A stretch of DNA of 64,000 nucleotides from Utricularia gibba. Its lineage: Eukaryota > Plantae > Magnoliophyta. Location: contig NEEC01000012.1 in the NCBI GenBank assembly GCA_002189035.1, positions 2,542,001 through 2,606,000 on the forward strand, given 5' to 3'. The notes under the pieces were generated by a model. That model saw only the letters and a program-made list of their open reading frames with translations. It was not told where the DNA came from and did not search any database. Below are positions 1-64,000 of this stretch, in pieces. Position 1 is the stretch's first letter; every line of letters begins with the position of its first letter. The position numbers were made by a program, and so were the translations under genes.

Positions 1-285
1 AAAGGGTCGGGCTCGAGCCACAACCGGCGGCGGCGGCTACATGCGGTTGAGAAGGCTGGCGGTGAGTGCGGAATCGAACTTGCTCAATGAATTCGAAAGA
101 TCATTGCGAGCTCCAGGTAAGCAACCGCTGTCACGGCAGGCCTCCGACGCCGAAGGTGAATGCCGGAGCGTGAGATCCGTCAATGAAAAGGGCGTAAAAG
201 GCCACAAAGCGCGACAGCAGCAGCGTCCGCAACACAATGGGTAGGCATTTCTTCGTGTCTCCGGATCTGTTGCTTCCTCCACATA

Positions 286-423
286 TCAACGGCAATTTCT
301 ACATCAACGGCGACCGACCGACCCATCCCTCAAATCCTCAGTGAACGAAAAAAGAAGAAACGCATATGGGCCTGATATTAATCAGGCCCATTCCCCTTCA
401 TTGAAAAATCTCGCTCAGGCCCA
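286..423. promoter_or_regulatory. Core promoter-like segment: two MSA-like TCAACGGC motifs and palindromic site II (TGGGCC) elements
   Basis: TCAACGGC at 286-293 and 304-311; perfect 11-bp inverted repeat ATGGGCCTGAT-atta-ATCAGGCCCAT at 366-391; a further AGGCCCA near 417-423. Motif identity is from established plant cis-element knowledge; the target gene is unclear. Confidence 0.5.
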
Positions 424-3304
424 GCTCACATTTAAATTCCCATTTTTTATCTTATAATAAAAGAAAAAAAAGATTTTTTCAGAAGCAATCGTCTCCATCA
501 TCTGGTTCCCATCGTTAGGGTTTTCCTACTGTCCATACTAATAATGATCTCAAGTTCTAGGGTTTGATGCTTCGCGGTCCCGGAGCTCGCTCTCCCCCTC
601 GCAAGAATGTCGCTTCATTTTCCTCTCTCGTAGCCCCTCCCCATCCCGATCTTCGTTCCTATTCCCCGGCCCATGCCGCCATCTCCTTCTCTGGAATTTC
701 CGGCAGCCGCTTCGATCCTCCGGAATCGCGAACTGGGTAATTGTTCCAAAGGGTTTTCCGTAAGTGTGCATTAATTAATTCCATTATCTACAATTTCAAT
801 GTGTTTTTTAAATAACATAATTGAGAATGCCACTTTCCCTTCAAAAGCGCATTTGTAGACCAGACCCTATAATAAGGGCATGTGCTGCAAAAAAAATTCA
901 TTTTTATTTTGAAAATAGATAATTTTTAATATTTATTTTTCGTATGTCCAATAATCACACAAAAAATTATACATATTCTGCCTTATATTTATTTAAAATT
1001 TCATTTAATAATTAATAATTTATTTGATGTATGAAAGAATATATTTAAAAACGAATATCGTATCAACGATATTGTTATGTGATACATAATATCAAATTAT
1101 AATTATTATTGTTACTATATTTAAATATAAAAAAAACAATATCGTTTATCCGTGACATAGTAAATAATATTATAATATTTTAAAGATATATTAATAAAAA
1201 TTTCTAAAGAAATACTTGAATTAGTTAAATTAAAAATAATGCAATTAAAAGATATTGCAATGCAGCCCAATGTACAAACAAATATGAAATTATTGATTTC
1301 ATGATTTCCTTTCCAACATCGCATGGCTTTTCCTATACTAAGAAATGGGGTGCCATAAGGGCTTCTACTATGTTAAAAAATCATCAAGAAGTCATTGGAT
1401 GATTGAACGTTCGTAAACGAGCATGAATTTCGGTTCAAAATAAAATTTTGAAATAATATGGTATGGATCTACGGGATTGAAACGGTTTGGAAGATGTCGC
1501 GTTTTACCATTCACCCATAACAAAATGTTCATCCATGTTGAAAAGTATTGAGTATTATAATTTACAGCGTATATAGGAATAGTAATTTAAGGTAGATGCC
1601 AAGGTATTCAATGTGGCAGGTGGCCGTAACGCCTGGTCCCGAAGAATTAAGTATTGATCACTGATTAGAGAGAGACTGATGCCATCTTATTTTATTAATT
1701 TTTCATATAAAATATTTATAAATAATAATTTTATTTATTATATGACAATTAGAGACAGTTAACTCAACTTGTGCAAACATTTTACCACAGCAAACTCTTC
1801 ATTATTTTTAGCATTAAAAAAGCGAAAATAGAATATTATGTGGGTTTAAAATAATATTATATATTATATAATATTTTATTCATAGATTTAATAAAATATA
1901 GATTACACCGATTTTTTTAATTCTATGTACATGGATTTATTTATAAACATTCCTTTCGTATTTTACTTTAAATCAATTAATATCATTTCTAATTTCAATA
2001 ATTAATACAATACCTAAAATATTACTTCTAATATATAATGAAATAAACATTATTTTTAATATATTTATTCTAAAAACATGGTCAATAAGCATTCATAATG
2101 AAATAAAAATGGGAGTTATTGCCATTTTTTTATTTTTTAAAATGAAATAATAAAATATATTTGACTATGAATATAAAATTTCAATAGTATTTATTATATA
2201 TATTTTTTTAGAATATTCATTGTAATTCTTCGTATTAATTATTAGTTTATAAATTATATTTAGAAATTAGAATTTGTAATATTTTAAAAACAATAATAAT
2301 CTATTTCAATTTTTTTGGAATAAACGTATTTGATAGCTTTTATAACGTTTGTCGTTAAAAAAACAGGGAGTTCGTCCCATTTCCATGGAGGAGATCTGAG
2401 TGGTCGCTCTTCTCAATAGCTGTTTTCTGGGTAACATGCGTTTTGCATAAACAGTGTAAACTAGGGTGGATCAGTCAAAAACCAGTGGCGGAGACACAGT
2501 GTAAGGCCAGTCTTAATTGCAACAGTACAGTTGGATTCAATGAGACATTGCACACTCATCCGGTAGCTTTTTCTTTTGGCGCTTGGGATTTGTACAACTG
2601 CTTCACTTGTTGGTTCTTGGGAGTGTGGGTTCTGGTTTTCGCGTTGGGAATCTGTACTGATGTTATTTCTCTTTTGGAACCTTGTGAATTATCTTCTGAG
2701 CTGATAAGGCTCACTGGACTGTGTGGGTCACACAAGAGTAATTGTGAATGAGGTTGAGAAAATGGTGAATTTTTCTGCGTTGTTTTTGCTTTAAAGCTGT
2801 TCTTGTTGTTGGGTTTATTTTATATTGCGTCCCATGTGTTTTGATGCCTTGCATTTAGTGTCCTTGTAAAACTTGCAGTTTGGAGAAGAGGTTTCTTAGC
2901 ACAGGACAGCAGAGCATTTTTCCTCCATGGGAAAGATTGAGGATGAACAGTGACATTAGAGTTCTTGATTCCTGCCAAGATCATCAACTCGGCTACATTC
3001 CAATCTCTCACATGTTGGCGGTGAAAACATGCTCCACGGGTATAAAGCTTCATTCTTAATCTAGTTTTTGATCAAGAAAGCAGTTGAAAAATTTGATGAA
3101 AAGAATCACATATGATTCTAAAATGTTTTATTGCTTCTAGCAGATACTTGTGGAAAGCAATACCATACTGCTAACGTCGGTAGAGAATGCAGAGAGATTC
3201 AAGTAATGATTTTTCCTGTCTAGGAATCTAGTGGTCTTTTGGAGGAAAAAAACTGGGCTACGTAAAACTGAAATGTTCTTTCTTTCAAATAGATTGAACC
3301 ATAC

Positions 3305-5749
3305 ATGGCTAGTGCTGGTTTTGATTCTGTTTCTGAGGATGGATCCCAGAAGTTAGCTAAACAACGACTTCTTGGGACTCAGGTGGATGGAGAAATTGCG
3401 GAACTTCTGGCGAAAACTCACACAAGTGCAGGAAATAACAAGAATGAACCTCATCAGCAGCCATCGAGATCTCCCCCCTATCATCATTTGCCTTCAGCTT
3501 CAGGTGAAATGCCATTGAACAAGCTGGTATTTGGTGCAGGGTGTGAGGCTGATCGGGTTCATCCAAAGGAAAGTGATCTTCTGCAGAGGGGTGACTCTCA
3601 TAGAGGTTACCATGAGGTTGATAAGATCAGCAAGTATAGGGACAAATACTTTGCTTACCAAATCTTTCTTGCTAGAAAGTTTGCCAATGAAGCAGGGATG
3701 AGGTTGAAGCAGAATTCATTATCGGGTGAAAGAAGTGATATTTTGGGATTCTTCCAAGAGAAGGATTCATATATTTCAGGCTTAAGAAAGGCTTCATCAT
3801 GCTCTCCACCAAATGAAGTAACAATTCGATCAATTTTAGCAGCTAAAGTAGCAGAATATGAAGGTTTCTGTGAGAGGAAAAGAAACACAGTTGCTCCTCA
3901 AAATGGAAAATCAAAGAGTACTGGTAGAATTGTTGTACTGAAACCAGCTGGAAATGTTTCCGAGCAGCAAACAAACCATTGTTCACCGCTGACTTCTAAG
4001 GCTTCTGCTGATAAAATTGTTGTACTGAAACCAGCTGGAAATGTTTCCGAGAAAGTGGCCTGCGATTGTTCATCAATAGCCTCTAAAACATTGCAAAGTA
4101 GAAGAAGACAGAATACACAAGGAAGCAGCCCCTTGGTCTTCAATAGAGTGAAAAAAAAGATGGGGTCTGCAATAGAGGTTTTATCAAGAAATGGCTCTTC
4201 TAATAGAGAATCTAAGAGTTTCAGCTCTCCCTTGGTTCCGGTCATAGATTCATGCATCACAAGGGAACATGTTTCATGGAAAAATGTGGATACAGGTCAG
4301 GCAATGTGCAAGGCGACTGCAGTCTCAGGTATAGAAAAACTAGATCTTGACATGGTTTTGGAGGCAAAGTGGCAGCTTTCACTTGGATGCATCAATAGGC
4401 AAAATGAGCAGACTTTTCAGGTCAAACAAGTCCCAAAAAAGTTACGTAGTATTCTTTCTTCACCTGAGAGTACCTCTAGCCAGAAAATGGCCAGCTACTA
4501 TGATACTTCTGGTTTTCCTACAATGCAGTATAGTAATAAAAACATCTGTGGTAAGATCATCAACTCAAGTCCCGGATGGCGAAATGGAATGAAAAATGTT
4601 TGTGTGTGTACCGAAGGAAAAAGAACAGATACTTCATCTTGTAAAAATCGCAACAAATCCAATGAGATAGGGAGGACAACAAAGGCAAGCCCTCAAGATT
4701 GGAGACCATTTATGAAGTGCGGCAATCTTTCTAGAATCATGCGGCCAACTGTAATCGAATCACACAAAGATCATACGCTGCATTCCAGATTGGTATGTAG
4801 GAGCTCCTTTTCTGACTGTATTCCAATGAGAGATTTTCTCAAGAAAACATAAGAAATGATCATGGTTACCCTGCAGGATTCGCCTTCGGAGAATGAGCCT
4901 ACATCAACGATGGATGAGCTATCATCTACTTCTTTAGGCATCTTCAAGTTACAGCTAGCTGGTAGCGTTAAACCCCACAAAGAATACCAGAGTCCAGTGT
5001 CTGTTTTTGAGCCCTTTGTGGTAAAAAAATGCTTCAACTCAGCAGGAATCTCACATTACAAAGGTGAGTTGGCATAAAACCATACAGTAATTCTGAGATT
5101 TTTAGATTCACTCCTGGATCATAAGAACATATTATGAAACCATATTGATAACTGTTCAAAATTTCTTACAGGTGAAAAGAAATTAGAGCCTATTCATCTT
5201 GAATTTGATAAATGCTTATTAGATACATCCCCTGAGAAGGAAGGGAGAAATAAAGATGTTTGTGTAGAACGCAGTCATCTGTCTGACTATGTGCAGAAAG
5301 TGTTACAAGCATCCCACTTAAATAGGAATGAGGCATCGGCAATCGAGTTTCCACCGCAAAAGCTTCTCCAAGAGTCATTGATACATGAAGTTGATATTTT
5401 GCCTGATAATTGCTACTTTCAACCAAAGCTCCTGTTTGACCATATAAACGAAGTTTTGATGGAGATACTGGAGCCCCACTACAGCTCTGCTCTGATGCCG
5501 GCATTCTTCAAACCAAAAAAGATCGCATCACTTGCTGGAGCTGTATTGGATCAGATCATGGACCATGCAGATTTCTATATCCTCCCTTTTACCAAAAAGA
5601 GAAATTCGGGTCACTTAGTATCAGAAGATATGAAGAGATGTAGGTCATGGTTTGACATTCGACTGGATATTGAAATTATAGTCAATAGCATATCTGAAGA
5701 CGTGCTCAATGAGTTTGTAGTGAACATGCTCCTTGAGTTTCTTGACTGA
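3305..5749 (+). CDS. TON1-recruiting-motif (TRM/LONGIFOLIA-like) DUF4378 protein; exons 3305-4792, 4877-5063, 5172-5749 (5' end uncertain)
   Basis: IVVLKP motifs, SPVSVFEP motif, C-terminal DUF4378-like 'KLLFDHINEVL...WFDIRLDIEIIVNSISEDVLNEFV'; GT-AG introns 4793-4876 and 5064-5171 join the ORFs in frame. Confidence 0.85.
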
Positions 5750-6005
5750 AACACTTTGTTGATAATTCAAGATTATTTTTCTTTTCAGTTCGCTTCATTA
5801 AGTGTATATGCTTAAACATAATCCCTTCAGAGTTACATCATGCAGAGAGTGAAATTGCGGCCTTTAAATAAATTGCAATTGTCATAGCTACACAGAGACA
5901 ACAATATTCTCACAGCTACACAGAGACTACAATAAAAGAAGCAAGAAACTTTGCTTGTCATTAGCGTTAGTCAATTACACATTTTCTTACTAGCCAGTGG
6001 GCTCT

Positions 6006-8618
6006 TCAACTCTTTGATATCACTTTTAGGAGAGCTTGCTTGACAGCATTTGCAGATGGAGCTTTCAATCCCTCGCACTGCAACATTAAAGTGCATTTGA
6101 TATTTTTGCATATCAGGCATTGCATTTTAGCTCAGAAACCTAAATCTAGTCGACATTAGGATAACGAACCTTGGCCTTTAAAGTCATGGACAGATTCCCA
6201 CCAGCATTAGAGGCTTCAAATGTTTGAATATCCAGATGTATCTTGCACAGCGTCTCGATGACTTCATTGATCATATCGTTCGTCCAAGAACATCTTATCT
6301 CAATCAAAATATCCTTGTCCAACACCTGCACTGCAATATCACCTGCCGCTGATTCTTTAAACCTTGCTTTCTTTTTTTTACCCCCGGTCTTATCAGTTTC
6401 ACAGACCTTCTTCATGCTCGTTGAAATCTTCCTTTTGCTTGAGCCATAGTTATCAGAAGTCCTCTCTAGAGTATCTTGAGTGTGCTGTGTAGTAGATTCT
6501 AGCTCCATGGCCTCTTTCTGAGATTCCAGTACTTCTACCTTCCGCTCTAGCCCCTTTATATGCTCTATTGTATGATCAAGAAGTGACACTCTGTTGATCT
6601 TCCTTCCGGATGCTATAAGTGATCCAAGAGTCAAGAATCGACTGTTTATTTTCTCTCTGCGCTTCCTTTCGGACACCACATGATTATCATTTTCATCAAC
6701 TACTTGTTTGGAGTTACAGCTCTGTTTAGCTGCTTCAGACTTGCAAATTTCATGCAATTTAGGTATGTCAGTGAGCACCTTCTTTAGCATCTTTTGTGGT
6801 GCTGTGCCACTTGGGACTTGGATCCTATGAGCATCCTTGGACCAGCTAACAAAGCTTGATTTTCTTCTCTCTTTTTTGAAATAATGTCCTAGAATGAATT
6901 GCTGGGAACCCATTGACAGATGGGAAAGCACGCGGAGGTAGTGCATGTCAGTCTCTTTCAAATCACCAGAGTTTCTCTGGTTGAACTCCTGAGTTACATC
7001 CACCCCTCTTGTTTCCATCTCTGTAACAATCATCTCTCGATCCTCACACATTTGAGAAATACAATCACTGGAGTTCATTGAGCTGTTTTGGCAATGGCAA
7101 ATTGCATCATCATCCATGAATTCAAGATTATGCATCTCCCCTTCAACCAAGTTTGAATCTTCTCTCCACAGATTGTCCACTAAATCGTCTGAGCAGTTGT
7201 TTGAAGAGTGTACATCAGTGTTTTGAAAATCAAGGAGATGATCGAGATCATCTCCAGGAATGCCATCCTGGCCAGAATCATGGCCTGTTGTGATATTTCT
7301 TGTGTAATTATTTGGATTCATTGGAACAGTTGCACAAGAACTGCTGAGAAAATTCATCTTCACCTTCTTTATCAGATTCATATCCTCCTGAACCTTAACA
7401 CACACACACACACACAAGATTTAGTTACAATATCAAGAAAGGTTAACACAAGAAATGACATACTATTTCGGTTGTTCCCAGCTCGATCACTCCATCCAAA
7501 TGAGGAAAGCATACTATAGTCTGCACCTCAAGATCAAGACATTCTGTTAACATTCAGTTGCGTTTTCTTGTTTGCTACAAAAGTAACCACCTTAACACAT
7601 GCAGTCGGCTTTGCCAAAAAGCAAATCTAATTCTGTGACATTTTAGTTCTTATTCAAGAAGATCATTACCTGGATAGCTGCACTCTGTCAGAATCCATGG
7701 GGAGCCCAGGAAGCCAGATGTTGCAGAATTAAAGAGGCAACAACAACAAACGGACTCAGTAATCTTAACAAAATTTTTCGGGTTTGAGTCAGTATTGATA
7801 AAATACGAATAAAAGGAAACCACTTGCCTCTGCAAGCAATGCACGAGGGAAGAGTTTTATGTCTGCAAGGTGAAGATTTTGCAGCCATATTGGTTTATTC
7901 CCAGCTAATGCCATCCCAGGCAACCTTCAGAAGGCAAACAAACTCAGGAACATTGATACAATGTAGATGTGCATAATTCAAATACAACAACAAGAAAGGA
8001 GAATGTTAAGCAACCATCTGAAAACAAACCAAAGTGCTAGAAGGAAATTTACCCTTGCCCGGTTTCAAACTTGAATAACATACACACCAAAAAGTACCAC
8101 TCAGCATTTGAGAGATCTTCAGGCACCAAAGCAGCAGCAGGCCTTTTTGCTGGAGGGCTGTTTTCTCCAAGCAATAGACTCTCATAAAGTTCTCTCAACT
8201 GATCACTTCTCTGCAACCCCAGTTGGTCAGCATTCGATTCCACTGTCTGAACAGTCTTTCTTGTTTTAATCTCCCCATTGAAGTACCCATCACACCATAC
8301 CAATCTCCTTCAAAGATCACGTTTTTACAATGTCAACCAACCATAATGAAGTACCGAACATACTTCTAAGGCTTCAAACAGCATCAGCATGCTTCCCAGG
8401 AACAAAATTTCTTGAAACAAGAGCTACTTTCACTAGAACATAGAAACAACAGAAGCTGCGATCCGGAGATCCAAGAATCAACAGTACCCGGAGTGCTCAG
8501 GAGAGATCGACCAGAAGATTGCATAGCTCCACTCGATATTTCTCACAGCAAGAGCAAGCTGCTTCTTCAAATTCAAATGTTGTGAAACTTCCTCCTGGTC
8601 ATGATTCTGAGCATCCAT
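6006..8618 (-). CDS. GL3/EGL3-like: R/B-type (subgroup IIIf) bHLH transcription factor, GL3/EGL3/JAF13-like; exons 8618-8488, 8307-8053, 7924-7828, 7684-7670, 7520-7464, 7393-6170, 6077-6006
   Basis: MYC_N domain (AVRNIEWSYAIFW; WCDGYFNGEIKTRKTVQ; LRELYESL; EWYFLVCM), bHLH basic region NHVVSERKRREKIN, C-terminal ACT-like region; all exons join in frame. Confidence 0.92.
7399..7416. repeat. (CA)n/(TG)n microsatellite at the bHLH intron 5 acceptor
   Basis: Run of CA dinucleotides directly visible. Confidence 0.95.
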
Positions 8619-9494
8619 TGTTCAACAATCTTCTCCACCTAACACATCACCACTTCCATAGATAAACAGATCAACACAAACATAAAAACAGAAAAATGAA
8701 CCTTCCGAGAAGGATATCCGGAGATGAAACACAAGACAAAAATGACAAACCCTAGGATCTCAGTTTGTCGGTCACTGCTTATGTTCGGAAAACGCCAGAA
8801 CCCTCGGAATCTTGCGCATCCCTCTTCCCTATTTCCATGAGCTGGTTCAATGGCCAGAAGTCAGAAGCACGTGAAAGAGACTGAAACCATCGTACCAAAG
8901 ACGAAAAACGCCTCATGCTATATATATTTTAAATGAACTCAGATGTGCATGACTGCCAATTGAAGCTCATATTATTTAGAAACGTGATACACGCCGTTAG
9001 GTGGTTTGTACAAAAAAAAAAAAAAAAAAGGTTGAATAATCAATCAATCATTTTTTTATTCTGTATAAAATTCCAGTATATTCGCCTTTAAATGGTGACA
9101 TTATATTATATAGTATACATTATTTTTTTTATCATTAAATACCATATACATTATTTACTTTTCACAAAAATAATAATATTTCATATTATATCTTTTGAAG
9201 ATGTTTTAGAACATACTATAGCTTTTGGATTGACTAAAATTCAAAAAAAAAATGTTTAATATATATGTTTGGAATAAAAATAAACAATAATTCATTAAAA
9301 AAACTGAAGAAGAATTTTAAATTATAAAGTATTTTACAAATGAAGAGTGTATCAAGGTACATTCTAGAAGTAAATATAGTTAACACAGGTATGTTTCAAG
9401 AGATAACACACAATCTAATGTTGGAACATAACATGTTCAAGAACTAAGATCTGGAGACTCGCTCAGCTTGGATGAAGCCGTAAGCTATCTGGGT

Positions 9495-10632
9495 TCAGGG
9501 ATAATGAGATAGCCTGTTCACTGCCGATTCCAGGACCTCGACGTGCCTCCGCAGAGTCTTTCTGAAGGCCTCATTCAGGAAACATCAAGAGTTCACACGT
9601 AGAGAAAGACTATGCACAGCAGATGAGCATGTGGTAAAAGAATGGAAAACGCGCATAGGGAGGGAAAAGCCGCATCAGTAGTTTAGTTTTTACTGAGCCC
9701 ACAAGAGCCACTCATCCCTCCCTGTATATGCACGGATCCGGGAATGCTTGTTAGCAATGCTGTTGCTAATACATGGAATTTAAGCACCAAGTGTACAAAA
9801 TGTGGGATACAGTCGAGAAGCCAGGACATCCATGCCCTTCATTTCTTCATTCAATCTGCAACAAGAAACACTTCCTCTTAGCCAATACCATTTTGGAAAA
9901 TGTAGGTTTTACGCTTGGATGAATGAAAGTGGTGAAGGATACAAAGTGAAGCAACAACAGGCCGATCATTTCTGGTGAAACGAGGAACAAGTTCCAAACC
10001 TTAGACAAGAATTTATGAATCTGCTCCCTTTTGCTGAGGCATCAAGAACTGCCACATAACATCACGAGCAAGCTTAAAAACTGGAACAAAAAAACCATGT
10101 AACCAGACAGCACATCAAGGCAAATGATGTGTACCACATTCTTGAAGCCGACCAGTTGCATCACTCAGGCAATTCATGTGATCAACCGTAGTGCCAGTTG
10201 CCTAACAATCGCATGAGATAAGGAAACACACTAGTTGAAATAGAAACCTCAGATAAAAATCAAATCTTTCTCAGAAAAGAACGAGCCCATGTGCACCATT
10301 TTAAGCTCATCTAAATCAAGAATAAATAGAGCTTGTTAGCCATATAACTCGCTACCCGCAAATTATAACTCTTAAACCCACAAAACAACGGCAAGGAAAA
10401 AGAAAGTAAAAAAATCAGCAACCTGAGAGAGCGCATCACGAAGAGAGGCAAAGAGAGATGTGAAACTCTCGGCTATTACCACTGAATCCTTCTCCACACT
10501 CTCCAAGGCCCTTAAAATCTCCTCACGACTATCAGATGCCTCAGGTTTGACCAAATCACCGCCGTCCAATTGGTGATCGGCGACCACTTCCGGCGCATCC
10601 GAACCGCCGACTATCCCATCCTCCCTATCCAT
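9495..10632 (-). CDS. Small coiled-coil protein, probable BLOC-1 subunit 3-like; 5 exons
   Basis: Exons read MDREDG...EEILRALESVEKDSVVIAESFTSLFASLRDALSQ / ATGTTVDHMNCLSDATGRLQEC / VLDASAKGSRFINSCL / RLNEEMKGMDVLASRL / KTLRRHVEVLESAVNRLSHYP*, with GT-AG junctions. Family name is from memory. Confidence 0.65.
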
Positions 10633-11287
10633 TCACAGACAAAAATACTAGCAATGATACATAAACTATCTTCCAACCATCTCCAGTGCGCCTCTTTCCA
10701 GCCTTCCCCGTTGATTCTAACCTATTAAACTAATCGACCACGACGATACACGGCGTAAAGTGTATTTAACATATTGAAATATCATCTTATTCCAAAAAAG
10801 CTGATAATTTTCAACTATAGAAAATTATATACGCCAATTTCATGACGGGCCGCGTCAGATCTCCGCCCACGGGCCCGAACCAGAAAAGCCTCTATTTCCC
10901 TCATGGCGCACACGAAGCCGCCGGAAAACCGTACGAGCCACAGAAACGCAGGCCCGCAAGCTCTGTGTTTCATTTCAAGCTCAACGCCGCTGAAAAAGTC
11001 CTTCCGGTGCTGGAAGTTGGAAATTCCTTCTGGCCTGAGGATGTTGTACAATTCCTAGGGATCGTGGGGTTGTACATCATTGAAAAAGGTGAGGTTTCTG
11101 GTTTCTGAGGTGGAGTTTGGGACTCATCGTGAGAGCATTTGCTATTGATTCAGAGGGTTACTTTGACCGGAGCATAGAAAAGAAGGAGCTCTGTGCGTCA
11201 TTCAAGATTGTTGTTGTTCGATGTGTTGTAGACTGTTGTTTGAGTCATTTAAAGGCGACTTGGTTGAGGTCCATTTGATGGGTTAAG

Positions 11288-12173
11288 ATGGTTGATACAA
11301 CTACTGCAACTTCCCTCCTGGGGAGTCAGCCGATTTATGGGAGTTCGCCGTTGCTAAGAAGGTACAGTGAGCGGCTTGTTACGTCAATGACGAAGGGTCA
11401 AGCGGGAAGGAGGTAGGAAATTTGGACATGGAGCTGACACAAGTGTGGATTGCAGACGTCGCCAATGGCCTCCAGCAAATAAGGCTGATTATCCTGCACT
11501 CTGCAATCCGTTGCCTCGACAGGAAAGGATGAGCTGTGGATGGTTAGGTGTGGGAAGAAGGAAAATCATTGTTTCGTTCTGAGGATGGAAGGTATGAAGA
11601 ATGAGCAGGCGATCGCTGAAGTTCTTTGCTGGTCAAGAGGATGGCATGTAGGAAGTAGGAGATTTACCAAGGTTTGCAGGGTGGGACTTACAGATCCCGT
11701 TCAGGTTCAAAGGAATTCGTGAATGCTCTACGCATCACAAGTTACCGGTGGCTGTGGTCTCGGCACGGCCCAGAAAATCCATTGAGAACGCCACTGGTGC
11801 CATTGGTATTTGCAGTCATTGTTGCAGCAGAGGATGTCCACCGGGGAAAGCCTGATCCTGAGGTGTTATGTACGCTTCTCAACTTCTGAAGTTCATTCCA
11901 GAGAGGTGCATTGTCTTCGGCAACTCGAAGCGAACAGTCGAGGCTGCGCATGATGCACGAATGACTTGTGTTGCCGTTGCAGGCAAACACCGCTTGGATG
12001 AGCTTTCTGTGGTTGACCTGAAGAACCTCGCCGATATTGAATCAGGTGAGCCCGAGTTGGCGATGGGAATCGAGACAGAAGATGATCCAATCCCTCCTGC
12101 AGCCGTAGGCTCTGATCAGATCCCATGTGGGAAGCACCTTGAAATGTATATAAATTTAATCTGGAAACTCTAA
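11288..12173 (+). pseudogene. PYRP2-like: Pseudogene of plastid HAD phosphatase PYRP2 (5-amino-6-ribitylamino-uracil phosphate phosphatase; At4g11570-like)
   Basis: Recognisable fragments in shifting frames: MVDTTTATSLLG, WPPANKADYPALCNPLPRQERMSCGWLG, EGMKNEQAIAEVLCWSR, AAEDVHRGKPDPE, FIPERCIVFGNS..TVEAAHDARM, RLDELSVVDLKNLADIES. In-frame TAG at 11414-11416; several frameshifts and deletions. Confidence 0.85.
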
Positions 12174-12826
12174 CTGTAGTCAGACTCAGATCCCATCATC
12201 ATGTGTATTGCATCTCCAGTAGGGAACCTATCAAAGAATCACATATCATCAGTTTGCACATTACTCTGTATTGATGCGGTGCATCTTCTCTGGGTATAGT
12301 GAATATTCACTAAAACACATCTCCCTTTGTTTTCTCTGCAGCACCAAAACCATTATTTTGAGATTTGGTGCTTGTGCACATTCGTAGTCAGTAACACCTT
12401 ACCGTCCATGTGTGTCCTCACTGTTCTTCCTCGATATCAGTCGGTGAAGACTTCAGATCTGGTCACTCACCGACGCTGAAAATGAAAAAAATAAAAATAC
12501 GTTCAAACCAGCAACAGGAAACGGTGGTTGTGGTGGAGCCATGATTATTGAGTGTTGTTAGAATGTACACAAGAAGCAAACATCTCACATGATATACACC
12601 GAGCAACCAAAAAATGGTTGCCCTGTCTCCCTCAAAGCACAGCTCATACCCATTTACTATGCATCTTACGTCTCAAATTATTAGCTTCATCCATCAATTA
12701 TTTCAAAATCCAACATCACGCTATTAAACTTGATATATTCCCCTTCATCTTCCACAAGCTCACTCCAGTCTATCCTGGATCCAGAGAAAGCTTTGATCAT
12801 TAGAAAAAAACACTAGCTGTGGAAAA

Positions 12827-14330
<1,504 letters not shown>

Positions 14331-14946
14331 ACTGCAGCAACCGACACCGACGGAAGATCTAGACGTCGATGTTAACGGCGTTAACGTCTCTACTTTGGAT
14401 TGGTTTGCGTGATCTGCGGCACCCGTGCTCCCTCTGGTGGTCAATTATGACGGCGTGAACTCTCGAATTCCGTTTGTGATGTGTGTGGCATACAAATAAA
14501 ATAAACCCTCAAAACCAAAAAAATTCAATTTTCTTTTTTTTGTTTATTGTAATCAATATGCTTGTATAATTAAACATCCCACACCGACATTCATTAGAAA
14601 CCCTAAATTGAAATCCACATCAAATTCAAATTCAAATTAAAACTTCAACATCACAAACCCCACCAAATTTCCAGAAGTGTACACGTCCCAATTCCCTACG
14701 GCGACTTCGATTATATTAAAATAATTTTACATTTAAAAAACCAAGATTTATATCATCTTATCCTTCCATCTAACCATACATAGAAAAAAACATCAATTAT
14801 TGGTATGAAATTGATCATTCTCATGTATTGGGAGTGAAATGAATGTTTTCATTGCCAAAACAAAATATTTGTAGTGTTTGCAGCATTTATTGTACAAGAG
14901 TGTGCTGATTTTCGCACTGATGAATTAAAGAATCAAGAAGTTTTAT

Positions 14947-16573
14947 TTACTCCTCCACGACAACATGCACTTGCGCGTTTTTCATGCTTCGCTTGTTCCT
15001 GCTATAAGCTCTCGTAAATCTCGCTTTCTTTTCTTGATTTACAGCTTCGTTTGGCGTCTCATGTTTGGGAGATGATACTGGTAACTCGTCATCGGACGAT
15101 GAAGTTGCATCTGCTTTTGGTTGTTGAGTTGTTGGGAGAACTTCTTCGGGTTTTTGATCCTTCGTCTTCCCCCAGATCACTAGGTAGAGCCCCATCACGA
15201 TCACCAAAGCTCCACTCACTCTGCAAAATTTGATTGCTAAAAGGTTAGATACGGTGGGTTTTGATGTTATGGAGTGAATTGTGTATCTGTAGAATACGTA
15301 CTTTCCGACGGTCATTTGCTCGGCGAAGATGAAAGAGCTCAGAATGGCGACGATGACCATGCTGAGAGGGTTGAAGGCGGTCACGAAAACGGGTCCCTTC
15401 TCGTTCATGATGACGCCGGAGAGATAGTAAGTGATGCCGGAAGAGACAATTCCCTGCACAAAATCAGCAGAGACAACAATTTAGGCCTCCCCACCGGAAA
15501 AAATGGTGATTTATGAATCTTGGAAATGTCTGGATTCTTACCCCGTAGACATACGCCAAAAGCTTGGCATCCAATCTGAGGATCCAGATGGCGGTGTTGT
15601 TCCTCTCCACGATGAAGGCGACGACGGTGCCCATCAGCGACCCGAATCCGCAGACCATAGCGGTCAGCGACATGCCGGCGCCGTAAGATTTCAAGGTGAT
15701 CGCCTGAAGAATGTAGAAGAGGGCGTAGCAGAAGCAGCCTGCTCCGATCATGAGAGCGCCCTTGATGGGATCAGGATGGTCATTGGGATTCGCAGAAGCG
15801 TGTGCGTTATTTGGCGCATGAGTCCACGGGAGCCCAATTGTTTGGCCTCTGATCATGGTCATGATCATCGCCCCTCCCAGAGCAACCGCCGTCCCGAGAA
15901 TCTTCGCGTAGGTTGAAGACTTTTTGAAGTTCAGTTTCTCGATTCTGTAGAAAGAGTTTTCCATCTTTAAGCAAGCAGTTCTGTGTAGAAGATCGGCTAA
16001 CGATTTTGATTCAGATTCAATTTCTGAAGCTCACCGGAGAATCCAAGCCATCACGAAAGTGATCGCCGGAATAAGATTGCATAGCGCGGAGGTGACGGTG
16101 GCCGTTGTATACCTCATTCCAGCGTAGAACATGTTCTGCCCGATCACCGGACTGTTCAAAGAGAAGAAACTCAGAACTTCTGCTCATGAACTAAATGAAA
16201 AAAGAAAAAAGAAAAAAAAACCAGAATACTCACTCTAGCAAGCCGAGGAGCAGAATCTTGATGAACACCGTAAGAGTCATCGCCGGTCTAGACTTCCTGC
16301 AGAACCACAAACAACAACCCATTAGCTAATCCAACAACAACAGCAGAAATCCTCTCTGCTCATCCTATTTCCAATTCCAACTAACCTCTCAAAGATGAGG
16401 GCGAAGGGGATGAAAAGGGCAGCTGCGATGCCATTCCTGTACACAGAAAACACATAATGGCTGCTTCCCTGGTTCAACGCCGCCTTCGCGACGATTGCGA
16501 ACCCGGCGCTGCCGAACTGCAGGAAGATGACCCCGAGGTAGGGCCTGATTTTGTTGAGGAACTTGGATGACAT
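14947..16573 (-). CDS. WAT1-related / UMAMIT (MtN21/EamA) transporter; 6 exons
   Basis: PYLGVIFLQFGSAGF..AKAALNQG..HYVFSVYR; AKILGTAVALGGAMIMT; KGPVFVTAFNPL; GLYLVIWGK. Confidence 0.93.
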
Positions 16574-16927
16574 GCTCGTGGAGAAGAGGGAGCTCGTGAA
16601 ACTCAGAGAAGATGAGAAGATGCGTTTGGTTATGAATCTCCACCCTCAAGTGAACCAGGTACTTATAAATCTCAGAGGCGGAGAAACTTCGTGGAGTCAA
16701 GTGCAGTAAAACATGGCGAGCTTTTAAAATACAACAGAATACGTTCTTGGACCAGATTTTGCTGTCTGGTCCGCCAGCCATCGTACTCTGTCATTTATCC
16801 TCATCATATATCATTAAAATATACTTTTTTTAAATCAAAATATTTCAATTATATTATACTTTTATATGCTACTTTTTTAGTATAAAATTCTTCCAATTTT
16901 TGAAATATTTCATTTATTAAGAAATAT

Positions 16928-17106
16928 GGGCATGTTTGGTTAAAAGTAAAGGGATGAAGATGTTTAGTTTATTAAGGATTATATATGTATTTATTTGAAA
17001 GTTAATATTTTTATCCAACTCTTCTTTAGGATTTATTTTTTCATACTTTTAAAAAACTTTTATACGAACCACATAAAATATAATCTATATCCATTCAAAC
17101 ATGTCC
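16928..17106. mobile_element. Candidate Tourist/PIF-Harbinger-like MITE (about 180 bp)
   Basis: Left end GGGCATGTTTG (16928-16938); right end CAAACATGTCC (17096-17106), a 10/11 inverted match; AT-rich interior; target-site duplication not clean. Confidence 0.55.
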
Positions 17107-17224
17107 AAATTGATCAAATTAACATAGTCTATATGTATGATTTATAAAATAATTATAATTATAATGAAATTATTTATTATTTATTAATTAGATGAGGTTT
17201 TAATTCTATGGCTCAACTCACGTG

Positions 17225-17358
17225 GACAATGATGAGTAGCACATTTTTGTCTTAAAATTCAGCCCTACTGCGCATGAATCGGAATTCTCCTCTGGCTGCG
17301 CCGGAAAGTTCGTAGTCTTGACCGGGGGTCCGGTGGGGGATGCGTACGGTCTGATGTT
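17225..17358 (+). ncRNA. Candidate box C/D snoRNA-like structured element (unverified)
   Basis: gaca-ATGATGA ... CTGA-tgtt with a short terminal stem, internal hairpins, GC island in an AT-rich spacer; no rRNA guide complementarity recognised. Confidence 0.25.
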
Positions 17359-18333
17359 GAGTACTTTTTTTTTTGACATGCTTCATTTATTTATTTATTT
17401 ATATTCAAGGATAAACAAAAACGTCAACAGTCAACTAGTGGAGTCTTCCTTCTGAAGTGGAGTGCTGCTATTCTTGGTCTTCGATGCCGGCCGCTGTCCC
17501 AAGGCCGAGCTGGTTCAGTGGGCTTAATTATGTTGGGCCGAGTCCATTGAATGTAAGGCCCCATCCAAAAAAGAATGGCAGCGCTACGTTAGACTAATCA
17601 TATATTGGTTATCATCCTGAGGGAGGATAAGATCAAGTAAAGTGAATACGTAAAACTTGTATGAGGCTTTTTCGCCGAAAGGATATAATGTAAAATCGTG
17701 AGATTTGAGTGTTCAAAATGAATAATATTATAAAAGATGATAATGGGTCGTAAAATTAATATAAGATAAACGGTATTGTCACGATATACTATATTAGTTA
17801 AGAATCTAAGAGAAAATGTAATTAAAAATAAAGATATATTTCTAATTTCATATGAGATATTTTTTTTAAAAGAAAAAAAAATATAAAACTATTAAGATTG
17901 TATATCTGAAACTAACAATATCATGCAAAACGTAAGTGAGTCGTTACATTCTATTTAATTATTAACTTACGTCTCCAATTTTTTATTTTTATACTTTTTA
18001 AAAATTGAAGATAAATTTATTGCGTGAATTATTATTAAGAGAACATCTTTATTATCATATAATTTCTTTTAAAAAATTATAAAAAAATTTTATTTTATTT
18101 ATTATTTATACTTTTCGAAAAAAATCATTTTCAAAATGTGCATGGCATATAGATTAGGGTTGGAAATTTTGGGATTTCTCGCTGTAACTGTAATTTTTTT
18201 CCGACGACCGGCTGGTTACCGGGAAGATTCATCATCTCAGAGGTGTCTTATGGATAACGAAAACAACACGCATGAAGAAACAACATCCGCAGTATCAAAG
18301 AGGAGAGAACGATCAAGGAGCAAAAGATTTCTT

Positions 18334-19424
18334 TCAGGTGAACTTGCAAGCATCCTTTTTGAACTTGATAGGCTTGTTGCTGGCTGAATCGACGGTCATC
18401 TGGCAAAAAACCCTTCTCCGGTGTGTCGTTCGAACTAGTTTTCCTACGATATCTCCTTTGGATATAAGTTCAAAACTCAATGCTAATGGTACCTGCAGGG
18501 GTCCTCGATAGATGGTAAATTTGAGCCAGCTCCGTACAGGGGAACCTTCGTTCCTTCTATCTGCACCATCACATTCTTGTGGCTTTTTCTTGGTTGGAAG
18601 TAGTTGTGGAACTGTACCATCACTATAGTCAGAACAACTATTGTTGGTTTGTGTGGATTGATATTCAGTTTTTTTTAAAGAAGATACCTTTCCAGTGGCA
18701 ACAACGATCTCGGAATAGACGAGGTCCACAGAAGGTGCGCTGAGATGCATTCCATAGAATGTAGCTGGATTGTATACAGTGATCCTCAATGTTCCGTTAA
18801 TATTCAACATCTTTGTAGGAACTCCTGTGAAGTCTGCGCCTGAGCCAATGTAGAAATTGTTGACAGTGAAGCTCTGCAGAAACCAGGGGAATTGGAATGA
18901 ATTAGTAGTGAATCTTGATCGTTGAGTCACAGAAAAGAATGAAGTTGATAAGTTACCCTGACAGCAATCACAGGCTTGTAGTTTCTTCCAGCGCCCCATA
19001 TGATCAAGCAGAAAACTGTGAACAGCAAGACAAATCCAAGAAAAGCCATCAGAGCTTGACACCTTCTTGTCAACTTTTTCTCCTCTTCATACTCATCATA
19101 GATCCCCTCTTCCATAATCACATCACACTCAGGCCACCCTTTATCATTTCTTTTCCGGCCGCCGTTTTTCCGGCCAGAAGAGGACCTAAAGATGCCGGAG
19201 AATCGGCTGGCCGATGAGTTTCTGGAATGGCGGCCGAATGAAGGGTGTGATGGAGACTCCATGGGACTGTTGAAACTTGGAGTTGCATGCATGGTTGAGG
19301 ACTTATCTCCATCATGAGAATCCCTTGATGGACTCTGCACATAGTACGCCGCTCTCTTTGGAGATCTTGGAGGAGATGATGTAGCTATGCTTGTGACATC
19401 CGACTCAGACTTTGTATGCTGCAT
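18334..19424 (-). CDS. LEA_2 / NDR1-HIN1-like hydroxyproline-rich glycoprotein family membrane protein; 3 exons
   Basis: HTKSESDVTS..SPPRSPKRAAYYVQSPSRDSHDGDK; TM segment; GSGADFTGVPTKML; YNPATFYGMH; GKLVRTTHRRR. Confidence 0.92.
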
Positions 19425-20185
19425 TTTGTCAATACAACTTCCTTCTTGTTTTCAAAAAGATTCAATTGATCACAGAGCAGTATCCATTGTCGGCTCTTAT
19501 TCAGATGCCTCCTCAAACACACTGAGCACAAGGATTCTGCTACAGACACCCACAAAATGAATCATTCATTTCCAATCAAATTTCAGTAATCATGCTGCAA
19601 ACAAAAATGGGGAAAAAGGCCAAAGATGGAATGTTCATCCTATTCCATGAAAACCCAGAAAGGAAAAGATGCAACTTTGCTTCAATCCAAAGCAATCAAA
19701 GCCATTGAAACTAAACAAAACACACCCCAATTGAGAAATCACACCCAGAGTCAAAAGATTACCAAGAAAACGCCCAGGTTGAGGTCTGATTTGAGCTCGC
19801 AGCTTTGTGGCGATGGAGACGAAGGAGAAAGCCAATAGAAAGAATGGTTGGATTCGGAGAGTGTCGGCAGCGGGTAGTCCAGTCACTTGCAAGCTGGTGG
19901 GCCTCTTTTCACACCATGGTTTTGGAATATGTAGTTGTCGTCAACCACAAAACTCAGAACTTGCATTGAATAAAATTATTTGAGAGGTTGATGTTGACGA
20001 TGGCATTTTGGCAGTTTTCACGAGTAAAAGTTCTGCATATTTTCTGTGTGTGACCACAAGATTTTGCTTTTCCGAAATGCGTTAGTTAGATAGAAAACTA
20101 CTGATAGTCGCTACTTAAAGGAACACGCGACTGAATCCAAAATAGGCGTAAATCGATTGTATCGCCTGGTTTCAAGGCTGCGAAA

Positions 20186-20638
20186 ATGGTGATTCTGTCA
20201 TGTTCGTCGATTCTCCAACTCAAGCCCCTTTCGCTCGCCAATCCTTTCCTTCATGGCTCCGCCGTCCGCACGGCAAGCTATTCTTTTCCTTCGTCTTCAG
20301 GTGGGCAGCAGCCGATGGAGATAAAGGCAATGCGGTCATTGCAAGGAAAAGTCGTTTGCTCCACCAACGATAAGACGGTGGCGGTGGAAGTTGTCCGCCT
20401 GGCTCCCCACCCCAAGTACAAGCGCCGCGTGAAGAAGAAGAAGACGTATCAGGCTCATGACCCCCTGAATCAGTTCAAGGTTGGGGATTTTGTTCGCCTC
20501 GAAAAGCACCGACCCATTAGCAAGACTAAGACCTTTTGGGTCATTCCCGCCGGGAGAAAAACTAATGCAGAAGCTCGACCAGAGGATGATGCAAATCCAC
20601 TGCAGGAGCTATCCATTCCTATGGAGTCGGCAAGTTGA
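20186..20638 (+). CDS. PRPS17: Plastid 30S ribosomal protein S17 precursor (intronless)
   Basis: Transit peptide followed by MRSLQGKVVCSTNDKTVAVEVVRLAPHPKYKRRV..AHDP..QFKVGDFVRLEK.RPISKTK. Confidence 0.96.
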   Translation: MVILSCSSILQLKPLSLANPFLHGSAVRTASYSFPSSSGGQQPMEIKAMRSLQGKVVCSTNDKTVAVEVVRLAPHPKYKRRVKKKKTYQAHDPLNQFKVGDFVRLEKHRPISKTKTFWVIPAGRKTNAEARPEDDANPLQELSIPMESAS

Positions 20639-21326
20639 AAATGCTTTTGTGGGTTCTGTTGGTATTGATGCCTTATGGTGCCCGTAGTATGCAATTTAAT
20701 TTTGCAATTGAGTTCGGCGTTGATGATAGAACCCCCTGTTTCTTTTTCCACTAGATTCAATCTTTGAGCTGCAAATTTTTCATTCATCAGCATGCAAGAT
20801 ATGATGGATATTCATTGAAACTACTGACTCTATGAGGATTTTGGTCGAAGAAGAGATGCTGTAGGTGTGATGAAATGATAAGATTTGAATTTCAAACTTC
20901 TTGAGATCTGAATTTAACTTCATTTAACGTCCCTCCCATGAATCCTTAAACCTCAATCCACTTGTCTTGCTTCATTAATACTCAGGATCGCCGCCCTTCT
21001 CTGCTACAATTTCATTCAATTTGCATCTTCCTTCACTGAGTGATGTGTTGTTTTGAGGATCAGTTGACCAAGCCATAGATCATGGTATTCACATGCTGTT
21101 GACTTTCGCCTTTTGGATATTCGAAAATGATATTGCTTCCATTGTAGTTCATGGTACAGTTAGATTGTCGATCTATTGGTACCTGGTAGCTTGAACTCCC
21201 AAATACTCTAAGATGCTAGCTTTAATAGCTATATTGATTTGCTGCCCGTTTCCTATTTCCGGTACCGGAGTAGAGTTGCTATGTAGCTTTATGCAATGAA
21301 TGTTGCACAGAGAGATTTTATTGATA

Positions 21327-23992
21327 ATGACGATGGAAATTCATGTTAAGATAAATATTCCATCTCTCAAGTGTGTGGAGTATGACGCTCAGCTACAGGG
21401 GGGGTCAGAACTGTTTGAACCGTGCCGTGGATCTATGGGTGGTGAAGGTGCTTACGAGGCGTTAGAAAGGAGTCGTTTGTCAAGCCAGATATTTGCGGTT
21501 GAGGGAGAACCATTCAACACCCATGATGGGAAAGCTGTCAAAGATGTAGAACTTGTAGATGAAGTTGTTGCAGTTGATAAGGAAACTGGTTCAGCTATGG
21601 CTTCTATTCCTGCTGAAGTGATGGAACAGATGCACTTCCAGGTTTGAGCATTGTGATTGTTATTCTCTGCTTTGAATCTTGAAGTGACATCTCCTTGTTT
21701 TTTGCTGTTCTTTGACAGGAGGAAGAAGCATGTGAAATCAGGAGTGCAAGACCAGTGTATGTAGCAACTGATGCAGCTGAAAGTTTAGGAGCTGGTGATA
21801 AGAATGAGGAGGAAATTAAAATGGAGCGTTTCCTCAGAGAGGCCAGGGATCGTGAAATCATCCTGGTGCGAACACTTGAAGAGCTAAGGCTAACTTTGAG
21901 TCGAACGCAAGAAGAGGTTTAGTTGCCAACCTGATAGAACTCATTGTTTTATTTTCTGATGATCAAGGTTCAATCTTTTTCTGCAGGCAGTTCACAAAGA
22001 AGATATGTTTCGTCGGGATATTGAAGACCTTCAAAAGCAATACCAAGTACTTCCAACTATCTTTAGTTGCCTTCTTCTTCTATAACCTCTGTAAGTGGTT
22101 GAAATCTCTGAAATCGAACTGATCTCAAACGCAGGCTAGTCGAAGGCAGTGTGAGGAGTTAATAAGCCAGGCTCCTGATTTCAACAGGCCCCTTTTGAGG
22201 CAATTTGAAGCAATGCAGGTTTGAAACTGTAATAGCCTACTCCTTCAACCTTGTATTAGCTTCTCATATGAATCAATTCGTTGACTTTAGGAAACAATTG
22301 CAAAAAGAGCTGAGACTTGGGCTGCTGTTGAAAGAACTCTCAAATTAAGGCTTCAGGTATCAGAACATCTTCTCTTAAATGCTCTTTTTGCTCCCTGATC
22401 ACCCTTCTAGTGTTTCCTTAACATGCAGGAAGCCGAGGCTAAGGCAGCAGCAGCGGAAGAAAAGGAGAGCTATGCTACTGAGCGTTTAACTCAAACGCTA
22501 GCTCGATTAAATGTCATGGAAACTCAGGTTTTCTATCCCCATCAATGACTTGAATTGTTACACAGATAGTTTTTGGGAAGATCTGGTTTATTGATGATAT
22601 GCTTAAAGCAGTTGTCAAGTTTGAGAACTGAGCAAACACAGTTGAGAAGATATCTTGAAAAGGAGAGGCAGGAGGCAGCAGACCATAGGCTGAAGTGCCT
22701 TGCTTTGAAGAGAGAATTGGAAGCTAAAAGAGTATGCATCAATCAACTGGATGAGGAAATTCGTCGGCTCAAGAGAAAGCATGAAAAGGAGCTACTTGAT
22801 GCACAGGGACGCCATGAACGGTTGCAACAAGTATATGCTCCATTTATGCCTCTTCTCTTTATGGGTTATATACCCTTCGTAACTCATGATCTTCAGCAGG
22901 AGCTAAAGCAAGAAATGGCTTCCTACCTTGTTGCCCCTGTTTCACCGGGTCGAAGTCTCTTGAAAGTTACTGCTGCACTTGAAGATGGTGTGTTAGTTCA
23001 ACTGTGTATGCAGGCCTAACTTGTTTATTCATAGGTTGGTGATCATCTTCTTCTGTCAGGCTCGGCGTCCCACCCTTCTAGCCTGAGCTGCATAGGAGAA
23101 AGCTCTTTCCGTCGAACAATAGTGGGCACATTTGATAATGGGATCACAAGGAAAGTGGAAGAGGACTCAGAGAGTCTTCTTTTCACCGTAAGCATGACAT
23201 CTAGCGCAGTTGAAAATGGCCATTCTTACCAGGAAGGAAAGCTTGCTTGTTCCATGTCCAGATCGGTAACAAAAATTTCTGTTTCTCTTACTTCTATATG
23301 CTGGTTTAATATTTTTTGCAATCCCCACAGGCGTCTGTAGAATCCATTCGTGACAATCTTGCACAGAAACTGTCTAAGGTGACTGCACAGGTGATCCTCT
23401 CAACTCCAACTTTTCACCCAGCTGCACATCATCTTCCTGCTTTGAGCTAAGCAGCTGTGTTTCAGCAGTGCGAGAAACTGAAAGCAGAGACCGCTGCACT
23501 ACCTGGCATGCGAGCTGAGCTAAAAGCTCTCAAGCTTAAACACTCTGTCGCTCTAGAGCTGATTGGAGAGCGTGATGAAGAGGTACTACCTTTTGCACGC
23601 ATACGCAGCATCACCACACCTGGAAAAAGTAACTCCTGCCAAGGACCACACTTTCCACAAACTGATATCATGATGCTTCCTACCCCATTCACAGATCCTT
23701 GGTTTCTTATTTTCATGTTTGGAAAACATGAAAACACGTCCCAATATTGTCTTTGAGGGTGTCTCCAACATTTTAAGGTGTGTTTTCGTGTAGTTGGAAG
23801 TGCTTCGTGAGGACATGGTTGAAATGAAGAACATGTACGCAAAGCAAGTGAATCAGCTAATGGACAAGGTAACAACACAGCTTGCTCAAATGAACTATGA
23901 GTTGTGCTCACTGCAGAAACTGGTTTACTTCTTTTTTTCTCCTACAGATCAGAGTACTCTCTTCTGAGACAAGCATTGCTTCTTCACTATGA
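21327..23992 (+). CDS. GC5-like: Divergent, N-terminally truncated golgin candidate 5 / TMF-like coiled-coil protein; about 13 exons
   Basis: In-frame exons: EDMFRRDIEDLQKQYQ / ASRRQCEEL..RPLLRQFEAMQ / ETIAKRAETWAAVER / EAEAKAAAAEEKE / CEKLKAE..ALELIGERDEE / LEVLREDMVEMKNMY (TMF_TATA_bd-like C-terminus). Start codon uncertain. Confidence 0.8.
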
Positions 23993-26048
23993 GAGAGCTA
24001 TCTCATGTACAACATAGCTTTTTTTCTTTTGGAGAACTTGGAATAATCATCCATGCTCGGGATCACAGAAGAAACACCAAAACATCGTTTGCAGCACTGA
24101 GAATAAAGAGAGATCCGTATTATATACATGGTCGCATCGGGGCAGGAGCCCAATCATGTCATTACATTTCCTAAACTAGTTATCTTAGTACAGACAGTTT
24201 CCCATTTGGTGAATAATTTTATCTTCGAATTCCGACATGAACACCATCAAAATGCAAACAACGCACACATGGCTCCACTCATACACCCATAGCACAATCC
24301 CTCATCGCCCCATCATCGTTCAACTAAAACTCACCCAAAAACTCACTATCTCCTGACCTGCACGCAGGCAAGAGCCATCCCCCCAGCACAACCTGAAACT
24401 TCTTCAGTTCAAAACTCACCCAGAACCCCCTACACATCCATTCAGACACACAAGTTCTTCTTCGATGCAAGGAGCGTGGGACGTGGAAGTATATACAGTA
24501 TACAGTCTACACACACATCAGAAAAAAAAAAAAAAAAAAGGAATGCCTGTCGGAGCCTGCGCCAGAGGGATCTGATGCAATGAGTTAGCTTGACCGCCCC
24601 TCGTCTGAGAGTTCACGCACGCTCGAGTGCTTTTAAGATCTACCCTGTAATGATTCGAGCATGTTCGTAAGAAAGTGAAAAAAAAAACACTCATTCAACA
24701 TGATATCCCAGCTGGTCCAAAGTGCCAGCGTACGGACGATTTTTATTTTGTTTTTAATTTCAATTAAAAAGTTGGACATTAAAAAAAGAAAAACTTTTGA
24801 ATTAAATTTTGTACACCTGTCCCCGGTATGGGCAAAGACAGAACGGGGAGGACTCGGACAACAGTGTCCCCCATCAACATATTTTATTCTTAATATTATT
24901 AAAAATTCGGTAACTATTATTCAATTAAATGATTTATTCGTATTTTATTTAGCCATCGTGAACCGGATTTTCTCATATTTAATTTTTTTTGTAGACAGTT
25001 TAGGACATCATCAACCCGGACCGTTTTAGAACAAACAATCCGCAAATTGGCACGTGTGATAAATTGTAAAGACAGGTGGTAGACCCTTTGACCAGGCCAT
25101 CATTACTATAATTATCCATTGTTCGTCCTGACGCTCCGATTCCGGTGGATTCGGGTTTGGGCTGCTTATCTTTCGGGTCGACCCGATTTGGATGTTCTGG
25201 TTAGAACACGAACGAATCAGCAGGTAAAAATTTAAACAAGCGGGGGTTTTTTTTGTTTTTTTTACTTTTTTACCTTTTGATGGGAACGAGGGGGAAACTT
25301 CATTTTTACTGGGAATGTGTTGCAGCATCGCACGGGTTGTGTTTCTGTGTCCTGTTCATCTACTGCTTTCAGATATTGCGATCATGGACTTTAGTTTGTT
25401 TCCACTGTCTCGGCATTATTTTCTGTGTGCAAGAACAGTAGAATTCGAAGGCATGCTTTTGAGTGAAAAACTGTGAAAAAAAATTCAACTTTGTTTTTAA
25501 TGTTTTCCTAGTTTACAGGGATTTAATTCCTTAAACACGTACAGGGACAAAAAGCTCAACCAAAAACACCCTACAAAATCCTGCTGCTCTCAAAGGTGCA
25601 TTGAATTTTTACCAAAATGACAGCAGACAAAGGGATTTATTGTAGACTGCTGTTTTGTTCTTGCCCCCCGGACAGAGGACTGTTGGTGTGAATTTGACTG
25701 GAATGATTGCTGCGGCTCAATGGGGGGTTAACATTTTTACTGCTTGATCAACCTTGTGGTAATTAACCCCTCTGCACCACCCCAGGGTTAAAATAAGCAA
25801 AATGGCATGGGAAAGGGAAAGGGAAAGGGAAAGGCCAATGAAGCTTCTTTTCTGTATCACCAAAACCCCCTCTTTTTGGGCACTCCGGCATTCAAGCACT
25901 GCACCCAATAAGTAAGCAGCAAGAAAGAGAAAGCTCTCCTGTGTCTCACTCACTCTCTTCAATCCCTGTGAATCCTCTTCTCAAGTGTATTTCCTTCCTA
26001 CTTTCTTTTTTACTTGTCACGATCATACGTTCTTGCTTGGAGTTCCCC

Positions 26049-27201
26049 ATGTCTGCATCTCAAGACCAAGTTTACATAAGCTTGTCGCTTCCCTGTTCAG
26101 CAGCGGCTGTCTCAAATCATGAGGTGAGCGGTGTCTCTAATCTTAAGGGAACGGAGCTGAAGCTGGGGCTGCCGGGCTCTGAGTCACCGGACAGGAAGAA
26201 TGGAGGAGGGTTCCTGAAGCTCTGGAGAGATTCCAAGGATCAGAACAGTAATGGGGTGTTTTATAGCCCTTCCAAGAGTGCTAAGAGGGGCTTTTGCGAT
26301 GATATGAGTGATTCCAGTAGCTGGGGTTTAAGTGTTCATGGCGCTGATTTGAAGAAAGCTGAGCCTTTTTTATCCACTACTGATTCCAAAGGCAGCAGGG
26401 AAAAGATCTCCCACTCTGTAAATACTGCCCCTGCTTCAAAGTAAGCTTGTACTCTTGATCACTCTGCTTCTTCATAAGCAAGCTCTAATATTGTGGCTGA
26501 TTTCAGGGCACAAGCAGTTGGATGGCCACCAGTCAGATCTTTTTGGAAGAATTCAGCAGTCACCAATTCATCTCAGAACAACAGGAATCCTGCAAGATGT
26601 GCTTCTTCTTTCAGTCTTTATGTGAAAGTGAGCATGGATGGTGCTCCATACCTGAGGAAGATAGACTTGAAAGCATACTCTAATTATACAGAACTCTCAT
26701 CAGCCCTGGAGAAGATGTTCAGTTGCTTCACTATTGGTGAACCCGCTGTTCTTTCAAACTGGATATTCTCATCAAGAAAATTCTCATGTTAAGTACTGAA
26801 TGGTTTGTGTTCAGGGCAATATGAACACAACTTCTGTGGGCAAGATCCACCGAGCCAGAACAGACTTATGGATCTCCTCCACCGCTCCGAATATGTACTT
26901 TCTTATGAAGATAAGGATGGAGACTGGATGCTTGTCGGTGATGTTCCATGGGAGTATGCTCTTTTTCTGTATCTTTTGTCTCCTTGAAAAGCATAATGGA
27001 TCTCATTGTTTCATAGAACTCTTGTTATTTGCTTTCAGAATGTTCATGGACTCATGCAAGCGCCTGCGAATCACCAAGGGATCTGAAGCCATTGGACTTG
27101 GTAACTACTTTTTTTGTGTTCCTGCTCAAAATAGGAATGAACAGAAGCAGCTAAACAATATTATATTCTCCATTGTTGCAGCTCCAATGCAGTCTCCATA
27201 A
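26049..27201 (+). CDS. IAA: Aux/IAA repressor (IAA8/9/27-like); 5 exons
   Basis: Domain [12 protein letters not shown] motif, degron GWPPV, domain [20 protein letters not shown], domain [17 protein letters not shown]. Confidence 0.95.
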
Positions 27202-28201
27202 GTGCAAGACCCAAAACACATGACCAGTTTCAGAAATCAAGAAGTCAACCAACTACTCCCTTCTGGTTTTCTCCTGTTTATGTTTACTACTGTACCTCTA
27301 TAGGTGTCTGCTATGGATGCAAGTTACCACCTTTTTGATAATGACATTTCCGGGTTTCTGTTGTAAATGTATTTCTAATAGTTTTTGAACCCGAGAAACA
27401 CATAAATGCTGAAAGCTACCAAACACAGCACTGCAGATCAAATAACCAAAAATCAAAAGGACATCATCAGAAAAACCAATTTTTGTACTATCCACCATCC
27501 CATTTACAAGTCCATTCCACTGTAAAAAGATTAATCTTGAAAGCAATCTACGAAACACATGGTAAACACTGATGGTGTATGAGTAAGTTTGCTGTACCTT
27601 AATCTCAGTGAAATTGAACGGATCCCACACCCACCTCTACAGAGATCTACTGTCCTTGCAAATCTCATCCATTGTCTATGTATTTTATTCAGGATTTATC
27701 ACTGTCGTTGTAAGACCAGTGCGCCCACCACCTGACGAAACAGGACCCTTCTGCAAGTGAAACAAGATGCAAAGGGTATTCATCCAGCGTCGAGATAGCC
27801 CAATCCCTTGGTGATGGGGATTGCAAATTTGTCTGTATCAATCAATTCCTGATTCACGTTCCTGTATCATTTCCCCACCGCAAAAACTGGGTTTTCATTT
27901 TTTTTTTAATTTTTGACCCACGTCGCCCGCCTCTGCACCTGACTGAGCCTGGGCTTTGGCTGGCAAATTCTGATCACTCGGAGGCGAGGCGACTAAAAAA
28001 GAAATTATTTTCATACAATACATTAAGCAATGACATTTTTATATATCAAAATGAGTTGGGTTGGGTGGGATCGGGTTAACCACGAAGTGCATGATTAAGT
28101 TGAAATTTTGAAGAATAAAAAAACTCAAATGGGGTTTCATTGTTACCTGAGCATGCTTTCATTGCTACCACATGGCAATGTTGGTGCAAAAGATGTAATC
28201 T

Positions 28202-29463
28202 TCATACCCCAAACATCAAGTCCATGATCCTTGATGCGAATGTCTTCGCTGGCGTGGCGATGGTGCCCCCGGATTGCTTTAAACTGGACCCGCTGGCCTG
28301 GATATATCTTGGATTAGGAGAAGCTTTGACGCCATTCGATTGGAAACCAGCCGAGAATGTCGGTGGCGGCAGTGGTAGGAACTCCGGGTTGTTGAATCTC
28401 TCATTCAATGCTTGTTGTTGCATCGGATCTACAGGCTTGACGCCGATAATGAGAACTCCGTTTAATTCCATGCCATTTTTGGCCAATGCTTTGTGGGCAT
28501 CGGATCGGTGCTGAATAAAGCAAGAGTTGGTGAAAAGTGGATTACGGCGATCGAAAGAGGAAAATCATGCAACAAGGAAATGGGGAAAACAAACCTGATA
28601 TAGAATGTGCATCCAATTCGCACTTCCAGGGCCAGGAAGGTGTCTTAGTATCGCCCCGCATTTTTCGAACTCACGTAAAACAAGATTTGTGTCTGCTGGT
28701 GAAAATCTGGGGAGAAATTTTACAGGGAATACTTAGAAGCTGCTAAGGCTATGGGGCATATTATGCGTGTCTTGGTTTCATGAAGTGTATTTTGCAAATC
28801 TAGATGATTGCCATTAAAAAACATGTCAAAAAAATATTCAAGATATGGAAGGCTGTAACTGTACCCGTAAACAGTGACCCATTCTTCCTCTTCATCCGGA
28901 CCTCCAATGGGCAGCAAACTTTTCTTTAGTTCAGGCCGTGCAACCTCCCTAGGCCGAGGCACAGTTATCAACGCACCAGGCTGAACAACACCCTCAACAG
29001 GCGACCCTTTTCCAATGTCATCTTGATCTGCATTGCCAGAACTCTTACCAGGTGTCCACAGGCTGGAGAAATTCACCAAGGGAGTCTGTTGGGACTGCTG
29101 TACTGGAGTCTTGGTTGCACCACCATAAGAACTTGCATCACTCTTACCCCTAGGGGTTGAATGTTGCCTGCTAAAACTTGGTAATGGTGTATTAGGATCA
29201 GGCTTGAGCTCAGGTAACACTGAATGTACCGGCATCCCCATTTCAGGGGAAACCTGAAATTTGTCATCAAGGGTAAAGACCGGTGGCGGAGGAAGATCGG
29301 AACTCGCAAGGTTTTCACGCCATAGAGCTGAAACAGCAGCTGCCTGCCCTGGTGTACTGAACTTTCCTCCAGTTCGACGAGCTGAAAACGGCGATGCTAA
29401 ATCTTGATAAAACAATGATTGCCTACCCACTGATCGAGGCAATTTCTTGATGTCCGATTGCAT
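28202..29463 (-). CDS. NUP35: Nucleoporin NUP35 (MPPN/RRM domain); 3 coding exons
   Basis: RQSLFYQDLASP..STPGQAAA..ALWRE; EEWVTVYG / FSPADTNLVLREFEKCG..NWMHILYQ / ..IIGVKPVDP..SRIMDLMFGV*. Confidence 0.93.
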
Positions 29464-30256
29464 TTTTCCTTACACTGGTACCTGCATTTTTTAGTGATTA
29501 TTACAAGATTATCTAACCAATAGTCAACCCATCAGCTTCTTCCTTGCATGATCGCAAAGCCGAGGAAGCATTATCATGGACACATCGAATTCACACCCAA
29601 AAATCAAAACTCCCACCTACCCAAATCCAATGTATCGTGCCCAGCACCTTAAAAATCACTAAACCCAGAAATCTAAATCCGCTCGAGCAGTGTGATTATC
29701 GATGAGGTTAACTTGCGAAAGCGTATTATAAAGTGTACTCACAGTTAAAGTCTTTAGACAAAAAAAGCAAATGAACAACGCACTACAACCATTCCAGATC
29801 AAAACAGATCTGCAAAGAATACCAAGAAAAAAAAAATCCAAATACCTCAAACTCAACTATATCTTCCCAATCCGCCACCTGAGAGCACAGAAATACGAGG
29901 AATCAAACCCTAATTTCGCGGAATCCGCCTCCCGAGCAACCCCCGCAGTTTCAAATTTGAAACTTCAGTGGCAAATAAACCAGTATCACAGCAGCACCGC
30001 CTGAATCTTTATCTGGGCTGAAATAAATTAGGGCCCATATATTAAAAGCTCAAAGAGGCCCAAATCAATTTTACAGCTGCCTTGTGGGCTCCACAATTAT
30101 TAATCACGACAAAAACTCTTTTATTGCATGGTTTTTCTTCAAGCAAATTCTCCTTGTCAAAACAGAGAATTACTAGTGAAGAAAGTGACAGGTACAAATT
30201 TTTTTGGAAAAAAAAAAGAAAAAAAATGCCACCAAGGAGTAAAAATTTTCAGGGTT

Positions 30257-30712
30257 TCAGTAGGGCGAGCCTTGCTGCAGCCGGAGGTCTCTGTAGAACT
30301 TCATTATGAACTCCTCCGCCGCTTCATCCACATGGGCATCTCCTCCCTCCCCGACAAAGGGCGAGTCCGATACCCTCAACTGCCTCACCATCGGCGTCCG
30401 CCCAAACCCCGGCAGCACCGGGGACGCAGCTGCGCTGCTGTTGACGAGGTCGATTGCCGCCGCCAGCAGATCTCCATGAATCCCCTTCCTGGGATCAAAA
30501 TGGAGGCCATATTTCTGGTGATCAGGGGTATTGCTACAACTGAACTGGTACTCCGTATCATGATCCGGGGTGCCAGCGGCGATCTTCGCCTTGCTCCGGA
30601 GCATCATCAGACTGAGCTCCGCCGTCAGCCTCGCCTTGGAAATGCCCTTCCTTAACATCAAGTAGATGGCCTTCACACGCTTCCAGAAGCTCTTACTGAA
30701 CTTGGGTTCCAT
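30257..30712 (-). CDS. DUF761 / Avr9-Cf-9 rapidly elicited 146-like protein (intronless)
   Basis: WKRVKAIYLMLRKGISK; YQFSCSNTP; PGFGRTPMVRQLRVSDSPF; HVDEAAEEFIMKFYRDLRLQ. Confidence 0.9.
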   Translation of the reverse strand: MEPKFSKSFWKRVKAIYLMLRKGISKARLTAELSLMMLRSKAKIAAGTPDHDTEYQFSCSNTPDHQKYGLHFDPRKGIHGDLLAAAIDLVNSSAAASPVLPGFGRTPMVRQLRVSDSPFVGEGGDAHVDEAAEEFIMKFYRDLRLQQGSPY

Positions 30713-31531
30713 TTTCGCTGCGCTGTAGAGTTGAAGATCTGGTTCCCGGGATTTGCAGATGTCTGGGTTCCGCATCTGGAGTTGCAATTTATAGAGGAAT
30801 CCGAAGATGGGACTCGCGACTTTACCTCCATGTACTTTGTGAAAAAGCGCTTTCTTTTTTAATTAAGCACGATTTTATTTTTCTTCCTCGTGTTTTTTTT
30901 AATAAAAAAATAGTATTATCATAATTATTCTTTAATTGTAATCTTAATTTCAAAATAATTCTCAACCAATCACATGCTTCTGCCGCTAATTTTCAATTAA
31001 TTTATCTTAAAGGAATTCACCTGACTTTAATTTGGATTTAAATATGTTATTAAATGAGATCAAGTGGTTAGTATAATGATTAAGTGAATGATTAGAGGGT
31101 GGTTTGATGGAAAATTGGGCAGGCGCGTCTGGTTTTCAATAAAGGTGCTTTTCGTAATTTCACTTCACCTTTTCTCGCAGTCGCTACGGCCGCTTCCACG
31201 CAGTTTCCAGTTTACTTAGCAGGTAAGGGTTTGCTCCAGAAGACGTGGCATTTTCTCATTGGCCACACTCTGTCCTAAAGGAAGAAAGAATTTTTTATTG
31301 TTCTAAAAATAATAACCACCATTTATTATTCTACTCATTCCTTAATTTAAATTATGTTAAAATAAAGAATTAAAAACATACACATTTTGTTTTATTTTTC
31401 AATATTCTCATTCTATAAAATAAGAATGCAATACAAAATTGTATGCATAACATATACTAATGCCCTTATACCAAAATTTTTATTGTTATCGACATCAAAT
31501 TCATCATAATATTTTAAATTTATAATTTTAT

Positions 31532-31555
31532 TATATATATATATATATATATATA
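31532..31555. repeat. (TA)n microsatellite
   Basis: About 12 TA units directly visible. Confidence 0.95.
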
Positions 31556-32379
31556 CTTATATATGACATAGATTACATGTTTAAATAAAAATATATACTT
31601 AATTTTGTATGAAATCTTTTTATCATAAATAGAAAACGTAGAACTGTGGAATATAAATATCTGAAATGAATAATATCATGTAAAACGATATTGAGTTGTG
31701 ACATTTAGTATATATTTATATATATGTGAGAATTATATATGATCATGTTTACCATACCTATATAAAAAATGACTTTTTTTTTCTAAATGCGTGAAGTGCT
31801 TTGTTTTGAAGATCTAATACAGAGAAGCAATAGGTTCGTCCTAAGGAACGCAAGGTCGAGAATTCAGACGTATCCGGGTTCGCCAAGCACTTGCAAGGTG
31901 AAAAAGAGGAAGATGTGCACAGGAAATAATTGGGTGGTCTTTCTTTGGACATCTAGACGTGTCCTTTTGGAGAAATGCCGTGTCCCAGTGTCTCTCCCGC
32001 CTTGGTTTGACAGCAAAAGCGCTTTTCTCCGAGCAGTCCATTTTTCCTTTTGCATTGTGTGCACGGAAGAAGAAGAGCTTGTTGTTGATCAACTACAGGG
32101 TTGCCTTTGTGTTCTGTACCAAAAGATGAACCCTTCAATGGCACTCAATCAAACCTTTTAATTAGTCATTCGCTCTGGTCCCTTGGGGAATGTTTGATAA
32201 CCGCAAAGTAAAAAACAACAGCTATGAACCAGAGGCACCTTTACCCATCCACAGATTTGTGTGGTTTTTTGGTAGCCTTAGGAGTTAAGTGAACTCTCCA
32301 ACCAACTCAACTACTTCCCAAAGAAATATAACTACACAAAAAGGTGCTGTAATTTTGCAACACTACAAGAGCTTACCTC

Positions 32380-34268
32380 TCATTCCAGATCCTCCTCTTG
32401 CTGCTGCTGCATTGGTTCAGCTTTGCATTCCTGGACAAAGTCTGAGCTCAGATGACTCGGCCTGCAGCAGATCTTAACCAGAAGGACCTTTTCCTGAATC
32501 CAAGAGGAACCAAAGAAGAGCATGCAGAGAAGGGAGGATTAGGTAGCAAAAAAGTCACGAACTTCTAGAAAGAAATGCTACATCAGATTTGGTGGTAGAC
32601 CTCGAAGTTATCAAGATCATATCGAACAGTATAAACGCAAGTACATCGATTGCTTTCGTGCTGATTTCTCCGTATTCCGATCACCTGGGCGTCGTAGTAA
32701 AGGCCGTAGTATATGGATTCCTAGATGGATAATCAGAACCAAGATGTTGTAAGAAAAGGGATGCTGGTGATCAAGATGGAGATGGGAGTGGATTGGGTCT
32801 CTACCCTGAAGCACATTACGGGGTCACCAACATTGATTCTGTTGCACTCTGAAGGTTCCATGGGTATGGAGCGTTCCCGTATAGCGGTCTTGGCGTTAAC
32901 CCATTCATCTTCGCTTTTATCGAACCCAGCAAATCTCACGCGAATCATCTGAAAATATTAAGAGAAGAAGAAAGGATAGCGTGCAGACCAACTTAGTGTG
33001 CTGTAAGGAGTTACGCGAGTTGCAAGAAATGAGCTTTGGCAGAGGCATTGACAGAGCCATCATTCTAGCACCCTACCAGTTCTCCTGAGGCAAGGATTTT
33101 GTAGGTTAAGAATGCTGCAACATCGAACCTGGAAACGGCATGCAGAAAACAAAAGGGATTAGGGTCGAGATCCTAGTACATTCCTCCCCATTAAGTTGGA
33201 TTCTGCAACATCTAATGCCTATGCAGAAGAGAAATGCTGACCATGCGTTATCTTTTGCTGATCTAGCTTCGAACATCAGATTGGGGAGCACAGCCACCGC
33301 TTCACTAACAGATATTGTGGGCACTGTCATGATAATTTCAGAATGTTTCAGCTCAAGGGGTGTACAAGACAAAGTGGGTCTCGGAGCTGTAAGCAAATTG
33401 AGCAACATGCCATGATTCTTTGCCTTAACAATTTCATCATCAGGGAAAGAACAAGGGGAAAGATAGGATCACTGGCTGTCGATAATCAAATGATTTGCAA
33501 AACAGAGTAAGTTCAAAGCACGAAGTGAGACGTTAATAATCCATCGAACCTTTGGTTTGCTTAATTCGGGTCCTTGATCTAGATCTTCTTAACCGAGCCG
33601 ATGACTTAGCAACTCTGGGGACCAAGCATTCCCTTTTTGCCAGAAACCAATTTCTGACCTGCAGCAACACAAGAAGTGTATAAAACAGGATGTTCTTCAA
33701 AAACAACCATGATCCATCAGAAGAATAACCTGATCGGGCTTGATAGGATAACTCAACCGATAAGCTGATTTGCTGCAGCAAAGACAGAAAAACTTCTAAA
33801 TCAATCAATCGCCCATTTCCTTAATTGCAGAAACACAATGTACCGCAACTCACTTGAACTTAACAGTGAGTTCATCATAAAACTCCTGACCAAATGGATC
33901 ATCACCCATATGCTTATTCACTTTCTCCATTTGAATCACCTTCACAACAACCCCAATGGACGACACTCAGAGTGCAATTTAATTCGTAACTGAACAAAAA
34001 AAAAAAACATGGACTCAAAACACCCCCCCTGCAATCCATACTCATATTCATATCCAATCACGAAAAGGGTCACTCCTTCAGTCGATGATGATTTTCAACA
34101 ATTCACACGAATGTGGGTTTGCATTGAAAACATTTGTGTTCCCGTGAAAACAGAGATTTCAGGGGAGATTTTAGCACAAGTGTCCCGTACCTCCGCCAAG
34201 GTAAAATCTAGAGAATCGCCCTCCATCTCGATGACGTCACGAGTATCTTCCTTTTCGCGAGAAGACAT
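32380..34268 (-). CDS. SHH1: SAWADEE HOMEODOMAIN HOMOLOG 1-like (RdDM histone reader); about 9 exons
   Basis: FTLAE start; homeodomain-like QVRNWF; SAWADEE domain FEARSAKDNAW/FDVAAFLTYK../RVRFAGFDKSEDEWVN..RERSIPMEPSEC../YYDAQV..H..RCTCVYTVRYDLD with Zn ligands retained. Confidence 0.9.
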
Positions 34269-34842
34269 GAATGCACTGGATTTTTGCGCTTCTGTTGCCG
34301 TTACAGAGGCTTTTACCAACAATATAAAAATAACGAGAATATTATTATGATTATTATTATTATTTAAAATTAAATAAAATCAACTCCCACTGAATTATTA
34401 TTTGTCAAAATTAATCTCCTCATTATCCAAACTTTAATAAATATTAAACATGACATGTAAATTTTGATATCAAAGGTGGGGAGATAATTACGAGATTGTC
34501 CTCATAGTTAATTTCAAAAGATAGAAAATGATGACATGTGTTAAAAAATGATTATCCTATGAATTAGTAAAAATTGATCATTTTTCTAATTTATATTTAA
34601 TTAAATAATCATTATTCAGATATTAATAACATATTTTATTATAAAAAAAAATAACTTCCATTTACTTTTACTGACCACAAAGAATTCACCATCTTTGCAA
34701 CAAGGTTGCTGTGCAGGCAGCGGCTCTGTAAGAGAATGAGTTGCAGGAAGAAAAGGGGGATCCTCGGCAACGTGTCTCTGTACAAACACGCAATGAAAGC
34801 CGCTAGCTGTAAAAGAATCCATCAACATGAAAGAAAACTCGC

Positions 34843-37840
34843 TCATCGCCCTTGTACAAGACCGCTGAAGACTTGACTGTTTCCAGCAAGAGTTGCTTCC
34901 CATTCTATGGAGGATAACAAAATCTGGGAGAGTGATATCACCACTTGCTTCATGTTTGGTCTCAGCACTGGATCGCTGTCCACGCACTGCCTTGCCAATA
35001 CAGCCATCTGGGCGCCACAAAATGGTCACATTTCAGGGGATTCTCGCGTAAGAAGGAACAGTTGTGGTTCTGCCTTTGTTTAAAAGGATTACCTTGTAAA
35101 GACAGTCGTGTGGGTATAATCCCAGCAAGTTGGGATCAATGTGGTCTTTCAGGCTGGATATACCAGTTGCGTCTGTTGAGTTCCTCAAAACTGCTACCAT
35201 CTGAAACTTGATCTGCATTAGCTGACTATGAAGAAGAAACATGGTGGTTAGGTATCTGGTAAGGGGAATGGAAGGCTTTACTATGGATGCTAAGGATCGT
35301 CTTTCCGAGCTTCTTGAGATGGCCTCTTCGCCGGAAATAAGCTCGAAAAGCACCACACCAAATGCATAAACATCGCACTTTGTTGTAGCTATACCATCCC
35401 TCAAGTACCTTGGTGATCAGAAGATAAAACTCATGTTTCTTGGGAACAAAAAGTTTCTGATATGGAGAAAAATGTGGAGAGGCATACTCTGGAGCAAGAT
35501 AGCCATATGTTCCAACAACTCTGGTGACGGACTCTTCACCGGTTGTCATTATAAGTTTCGCCATACCGAAGTCTGATATCTGCAAAGTGAATGCAGTCAA
35601 AGTGCAGGAATTGAGTGAACTTTGGTTATATGGAGTTAGTTACCTTTGCTCTAAAACTCCCATCAATGAGAATGTTGCTTGTCTTGATATCCCTATGGAC
35701 GTAGTGAGGTTTCGTATGCTCGTGTATGTACTCCAGGCCTCTAGCAGCATCAAGTGCAATTTGGACCCTCATAATCCATGATAATGATGTATGACCTGTA
35801 GCAGATATGGATGCATATTTCAGTAAACTGCATCAGGAAGAACTGAACTCTTTCTGTAGCTTGTAAAGCGATAGTGTAAGCTGCTTTTGAACACCAAGAA
35901 CTAAAACTGAATCATAAAACATGATAACCCACTGAAAAAGGTGAAAAATCATCACACCTTTGCCTTGATGTTCATGCAGGTGATGCCTGAGTGAACCCTT
36001 TTGAGCGTATTCATATATGAGGAAAAGCTCATCAGGGCTTGCTGCATAACCAATCAACTCTACCTTTCACAAGGAAAAAAAAAAAGGAATAAACATCAGG
36101 TGATGCTCTCTCGAATTCATAAATATCAGTTTTTCAGTCTAACTAGTCACCAGGTTTGTGTGGTGAACTCTGCACAGAACTTTCATCTCTGCCATGAATT
36201 CTTTGGTTTTTGTGGCAGTCATTTTCTTGATAGCAACTTCCTGATCCTGGAGAACAGCATAGTACACCGAGCCATATGTGCCATGTCCCAAAAGATTAGA
36301 ATCTGAGAACCCTTCCGTTGAAGAGAGAATCTCATCAATTGTGAAAACTACTGGTTTCTCCACGTCAAAGACATCAGTCCTTATAACTGCAGAGTAAAGC
36401 AGCTAAAAATTTGAGAACAACAGACAAAACCAGCCACCAGTAACAAGAACATCGCATCAAAAGCAGATCTTGCATAAGCCCATTACATGCTGTATGCAAA
36501 AAGCGAGGCATTTTTCACACCTGCAGGAATGTTCATCTGACGGTTACTAGATTCTCCCTTAGGATGGTTCCTATCTTGTGACCTGCAGCACATGCGTCTT
36601 CCGGAAGCACAGCAAAAACTAGCGTTCCTTAGAATGTGGAATTGATGCAGATTTCTTTTATTCAAGTCTCTATTATGGTTTCCTTCTGATCCTCTGAAGC
36701 AGCCAGACGCTCTCAAGAAAACACATAGAACCACCCCTATAATCAGAACGAAACCAAGAGCCAGGAGTCCAATGATCCACCAAGCATGGTTCTTATGACT
36801 TTCGTGGTTTTCTGAGATTTGACATTAAGCATATGGATATGTTAACACCAGACAGAAATACCTCAAAAGGTGAACAATAAAAATTTTCTTACCTACTGTG
36901 ACATCCACGGATGGTGATGGAGCAGGAACAGGGAGAGTGTCATTTGCAGGATAGCGCTGACCAGGAGCTGAAATCATAGTAGCAATCCAATTATGGTAAA
37001 GTGAGCACTATAAGGCATACTAAGAGACAAAATGCTAATTGTGTGTTTGCCAACTGAAGCAAGAGGAGAATGATCTGAAACTCATAAAAGAATATGGAAC
37101 ATTAGAAGCCATGAAGTCTTCACCAATCCGGCAACCATTTCTAGCAACTTAAGCTACACATGGCATTCACTTTTAGAAGACAATGAAAATGATCAGCAAT
37201 CAGCCATTAAAGCAAGATTACCTGAATCAAGTGGTATGTAGTAAAGCGACCCAATGGTAAAATTATCAGGACCTGGCAGGCTATTAACAGTCTCAATACT
37301 ACTCATACTGACCCCAAAACGGCTAGCCAAAGATGCCACACTGTCTCCATCTTCCATCACATAGCTCATTAGGTAATTCCAAAGCCCATTTGAGCAACCA
37401 CACATTAGCTTCAATGAAACCACTGCCCCCTTCTTAGTCTCCCTTCTAAATTTGTGAGGAAAATAAGCCAGGCCGTGGTAGGAATTTATAACCAGATCGT
37501 ACAAGGAGCCGTTGTCTTGTTTTACAGTCAATGTGGTATTTGTCAAGTATTTGCTAGCTCCAGAAGAACACGAACAATTCTTTCTGATAAAAACATAATC
37601 CCTACCATTCCCTTCATAGCTAATGGCGTCTTGAAGTACATCAAACATGCTCATAATCACAGGGAGCGTCTGCTCTGGAGTGGGCTTAAAAGCTAGAAAA
37701 GAAGTGCATAAACGAGACGTGTCCGTACAGTTCAACGGAGTGAAAATTGTCTCTATAGCTGCTGAGCGAAGAAATAAAACTTCTGCAAACAGAAACAGAA
37801 GAGGAAGGAGAATGAAGCTTCTATAACCTCCATATCCCAT
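34843..37840 (-). CDS. LYK3: LysM receptor-like kinase, AtLYK3-like; multi-exon
   Basis: Signal peptide, [15 protein letters not shown], CxC spacers, [24 protein letters not shown]; kinase [17 protein letters not shown]; C-terminus [21 protein letters not shown]. Confidence 0.95.
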
Positions 37841-40428
37841 TACGCCAAGACGTAGAGCAGCACGATCCGACCGCTTTTTCCCCAACAAAAACTCAGCCTT
37901 GATGTTATGTCAGCGAAGAAACATACGCATCTATGATGGGTCCGGAACAAAAACGAAATCCAGGGTATCCAAGTACAGAATTGGGATCAGCAAACGCCAC
38001 ACCAATAAAAATGGCGTTGTTTAGGTTTCCCGAGAGCACACGGGAACCAACTGGTGACAGAAGAGTGGGAAATCTGGAAAGTGGCAGAAAACTACAACCA
38101 TCACAGTAAAAGGCATCACGCTTACCGCGCACCACAACCATCTACATCCCCCTTTTACTTCACATTTCTGTAAGGAAGACGACAGCTTTCGGGTTCCACT
38201 CTTCATCCGTAAAACTTGACGATACACTACCCACAACAATGTACGTACTGTAAATGCCTTCAGGAGCAACGGAGCTCACAGAGAGCAGCGCATTCCCTCC
38301 ATAAAACGTCATCAACAAACAAAAAAAAAATCTCTCCTTTACCTCACAGCTCGCCGATTCCAGTGTAATTGTCACGTGGTCACCCGATTTGTAGGCATCT
38401 TTAACAGTTGACTTTTGAAAAATATTACCGTCGTTAAACTTTCAAAATCAAAAATTTTACCTTAAACATTTAATATAATATTGTTAATAAATGCTTCTTT
38501 TATTAATTACTGTTGAAGTAATTATTGTGGCGGTTCTGAGTCCAACCGGCCCCTTCGCCGGTTCCGCCGCAAACCGAAGATGGCTTCCGCCGACCCGGTA
38601 GTTAGAAGAACCGCTCATGGAGAAAACGAGGAAATCGCTCGCCCGGCTGACCGGGGTTGTCCGATATCCGGTCAACCAGGTTGAACCGCCGGCTGACGCA
38701 AACAGTAAATAAGCGAAAAAGAAACTTTTTATTTTTAGAAAGCAATATTATTATTTTATAATGGTGGGAAAAAATAACTGAGAAAGTGATGGGTCGTAGA
38801 TTCTAGACCCAAGTGAGTGGGCCCGCAGTCTGCCCTGGAGACAACTGTGAAGGGTATGAGTGACGCAGTGGTCCACAGAGCGAATTACGAGAAAGCCCAT
38901 GGGCCACCGAACTTCAATAAATGACTTCAAAATTGGATTCCTGTAACAACCAAACAGCCTGGAAATTCATGGCTTCTCCCTCCTTTTACATATATTCCAA
39001 TTTTTTTAATTATAAAATAAGATTGGAAATAATAAATGATAATTGAAAATATCCATTCTTTTCAAAATGTACTATCCATTTACTTAAATAAATTAAAAAT
39101 AGAATTAAAGATGATGACAATAAAATTATTTTAATATATTATTAAAGATATATCAAAGTAAAATTATCTTATGTCACATTTAATATTCAAATCTCACCCA
39201 TCACCCCTTCCATTTCATTTCTCAAATTCTAAACATTTTAAATTCCAAAATTTTAATCTCAATTTTTTAAAATCCATGAAACTGATAATGGAATATGATT
39301 TTCTTAATAATTATTAAATTACAAAAATGCTCGAAACAATGCATTTTTTAATTGTACGATATTATTCGCTTTCATAATCTATTTCTCATAATTTTACATT
39401 CTCTAATTCTAAGGAAAATATATCATACAAGATTAGAGAAGATTAATCTATATAAATTATTATTTTGGTTGTTCATAAACAATATTAGATTCACCTAAGG
39501 TATTTACAACCTTATTTGGGGCTCTAAATTCCAGTTAAATATTTTATAATCCTAATTGTTGTGTTAGTTTTTTTATTAAAAATATTTTTTAATAATATTA
39601 TTATTATTACAATGGTCCCTGGGTGGTTGTACTGTACTGTGCCCAGCAAGGGGATGGGCTTTTAAAGAAAGGTCTGAGGCACCATAATTCAAGTGACAGG
39701 GTGACTCTGGAAAATGTAAATAAAATATTATCATTCAAAATAAATATATAAATACATATTTTAAGAATTTTTCAGTGGGCTGTGTTTTGGGTTGATCTCA
39801 TTTGGGCAGGCCCATTCTTTTCAATACAGGGGACCGGCCCAATTTGGACCTCGGGCCCCATGAGAAGCCCAGATACTCTGGGAGAGTAGTGGGCCCTGTA
39901 CGGGGGCCTCCTTTATGGAGCTGTGTCGTAGCGAGTACATCCCCATCATTAGGCATCAGTGAAATTTATTCCATCTTCTGCAAGCACCCACCTTACCCTT
40001 CATTGAATGCACTTAAATTGAGAGGACAAAAAGCTGGAAAGCGAGATGCCAATGGGAGGCCTCGGAGTTTCTATCAGGTGCTGCTGTGAGTAACCTGTGT
40101 TATGGGGTGGCAAAAAGATGGAATTTTTGTTATTCCCATTCGGAAAGATTGGATTTGTATCTCTGGGTTGTGTTCGCCTTCGAGCTGCCAAGTGGTGGTG
40201 AAATGTTGATGGTTTTGATCTGTTCGAGGAAACTTTAAGCCTTTTTTTCAATTTTCATTTGTTTCTGTGATATCCTTTTTGTCGTGGATTGGTGTTCATC
40301 ACACCACGAGGGGTTGTCAGAGAGCCAAAAAATTTTCAAAAAAACAACTTGTTTTTATAAGCAGGTTGTTTGGTTTTGTCTCTGCCGCGCATTTTGGATT
40401 GTGGTTGCTCTTCCTTGCGTTGAGGGAA

Positions 40429-41595
40429 ATGGGAAAGGCTACCATGTGGATTAGAGCTCTCCTTGGAATGAAGAAAGGTAAAGGAAATGGGGAAGATGAT
40501 TCTGCTCTGAGAAAGGAAAAGAAAAGATGGAGTTTCGCAAGGGCTGGTAAGGAAACGGCTGGAAGCCGAATTCCAGGGTACGACGACGACTTCCCCTGGC
40601 GGAGAAGTTATTTTTCTAGCACCCAGAAGGAGCAAACCAAGGATGCTATTGCAGTTGCCGCTGCCGCCGTCGTTCGGGTTACGAGCCAGCGCAGGGGAGC
40701 TACTATCTTCTCCTACGGCAGAGCGCTACGCGCCGCCGTCACGATTCAAACTGTGTTTAGAAGCTATTTAGTGAGTGTCTACAAACAAAAAAAGAAACAC
40801 CTGCTATTTCAAATCCCTCTCCAAAACTCCAATTTTTTTTTCACTTTACAGGCCAGAAAAGCTTTAAGGGCTTTGAAAGGATTAGTGAAACTGCAAGCGC
40901 TTGTAAGAGGATTTCTTGTAAGAAAGCGAGCTGCTGCTACGCTTCATAGCATGCAAGCTCTGTTTCGGGCTCAGGCTGTTGTTCGGGCTCAGAAAAACAG
41001 GGGAAGAAAGTATATTGTAAGAACAGAGGTTTTTTTCCCCTTTAATCCAAACCCAATACAAACGCAGTAATGTTCATTTTTGCAGGGGAATCGCCATGAT
41101 CACCGAGCTGCATCTCGCAGCAAGAGGGTTACTGTTGGATTACATGGCAACCCAGCAATCGACAAAACTCTGAAAGTCGATCCCTGCCGGCCTCGATTTG
41201 CGGACGACCATTGTTACCATACATCGTCACCACTCCGGTGTTTGATACCCGCCCGGTTATCGGTTCCGGAGTACCGGATTCACAGAGATTTCGACTGGGG
41301 GGAGGAACACAAGTGTTCCTCATCTCAGAACACACCGCGGTTTGGGCATGCTTCCTCCCCTGCAAAGAGTTTTTACAGTGAGAGCCTTCCCAGAGCGTAT
41401 CACAACAAGCCTCCGAGTTACATGGCGAATACGCATTCGTTTAACGCAAAACTGAGATCTCAAAGCGCCCCAAGACAACGACATGAAAGGGGACTGAAGG
41501 GCGGGCTTCCATTAATGGCATCAAGAAGCAGCTTCAGTGGGGTTAGGATGCACAGATCTTGTTCCAGGGTCCATGAAGATTCTGGATGTTACTAG
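40429..41595 (+). CDS. IQD: IQ67-domain calmodulin-binding protein (IQD26-like, DUF4005); 3 exons
   Basis: [13 protein letters not shown]; KKRWSF; IQ67 [33 protein letters not shown] with phase-0 intron; [23 protein letters not shown]. Confidence 0.93.
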
Positions 41596-41676
41596 TCGAT
41601 AGGCTATGTTGTAAACCACCCTTTTTGCTTGAATCACTCTCGGTGGCAAAAAAATCAGCCTCTCAAGTGCTGTGCC

Positions 41677-42119
41677 TTAGAATCTGGCTTTGACTGCCGA
41701 AAAATGGTGTCTTTTGGCTGATGACTTCCTGATTATCGGCTTAGGTAGGATGCATGGCTTGTAACTGCTACTGTGGCCATGGCCACACCTCTTTGAGGAC
41801 TTCCGCGAACTCCTTTTCTTCACAAGATTTTCAACGCTTGCAACCCTCGAAAGAGAAGCAAACGACTCCGATTTCCCCTGATAAAACTTGGAAAGACCCC
41901 TTCTGCAAAACACCCAGGAATCCAAACCTTTAGAAACGAATGTGAAGAGAATCTGAGATGGGAGCTTGCTTACTTGATAGGCAGGTTCTTCATCAGCTCA
42001 GAAAAGTCGTTCATGGCGGACGGCGAGGAAGATACGTCGTCGTCTGACTTGGATGAGGAGCCATTGGAATCCATCGACGAGTCCACTCCAATAGATGATG
42101 AGGTGCATTCGTCATCCAT
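41677..42119 (-). CDS. OXS3-like: OXIDATIVE STRESS 3-like protein; 2 exons (start uncertain; the open frame extends upstream to 42410)
   Basis: Ser-rich N-terminus, SELMKNLPIK/RGLSKFYQGKSESFASL motif. ATG at 42119 preferred because TATAAA lies about 55 nt upstream and ABRE-like motifs lie further upstream. Confidence 0.85.
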
Positions 42120-43164
42120 CTGTAAAGAACGCAAGGAGTTGTGTATCGCATAGAATGAGTAAACTTCATCGTCTTTATACATGGCCCTGGGAAATCTGGC
42201 CGAGGAAGAGTTGACGCAGGTAGGACGTATCTCTGAGTCGTGTCCGCGTGTCGGCTGGTTAGTTGGATCGCTCCTTGATAGCAACCCCATCGCCCTTATC
42301 CATACACCGTGTCCATGAAGATGCAAAAGCGTCCCTCCCTCGTCAGAGAAGCCCCTTTTATTCCCGACCACGAATTTCCTCACAAGTGATGACGTGTCGG
42401 ACGCCGCCACGCCATTGTTGATCGAGTAGCTACGATTCTATCTATCTACTCTGTGGTACAGTGAAAGAAAACCTTAGGAAACTGAAACCTGTCCACAGAT
42501 GCGAGTCTCTGGTTCAGACATCACTGTTCCAGCTCAACAATCTCAACTTTGATCCATCTGAATTATCTTGCGGTCTGAAGAAGGTGGTTCTGGGTCAATG
42601 GGAGACCTTGGAAAACTTGATCATCGGAACTGGAATGCATTCCTTTTGAAGCCGGAGAAATTCCAAGCCCCCAGATGATCGGATCACACAGCAGCGAAAG
42701 AGCTGTGGCTTCTGCGAGCAACGAGACATTGGAGATGAAGGTGTCTCCAAGCAAGCATTAACCGTAGAGTTTTCAGCAGCTCCTGAATCCACCCCATTGT
42801 TCTTTCCCTTAAAGAGAAGCTTATGATGTATTGCTTTTCTTGCGCTGCACAGAGAGAACCGCTCAATACTGATGACTGAGGCCAGCCTCGACTTTATTTC
42901 TCTCCAGTTTGCCAACAAGTAGCTAGAGATTCCTTATGATCCTTGGACCTGCAAATGCCTCAAAGGGGAGTAAAAAAAGAAAGATGCCAAACAAGATTAC
43001 AACCATTTGGAATGCAAGTTCAAAGATTTAGCAATCAGATCTTGGAAAGCATACAAAAAGTTGCATCCTTTAACATAAGCGAATTCATTCCAATCTCATC
43101 AATTATCGGTAATCAGTGTTTTCACCAGAAAAAAACAAAAAAAAAAAACACAGGCACCACGGCG

Positions 43165-43791
43165 TCAATCCAACTGACGTCCGGCGGCCTCTGCAACCAA
43201 CGGTAAGTAAGGCGTTTTGCCCAAAATGCTAGAAACCAGCCCGTAGATGAAACACGCCGCCACAAACACAAAAATCCCAGAATGCGCCCACGCCGTCAAT
43301 TTCAGCACGAGTCCCGACCGGCCAGGGGAAATAATCCGCTGCAACAACACCGGAACCGCGAGCAGAACATCCAGGACAAGGGCCTGCAGAGCATTATACC
43401 TCGCGTAGCGACTAAAATTAGGGTTTCGTACGACGCCGAGATAGAGGCCGAAGAATGTGATAAAACTGGCGAAGGGCAGGGAATGGTACATCGACAACAA
43501 GGGAAATAGGGGCTCTAAAGGGGCCGCGAGAACAGGGTACTTGGTAAAGAGATAGCGTCCATACTGAAGGCCGTTGAAGAAGGGGAGAAAATACGACGCC
43601 GCGGAGATAATGCGGTCGGCTGCCGGAGTCGTCGTGCTCGAACATTTTATAAGCGCCGTGTTTGGTGAAGATGCGCGGCGGAGATAAGATGATGCTGGGA
43701 ATGAATGCAACGGAAGAAACGTGGGCGCGCCGTGACGATTGAGCTTCGATTGCCCCGGTGGGAAGAGGCGGAGCAGCGGAATACTGGACAT
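43165..43791 (-). CDS. TIC20-II: Chloroplast inner-envelope translocon TIC20-II (intronless CDS)
   Basis: Transit peptide then ADRIISAASYFLPFFNGLQYGRYLF..FFGLYLGVVRNPNFSRYARYNALQA..GKTPYLPLVAEAAGRQ. Confidence 0.95.
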   Translation of the reverse strand: MSSIPLLRLFPPGQSKLNRHGAPTFLPLHSFPASSYLRRASSPNTALIKCSSTTTPAADRIISAASYFLPFFNGLQYGRYLFTKYPVLAAPLEPLFPLLSMYHSLPFASFITFFGLYLGVVRNPNFSRYARYNALQALVLDVLLAVPVLLQRIISPGRSGLVLKLTAWAHSGIFVFVAACFIYGLVSSILGKTPYLPLVAEAAGRQLD

Positions 43792-44277
43792 GGTTTCGCC
43801 GCTTCGAGCGAGAGATGTGCGATAGCGCTGTAACGTAAACCCTAAATATTTATAGGGCATGTTCCACACGACACCATATCCAAACAGCCATCCATGGTAG
43901 GCCATGGATGTTCATTTCGGCTTCAGGGAAGTGATGCAGAATGGGATTTCTGACTACAAATACCTGATGAGAGCTTCTGGTGATTGTAGTACGGCAGTTT
44001 GATGCCTGTTCATCGTTCCATCTGTCCCAGAACTCCACAGGACCGCTGCTATGGCAGTTATCCTAGTGTACGAGGTTTGATTTGGAATGGAGATGAATGC
44101 AGAAGAAAGTACAACTGAAGAAATTGGAATGTATTGAAAAAGCTGCTAGCTAACGCTCTCTGGGTTTGGACAAATACAAGCAGATCACAAGGCATTAGAC
44201 ATACAAGCAGGCTTCAAGTTCATCAACTCCTCTGGACAGAGAAGACTCAAATTCCTTGGCGACTTGAAATCACACCC

Positions 44278-46927
<2,650 letters not shown>

Positions 46928-47446
46928 TTTTCTGGGTTAAGTGCGAAGCTAACTGAACTGAAGCCTGAGGCATATAAATAAGAATAAAGTTGCGAACTTT
47001 TCGATTATTACAGTCATGCCACCAAGACTTCAAAGTCCCTTAGGGCCCATTTCCACGCAGCTTCCACCAATAGGATTCGGAAATAGATGGGAGACTCGGG
47101 TTGACCCCAAATGCATGCGTCTTTTTCTTAAAAAACGAATTTTCATTTGTAAAAGAGACCAATTCTGAAGCGTAAACTGTAAAGTAGATACATCAAGACT
47201 TGACCACTTCTGTGCCTGAATGCGAGGTTTCTCCTTTGGCTTGGAATAGGGACTACTTGAAGCGCATCTAAGGAAAATACCTGAGTATTAAATGAGCAAT
47301 GCTCCTACCACATTCACTCCTAATGAATGGTTACCAGAATCCTCTTTAAATCAGATCACATATGATAACATATTGGTCTCCTCCATGTTCTTCAAATGAA
47401 CCATTTACTAATTGTTGGAATTGATACAGAGAGAACAGGGCAGTAA

Positions 47447-48111
47447 TCAACTACCCAATTTGAATGCATCAACAAACAGCCCCAAGCACACGCCTGCTTT
47501 CCAGTAGTTTATCATCACCACCAGCATCTGCAGTTTGCCACCAGAGACTGGCCTTCTGTACATGAGCATGCCAATGCCTTCAATGGCAGCAACCACCACC
47601 CCTGCTACCAAAACATCCCAATCGCCTGTCTGCCCGAGAATCGTTGCCAAGGCATTCGCTGTGTAGAAACCAAGTAGCACCAGGAACACTTTCGATGGGA
47701 AGTTCTTCCGAACCGTGTTCAGCTTACTTAGTAGCTGCCTACTACCAGCACCGACTATCCTGCCTAAACGAGTTCCGCCAACATTCGAACTCTCTGCATT
47801 GGCATCTTCGGGTTGATTGTTTGTTGTAAATCCATCAGTGTTCAATGCACATACTATTCTAGGCCCAGCCCTTCTCTTGTGGCAACTGCTTCATTAAACA
47901 AGTGCCTTAGAGACTGACATTTGGAAGAATCAATAAGGAAAAGCGACTTCAAGATTCCAAGAAAGACTATCAGTTAGAAAATACACCTATTTTCATGTGA
48001 AGGAGAAAGGAATTTCGCAGGCTGGCTAAGCACATCCTTCTTGTGAATCAAAAGAGTTCCTAATCTCTCATATCCTCCACCACCCACGAGAGATACAGAT
48101 CGCAACATCAT
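47447..48111 (-). CDS. Ycf20-like chloroplast protein (At1g65420/NPQ7-like); 2 coding exons
   Basis: GGTRLGRIV..KNFPSKVFLVLLGFYTANALATILGQTGDWDVLVAG..NYWKAGVCLGLFVDAFKLGS*; upstream exon MMLRSV..SHEN joins in frame. Confidence 0.88.
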
Positions 48112-48796
48112 AATATGCCGTTAAGAGAACACAAACTGCAATTGCAATACAAACGGCGCAGTTCATCAAATGCCCAAGAAAAAAGGTAAACACGCAAATT
48201 CCACAAATATCACTTTTTAGTCTACGCCATCTAAAATGAAACCAATTTCAGTGAACATCCGGATTCGAAAATCAAGTGGAGAAGAAGCCTTGTTAACATT
48301 AGATTGCAAGATTCACTTCTGTATACCTGAATCATTTTACAGAAAAAAAAATGGGTATGCGGACGTCGGAGAACTACATCTAAACAACTGTTACTTGTTA
48401 GCATCTGCAACCAATTTGAACTTCGGCAGCAGTAAAGGAAAGTCGGGGAAGAGGAATTGAAACCCGTAAGCCACTAGAAAGTTCTGAAACACACGTTAAT
48501 CGTTGCCAATCACCTGCGAATGAAAACACAGAAGCCAATTTTTACCATTACGTCACTTGAGCAAAATCCCGAGCTTTCCAGTCCAACTTTCTTGCCCATT
48601 CAAATAGAATCCAACTTTGTGGCGATTTCGCGATACCCTAGTGTGTTTCCTTAAAAAGATATATATACAAATAGGTATGCATATGTAGTTAGAAAAGAAT
48701 TACTTTTTGAGCATAACTAGCACACGAATTGGCGAATCAGGAACACGTCGCCCCAAGGAAGTGGTTTCAACATTGAAATCAGGAACGGAGGCGGGA

Positions 48797-51625
48797 ATGA
48801 GAGTGAGGAGGAATAGGGGAGGGGGATGGGGAACAACTCTGATTCCTGTGGCCTTCTTTCTTCTACAAGTTGCATTCGCGTTGGCGATCTCTCAGAGCAA
48901 TAGCAGTTCTGATGGGAGAAGAAGAGAAATGAGAGTAGTGGATGATGTGGTGTGGGTAGTGCAGCTCTCTGATCTTCACTTCAGCGTGAATCATCCTGAG
49001 AGAGCCCAGGACTTCATCGACATTGTCGGGCCTACGTTCGGGTTTGTGAAGCCAACTTTGGTCCTTCTCACTGGTGATCTCACAGGTGATTTCTGAATAT
49101 CCATTATTCATGATCTCAATATTGCTCTGTGTTGAACTTTGGATTCTCTGATCTAGAGAACGATTATATTGATAATGGTATTTTACATGTAGCGGCATGG
49201 CAGATATATTCATCTATGAGCGTGAAGGTTACATCTGGTTTAGTCAATGCGTTTTCTTGTGCTTATTAAAAATGTTTCTTTAGTATGTTCTCAATTTGGT
49301 CGTGGATTGAAAGATGAATTGAGTTGTAAATGTGAAGTTTTGTAATGATTAGTTGTGGTTTGGGAATCACCTTGATTGCGTTAGTCTTTTTGTTCGAGCT
49401 AACAATTGAGTTAGCTAAAGATGATGGTTGGGAATCATCTCAGCATTTTGTGTTTGAGTCTGTTTAGAAATTTCTGAATAAAGTGGAATTTAATTTTTCT
49501 ATCTCTTAGATGGTAAAAGCCTGGATATGTTGACCATGAAACAAGACGAAAAGGAGTGGATAGAGTACCGGAAGGTGATGCAAAATGTTGTGAAGAGGAG
49601 TGGACTTGATAAGAGCTCCTTTTATGATGTCAGAGGAAATCATGACAACTTTGGTGTCCCTATAGGAAATGGTTCCTTGGACTTCTTCTCGAGGTATAGC
49701 ATCTCTGGGCAGCTACAAAGAGATGCAAAGGTCAATACCATCACCATTGAGGTATGTGAACTCAAATTGCTGTTGTTATTTGCTGTACAAAAATTAAGAT
49801 CATCTATCATGATTGTTCGTTCACTTTTGAATAACCATTTCACATGTTTTGTAATTTAATGGTTGCGCAGACAAGCAGAAGGAAACTTCTTTTTGTTGGA
49901 TTTGATAGCACATTATATCCTGGATTACGAGGGCCGACGAACCTCTTGGGGCACCCAAATGATGAACTTCTGAATGAAATAGATTCTGAACTATCACAAA
50001 TGGAGTCAGCTGCTATTCCACTCACTAAAGTTTCATTCGGGCATTTTCCACTTTCCTTTTCTGCAGCTTCCGAGTCCGGAAGGTCCCTTAGAGATTTATT
50101 CATCAAACACTCATTGGATGTATATTTATGCGGCCATCTACACACAAAATTTGGTAAAAATCTAAAGAGGTACCATGGCACCTGGCATCCAACTCTACAT
50201 TCCAATGAGTTATTTCAGTTAAATGGTCATCGATTGTCTTCAGAAAATGGCTCTGGTTGCCATGGTAGTGAAGCACGAAATGGTGGTTTTTGGGAGTGGG
50301 AAATGGGAGATTGGAGGAAGAGTCGAGCGATGCGCATTTTGGCTGTTGATGGTGGTCATATTTCATTTACAGATTTTGACTTTAAGTTTGGACCCGAGAG
50401 CATTATTGTAGTGCCAACATTCCCTTTGGACTCGAGATTCTCTTCAGCATCACAAAACTGTAAATCTGACGTTTCTGAGCCTTCCTCCATGAAGTCCATC
50501 AGAGCTTTGGTTTTCTCTGCTTCTCCAATATTATCAGTTTTGGCAAAGATATATGATTCTTCTTCTGGGAGTCATACTGTTGTGTTGGAATCAGTAATGA
50601 CAAAGGCTGCAAGTTCTCATAACAGTCTCTTCGTTGCACCATGGAATATACAAGATTTTGAAGATCCATCTCCTGAAAGATACCTGCTTGAAATAGTAGC
50701 AACTGATATCAGTGGTAAATCAGTTGCCTCTGAACTGAGGCCATTCTCAGTAGCAGGTACTCCTGCAAAGTTCCCCTGGAGATGGAAAGAATTCTTGATG
50801 ATGGGCTGCCAGTGGGATGCCTTATACTATCCAATATTTTGGTTATTCTACTTTTTAGTCCTCCCCATTCTTCTCGTTCCAAGGTTTCTCCTGTCATTCT
50901 CACGGAGGCAGTACACATACAGAGGCTTCAATGCCAATGAAAGCTTCATCAACCGAGCTTTTAGACTATCCATGGAACTCTGCAACATTCAAATCACATG
51001 GTTTGGCATGACTGTTTACGTGTTCTACCTTGTGTTATGCCCATGGTTTTCCGGCCGAACATTTAGTTCCGACGAAGAGCGACTATACATGGTCTACAGA
51101 GGCTGGTTATCAGGATTCAATGATATGAGGAAGCCTCAATACATTGGCTCCCAGATGTCATGGTTGTGGTTTTTCCACACATCTATCTGGTGGTTTTGCC
51201 TGCACTAGTGACAATGGTGGCTCTAGCTGCTGAGAACGGATTATATCGAAGGTACCCTCTTTCATCCTCAAACAAGAAGAACGATGACCACAATATACCT
51301 CCACCCGAATCCTATACAAATTCCATTCACCATCAACGTAGAAGGTGGCAAAGGAAATTTCTTTTGTTGATCTGCTTATCCATTTTCTGGAAGCATTACA
51401 CGGTATATATATATTATGTTCTTTCTTGTACCAATCCCTTTCGATATGCATTTCAAATCCAAGGTCATTGTTAGCATGATTCCTTGTCAATCTGTGGTGT
51501 TGCAGAGCTGTGTAGCGTTGATGAAAGCATACGAGATGAGCCCTTTTGTTCATTTTCCTGTATACTGTTTTGGAGTCCCTGCATTGCTGGTTTACACGAT
51601 CTGGAAAACTGCTGGCGCTCTTTAG
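48797..51625 (+). CDS. Calcineurin-like metallophosphoesterase, TMEM62/At3g03305-like; apparent 1-nt frameshift near 51149
   Basis: QLSDLHFS, TGDLT/DGK, RGNHDNFG, GHFP, YLCGHLH, WEWEMGDWRKSR; C-terminal TM helices continue in another frame (MVVVFPH...). Confidence 0.9.
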
Positions 51626-51887
51626 GTAGCTTTTGATGCCATTCACAGGGAGCAGCTGCTCAAGAAGCTACATTTTATTAGCAAGGCACATGTACTCTGT
51701 AGCTAGGCTCAAAAACCTGTTAAACCCAAGGGAATTGAACTTAATTTGGTTTTTCAGTTTTCAGTTTTCAGATCTAAAGATCCATTTTTGTTCTCACACA
51801 CATCACACAGACAAAAAGGAGCACAGATATGAGCTCTATTGTATACTCGGGACTGTAAAAACAGAGTTTTTTTTTTTTTTCTTCAGG

Positions 51888-52447
51888 TTACACTTGAAAG
51901 GGCAATGACCATCTTCTGCCATTAACATCTCCAACTTCAGCGCTGCTGGAGCTTCCGCCATTGATTCCCTTCCTCTCCATGTAAGCATAGTAATTCAAGA
52001 AGAAGGCAAGCGTGAGCACAACCCATTCCAGACAGAACATCAGGACGCAGAGCCCCCCTGCGAGTTTCAGAATCACCACACCATCTTCCTCCCTCACGTA
52101 CGACTTCAAGTGCCCCAGGAAGTCAGAGGGCCTCGTGAATATCAGGACAGACACGGATCCCTGAAAGATGGCAGTTAGAACAGTAGCCACCATGTGGGCG
52201 CCGTAGAATTTCCCGGCGGAGGATGCGGACCGTGAGGCGGCGGCGCAGCCGGAGATGGCGCCGGCGATTGTGATTGCGTGGAGAAGGATCAGGAGGAAGC
52301 CGACGAGGGAGGGAAGAGGCGGAGAGAAAGGGTGAGGAAGATGCAGCTTGAGGCGGCGCCCAGGAGGACGTAGTTCGTGAGGATGAATACTTTGTGGGTG
52401 TGAGGATGAGAGCACTCTCCGCCGGAGAAGTCGATCGACAAACCCAT
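51888..52447 (-). CDS. Left (inverted) copy of small multi-pass membrane protein gene (AT5G16250/AT3G02640-like); 1-nt frameshift at 52311-52313 as assembled
   Basis: Reverse complement matches 52917-53414 almost perfectly; one C is missing from a C4 run; distinct C-terminal tail (SSSAEVGDVNGRRWSLPFQV*). Could be a pseudogene or an assembly error. Confidence 0.8.
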
Positions 52448-52560
52448 TTTCCGATGCAAATATTTGAAAGAGCTTTAAATTCTAATATATCTGAAACTCT
52501 GTATTGAGCTCGCGGAAGAAGAGCCGGGCGTTATATAATACTCAGGGCAGAGTTTCAGAA

Positions 52561-52800
52561 TCAACGGTCACATTTCAGATCATGAAAGTAATCCTCAACG
52601 GCTACTTCACGCCGTGTCCTGATGAAGATCGCGCGTGTCCCCGAGTCGTCCCCACTCCATTTCCCAATTCTAAAAATCAAATGTAGACAAAAAGGGAAAC
52701 AAAATCGAGTGAAGATGTGGGGACACGGCGACGCGCCACGAACTAGCCGTTGCGACACTTCCTTTCAAAAAATCTCAACGGGCGGAAATATGACCGTTGC
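52561..52800. promoter_or_regulatory. Bidirectional promoter with five MSA (AACGG-core) elements
   Basis: TCAACGGT 52561, CTCAACGGCT 52594, AGCCGTTG 52745, CTCAACGGG 52774, GACCGTTG 52792. Confidence 0.75.
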
Positions 52801-52916
52801 CGTCTGAAACTCTTCCCCCTCCTGTCGTGAATTTACCCAACCTGCTCCTCCTCTCCACCTTCACAACTCGGAGAAAAAAAGCTCTTTTTTCTACTGTTTT
52901 TGCATCCGAAGAAGAA

Positions 52917-53480
52917 ATGGGTTTGTCGATCGACTTCTCCGGCGGAGAGTGCTCTCATCCTCACACCCACAAAGTATTCATCCTCACGAACTACGTCCTC
53001 CTGGGCGCCGCCTCAAGCTGCATCTTCCTCACCCTTTCTCTCCGCCTCTTCCCCTCCCTCGTCGGCTTCCTCCTGATCCTTCTCCACGCAATCACAATCG
53101 CCGGCGCCATCTCCGGCTGCGCCGCCGCCTCACGGTCCGCATCCTCCGCCGGGAAATTCTACGGCGCCCACATGGTGGCTACTGTTCTAACTGCCATCTT
53201 TCAGGGATCCGTGTCTGTCCTGATATTCACGAGGCCCTCTGACTTCCTGGGGCACTTGAAGTCGTACGTGAGGGAGGAAGATGGTGTGGTGATTCTGAAA
53301 CTCGCAGGGGGGCTCTGCGTCCTGATGTTCTGTCTGGAATGGGTTGTGCTCACGCTTGCCTTCTTCTTGAATTACTATGCTTACATGGAGAGGAAGGGGA
53401 TCAATGGCGGAAGCACCAGGAGTGCAAAGGTGGGAGATGAAGAGGATATCAAGAACTGGCCATGGCCTTTTCAGGTCTAA
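52917..53480 (+). CDS. Small multi-pass membrane protein (AT5G16250/AT3G02640-like), intact right copy, intronless
   Basis: HKVFILTNYVLLGAASSCIFLTLSLRL; YGAHMVATVLTAIFQGSVSVLIFTR; LKSYVREEDG.VILKL.GGL; WPWPFQV*. Confidence 0.9.
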   Translation: MGLSIDFSGGECSHPHTHKVFILTNYVLLGAASSCIFLTLSLRLFPSLVGFLLILLHAITIAGAISGCAAASRSASSAGKFYGAHMVATVLTAIFQGSVSVLIFTRPSDFLGHLKSYVREEDGVVILKLAGGLCVLMFCLEWVVLTLAFFLNYYAYMERKGINGGSTRSAKVGDEEDIKNWPWPFQV

Positions 53481-54046
53481 GTGAACAAACACAAAGGGCA
53501 TGTTGTTACCGTATTTTTTGATCCAGTACAGGTTCTTTGATTTGTTTCCTGTGTGTCTTCTGCTTTACTGGATGAAGAAAGAACATTCTCTGTGTTAGAT
53601 AACACCATGCTTCCAAATAGAACATCACATCAAGGGGGAGAGGTGTTTTCATTGGATCCAAAAGTGTCCAATCGGAGGTTGTGGGGGGGGGGGAGTTTCA
53701 AGTCGCGGCGGTGCAACTCCGCGGGCTCCTGGAAATGTACACTAAAAAGCCACAAAGCAATGGAAAGCATAAGGTCTGAGCCCCCAAACCATTGCCTTTG
53801 TTTGTATATTCCAAGAGACACTATTATGCATTGCAATGTCACGATAAAGAAGCAGAGGCTACCTTGTAACATGTAATTCTCAGTCATCACCATGTTAAAA
53901 ATAAACACGGGGAAGTACGGTCACCTGGATACATAGCAGCCGCCTCTGTTTCCAATAAGTTGGAGAATGCGGGTCGTTAAGACTTCCCCTTGAAATGGGG
54001 CACAAAAGAATTTTCGTTTTTGTATGTGGGGAGTTCGGGACGGGCG

Positions 54047-57000
54047 TTATTCTACTCCGGCTGCTTCAGTGCCTTCCTTCTGATTGGCTAACTTGATGAT
54101 GTCTTCCACGAGTATCTTACCGTCTGTAGCAAAAGTCGACGCATTAAAAAGGAAATCCAGAACATGAAAGGAAACTCCAATCCTAAAATGACAAACCTCT
54201 ATCCTTGGATAGATTCCCAATAAGTTCTTGAATCCCTTCTTTATCTATGGTGTCCTTCAGGTAGTGAGCAGCAGCTGCAACCTCCTCGGGAGTTACTTTG
54301 CCATCATAGTCCCTGGGTATCACGAAAAATATACTATAAATACGTAATTGGAGAAAAAATGATGTGGCCAGGCATTTCAGATCAATGATGATATTGGGTT
54401 TGGCTATCATAATGCTAGTAATCATAATAATTCAGCTCGACGAAGAATAAATTTAGTTGCAGCAGATTCTGGTACCTATCAAGAAGACGCCACCGGTCAC
54501 CTATTGTGGAATCAACATGATCTATCTCCTTTTCAAGCTTGTGCAACATGGCATCAACCTGAAACGAGCAAATACAATCAAGCATGTGTGATGACTCTTG
54601 GAACTCCAACCAAAATCCCAAATGTATTCGGTCATCAAAGGATACTGAGTGAGGAAACTAAGTTGTCTATACCCGGTTTATAAGTGCTGCGGATAATTTT
54701 TCCCCAGGAGCCAACTCATCGGCATTATTGGAGTCATCCCTCGCAGCTACGTATGCTTTCATGGCAGCGGCTTCCTCGTCTATACCCTCTTTTTCCACCA
54801 TACTGTTATAGAGCTCTATCTATACAATGAACACTGACTGTTAAACAATGAAAGTGTACTCCAAAGAGCAGGAATTGAATAAATAAAAATTTCCTATTTT
54901 TTTGTAAAGGCATAAAAAGAGCATTGCAACAGAAGTGAAGAAAAGAGGGAGTTGAGGAAGAATGGAGGAAATGAGGTGTATTATCATTAAATAATACACT
55001 TCATAAAGCACTTCTCGCCTCGATGAAACAAGCGCAGCTTACCTCTTTGTTAACAAGTCCTAAGAACTCTTCTCGCTCCCTGCTCACAGACTGAACGGTA
55101 AAAAAAAAAAAAACACAAGAATTATGGCACGATGCTACAGGGTGTATACAAAAGTACGACTCATTAAATTAATCCTGACCGATGCTGATGCTAATACAGC
55201 CAATGCACGACTGAACTCAGAAAGTTGCTCTTGCTTGTCACGCAGTTTTTCTGTGACCCGCTCCTTTTCTTCTTTTGATGTCGCCATAATCATTTCTTCT
55301 AAGGCCACATCTTTCTGTGAAGTGGAAGACTCTTTTAACCTAGCCTCAAGCTCTTCTCTCTCCTCCTCCTCCTGCAATATGCAATTTTCACTCGCACAGG
55401 TAGAAAAATAGAAGGATGCAAAATAAAGAACCGTAACAAGGAAGTGATACAAATCATGCATTCAAAAACATCTAAAATACTTGGTTTGAGAAAAAAGACA
55501 AATGATAGACGTAACATCAACTCAAGAAAAAAAAAGTACAAATGCCTTCAGAAAAGCTACAATCAGATATTGTAAAACTTATACCAGTATTTTGCGACAA
55601 AAAAAAAAAGAAAACGTAAAGCCTAGCCTCGACAACATCAATGGTTGCTGCATAAATACAGCATTTACACGTAGTACCTATATAGAACAAGAATTTCCAG
55701 GTAATAAATGAAACATTAATTGTAACTAAACCTTGATTAATTCCTCCTGCATCTCCAGGAACTCCAACTTTCTCCTCTTTTCTGAGACAGAATCTTCAGA
55801 TGGAAGTGCTGTGACTCCAACAGTGTCCACCACCTCATCAGGAAGTGATGAAAGCGTAGCCTGAACAGCCTCCTCTGGCTTCACCTTACCGACACACTGA
55901 ATGCTCTGTATTCATCAATATGAAAAAAAAAGAGAAACAAAAGTAATAAGTTTCTTCATAAAACAAAAAGGTCTAAATATCTATATAGAATGGGTTACCT
56001 AGAGAGGATTAACAAGGATGATGGAAGAGCATGATTAAGAGATAAGTCCAACCAATCATGAAGCTGCAGATAAAGGGAAATGTCAGGTGAAGAAATGGAG
56101 GCATTAGGCTTAAAACCATCCACAGAGTTGGAGAAACAGAACACCCCATTGCGCATATTTTTCCTTACAGTATCCATTAACATAAAACACACTAAATTGA
56201 AAAGATCAAGACACCTGCTTTCTCATTTCCTCAACAGAGAGAAGACCAAGCAATCCACGATCCCGACATGCTTGGCGGAGCTCCTCTTCAGAAAGGCTCT
56301 CAAGGCCCTCAACTTGAATCATTTTGTCATCCTGCTTTATTCTGGAATAAGAAAATGACTCAGTTTTGTCATTGTTTCAGAAGCATTACAAATCATTCCA
56401 CCAAAATGCAGACATGAAACTGTTATACATTGAAAAATATCTTACTTTTTAAGTTTATTCCGAAGCATGAAGCGAAGATATGCATCAGTACCTATGCCTA
56501 TGGTACCAATACCCATATATTTGCACATGGTCAGCAACCGGGGTCTGCATCACAAATTCTAAGACAATCAGATAATCTGGCGCCTGTGCAAAACCGATTA
56601 CTGTAATAACAAAACCAGAAACTGAACAGAGGTTCAAGGAATAAATTCAGGTTGCCTGCTGATGTTGTCCAGTGTGAGCTCATCATTGAACAGCTTCGCA
56701 AAACCCAGGATTTCCTCATTAGAGACTTGAGAGCCTGTTCTGACCTGGTGCAGCATCCAAAAGGTGATTGTTTGGAGAGTGGACTAGGAAGCAAATTCCA
56801 AACATAGAAGCTGGAAGAACTGCCAGAGATAGGATTTTCTAAATACAGTGCTAGGTATTTTTTGGAGACCTTGTTCATGAACTCATCAAGATCTTCAGCT
56901 GTTTTCTTTGTTTCTCCACTTCTTGTGTTCTGAACTTCCTTCGCCATCTCTTTCACAGTTTCCTGGAGAAACTTCGCATACTCTATCCTTGCATTCAATC

Positions 57001-58629
57001 TTTTTTTAAGGGCTTCCTGCGATTGATATATCATTGCAGTGAATCTTAAAAAGACACAGAAATATACAATGACGAAAAGAAACATGGTAACTCTAAACAG
57101 GAGGCTTTTTTCTAAGATGTGCGCGTTCTATGTCAGAATAGAGAGGACTTTAAAGAAAAGGGATTGTTTTTCTACAATATTTATCTTCTCAGTCAAAAAT
57201 TCCTTCTCAATGTCAATTATAACAAAGAAAAGGATTATTTTCCAGTTATGCAGATAGCTAAATTTTATCAATGATTAGGCTAGGCAATTAGCATAAAAAT
57301 TAGGCTACTTAAATAAAAATCAGTAAATGAAAAAATGGAGATAGCCTAAACTAGTAATACATGCAATTTCATAGAAGGACTAAAAGAAAGCCTAAAGATT
57401 GATTTACTCCAGGTGAAAGATAAGAGAAATAAAAGGTAATGGTTTATTCTGCATGATACATATGTGTTAGCTAGTGACACAATGGACTGTTAGTAACTGA
57501 TCAGAACAGCCCCAAGGCACTTAAGCTAATTACAGTTTTCATACATGCAGAATAGTGAATAACCAAGCACCTCACTTATGGCAATTTTGCAGAAGGAAAT
57601 ACATGCATATGTGCGAGAACATATCACCATTATTAAAGTAGATTCACCTGTTCTTTCATCTTATCCTGAAAGGTTGACGGTAACATGTTTGGAAATAGTT
57701 TTAGAAACACGGGAAGCAAGAATTCCATGAAAGGAACTATAATGAATACAGCGAAAGGACCCAGCCTGAAAATATCAGATGCTGTTCTTGTGAGCTGCTG
57801 TCTCTCTCTCCTCGAAAGTGTCTTCCCTCTAGCCACCTTTGATAAGAGCCTCACGCATATTCTAGTGTCAGCCCACAGTAGCTTTGTTCCAAGCCAGTAG
57901 TGCTTTAATGTATTCATAAACTCATCTTTCCAGTGAATCAATTTTTTGGCCCAATCTTCTCTGTAATAAGATCAAATCATTAAGCGGCAAGGAGATACAA
58001 ATCCTTGAATTAAAATTTTGATATAGATTTATAACCTGCTCATAGAGGCTACAGCTCTTAAGGCTGGACCGATTCCTAAAATCATAGCCCAAACCTTCTT
58101 CAGGGTAGAAGCAAGAACCCCTTCTGAGAATCTTGCAGCTTCTTCGATTTGGCTTTTGCCTTGGCTTTGACAGAACCCAAATCTTCAACTGCAAGATCAC
58201 ACTCTTCCGGAGAAGGTTCTTTCTTCACCTTAACAACTGGTTCTTCCTTATCATCACTACCCCCTAACTTCGGCTGTGCTGCTGCCGTTGAAAAATAATG
58301 TACATCTCTCGACGAACTAAATTCCCATCTAAAAAAATCCCTAGTAACTCCAACCCCATAATGTGAAAAAGGAACCCGAGTAAACCAAGACCGAATTGAC
58401 TTGGAATCAAAGCTCGTTGTGCAGCCGGTTTTGCTACACATCGGTCATCGTCCTTCCTCACGTGTTTAGAGCTCAGGGGCTGAGTCTCTTTAGAATCCCA
58501 GCTCCGCGAATGCTCATTCTCTGACAACTCCACATTCTTAAAACCCAAAAAATTTTCAACAAGGCAGCGGGACGGGTTAACAGAATCAACCAGGGCCTTT
58601 TTCCTCCTAAAAATTGCTCTCGACGCCAT
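54047..58629 (-). CDS. LETM1: LETM1-like mitochondrial cation/proton exchanger with EF-hand; multi-exon; two apparent 1-nt frameshifts in exon 1
   Basis: MASRAIFRRK; SPEECDLAVE; HYWLGTKLLWAD..LSRRERQQLTRT..PNMLPSTFQDK; DYDGKVTPEEVAAAA; GKILVEDIIKL. Confidence 0.93.
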
Positions 58630-59511
58630 TGGAAATTGCTTCCGTTTCAACTAAGATAGCATATCCCTGAAAACCACAACCACAGCCTACTCTCATTTCG
58701 AGAAAAAAATACATCAGACATCAATCGAAGGAGCGTAACTGAACAAATACACGAAATAATTCTGAAACTCATCATCCAATACCACCGCTAAACATTCTCA
58801 CAAAAACGCAATCCATTTAAACTTCTTCACTGCAACCGTTAAGAAATGATTCAGCTAGAGCATGAAACAGCGAAGCGAATGGATTACCAAATTCACAGAA
58901 CAGGAAACCGACGTCAAAAACCAAAAACTCCACAGCTGGAAACGCCACTTCAAAAATCGAAAAACGAACCTCGCGCAGATCAATCAGCCCAAGAATTATG
59001 TCGCAGTCGGAGTGTTTCAGTTCTGTCCTGATGCTTGTAGAACAAGTCCAATTTCCCCTGCAGACTGAATGCAGGTTTATAACTTCCCTTGCCGAAAGCC
59101 CACTATCACCTTTCCTAGGGCGTGCTGTATCCAATCAAATTCATTTTTAACAATTTTTAGCAATAAAAAACATATTTCTTAGTTTTTATATTTTCCTATC
59201 TCCTTTGCTCATAATAATAAAAAAAACTCTTTTTTTAATTTTTTATTGTCACGTAATTTTAATTAATAAATTCTTTGAAATAAAAAAGTAGATAGATTTA
59301 TTTTTAATCAAATAAAAACGTATTTTAATATTTTGCATATATTTTATTTTTTTCTACCCAAAAAATCATTAATAAAATAAATATGTTAGATATGTGACGT
59401 TAGATATTTTCATATATGAAAGCTGGAGATCTTTTTAATATCACAATTAAAGAATCCATGAAGGAGAAGAATCAGAAGTTTTGCTTTTAAGGATATACAC
59501 ACGATAAGGAG

Positions 59512-59959
59512 ATGCAAAGAGTAACTGGTACCATTGATGAAGATGGGGATGATACCCCAACAAAGATATTTAGGTGTGGACAATGCAAGAAAGTACTCCA
59601 AACGCATCAAGCTCTAGGAGGCCATATGACGAAACATCGATATGATAAACTGAAAGATGGGGATATAGTTAACGACGTTGAGATGATCCAAGCGACAGAG
59701 ACATTATTGCTTCTTAAACATGGATGGCAGCCAAAAGCCATTGTAAATAAACAAGGGGATACAAGAAACTAGTGAAAAACCCCACTTTTATATCAATATT
59801 ACAGCTACTGAATTGGAAGAGAATGGGGGTTGCATGTGCAAGGTATGTAAAGAAATATTTGAAACACATCAAGTGTTGGCAGGCCATATGACGAGAGATA
59901 CCGAGGAGAAAAGTGAGAGGGGAATGGAATGGAAGGATGGTTGGATTTCATCCCGCTGA
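59512..59959 (+). pseudogene. Degenerate two-finger QALGGH-type C2H2 zinc-finger gene (ZAT/EPF-like), interrupted by a frameshift
   Basis: Finger 1: CGQCKKVLQTHQALGGHMTKH. After a frame change at the G-run 59755-59758, finger 2: CKVCKEIFETHQVLAGHMTRD (last His lost). Confidence 0.65.
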
Positions 59960-61445
59960 TGTTGCAAGGATGCTCCTATTGATTTAGAATTAAGATTGTA
60001 ATGTGTGTGTGTTTTTGTTTTGAAGAAGAAGAATCTATAAAAGTTTTTATATTTATGTCTTTTGTTCAACAATTCTTTTGATCATTTCCAATTTCTTGAG
60101 TACCACAATTTGCTCTTATTATATTTGCTTCACTCATTATTGTCTTTGTGTTCGATACACTTGAATTTCTTACAGTATTGTTATTTATCATGGTAATTAG
60201 ACAACATATCATCATCCTTTTCATGAGGACAAAGCTTCAACTTGTCCAGCTTTTTCTAGTTCCACAGCTCTTGCTTGTGCTTTTTTGGCCTTCCTTAAGA
60301 GCATCCTGGTTCCATTGATGAACTGATGAATAGAAGCAACCGTGTATATGATGCATATGGAGTTTTGAAAAAGTATAATATCTTTGTCTTCATTGTCATT
60401 TTTTGTTCATTTTCATGTTCACAATCCGTTGCAGTTCTCTGTGGCGTTGCAGTTTTCATGTTTCCATTTCAAATAGAGATCGGATAATCATTAAGTCTGC
60501 ATGAAGAAATCCAACGAATCTGTGCAATGGAAGTATTGAGAGATGGAGAAGAGCATGAAGTCATCGTCACCCTCCAACCTGTTGCAGTCTCTTGTCCCAT
60601 TTACATGATATTAACTTTTGATCATTGTCCAAGCTTTCTGTAAAACCAGTTGCAGTTTCTTGTTCCTGCTCACCAATTTCATAAGCTACTAGTTTCTGCT
60701 GGTCTCGTCTTTGCACCATTGATGCAGCCATATCTTCATGAGTAGGGAGAAGATGCGTACAATAGACTATGTGAACGAGCACTCAAAGAGACACCGCAGA
60801 ACGCTGCTCAAAAGCTTGTCATCCTCTCCCACGAAGCAATGTAGTACCTGCATCTTTCGAGAAGAAATGTTTCCAAGAAGAAAAAAATGACAAGAGACAC
60901 AAGTTTGAAGGCGGCTTCTCTGATTCATTGTTCGGTGTACACAGTAAACACCTTCACCGTGCGAATGGTAACCACAGAGAAGGTTAGGGTTGACAAATCC
61001 TCCACCAAACTGCCCCGTTGTGCTGTAAAATGGATGATTTGACCAGGAGTGGGGAACTTGGGAGTGAGCTCGTTATCTTTAGTGGAGAGGGACGTCACAG
61101 TGCTGCTCATTTGCAAGTTGACGGTGGGCAATAAATACCCTTGACCACCATTGAAGACGTGCGGCGGAAATCAAGGGCGGTAAAAAGGTAAATTTTCTGT
61201 CAAAAACTTGCTCGGTTTCCAACACCATACCAAAGTGAATAGTTTTTGTTTCCAGTGCTGCTGCAAAGGACATCAATCAGGTACTGAGGTGTCTGATAAA
61301 CATTGACCAGACTTCATGTAATGAGCCAAGAAAACATTGTCCCGACTCATCTTCTTCATTCATCCTCACCGCTTTCTATCTGCTTCTCTTTTCCCCTCGT
61401 GCTGTGTGTTCGCTTTCTCCTACACTGCAACTCCCTTTTTGCATC

Positions 61446-62252
61446 ATGGCTGCCACTGCTGCTGCTGTAAGCTTCCCATTCTTATCACAAATCTGTTTCT
61501 TTCATACCCATTACCCAGTTTTCTTTTGTTTTTTCATTCTCTGTCTTTGTCCTAGGATGATTTCTTCTCATGGGGGCAGATTCAGATTCCTGCATTTGGA
61601 GACTGGGAGACGACAAACCAACTTCCCATAACTCAGTATTTCGAATGCGCAAGGCAAGCTGGTTTACTTCGCTGTAGCTGCTCTGTGCCTGAAGATTGTG
61701 CCTATCGCCTGCTCTTCTACGGCTCGCAGGGTCGCAGGATTTATGAACCAAAGGTTGAGTTTTTGAGATCTTGTTCTTTTTCCCTTCTTTTTTTTCACTG
61801 TTTCTGTGATAAAAATGTAATCTTCAGATAAGCGAGCCAAGTTTCAGTAGAGATCCTTCTTCCAAGAAACAAGCAAATCAGGGGACGAGACAAAGCTCCG
61901 GCCAACTATCCTCCGTCACCGTCATGCCGGTGGATGAGGATCTCTACAAGATCTCTCCGGGGGTTCTCCGAAAAACCAAGCGAGTAAGTCATTTTTCTTT
62001 TTCACAAAATCACACAGAAACGACAAACCCACAACCTTTTTGGGTTCCTTTCCAAGTTCTCTTTCAAAGATTGAAACTTTTGAGGGTAAATGTCTAGAAA
62101 AGTTGGTGAAAAGATTGTGCACTTTTCAAGAATCCATGAAAAGAAGAGTAACCCATTCCACGCTTTTGATGTGCTGTTGTTTATCCAAAAAAATGCAGAA
62201 GAAGATGCTGGGTTTCTTCTCACGATGCATAGCGCCGCCCTGCAATGCGTGA
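61446..62252 (+). CDS. Small protein with AvrRpt2-cleavage/RIN4-like PAFGDW motif; 4 exons
   Basis: MAATAAA / DDFFSWGQIQIPAFGDWETTNQLPITQYFECARQAGLLR.. / ..PVDEDLYKISP..KTKR / KKMLGFFSRCIAPPCNA*, with GT-AG junctions. Confidence 0.85.
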
Positions 62253-64000
62253 AATGAAGCTTGGGGCGCTTCAGGGAACACAAGTAGTCAGCGTTGAAGC
62301 CAAGAAGCCATGGGTCGATCAGCATAATCAGTATCTATGAAACCCTTCAAGATTTTCCCCGAGTTGTAGATATTGATTCTGCTGAACTCCGCGAATTTAG
62401 TTGAACGCACGCACAGATCAAAGAACTGCAATTCTGTAGGCAAACATTTACCAGAAACAATGGCGACGCTCCATTTATCCGGTCTGCTGGAGAACCGCCC
62501 GGTTTTGTTTCCGTTTACCCGGTCTAAGGCTTTTGAACATGCACGGGTTGAGCCTTGATGGGCTGGGCGTAAAGCGGCCGGATGGGCTTGGCCACGGGCT
62601 GACCCGAAACCCGCACCCCAACCGGATGACCGGCGGGTTGACCGTTGGTTATGATTTTGAATGAATGATTTTAATGTTTATCAATTGATAACAAGATCTG
62701 CAAATCATCCTTCTTTCTTCACCTTGCAAGCAATTTGCCCCAAATCTGATTCATTTGTTGACGTTGCTGATTTGCCCCCATCTTGATCCCTGACGTTGAT
62801 AGCTTCACGTTGATGTTTCTGAATACGGTGTAAAATGGAGTCCTCTTGCGGTGTTGTAACGGAGAGAAGTGAAGGTGTTGGGGATTATCGATGTGGGGTG
62901 ATTCTGAGAAAAAGTTCATGTTTTTTCTGTAGATGATAGTCTTGTTGATAGGAGCCGTTATCTGTTCAAGATCAAAGACAGGAGAGTGCATGTTCTTGAT
63001 GTTTTTGATGGAATGGATGGGGAGGCTGGCAGCGCATGATGTGGAATTAGCTGCACAAATTCATGAAAATAATTTAAGCTAGGTATGTTATCTGTGCAGG
63101 CCAGTCCTCAGATCATGGTGCTACTAGATCAAATGCTCCCATTTGTCTTGAAAGTTGCAGGTGTAATGGTACTTGACCTCCCAAAACTCCATTGTCGCTC
63201 CAGTTTCTGTGGGCACTAATTTTCCGCCTGAGAGCACAAACTTCGTGACAGACCAGTGCTGGGTATTCATTCAGATAATGTCCCTCTGTAGCTCTATTTT
63301 GGCTGACATTGCATGCTTTGGGTCCCTCCGTTACCTGCAAGCATTCATATATTGTAAGAAGATAGAATAGGGAGTGTTTGCACATTAATTTTTCTGCCAT
63401 TTTGTGCAAGAAAATATAGTCAACAAGCTTTGGCTGTCTTGGATGAGGACGAAAGAGACTTGAAAGTTGCAGAGTTTTGATAATGATCTCTTATTTCCCT
63501 GTCTTCCCAGCTCATGTGCGATTGCCCCAGAAATGAACGAATCCCCTGTTTTTTCCTACGCATATTCCCCACCTATCTTCCCATAAACGACATTTGTTGC
63601 ATCCTGCGGGAAAATTTTCATCCATGTAAAATTTTACTACCTACCGAACGAGTCTGAGCCGAAACTGAATCCAGGAACGGATAAGCTTTTGTAGGGTTTT
63701 TCAGGGTGGCTTCTTTAGACCAAGTTAAGTTTCCAGGTGATGGAAGCTGGGTATATTTGTTAAGATCAGAGATATGCAGATGCTTATACTCAAGAGTTTG
63801 TCTTCAGCGGATTCAATGGTAATAGTTACACTGATCAGTGCGACCAGTGCTTTTTATACGGTAGACAAGGCACAATTTCTGACATCTTACGTTATTGAAA
63901 CACAACCTGTATTTATGTGCATTTTCTTTATACAATAGTCAATGTTTGTCCTTTATTTTATTAACGTCTGAGCATCTTTGTCCCAATACTAATCAAACGG

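What the first reader, a model, noticed from the sequence alone, without database searches (positions are those of the whole stretch)
51888..53480. Gene palindrome: head-to-head duplicate with a sharply bounded, near-identical coding core
Seen: 52447-51951 (minus) and 52917-53414 (plus) are identical over about 498 bp apart from one synonymous change (51966/53399) and one homopolymer indel. The 5'UTRs and last 22 or so codons are clearly diverged (SSSAEVGDVNGRRWSLPFQV vs TRSAKVGDEEDIKNWPWPFQV). Old flanks around a fresh core is the pattern expected from arm-to-arm gene conversion across a 469-bp spacer. Inference: concerted evolution keeps the TM core uniform while the cytosolic tails diversify, in an uncharacterised mitotic membrane-protein family.
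Basis: partly seen in the sequence, partly recalled or inferred. Interest (0 to 1): 0.75.

Follow-up and report, generated by a model that had tools for sequence, protein, structure and literature searches.

The report
Gene conversion between mirrored plant genes
Two head-to-head copies of a small plant cell-division membrane-protein gene are an old mirror duplication in which one copy recently overwrote about 500 bases of the other; this is a clear but ordinary case of gene conversion, and the single-base "indel" is a frameshift that is probably an assembly error.

Summary
Arms 51951-52449 (-) and 52915-53414 (+) are identical except for one 1-nt indel and one synonymous change. The last ~21 codons, the 5' leaders and the 3' flanks are strongly diverged.

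The genes are single-exon Lamiales members of the plant four-pass membrane family named SLIDE1-4 / MERCY1 in Arabidopsis. That family marks dividing cells, so it is not wholly uncharacterised.

The 465-bp "spacer" is a decayed palindrome of two promoter copies. Each half keeps MSA-type CAACGG cores: five in 465 bp against 19 in the rest of the window.

Core dS is 0.008 and tail dS about 1. This step means a recent ~0.5-kb arm-to-arm gene conversion inside an old inverted duplication.

- All 10 tail amino-acid differences are derived in the minus copy. The plus tail keeps the family motif, so the tails are not both diversifying.
- The indel is a -1 frameshift in a C4 run of the minus coding sequence. 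The neighbouring TMEM62-like gene has the same lesion, and scan notes report it genome-wide, so it is probably an assembly error. A true pseudogene remains possible.

The scan has already found comparable conversion tracts elsewhere in this genome. Long-term concerted evolution is not shown.

The parts
52917..53480 (+). Plus copy: intact single-exon coding sequence, 187 aa plus stop, of a SLIDE/MERCY1-family four-helix membrane protein
   Evidence: Open reading frame. It has 499 homologues; the best are Lamiales, at 82-87% identity over the full length. It aligns end to end with 37 homologues and keeps every invariant column.
51888..52447 (-). Minus copy: the same gene head-to-head, read in two pieces (codons 1-45 at 52313-52447; codon 47 to stop at 51888-52310) because of a -1 frameshift
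   Evidence: tblastn finds the two pieces in different frames.
52915..53414 (+). Conversion tract, plus arm (from 2 nt upstream of the ATG to codon 166). The minimal tract ends at 53398 if the GGG/GGA difference at 53399 is an old one
51951..52449 (-). Conversion tract, minus arm
52311..52313 (-). G3 run on the + strand (C3 in the gene's sense), one base shorter than the C4 run at 53051-53054 in the plus arm; this shifts the frame after codon 45
   Evidence: Homologues read L-F-P-S-L here, as the plus arm does.
53415..53480 (+). Conserved C-terminal tail of the plus copy (family motif K-V-x-D-E-E-D-x-K-x-W-P-W-P-F-Q-V) plus stop
   Evidence: The AF2 model shows this region as low-confidence, probably disordered.
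51888..51950 (-). Diverged tail of the minus copy. It carries 10 derived replacements and a 1-codon deletion; the frame and stop position are retained
52450..52914 (.). Intergenic region: a decayed palindrome made of two diverged promoter and 5' leader copies, centred near 52680
   Evidence: The mirror alignment scores 22, against 2.2 +/- 1.3 for shuffles (z = 15) and 6 for the same-orientation control.
52545..52576 (.). Best-conserved mirrored promoter block, left half. It contains a CAACGG core and a TCTGAAACTCT motif about 100-130 nt upstream of the minus ATG
   Evidence: blastn gives 85% identity over 33 nt to 52785-52817.
52785..52817 (.). Best-conserved mirrored promoter block, right half
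52562..52601 (.). Two CAACGG (MSA-core) motifs at 52562-52567 and 52596-52601, lying 115-150 nt upstream of the minus-copy ATG
52747..52799 (.). Three CAACGG (MSA-core) motifs at 52747-52752 (-), 52776-52781 (+) and 52794-52799 (-), lying 118-170 nt upstream of the plus-copy ATG
   Evidence: The cluster of 5 in 465 bp against 19 in the other 63.5 kb gives Poisson p = 4e-7.

Best explanation
An old inverted (head-to-head) duplication copied a whole SLIDE/MERCY1-family gene together with its MSA-containing G2/M-type promoter. The two promoters, the 5' leaders, the last ~21 codons and the 3' flanks then diverged to near saturation.

Recently a non-crossover recombination event took place. Most likely a double-strand break in one arm was repaired from the other arm on the same chromatid or its sister (SDSA-type intrachromosomal gene conversion). 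It copied about 0.5 kb from one copy onto the other. The copied stretch runs from just upstream of the ATG to the end of the fourth helix, and it ends on both sides where homology had already decayed: a 5-nt indel at -3, and the diverged tail.

The plus copy is the constrained, ancestral-type gene. The minus copy has a tail under relaxed constraint. Because the shared core keeps every family-invariant residue, the donor was probably the plus copy.

The 1-nt deletion in the C4 run of the minus copy is most likely a consensus error of the assembly (about 75%) and less likely a real mutation.

Shown: the palindrome, the identity step, the polarity of the tail changes, the MSA cluster and the frameshift in the assembled sequence. 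Inferred: the repair mechanism, the donor direction, the cell-cycle expression and the error status of the frameshift.
For: Identity step. The core has 1 synonymous difference in 125 synonymous sites (dS 0.008) and the tail has 9.5 in 16.7 (dS about 1.07). About 71 synonymous differences would be expected in the core at the tail rate (P = 4e-44). Fisher p = 4e-21.

Old palindrome. The tails align codon for codon and the stop sits at the same place. The spacer halves are mirror-homologous at z = 15, and a 33-nt block is 85% identical. No homology is left beyond the stop codons.

Polarity. All 10 of 10 tail replacements are derived in the minus copy.

Family identity.; PMC8092560 (four-pass membrane proteins, M-phase, puncta at the division site); PMC8825464 (marker of dividing cells).

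Promoter. Five CAACGG cores lie in 465 bp. MSA/AACGG motifs lie near transcription start sites and vary in number and orientation (PMC10905365).

Frameshift as error. The neighbouring TMEM62-like gene has a -1 shift at ggctccc (51146-51152), proved by the Pfam TMEM62_C profile. Profile positions 1-116 match in one frame up to nt 51151, and positions 116-213 match in the next frame from nt 51148. A probable further -1 shift sits at a G4 run in the LETM1-like exon 1. Many first-reader notes describe the same signature elsewhere in this genome (unchecked leads).
Against: Only the assembled sequence was available: no reads, no orthologous DNA and no expression data.

The tail dS rests on about 17 synonymous sites, so the age of the duplication is only roughly 'dS of at least 0.4'.

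If the homopolymer error were strictly context-driven, both arms should carry it, since they have the same sequence, but only one does. The longer G6 run at 53307 is correct in both arms. Within this window beta-tubulin, TIC20 and other long open reading frames are intact, so the local error rate is not extreme.

The degenerate tail fits a genuine pseudogene equally well.

Donor direction is inferred, not shown.
Confidence: 0.75

Rival explanations
1. Long-term concerted evolution with functional tail divergence. Both copies are active genes. Recurrent arm-to-arm conversion has kept the membrane core uniform for a long time, while selection lets or drives the C-terminal tail of one copy to change, giving a trafficking or interaction variant.
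For: The minus tail keeps its reading frame, its stop position and the terminal P-F-Q-V despite dS of about 1. The minus promoter half keeps MSA cores and a TATA-like box. The frameshift may be an assembly error. Salvia miltiorrhiza has two consecutively numbered loci of the same clade whose proteins are 188/189 identical. If that pair is orthologous, this is the 'more alike within than between species' pattern.
Against: A single conversion explains everything seen. The minus tail lost residues conserved in at least 95% of 37 homologues and the acidic D-E-E-D cluster, and no homologue shares its tail. Most annotated Lamiales show no adjacent pair, and the two Salvia divinorum paralogues lie on different contigs. 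So the S. miltiorrhiza pair may be an independent young duplication.
Confidence: 0.15
2. The minus copy is a true pseudogene. The frameshift is real and the tail has long drifted neutrally. Its core looks fresh only because the functional plus copy overwrote it, and the 1-nt deletion arose, or survived, afterwards.
For: The frameshift is present in the assembled sequence. All tail replacements are on the minus lineage. Only one of two identical arms carries the deletion, and the G6 run is intact in both.
Against: The time since conversion is very short, with 0-1 substitutions in 2 x 500 bp, so a real indel in that interval is a priori unlikely. The lesion has exactly the -1-in-a-G/C-run form seen in a neighbouring conserved gene and reported across the genome. 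The tail kept an open frame.
Confidence: 0.2
3. Assembly artefact. The near-identity of the arms, or the palindrome itself, was produced by collapse, a fold-back chimera or polishing.
For: The assembly shows consensus errors. Palindromes are a known failure mode of long-read libraries (established knowledge).
Against: A fold-back artefact gives a perfect palindrome with no centre. Here there is a 465-bp unique centre that is diverged but homologous, the tails are diverged but homologous, and the flanking genes are different (TMEM62-like on the left). Allelic mis-joins would leave the flanks near-identical too. Polishing cannot turn copies about 40% diverged into identical ones over exactly the coding core.
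Confidence: 0.04
4. There is no old palindrome. A recent inverted duplication of only the core landed next to an unrelated sequence.
For: None beyond the sharp boundaries.
Against: The tails align in frame to a shared stop codon. The promoter halves share mirrored blocks, including the MSA core.
Confidence: 0.02

Closest known systems
[quoted passage not shown]
   Same: It is a small head-to-head gene pair a few hundred bp apart. A tract of complete identity is bounded by diverged flanks, which is the GENECONV-type signature. The tract ends where homology is interrupted (Walsh's 'terminator mutations', as cited in that review).
   Different: The organism and the gene family differ. Here the tract covers almost the whole coding sequence but stops short of the C-terminal tail, and one copy's tail is degenerate.
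Arm-to-arm gene conversion in large palindromes such as those of the human Y chromosome (my own knowledge, not checked here)
   Same: The geometry is mirror-image, and the arms are kept or made identical by non-crossover recombination across a unique spacer.
   Different: Those arms are 9 kb to over 1 Mb long and identical along their whole length, and their maintenance has been shown across species. Here there is a 0.5-kb tract inside a 1.6-kb decayed palindrome, and only one event is demonstrable.
Other inverted paralogue pairs in this same genome noted by the scan (invertase pair s1-231603, RNR1 pair s1-197785, and others)
   Same: They show the same pattern of an identical core inside an older diverged inverted duplication. 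The follow-ups judged them ordinary gene conversion.
   Different: The genes differ and the tracts there are longer (2-4 kb). I did not re-examine them.
Arabidopsis SLIDE1-4 (At3g02640, At5g16250, At5g36710, At5g36800) / MERCY1 (PMC8092560, PMC8825464)
   Same: The protein family is the same: about 185-190 aa, four membrane helices and a conserved acidic W-P-W-P-F-Q-V tail. It is associated with dividing cells.
   Different: The function of the copies in this window is untested. PMC8092560 links the family to M-phase, whereas PMC8825464 reports a G1 peak from a database, so the timing is not settled.
Salvia miltiorrhiza LOC131016958 / LOC131016959
   Same: It is an adjacent pair of the same Lamiales clade, with proteins 188/189 identical. 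The single difference lies in the tail.
   Different: Both tails are intact there. Orientation, DNA divergence and orthology to this pair are unknown.

Membership tests
SLIDE / MERCY1 (AT3G02640 / AT5G16250) plant membrane-protein family | Full-length sequence homology to family members | tested here: met
   One search found 499 hits, the best at E = 1e-102 and 82-87% identity over 99-100% of the query. One hit is named 'like AT5G16250'. No Pfam model exists for the family.
SLIDE / MERCY1 (AT3G02640 / AT5G16250) plant membrane-protein family | Four membrane-spanning helices | tested here: met
   The AF2 model has four long helices at 15-43, 47-72, 78-105 and 120-162 (weak model, pLDDT 61). Hydropathy maxima overlap them. 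PMC8092560 calls the family four-pass.
SLIDE / MERCY1 (AT3G02640 / AT5G16250) plant membrane-protein family | Conserved C-terminal motif (K-V-x-D/E-E-D-L-K-x-W/L-P-W-P-F-Q-V) | tested here: met
   The plus copy meets it. The minus copy does not: K171E, K179R, P182S and W183L, and the acidic cluster is lost.
SLIDE / MERCY1 (AT3G02640 / AT5G16250) plant membrane-protein family | Expression in dividing cells and localisation at the division site | not testable with these tools
   Only indirect evidence: five MSA-type CAACGG cores in the shared 465-bp promoter region.
Interlocus gene-conversion tract | The tract is far less diverged than homologous flanks, including at synonymous sites | tested here: met
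   dS is 0.008 in the core against about 1.07 in the tail. P = 4e-44 for at most 1 synonymous difference at the tail rate.
Interlocus gene-conversion tract | The flanks on both sides are truly homologous, meaning an older duplication and not a new partial copy | tested here: met
   3' side: the tails align codon for codon to a shared stop. 5' side: the promoter halves are mirror-homologous, z = 15.
Interlocus gene-conversion tract | Tree conflict between the tract and the flanks when orthologues are added | not testable with these tools
No plant genome collection was otherwise available.
Interlocus gene-conversion tract | Both arms confirmed in single sequencing reads | not testable with these tools
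   No read data.
Long-term concerted evolution (recurrent conversion) | Paralogues more alike within each of several species than orthologues are between species, at an orthologous locus | tested here: inconclusive
   The S. miltiorrhiza adjacent pair is 188/189 identical, and between species identity is about 87%. Orthology of the pairs is unknown, and most other Lamiales show no adjacent pair.
Processed or unitary pseudogene (minus copy) | A disabling lesion that is real, together with neutral evolution | tested here: inconclusive
   The frameshift is present in the assembly, but it has the form of a recurrent assembly error. The tail shows relaxed constraint on the minus lineage only, yet it keeps an open frame.

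The most novel reading that the evidence does not exclude
The head-to-head SLIDE/MERCY1 pair could be an anciently retained Lamiales palindrome whose membrane core is kept uniform by recurrent arm-to-arm conversion. The near-identical adjacent pair in Salvia miltiorrhiza would then be the same locus. One copy would have evolved a different C-terminal sorting tail under a shared bidirectional MSA promoter, giving two co-expressed cytokinesis vesicle proteins that differ only in their tails.
Probability: 0.1. Interest if true: 0.5.

Novelty: new member of a known kind. Interest (0 to 1): 0.25.

Why it matters
It is a clean, well-bounded example of gene conversion between inverted paralogues in a plant. 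It shows how conversion can make an old duplicate look young over its coding core. It also warns that dating or annotating such pairs from the coding sequence alone is misleading.

For annotation, the locus should carry one intact SLIDE/MERCY1-type gene plus a second copy whose frameshift needs read-level checking. The -1 lesions in neighbouring genes add to the evidence that this assembly loses bases in G/C runs.

It does not open a new question. The scan already holds several similar cases from this genome.

Tried and rejected
The other locus collections hold only viral, metagenome and prokaryote DNA, so no orthologous plant DNA could be examined.
- Pfam on the protein: no family.
- Strict 11-nt MSA consensus scan: not enriched window-wide. 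The 6-nt core is what clusters.
- Structure: the AF2 model was weak (pLDDT 61, pTM 0.40), so I ran no fold search, because matches would be meaningless.
- Other apparent frameshift candidates from my insertion scan: those at 15454 and 18958-18997 turned out to be ordinary GT-AG introns. Beta-tubulin is intact. The kinase split at about 35413-35481 fits a short intron.
- Extended homology beyond the stop codons: none found.
- Additional family copies in the window: none.
- Fold-back or haplotype mis-join and partial-duplication explanations: rejected because the centre and the tails are homologous but diverged.
- The minus copy was never read through its frameshift. Its two pieces were used separately by reference, and the codon at the break was left out of the dN/dS counts.
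- Nothing in the window looks human. No spliced model was needed because both genes are single-exon.

Full report
OBSERVATION. The window holds exactly one long repeat, an inverted one. Its two pieces abut: 52311-52449 / 52915-53053 at 100% and 51926-52313 / 53052-53439 at 98%. They are separated only by a 1-nt length difference.

The alignments show identity from 2 nt upstream of each ATG (52449 / 52915) down to 51951 / 53414. There are two exceptions. One is a C4 run (53051-53054) facing a 3-base run (52311-52313). The other is a synonymous GGG/GGA change at 53399 / 51966, which sits 15 nt before the divergence starts at 53415. It could therefore equally be the first 'old' difference and not a post-conversion change.

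Across the coding alignment, 2 differences fall in the first 498 columns and 23 in the last 68 (Fisher p = 4e-21). A broken-stick test on the longest clean run gives p = 1.4e-9.

WHAT THE GENES ARE. The plus copy (52917-53480) is an intact 187-aa single-exon open reading frame. It has no Pfam family but 499 homologues. All are plant proteins; the best are Lamiales (Salvia, Erythranthe, Rehmannia) at 82-87% identity over the full length, and one hit is annotated 'like AT5G16250'. So the window is a nuclear region of a Lamiales plant that is not itself in the protein database.

The family is not nameless. Ho et al. 2021 (PMC8092560) named AT3G02640, AT5G16250, AT5G36710 and AT5G36800 as SLIDE1-4. 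[quoted passage not shown] Apelt et al. (PMC8825464) named AT5G16250 MERCY1, a marker of dividing cells in root and shoot. They cite a G1 peak from a database, so the exact phase is not settled.

An AlphaFold model built on 39 sequences is weak (pLDDT 61, pTM 0.40). It shows four long helices (15-43, 47-72, 78-105, 120-162) and a low-confidence tail from residue 165. Hydropathy agrees. The identical tract therefore covers all four helices and ends where the unstructured tail begins. I ran no fold search on so weak a model.

AN OLD PALINDROME. The tails still align codon for codon, with one codon deleted in the minus copy, and they end at the same stop.

The 465-bp 'spacer' is not unique filler. 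Its left half, reverse-complemented, aligns to its right half with score 22, against 2.2 +/- 1.3 for shuffles (z = 15) and 6 for the same-orientation control. blastn finds a mirrored 33-nt block at 85% identity (52545-52576 / 52785-52817). Beyond the stop codons no homology is detectable. The original inverted duplication thus took the whole gene with its promoter, right up to a centre near 52680, and it has since decayed everywhere except the coding core.

THE STEP. By the Nei-Gojobori method, the core (165 codons, with the codon at the frameshift left out) has 1 synonymous and 0 non-synonymous differences (dS 0.008). The tail (codons 161-187) has 9.5 synonymous differences in 16.7 sites (dS about 1.07) and dN 0.24. 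At the tail's rate about 71 synonymous differences would be expected in the core, and the chance of seeing at most one is 4e-44.

Selection on the protein cannot hold synonymous sites identical. The core was therefore recently copied from one arm to the other, which is gene conversion. The tract is 484-500 bp long. Its 5' end abuts a 5-nt indel at position -3 and its 3' end abuts the diverged tail, so it stops where homology had already been lost. The tail dS rests on few sites, and I take it only as 'old, dS of at least about 0.4'.

THE TAILS ARE NOT BOTH DIVERGING. In an alignment with 37 homologues, every one of the 10 positions where the two tails differ has the plus-copy residue as the commoner one among relatives (10:0, binomial p = 0.002). 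The minus copy has lost K171, K179 and P182, which are conserved in at least 95% of homologues, as well as W183 and the acidic D-E-E-D cluster. The plus tail almost matches that of the homologue closest to it in the tail, P0005.

So one tail is conserved and the other is under relaxed constraint, or possibly new selection. Because the shared core keeps all invariant family residues, the donor was probably the constrained plus copy. That is inference.

THE INDEL IS A FRAMESHIFT. The missing base lies in codons 45-46. The minus copy as assembled reads L-F-P-P-S-S-A-S-S-stop and would give a 54-aa product.

Two readings are possible. A genuine pseudogene is supported by the degenerate tail. It is also supported by the fact that only one of two identical arms has the lesion, while the longer G6 run at 53307 is correct in both.

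An assembly error has more support:
(i) The TMEM62-like gene 1.1 kb to the left has a -1 shift at ggctccc (51146-51152). Pfam TMEM62_C profile positions 1-116 match one frame up to nt 51151, and positions 116-213 match the next frame from nt 51148, which leaves no room for an intron.
(ii) Exon 1 of the LETM1-like gene steps through frames 0, 1 and 2. The second step is at a G4 run near 58117-58120, after which the conserved-looking sequence continues. This one is ORF-level evidence only.
(iii) Some 95 first-reader notes on other pieces of this genome describe 7-12 such '-1 in a G/C run' frameshifts per window. These are unchecked leads. I tested the claim only in this window.
(iv) So little time has passed since the conversion (0-1 substitutions) that a real indel in that interval is unlikely a priori.

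I put the error reading at about 75%.

PROMOTER. Five CAACGG motifs lie in the 465 bp between the genes, two within 115-150 nt of the minus ATG and three within 118-170 nt of the plus ATG. The remaining 63.5 kb holds 19 (Poisson p = 4e-7). AACGG is the core of the MSA element bound by MYB3R factors. Such motifs lie near transcription starts, in variable number and orientation (PMC10905365). One core sits inside the best-conserved mirrored block. The strict 11-nt consensus is not enriched.

This fits G2/M-type control of both copies, each from its own promoter half. Expression itself is untested.

From cluster membership, Salvia miltiorrhiza has two consecutively numbered loci, LOC131016958 and LOC131016959, on one contig. 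Their proteins are 188/189 identical, and the single difference lies in the tail.

That is either the same old pair under concerted evolution or an independent young duplication. Other annotated Lamiales show no adjacent pair, and the two Salvia divinorum paralogues are on different contigs, which leans towards independent events. Long-term concerted evolution is therefore possible but not shown.

MECHANISM. The most likely course is as follows. A break in one arm was repaired by strand invasion into the inverted partner and synthesis-dependent annealing without crossover. A crossover would simply have flipped the centre. Heteroduplex extension stopped at the indel near the ATG and at the diverged tail. 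This is textbook intrachromosomal conversion between close inverted repeats.

The C. elegans hsp16 inverted modules, separated by 416 bp, are a classical parallel (PMC3966223). Large palindromes such as those of the human Y chromosome are the large-scale analogue (my own knowledge).

CONTEXT AND ARTEFACT CHECK. The window is ordinary gene-dense plant DNA. It carries bHLH, beta-tubulin, S17, Nup35-like, LysM receptor kinase, IQ-domain, TIC20, calreticulin, DUF565, TMEM62-like and LETM1-like genes.

A fold-back chimera or a haplotype mis-join would give a centre-less perfect palindrome or near-identical flanks. Here the centre and the tails are homologous but about 40-50% diverged, and the outer flanks are unrelated. 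I give artefact about 4%.

VERDICT. The feature is real, and it is gene conversion inside an old inverted duplication. This is a new instance of a well-known process, and the scan has already found the same pattern on other DNA of this genome (invertase, RNR1 and others). Interest is low to moderate.

Noticed in passing
window 51146-51152 (TMEM62-like gene, + strand, exons about 48689-51622): There is a -1 frameshift at ggctccc inside the TMEM62 C-terminal domain. The Pfam profile continues seamlessly from one frame into the next with no room for an intron. It is the same kind of lesion as in the minus arm, so it probably reflects a base lost from a G/C run in the assembly.
   Followed up: yes
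window 57636-58650 (LETM1-like gene, - strand): Exon 1 runs through frames 0, 1 and 2 (58267-58650, 58103-58444, 58032-58184). The second shift is at a G4 run near 58117-58120, after which a conserved-looking stretch leads into the LETM1 ribosome-binding domain. These are probably one or two more -1 homopolymer errors, but they are not verified against a profile or homologues.
   Followed up: partly
Salvia miltiorrhiza proteins P0129 / P0134 (LOC131016958 / LOC131016959): This is an adjacent pair of the same family and clade in another Lamiales species, with proteins 188/189 identical. In the alignment their N-terminal half resembles one Salvia paralogue (P0001) and their C-terminal half resembles the other (P0133, P0006), which hints at conversion there too. 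The DNA was not obtainable.
   Followed up: partly
window 40219-41592 (+): Two open segments of an IQ-domain gene (40219-41067 and 41071-41592) are in the same frame and split by a single stop codon. This may be an intron or a nonsense change.
   Followed up: no
window 52531-52540: A TATA-like TTATATAAT sits about 85-90 nt upstream of the minus-copy ATG. The plus-copy promoter half has no counterpart at the mirrored position, so the two promoter halves may differ in core-promoter type.
   Followed up: no
window 52917-53414: The converted core has GC3 of 0.75 and GC of 0.57, against about 0.41 for the window and 0.46 for the spacer. This could reflect GC-biased conversion or simply the usual 5' GC richness of plant genes. 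It could not be compared with orthologue DNA.
   Followed up: no
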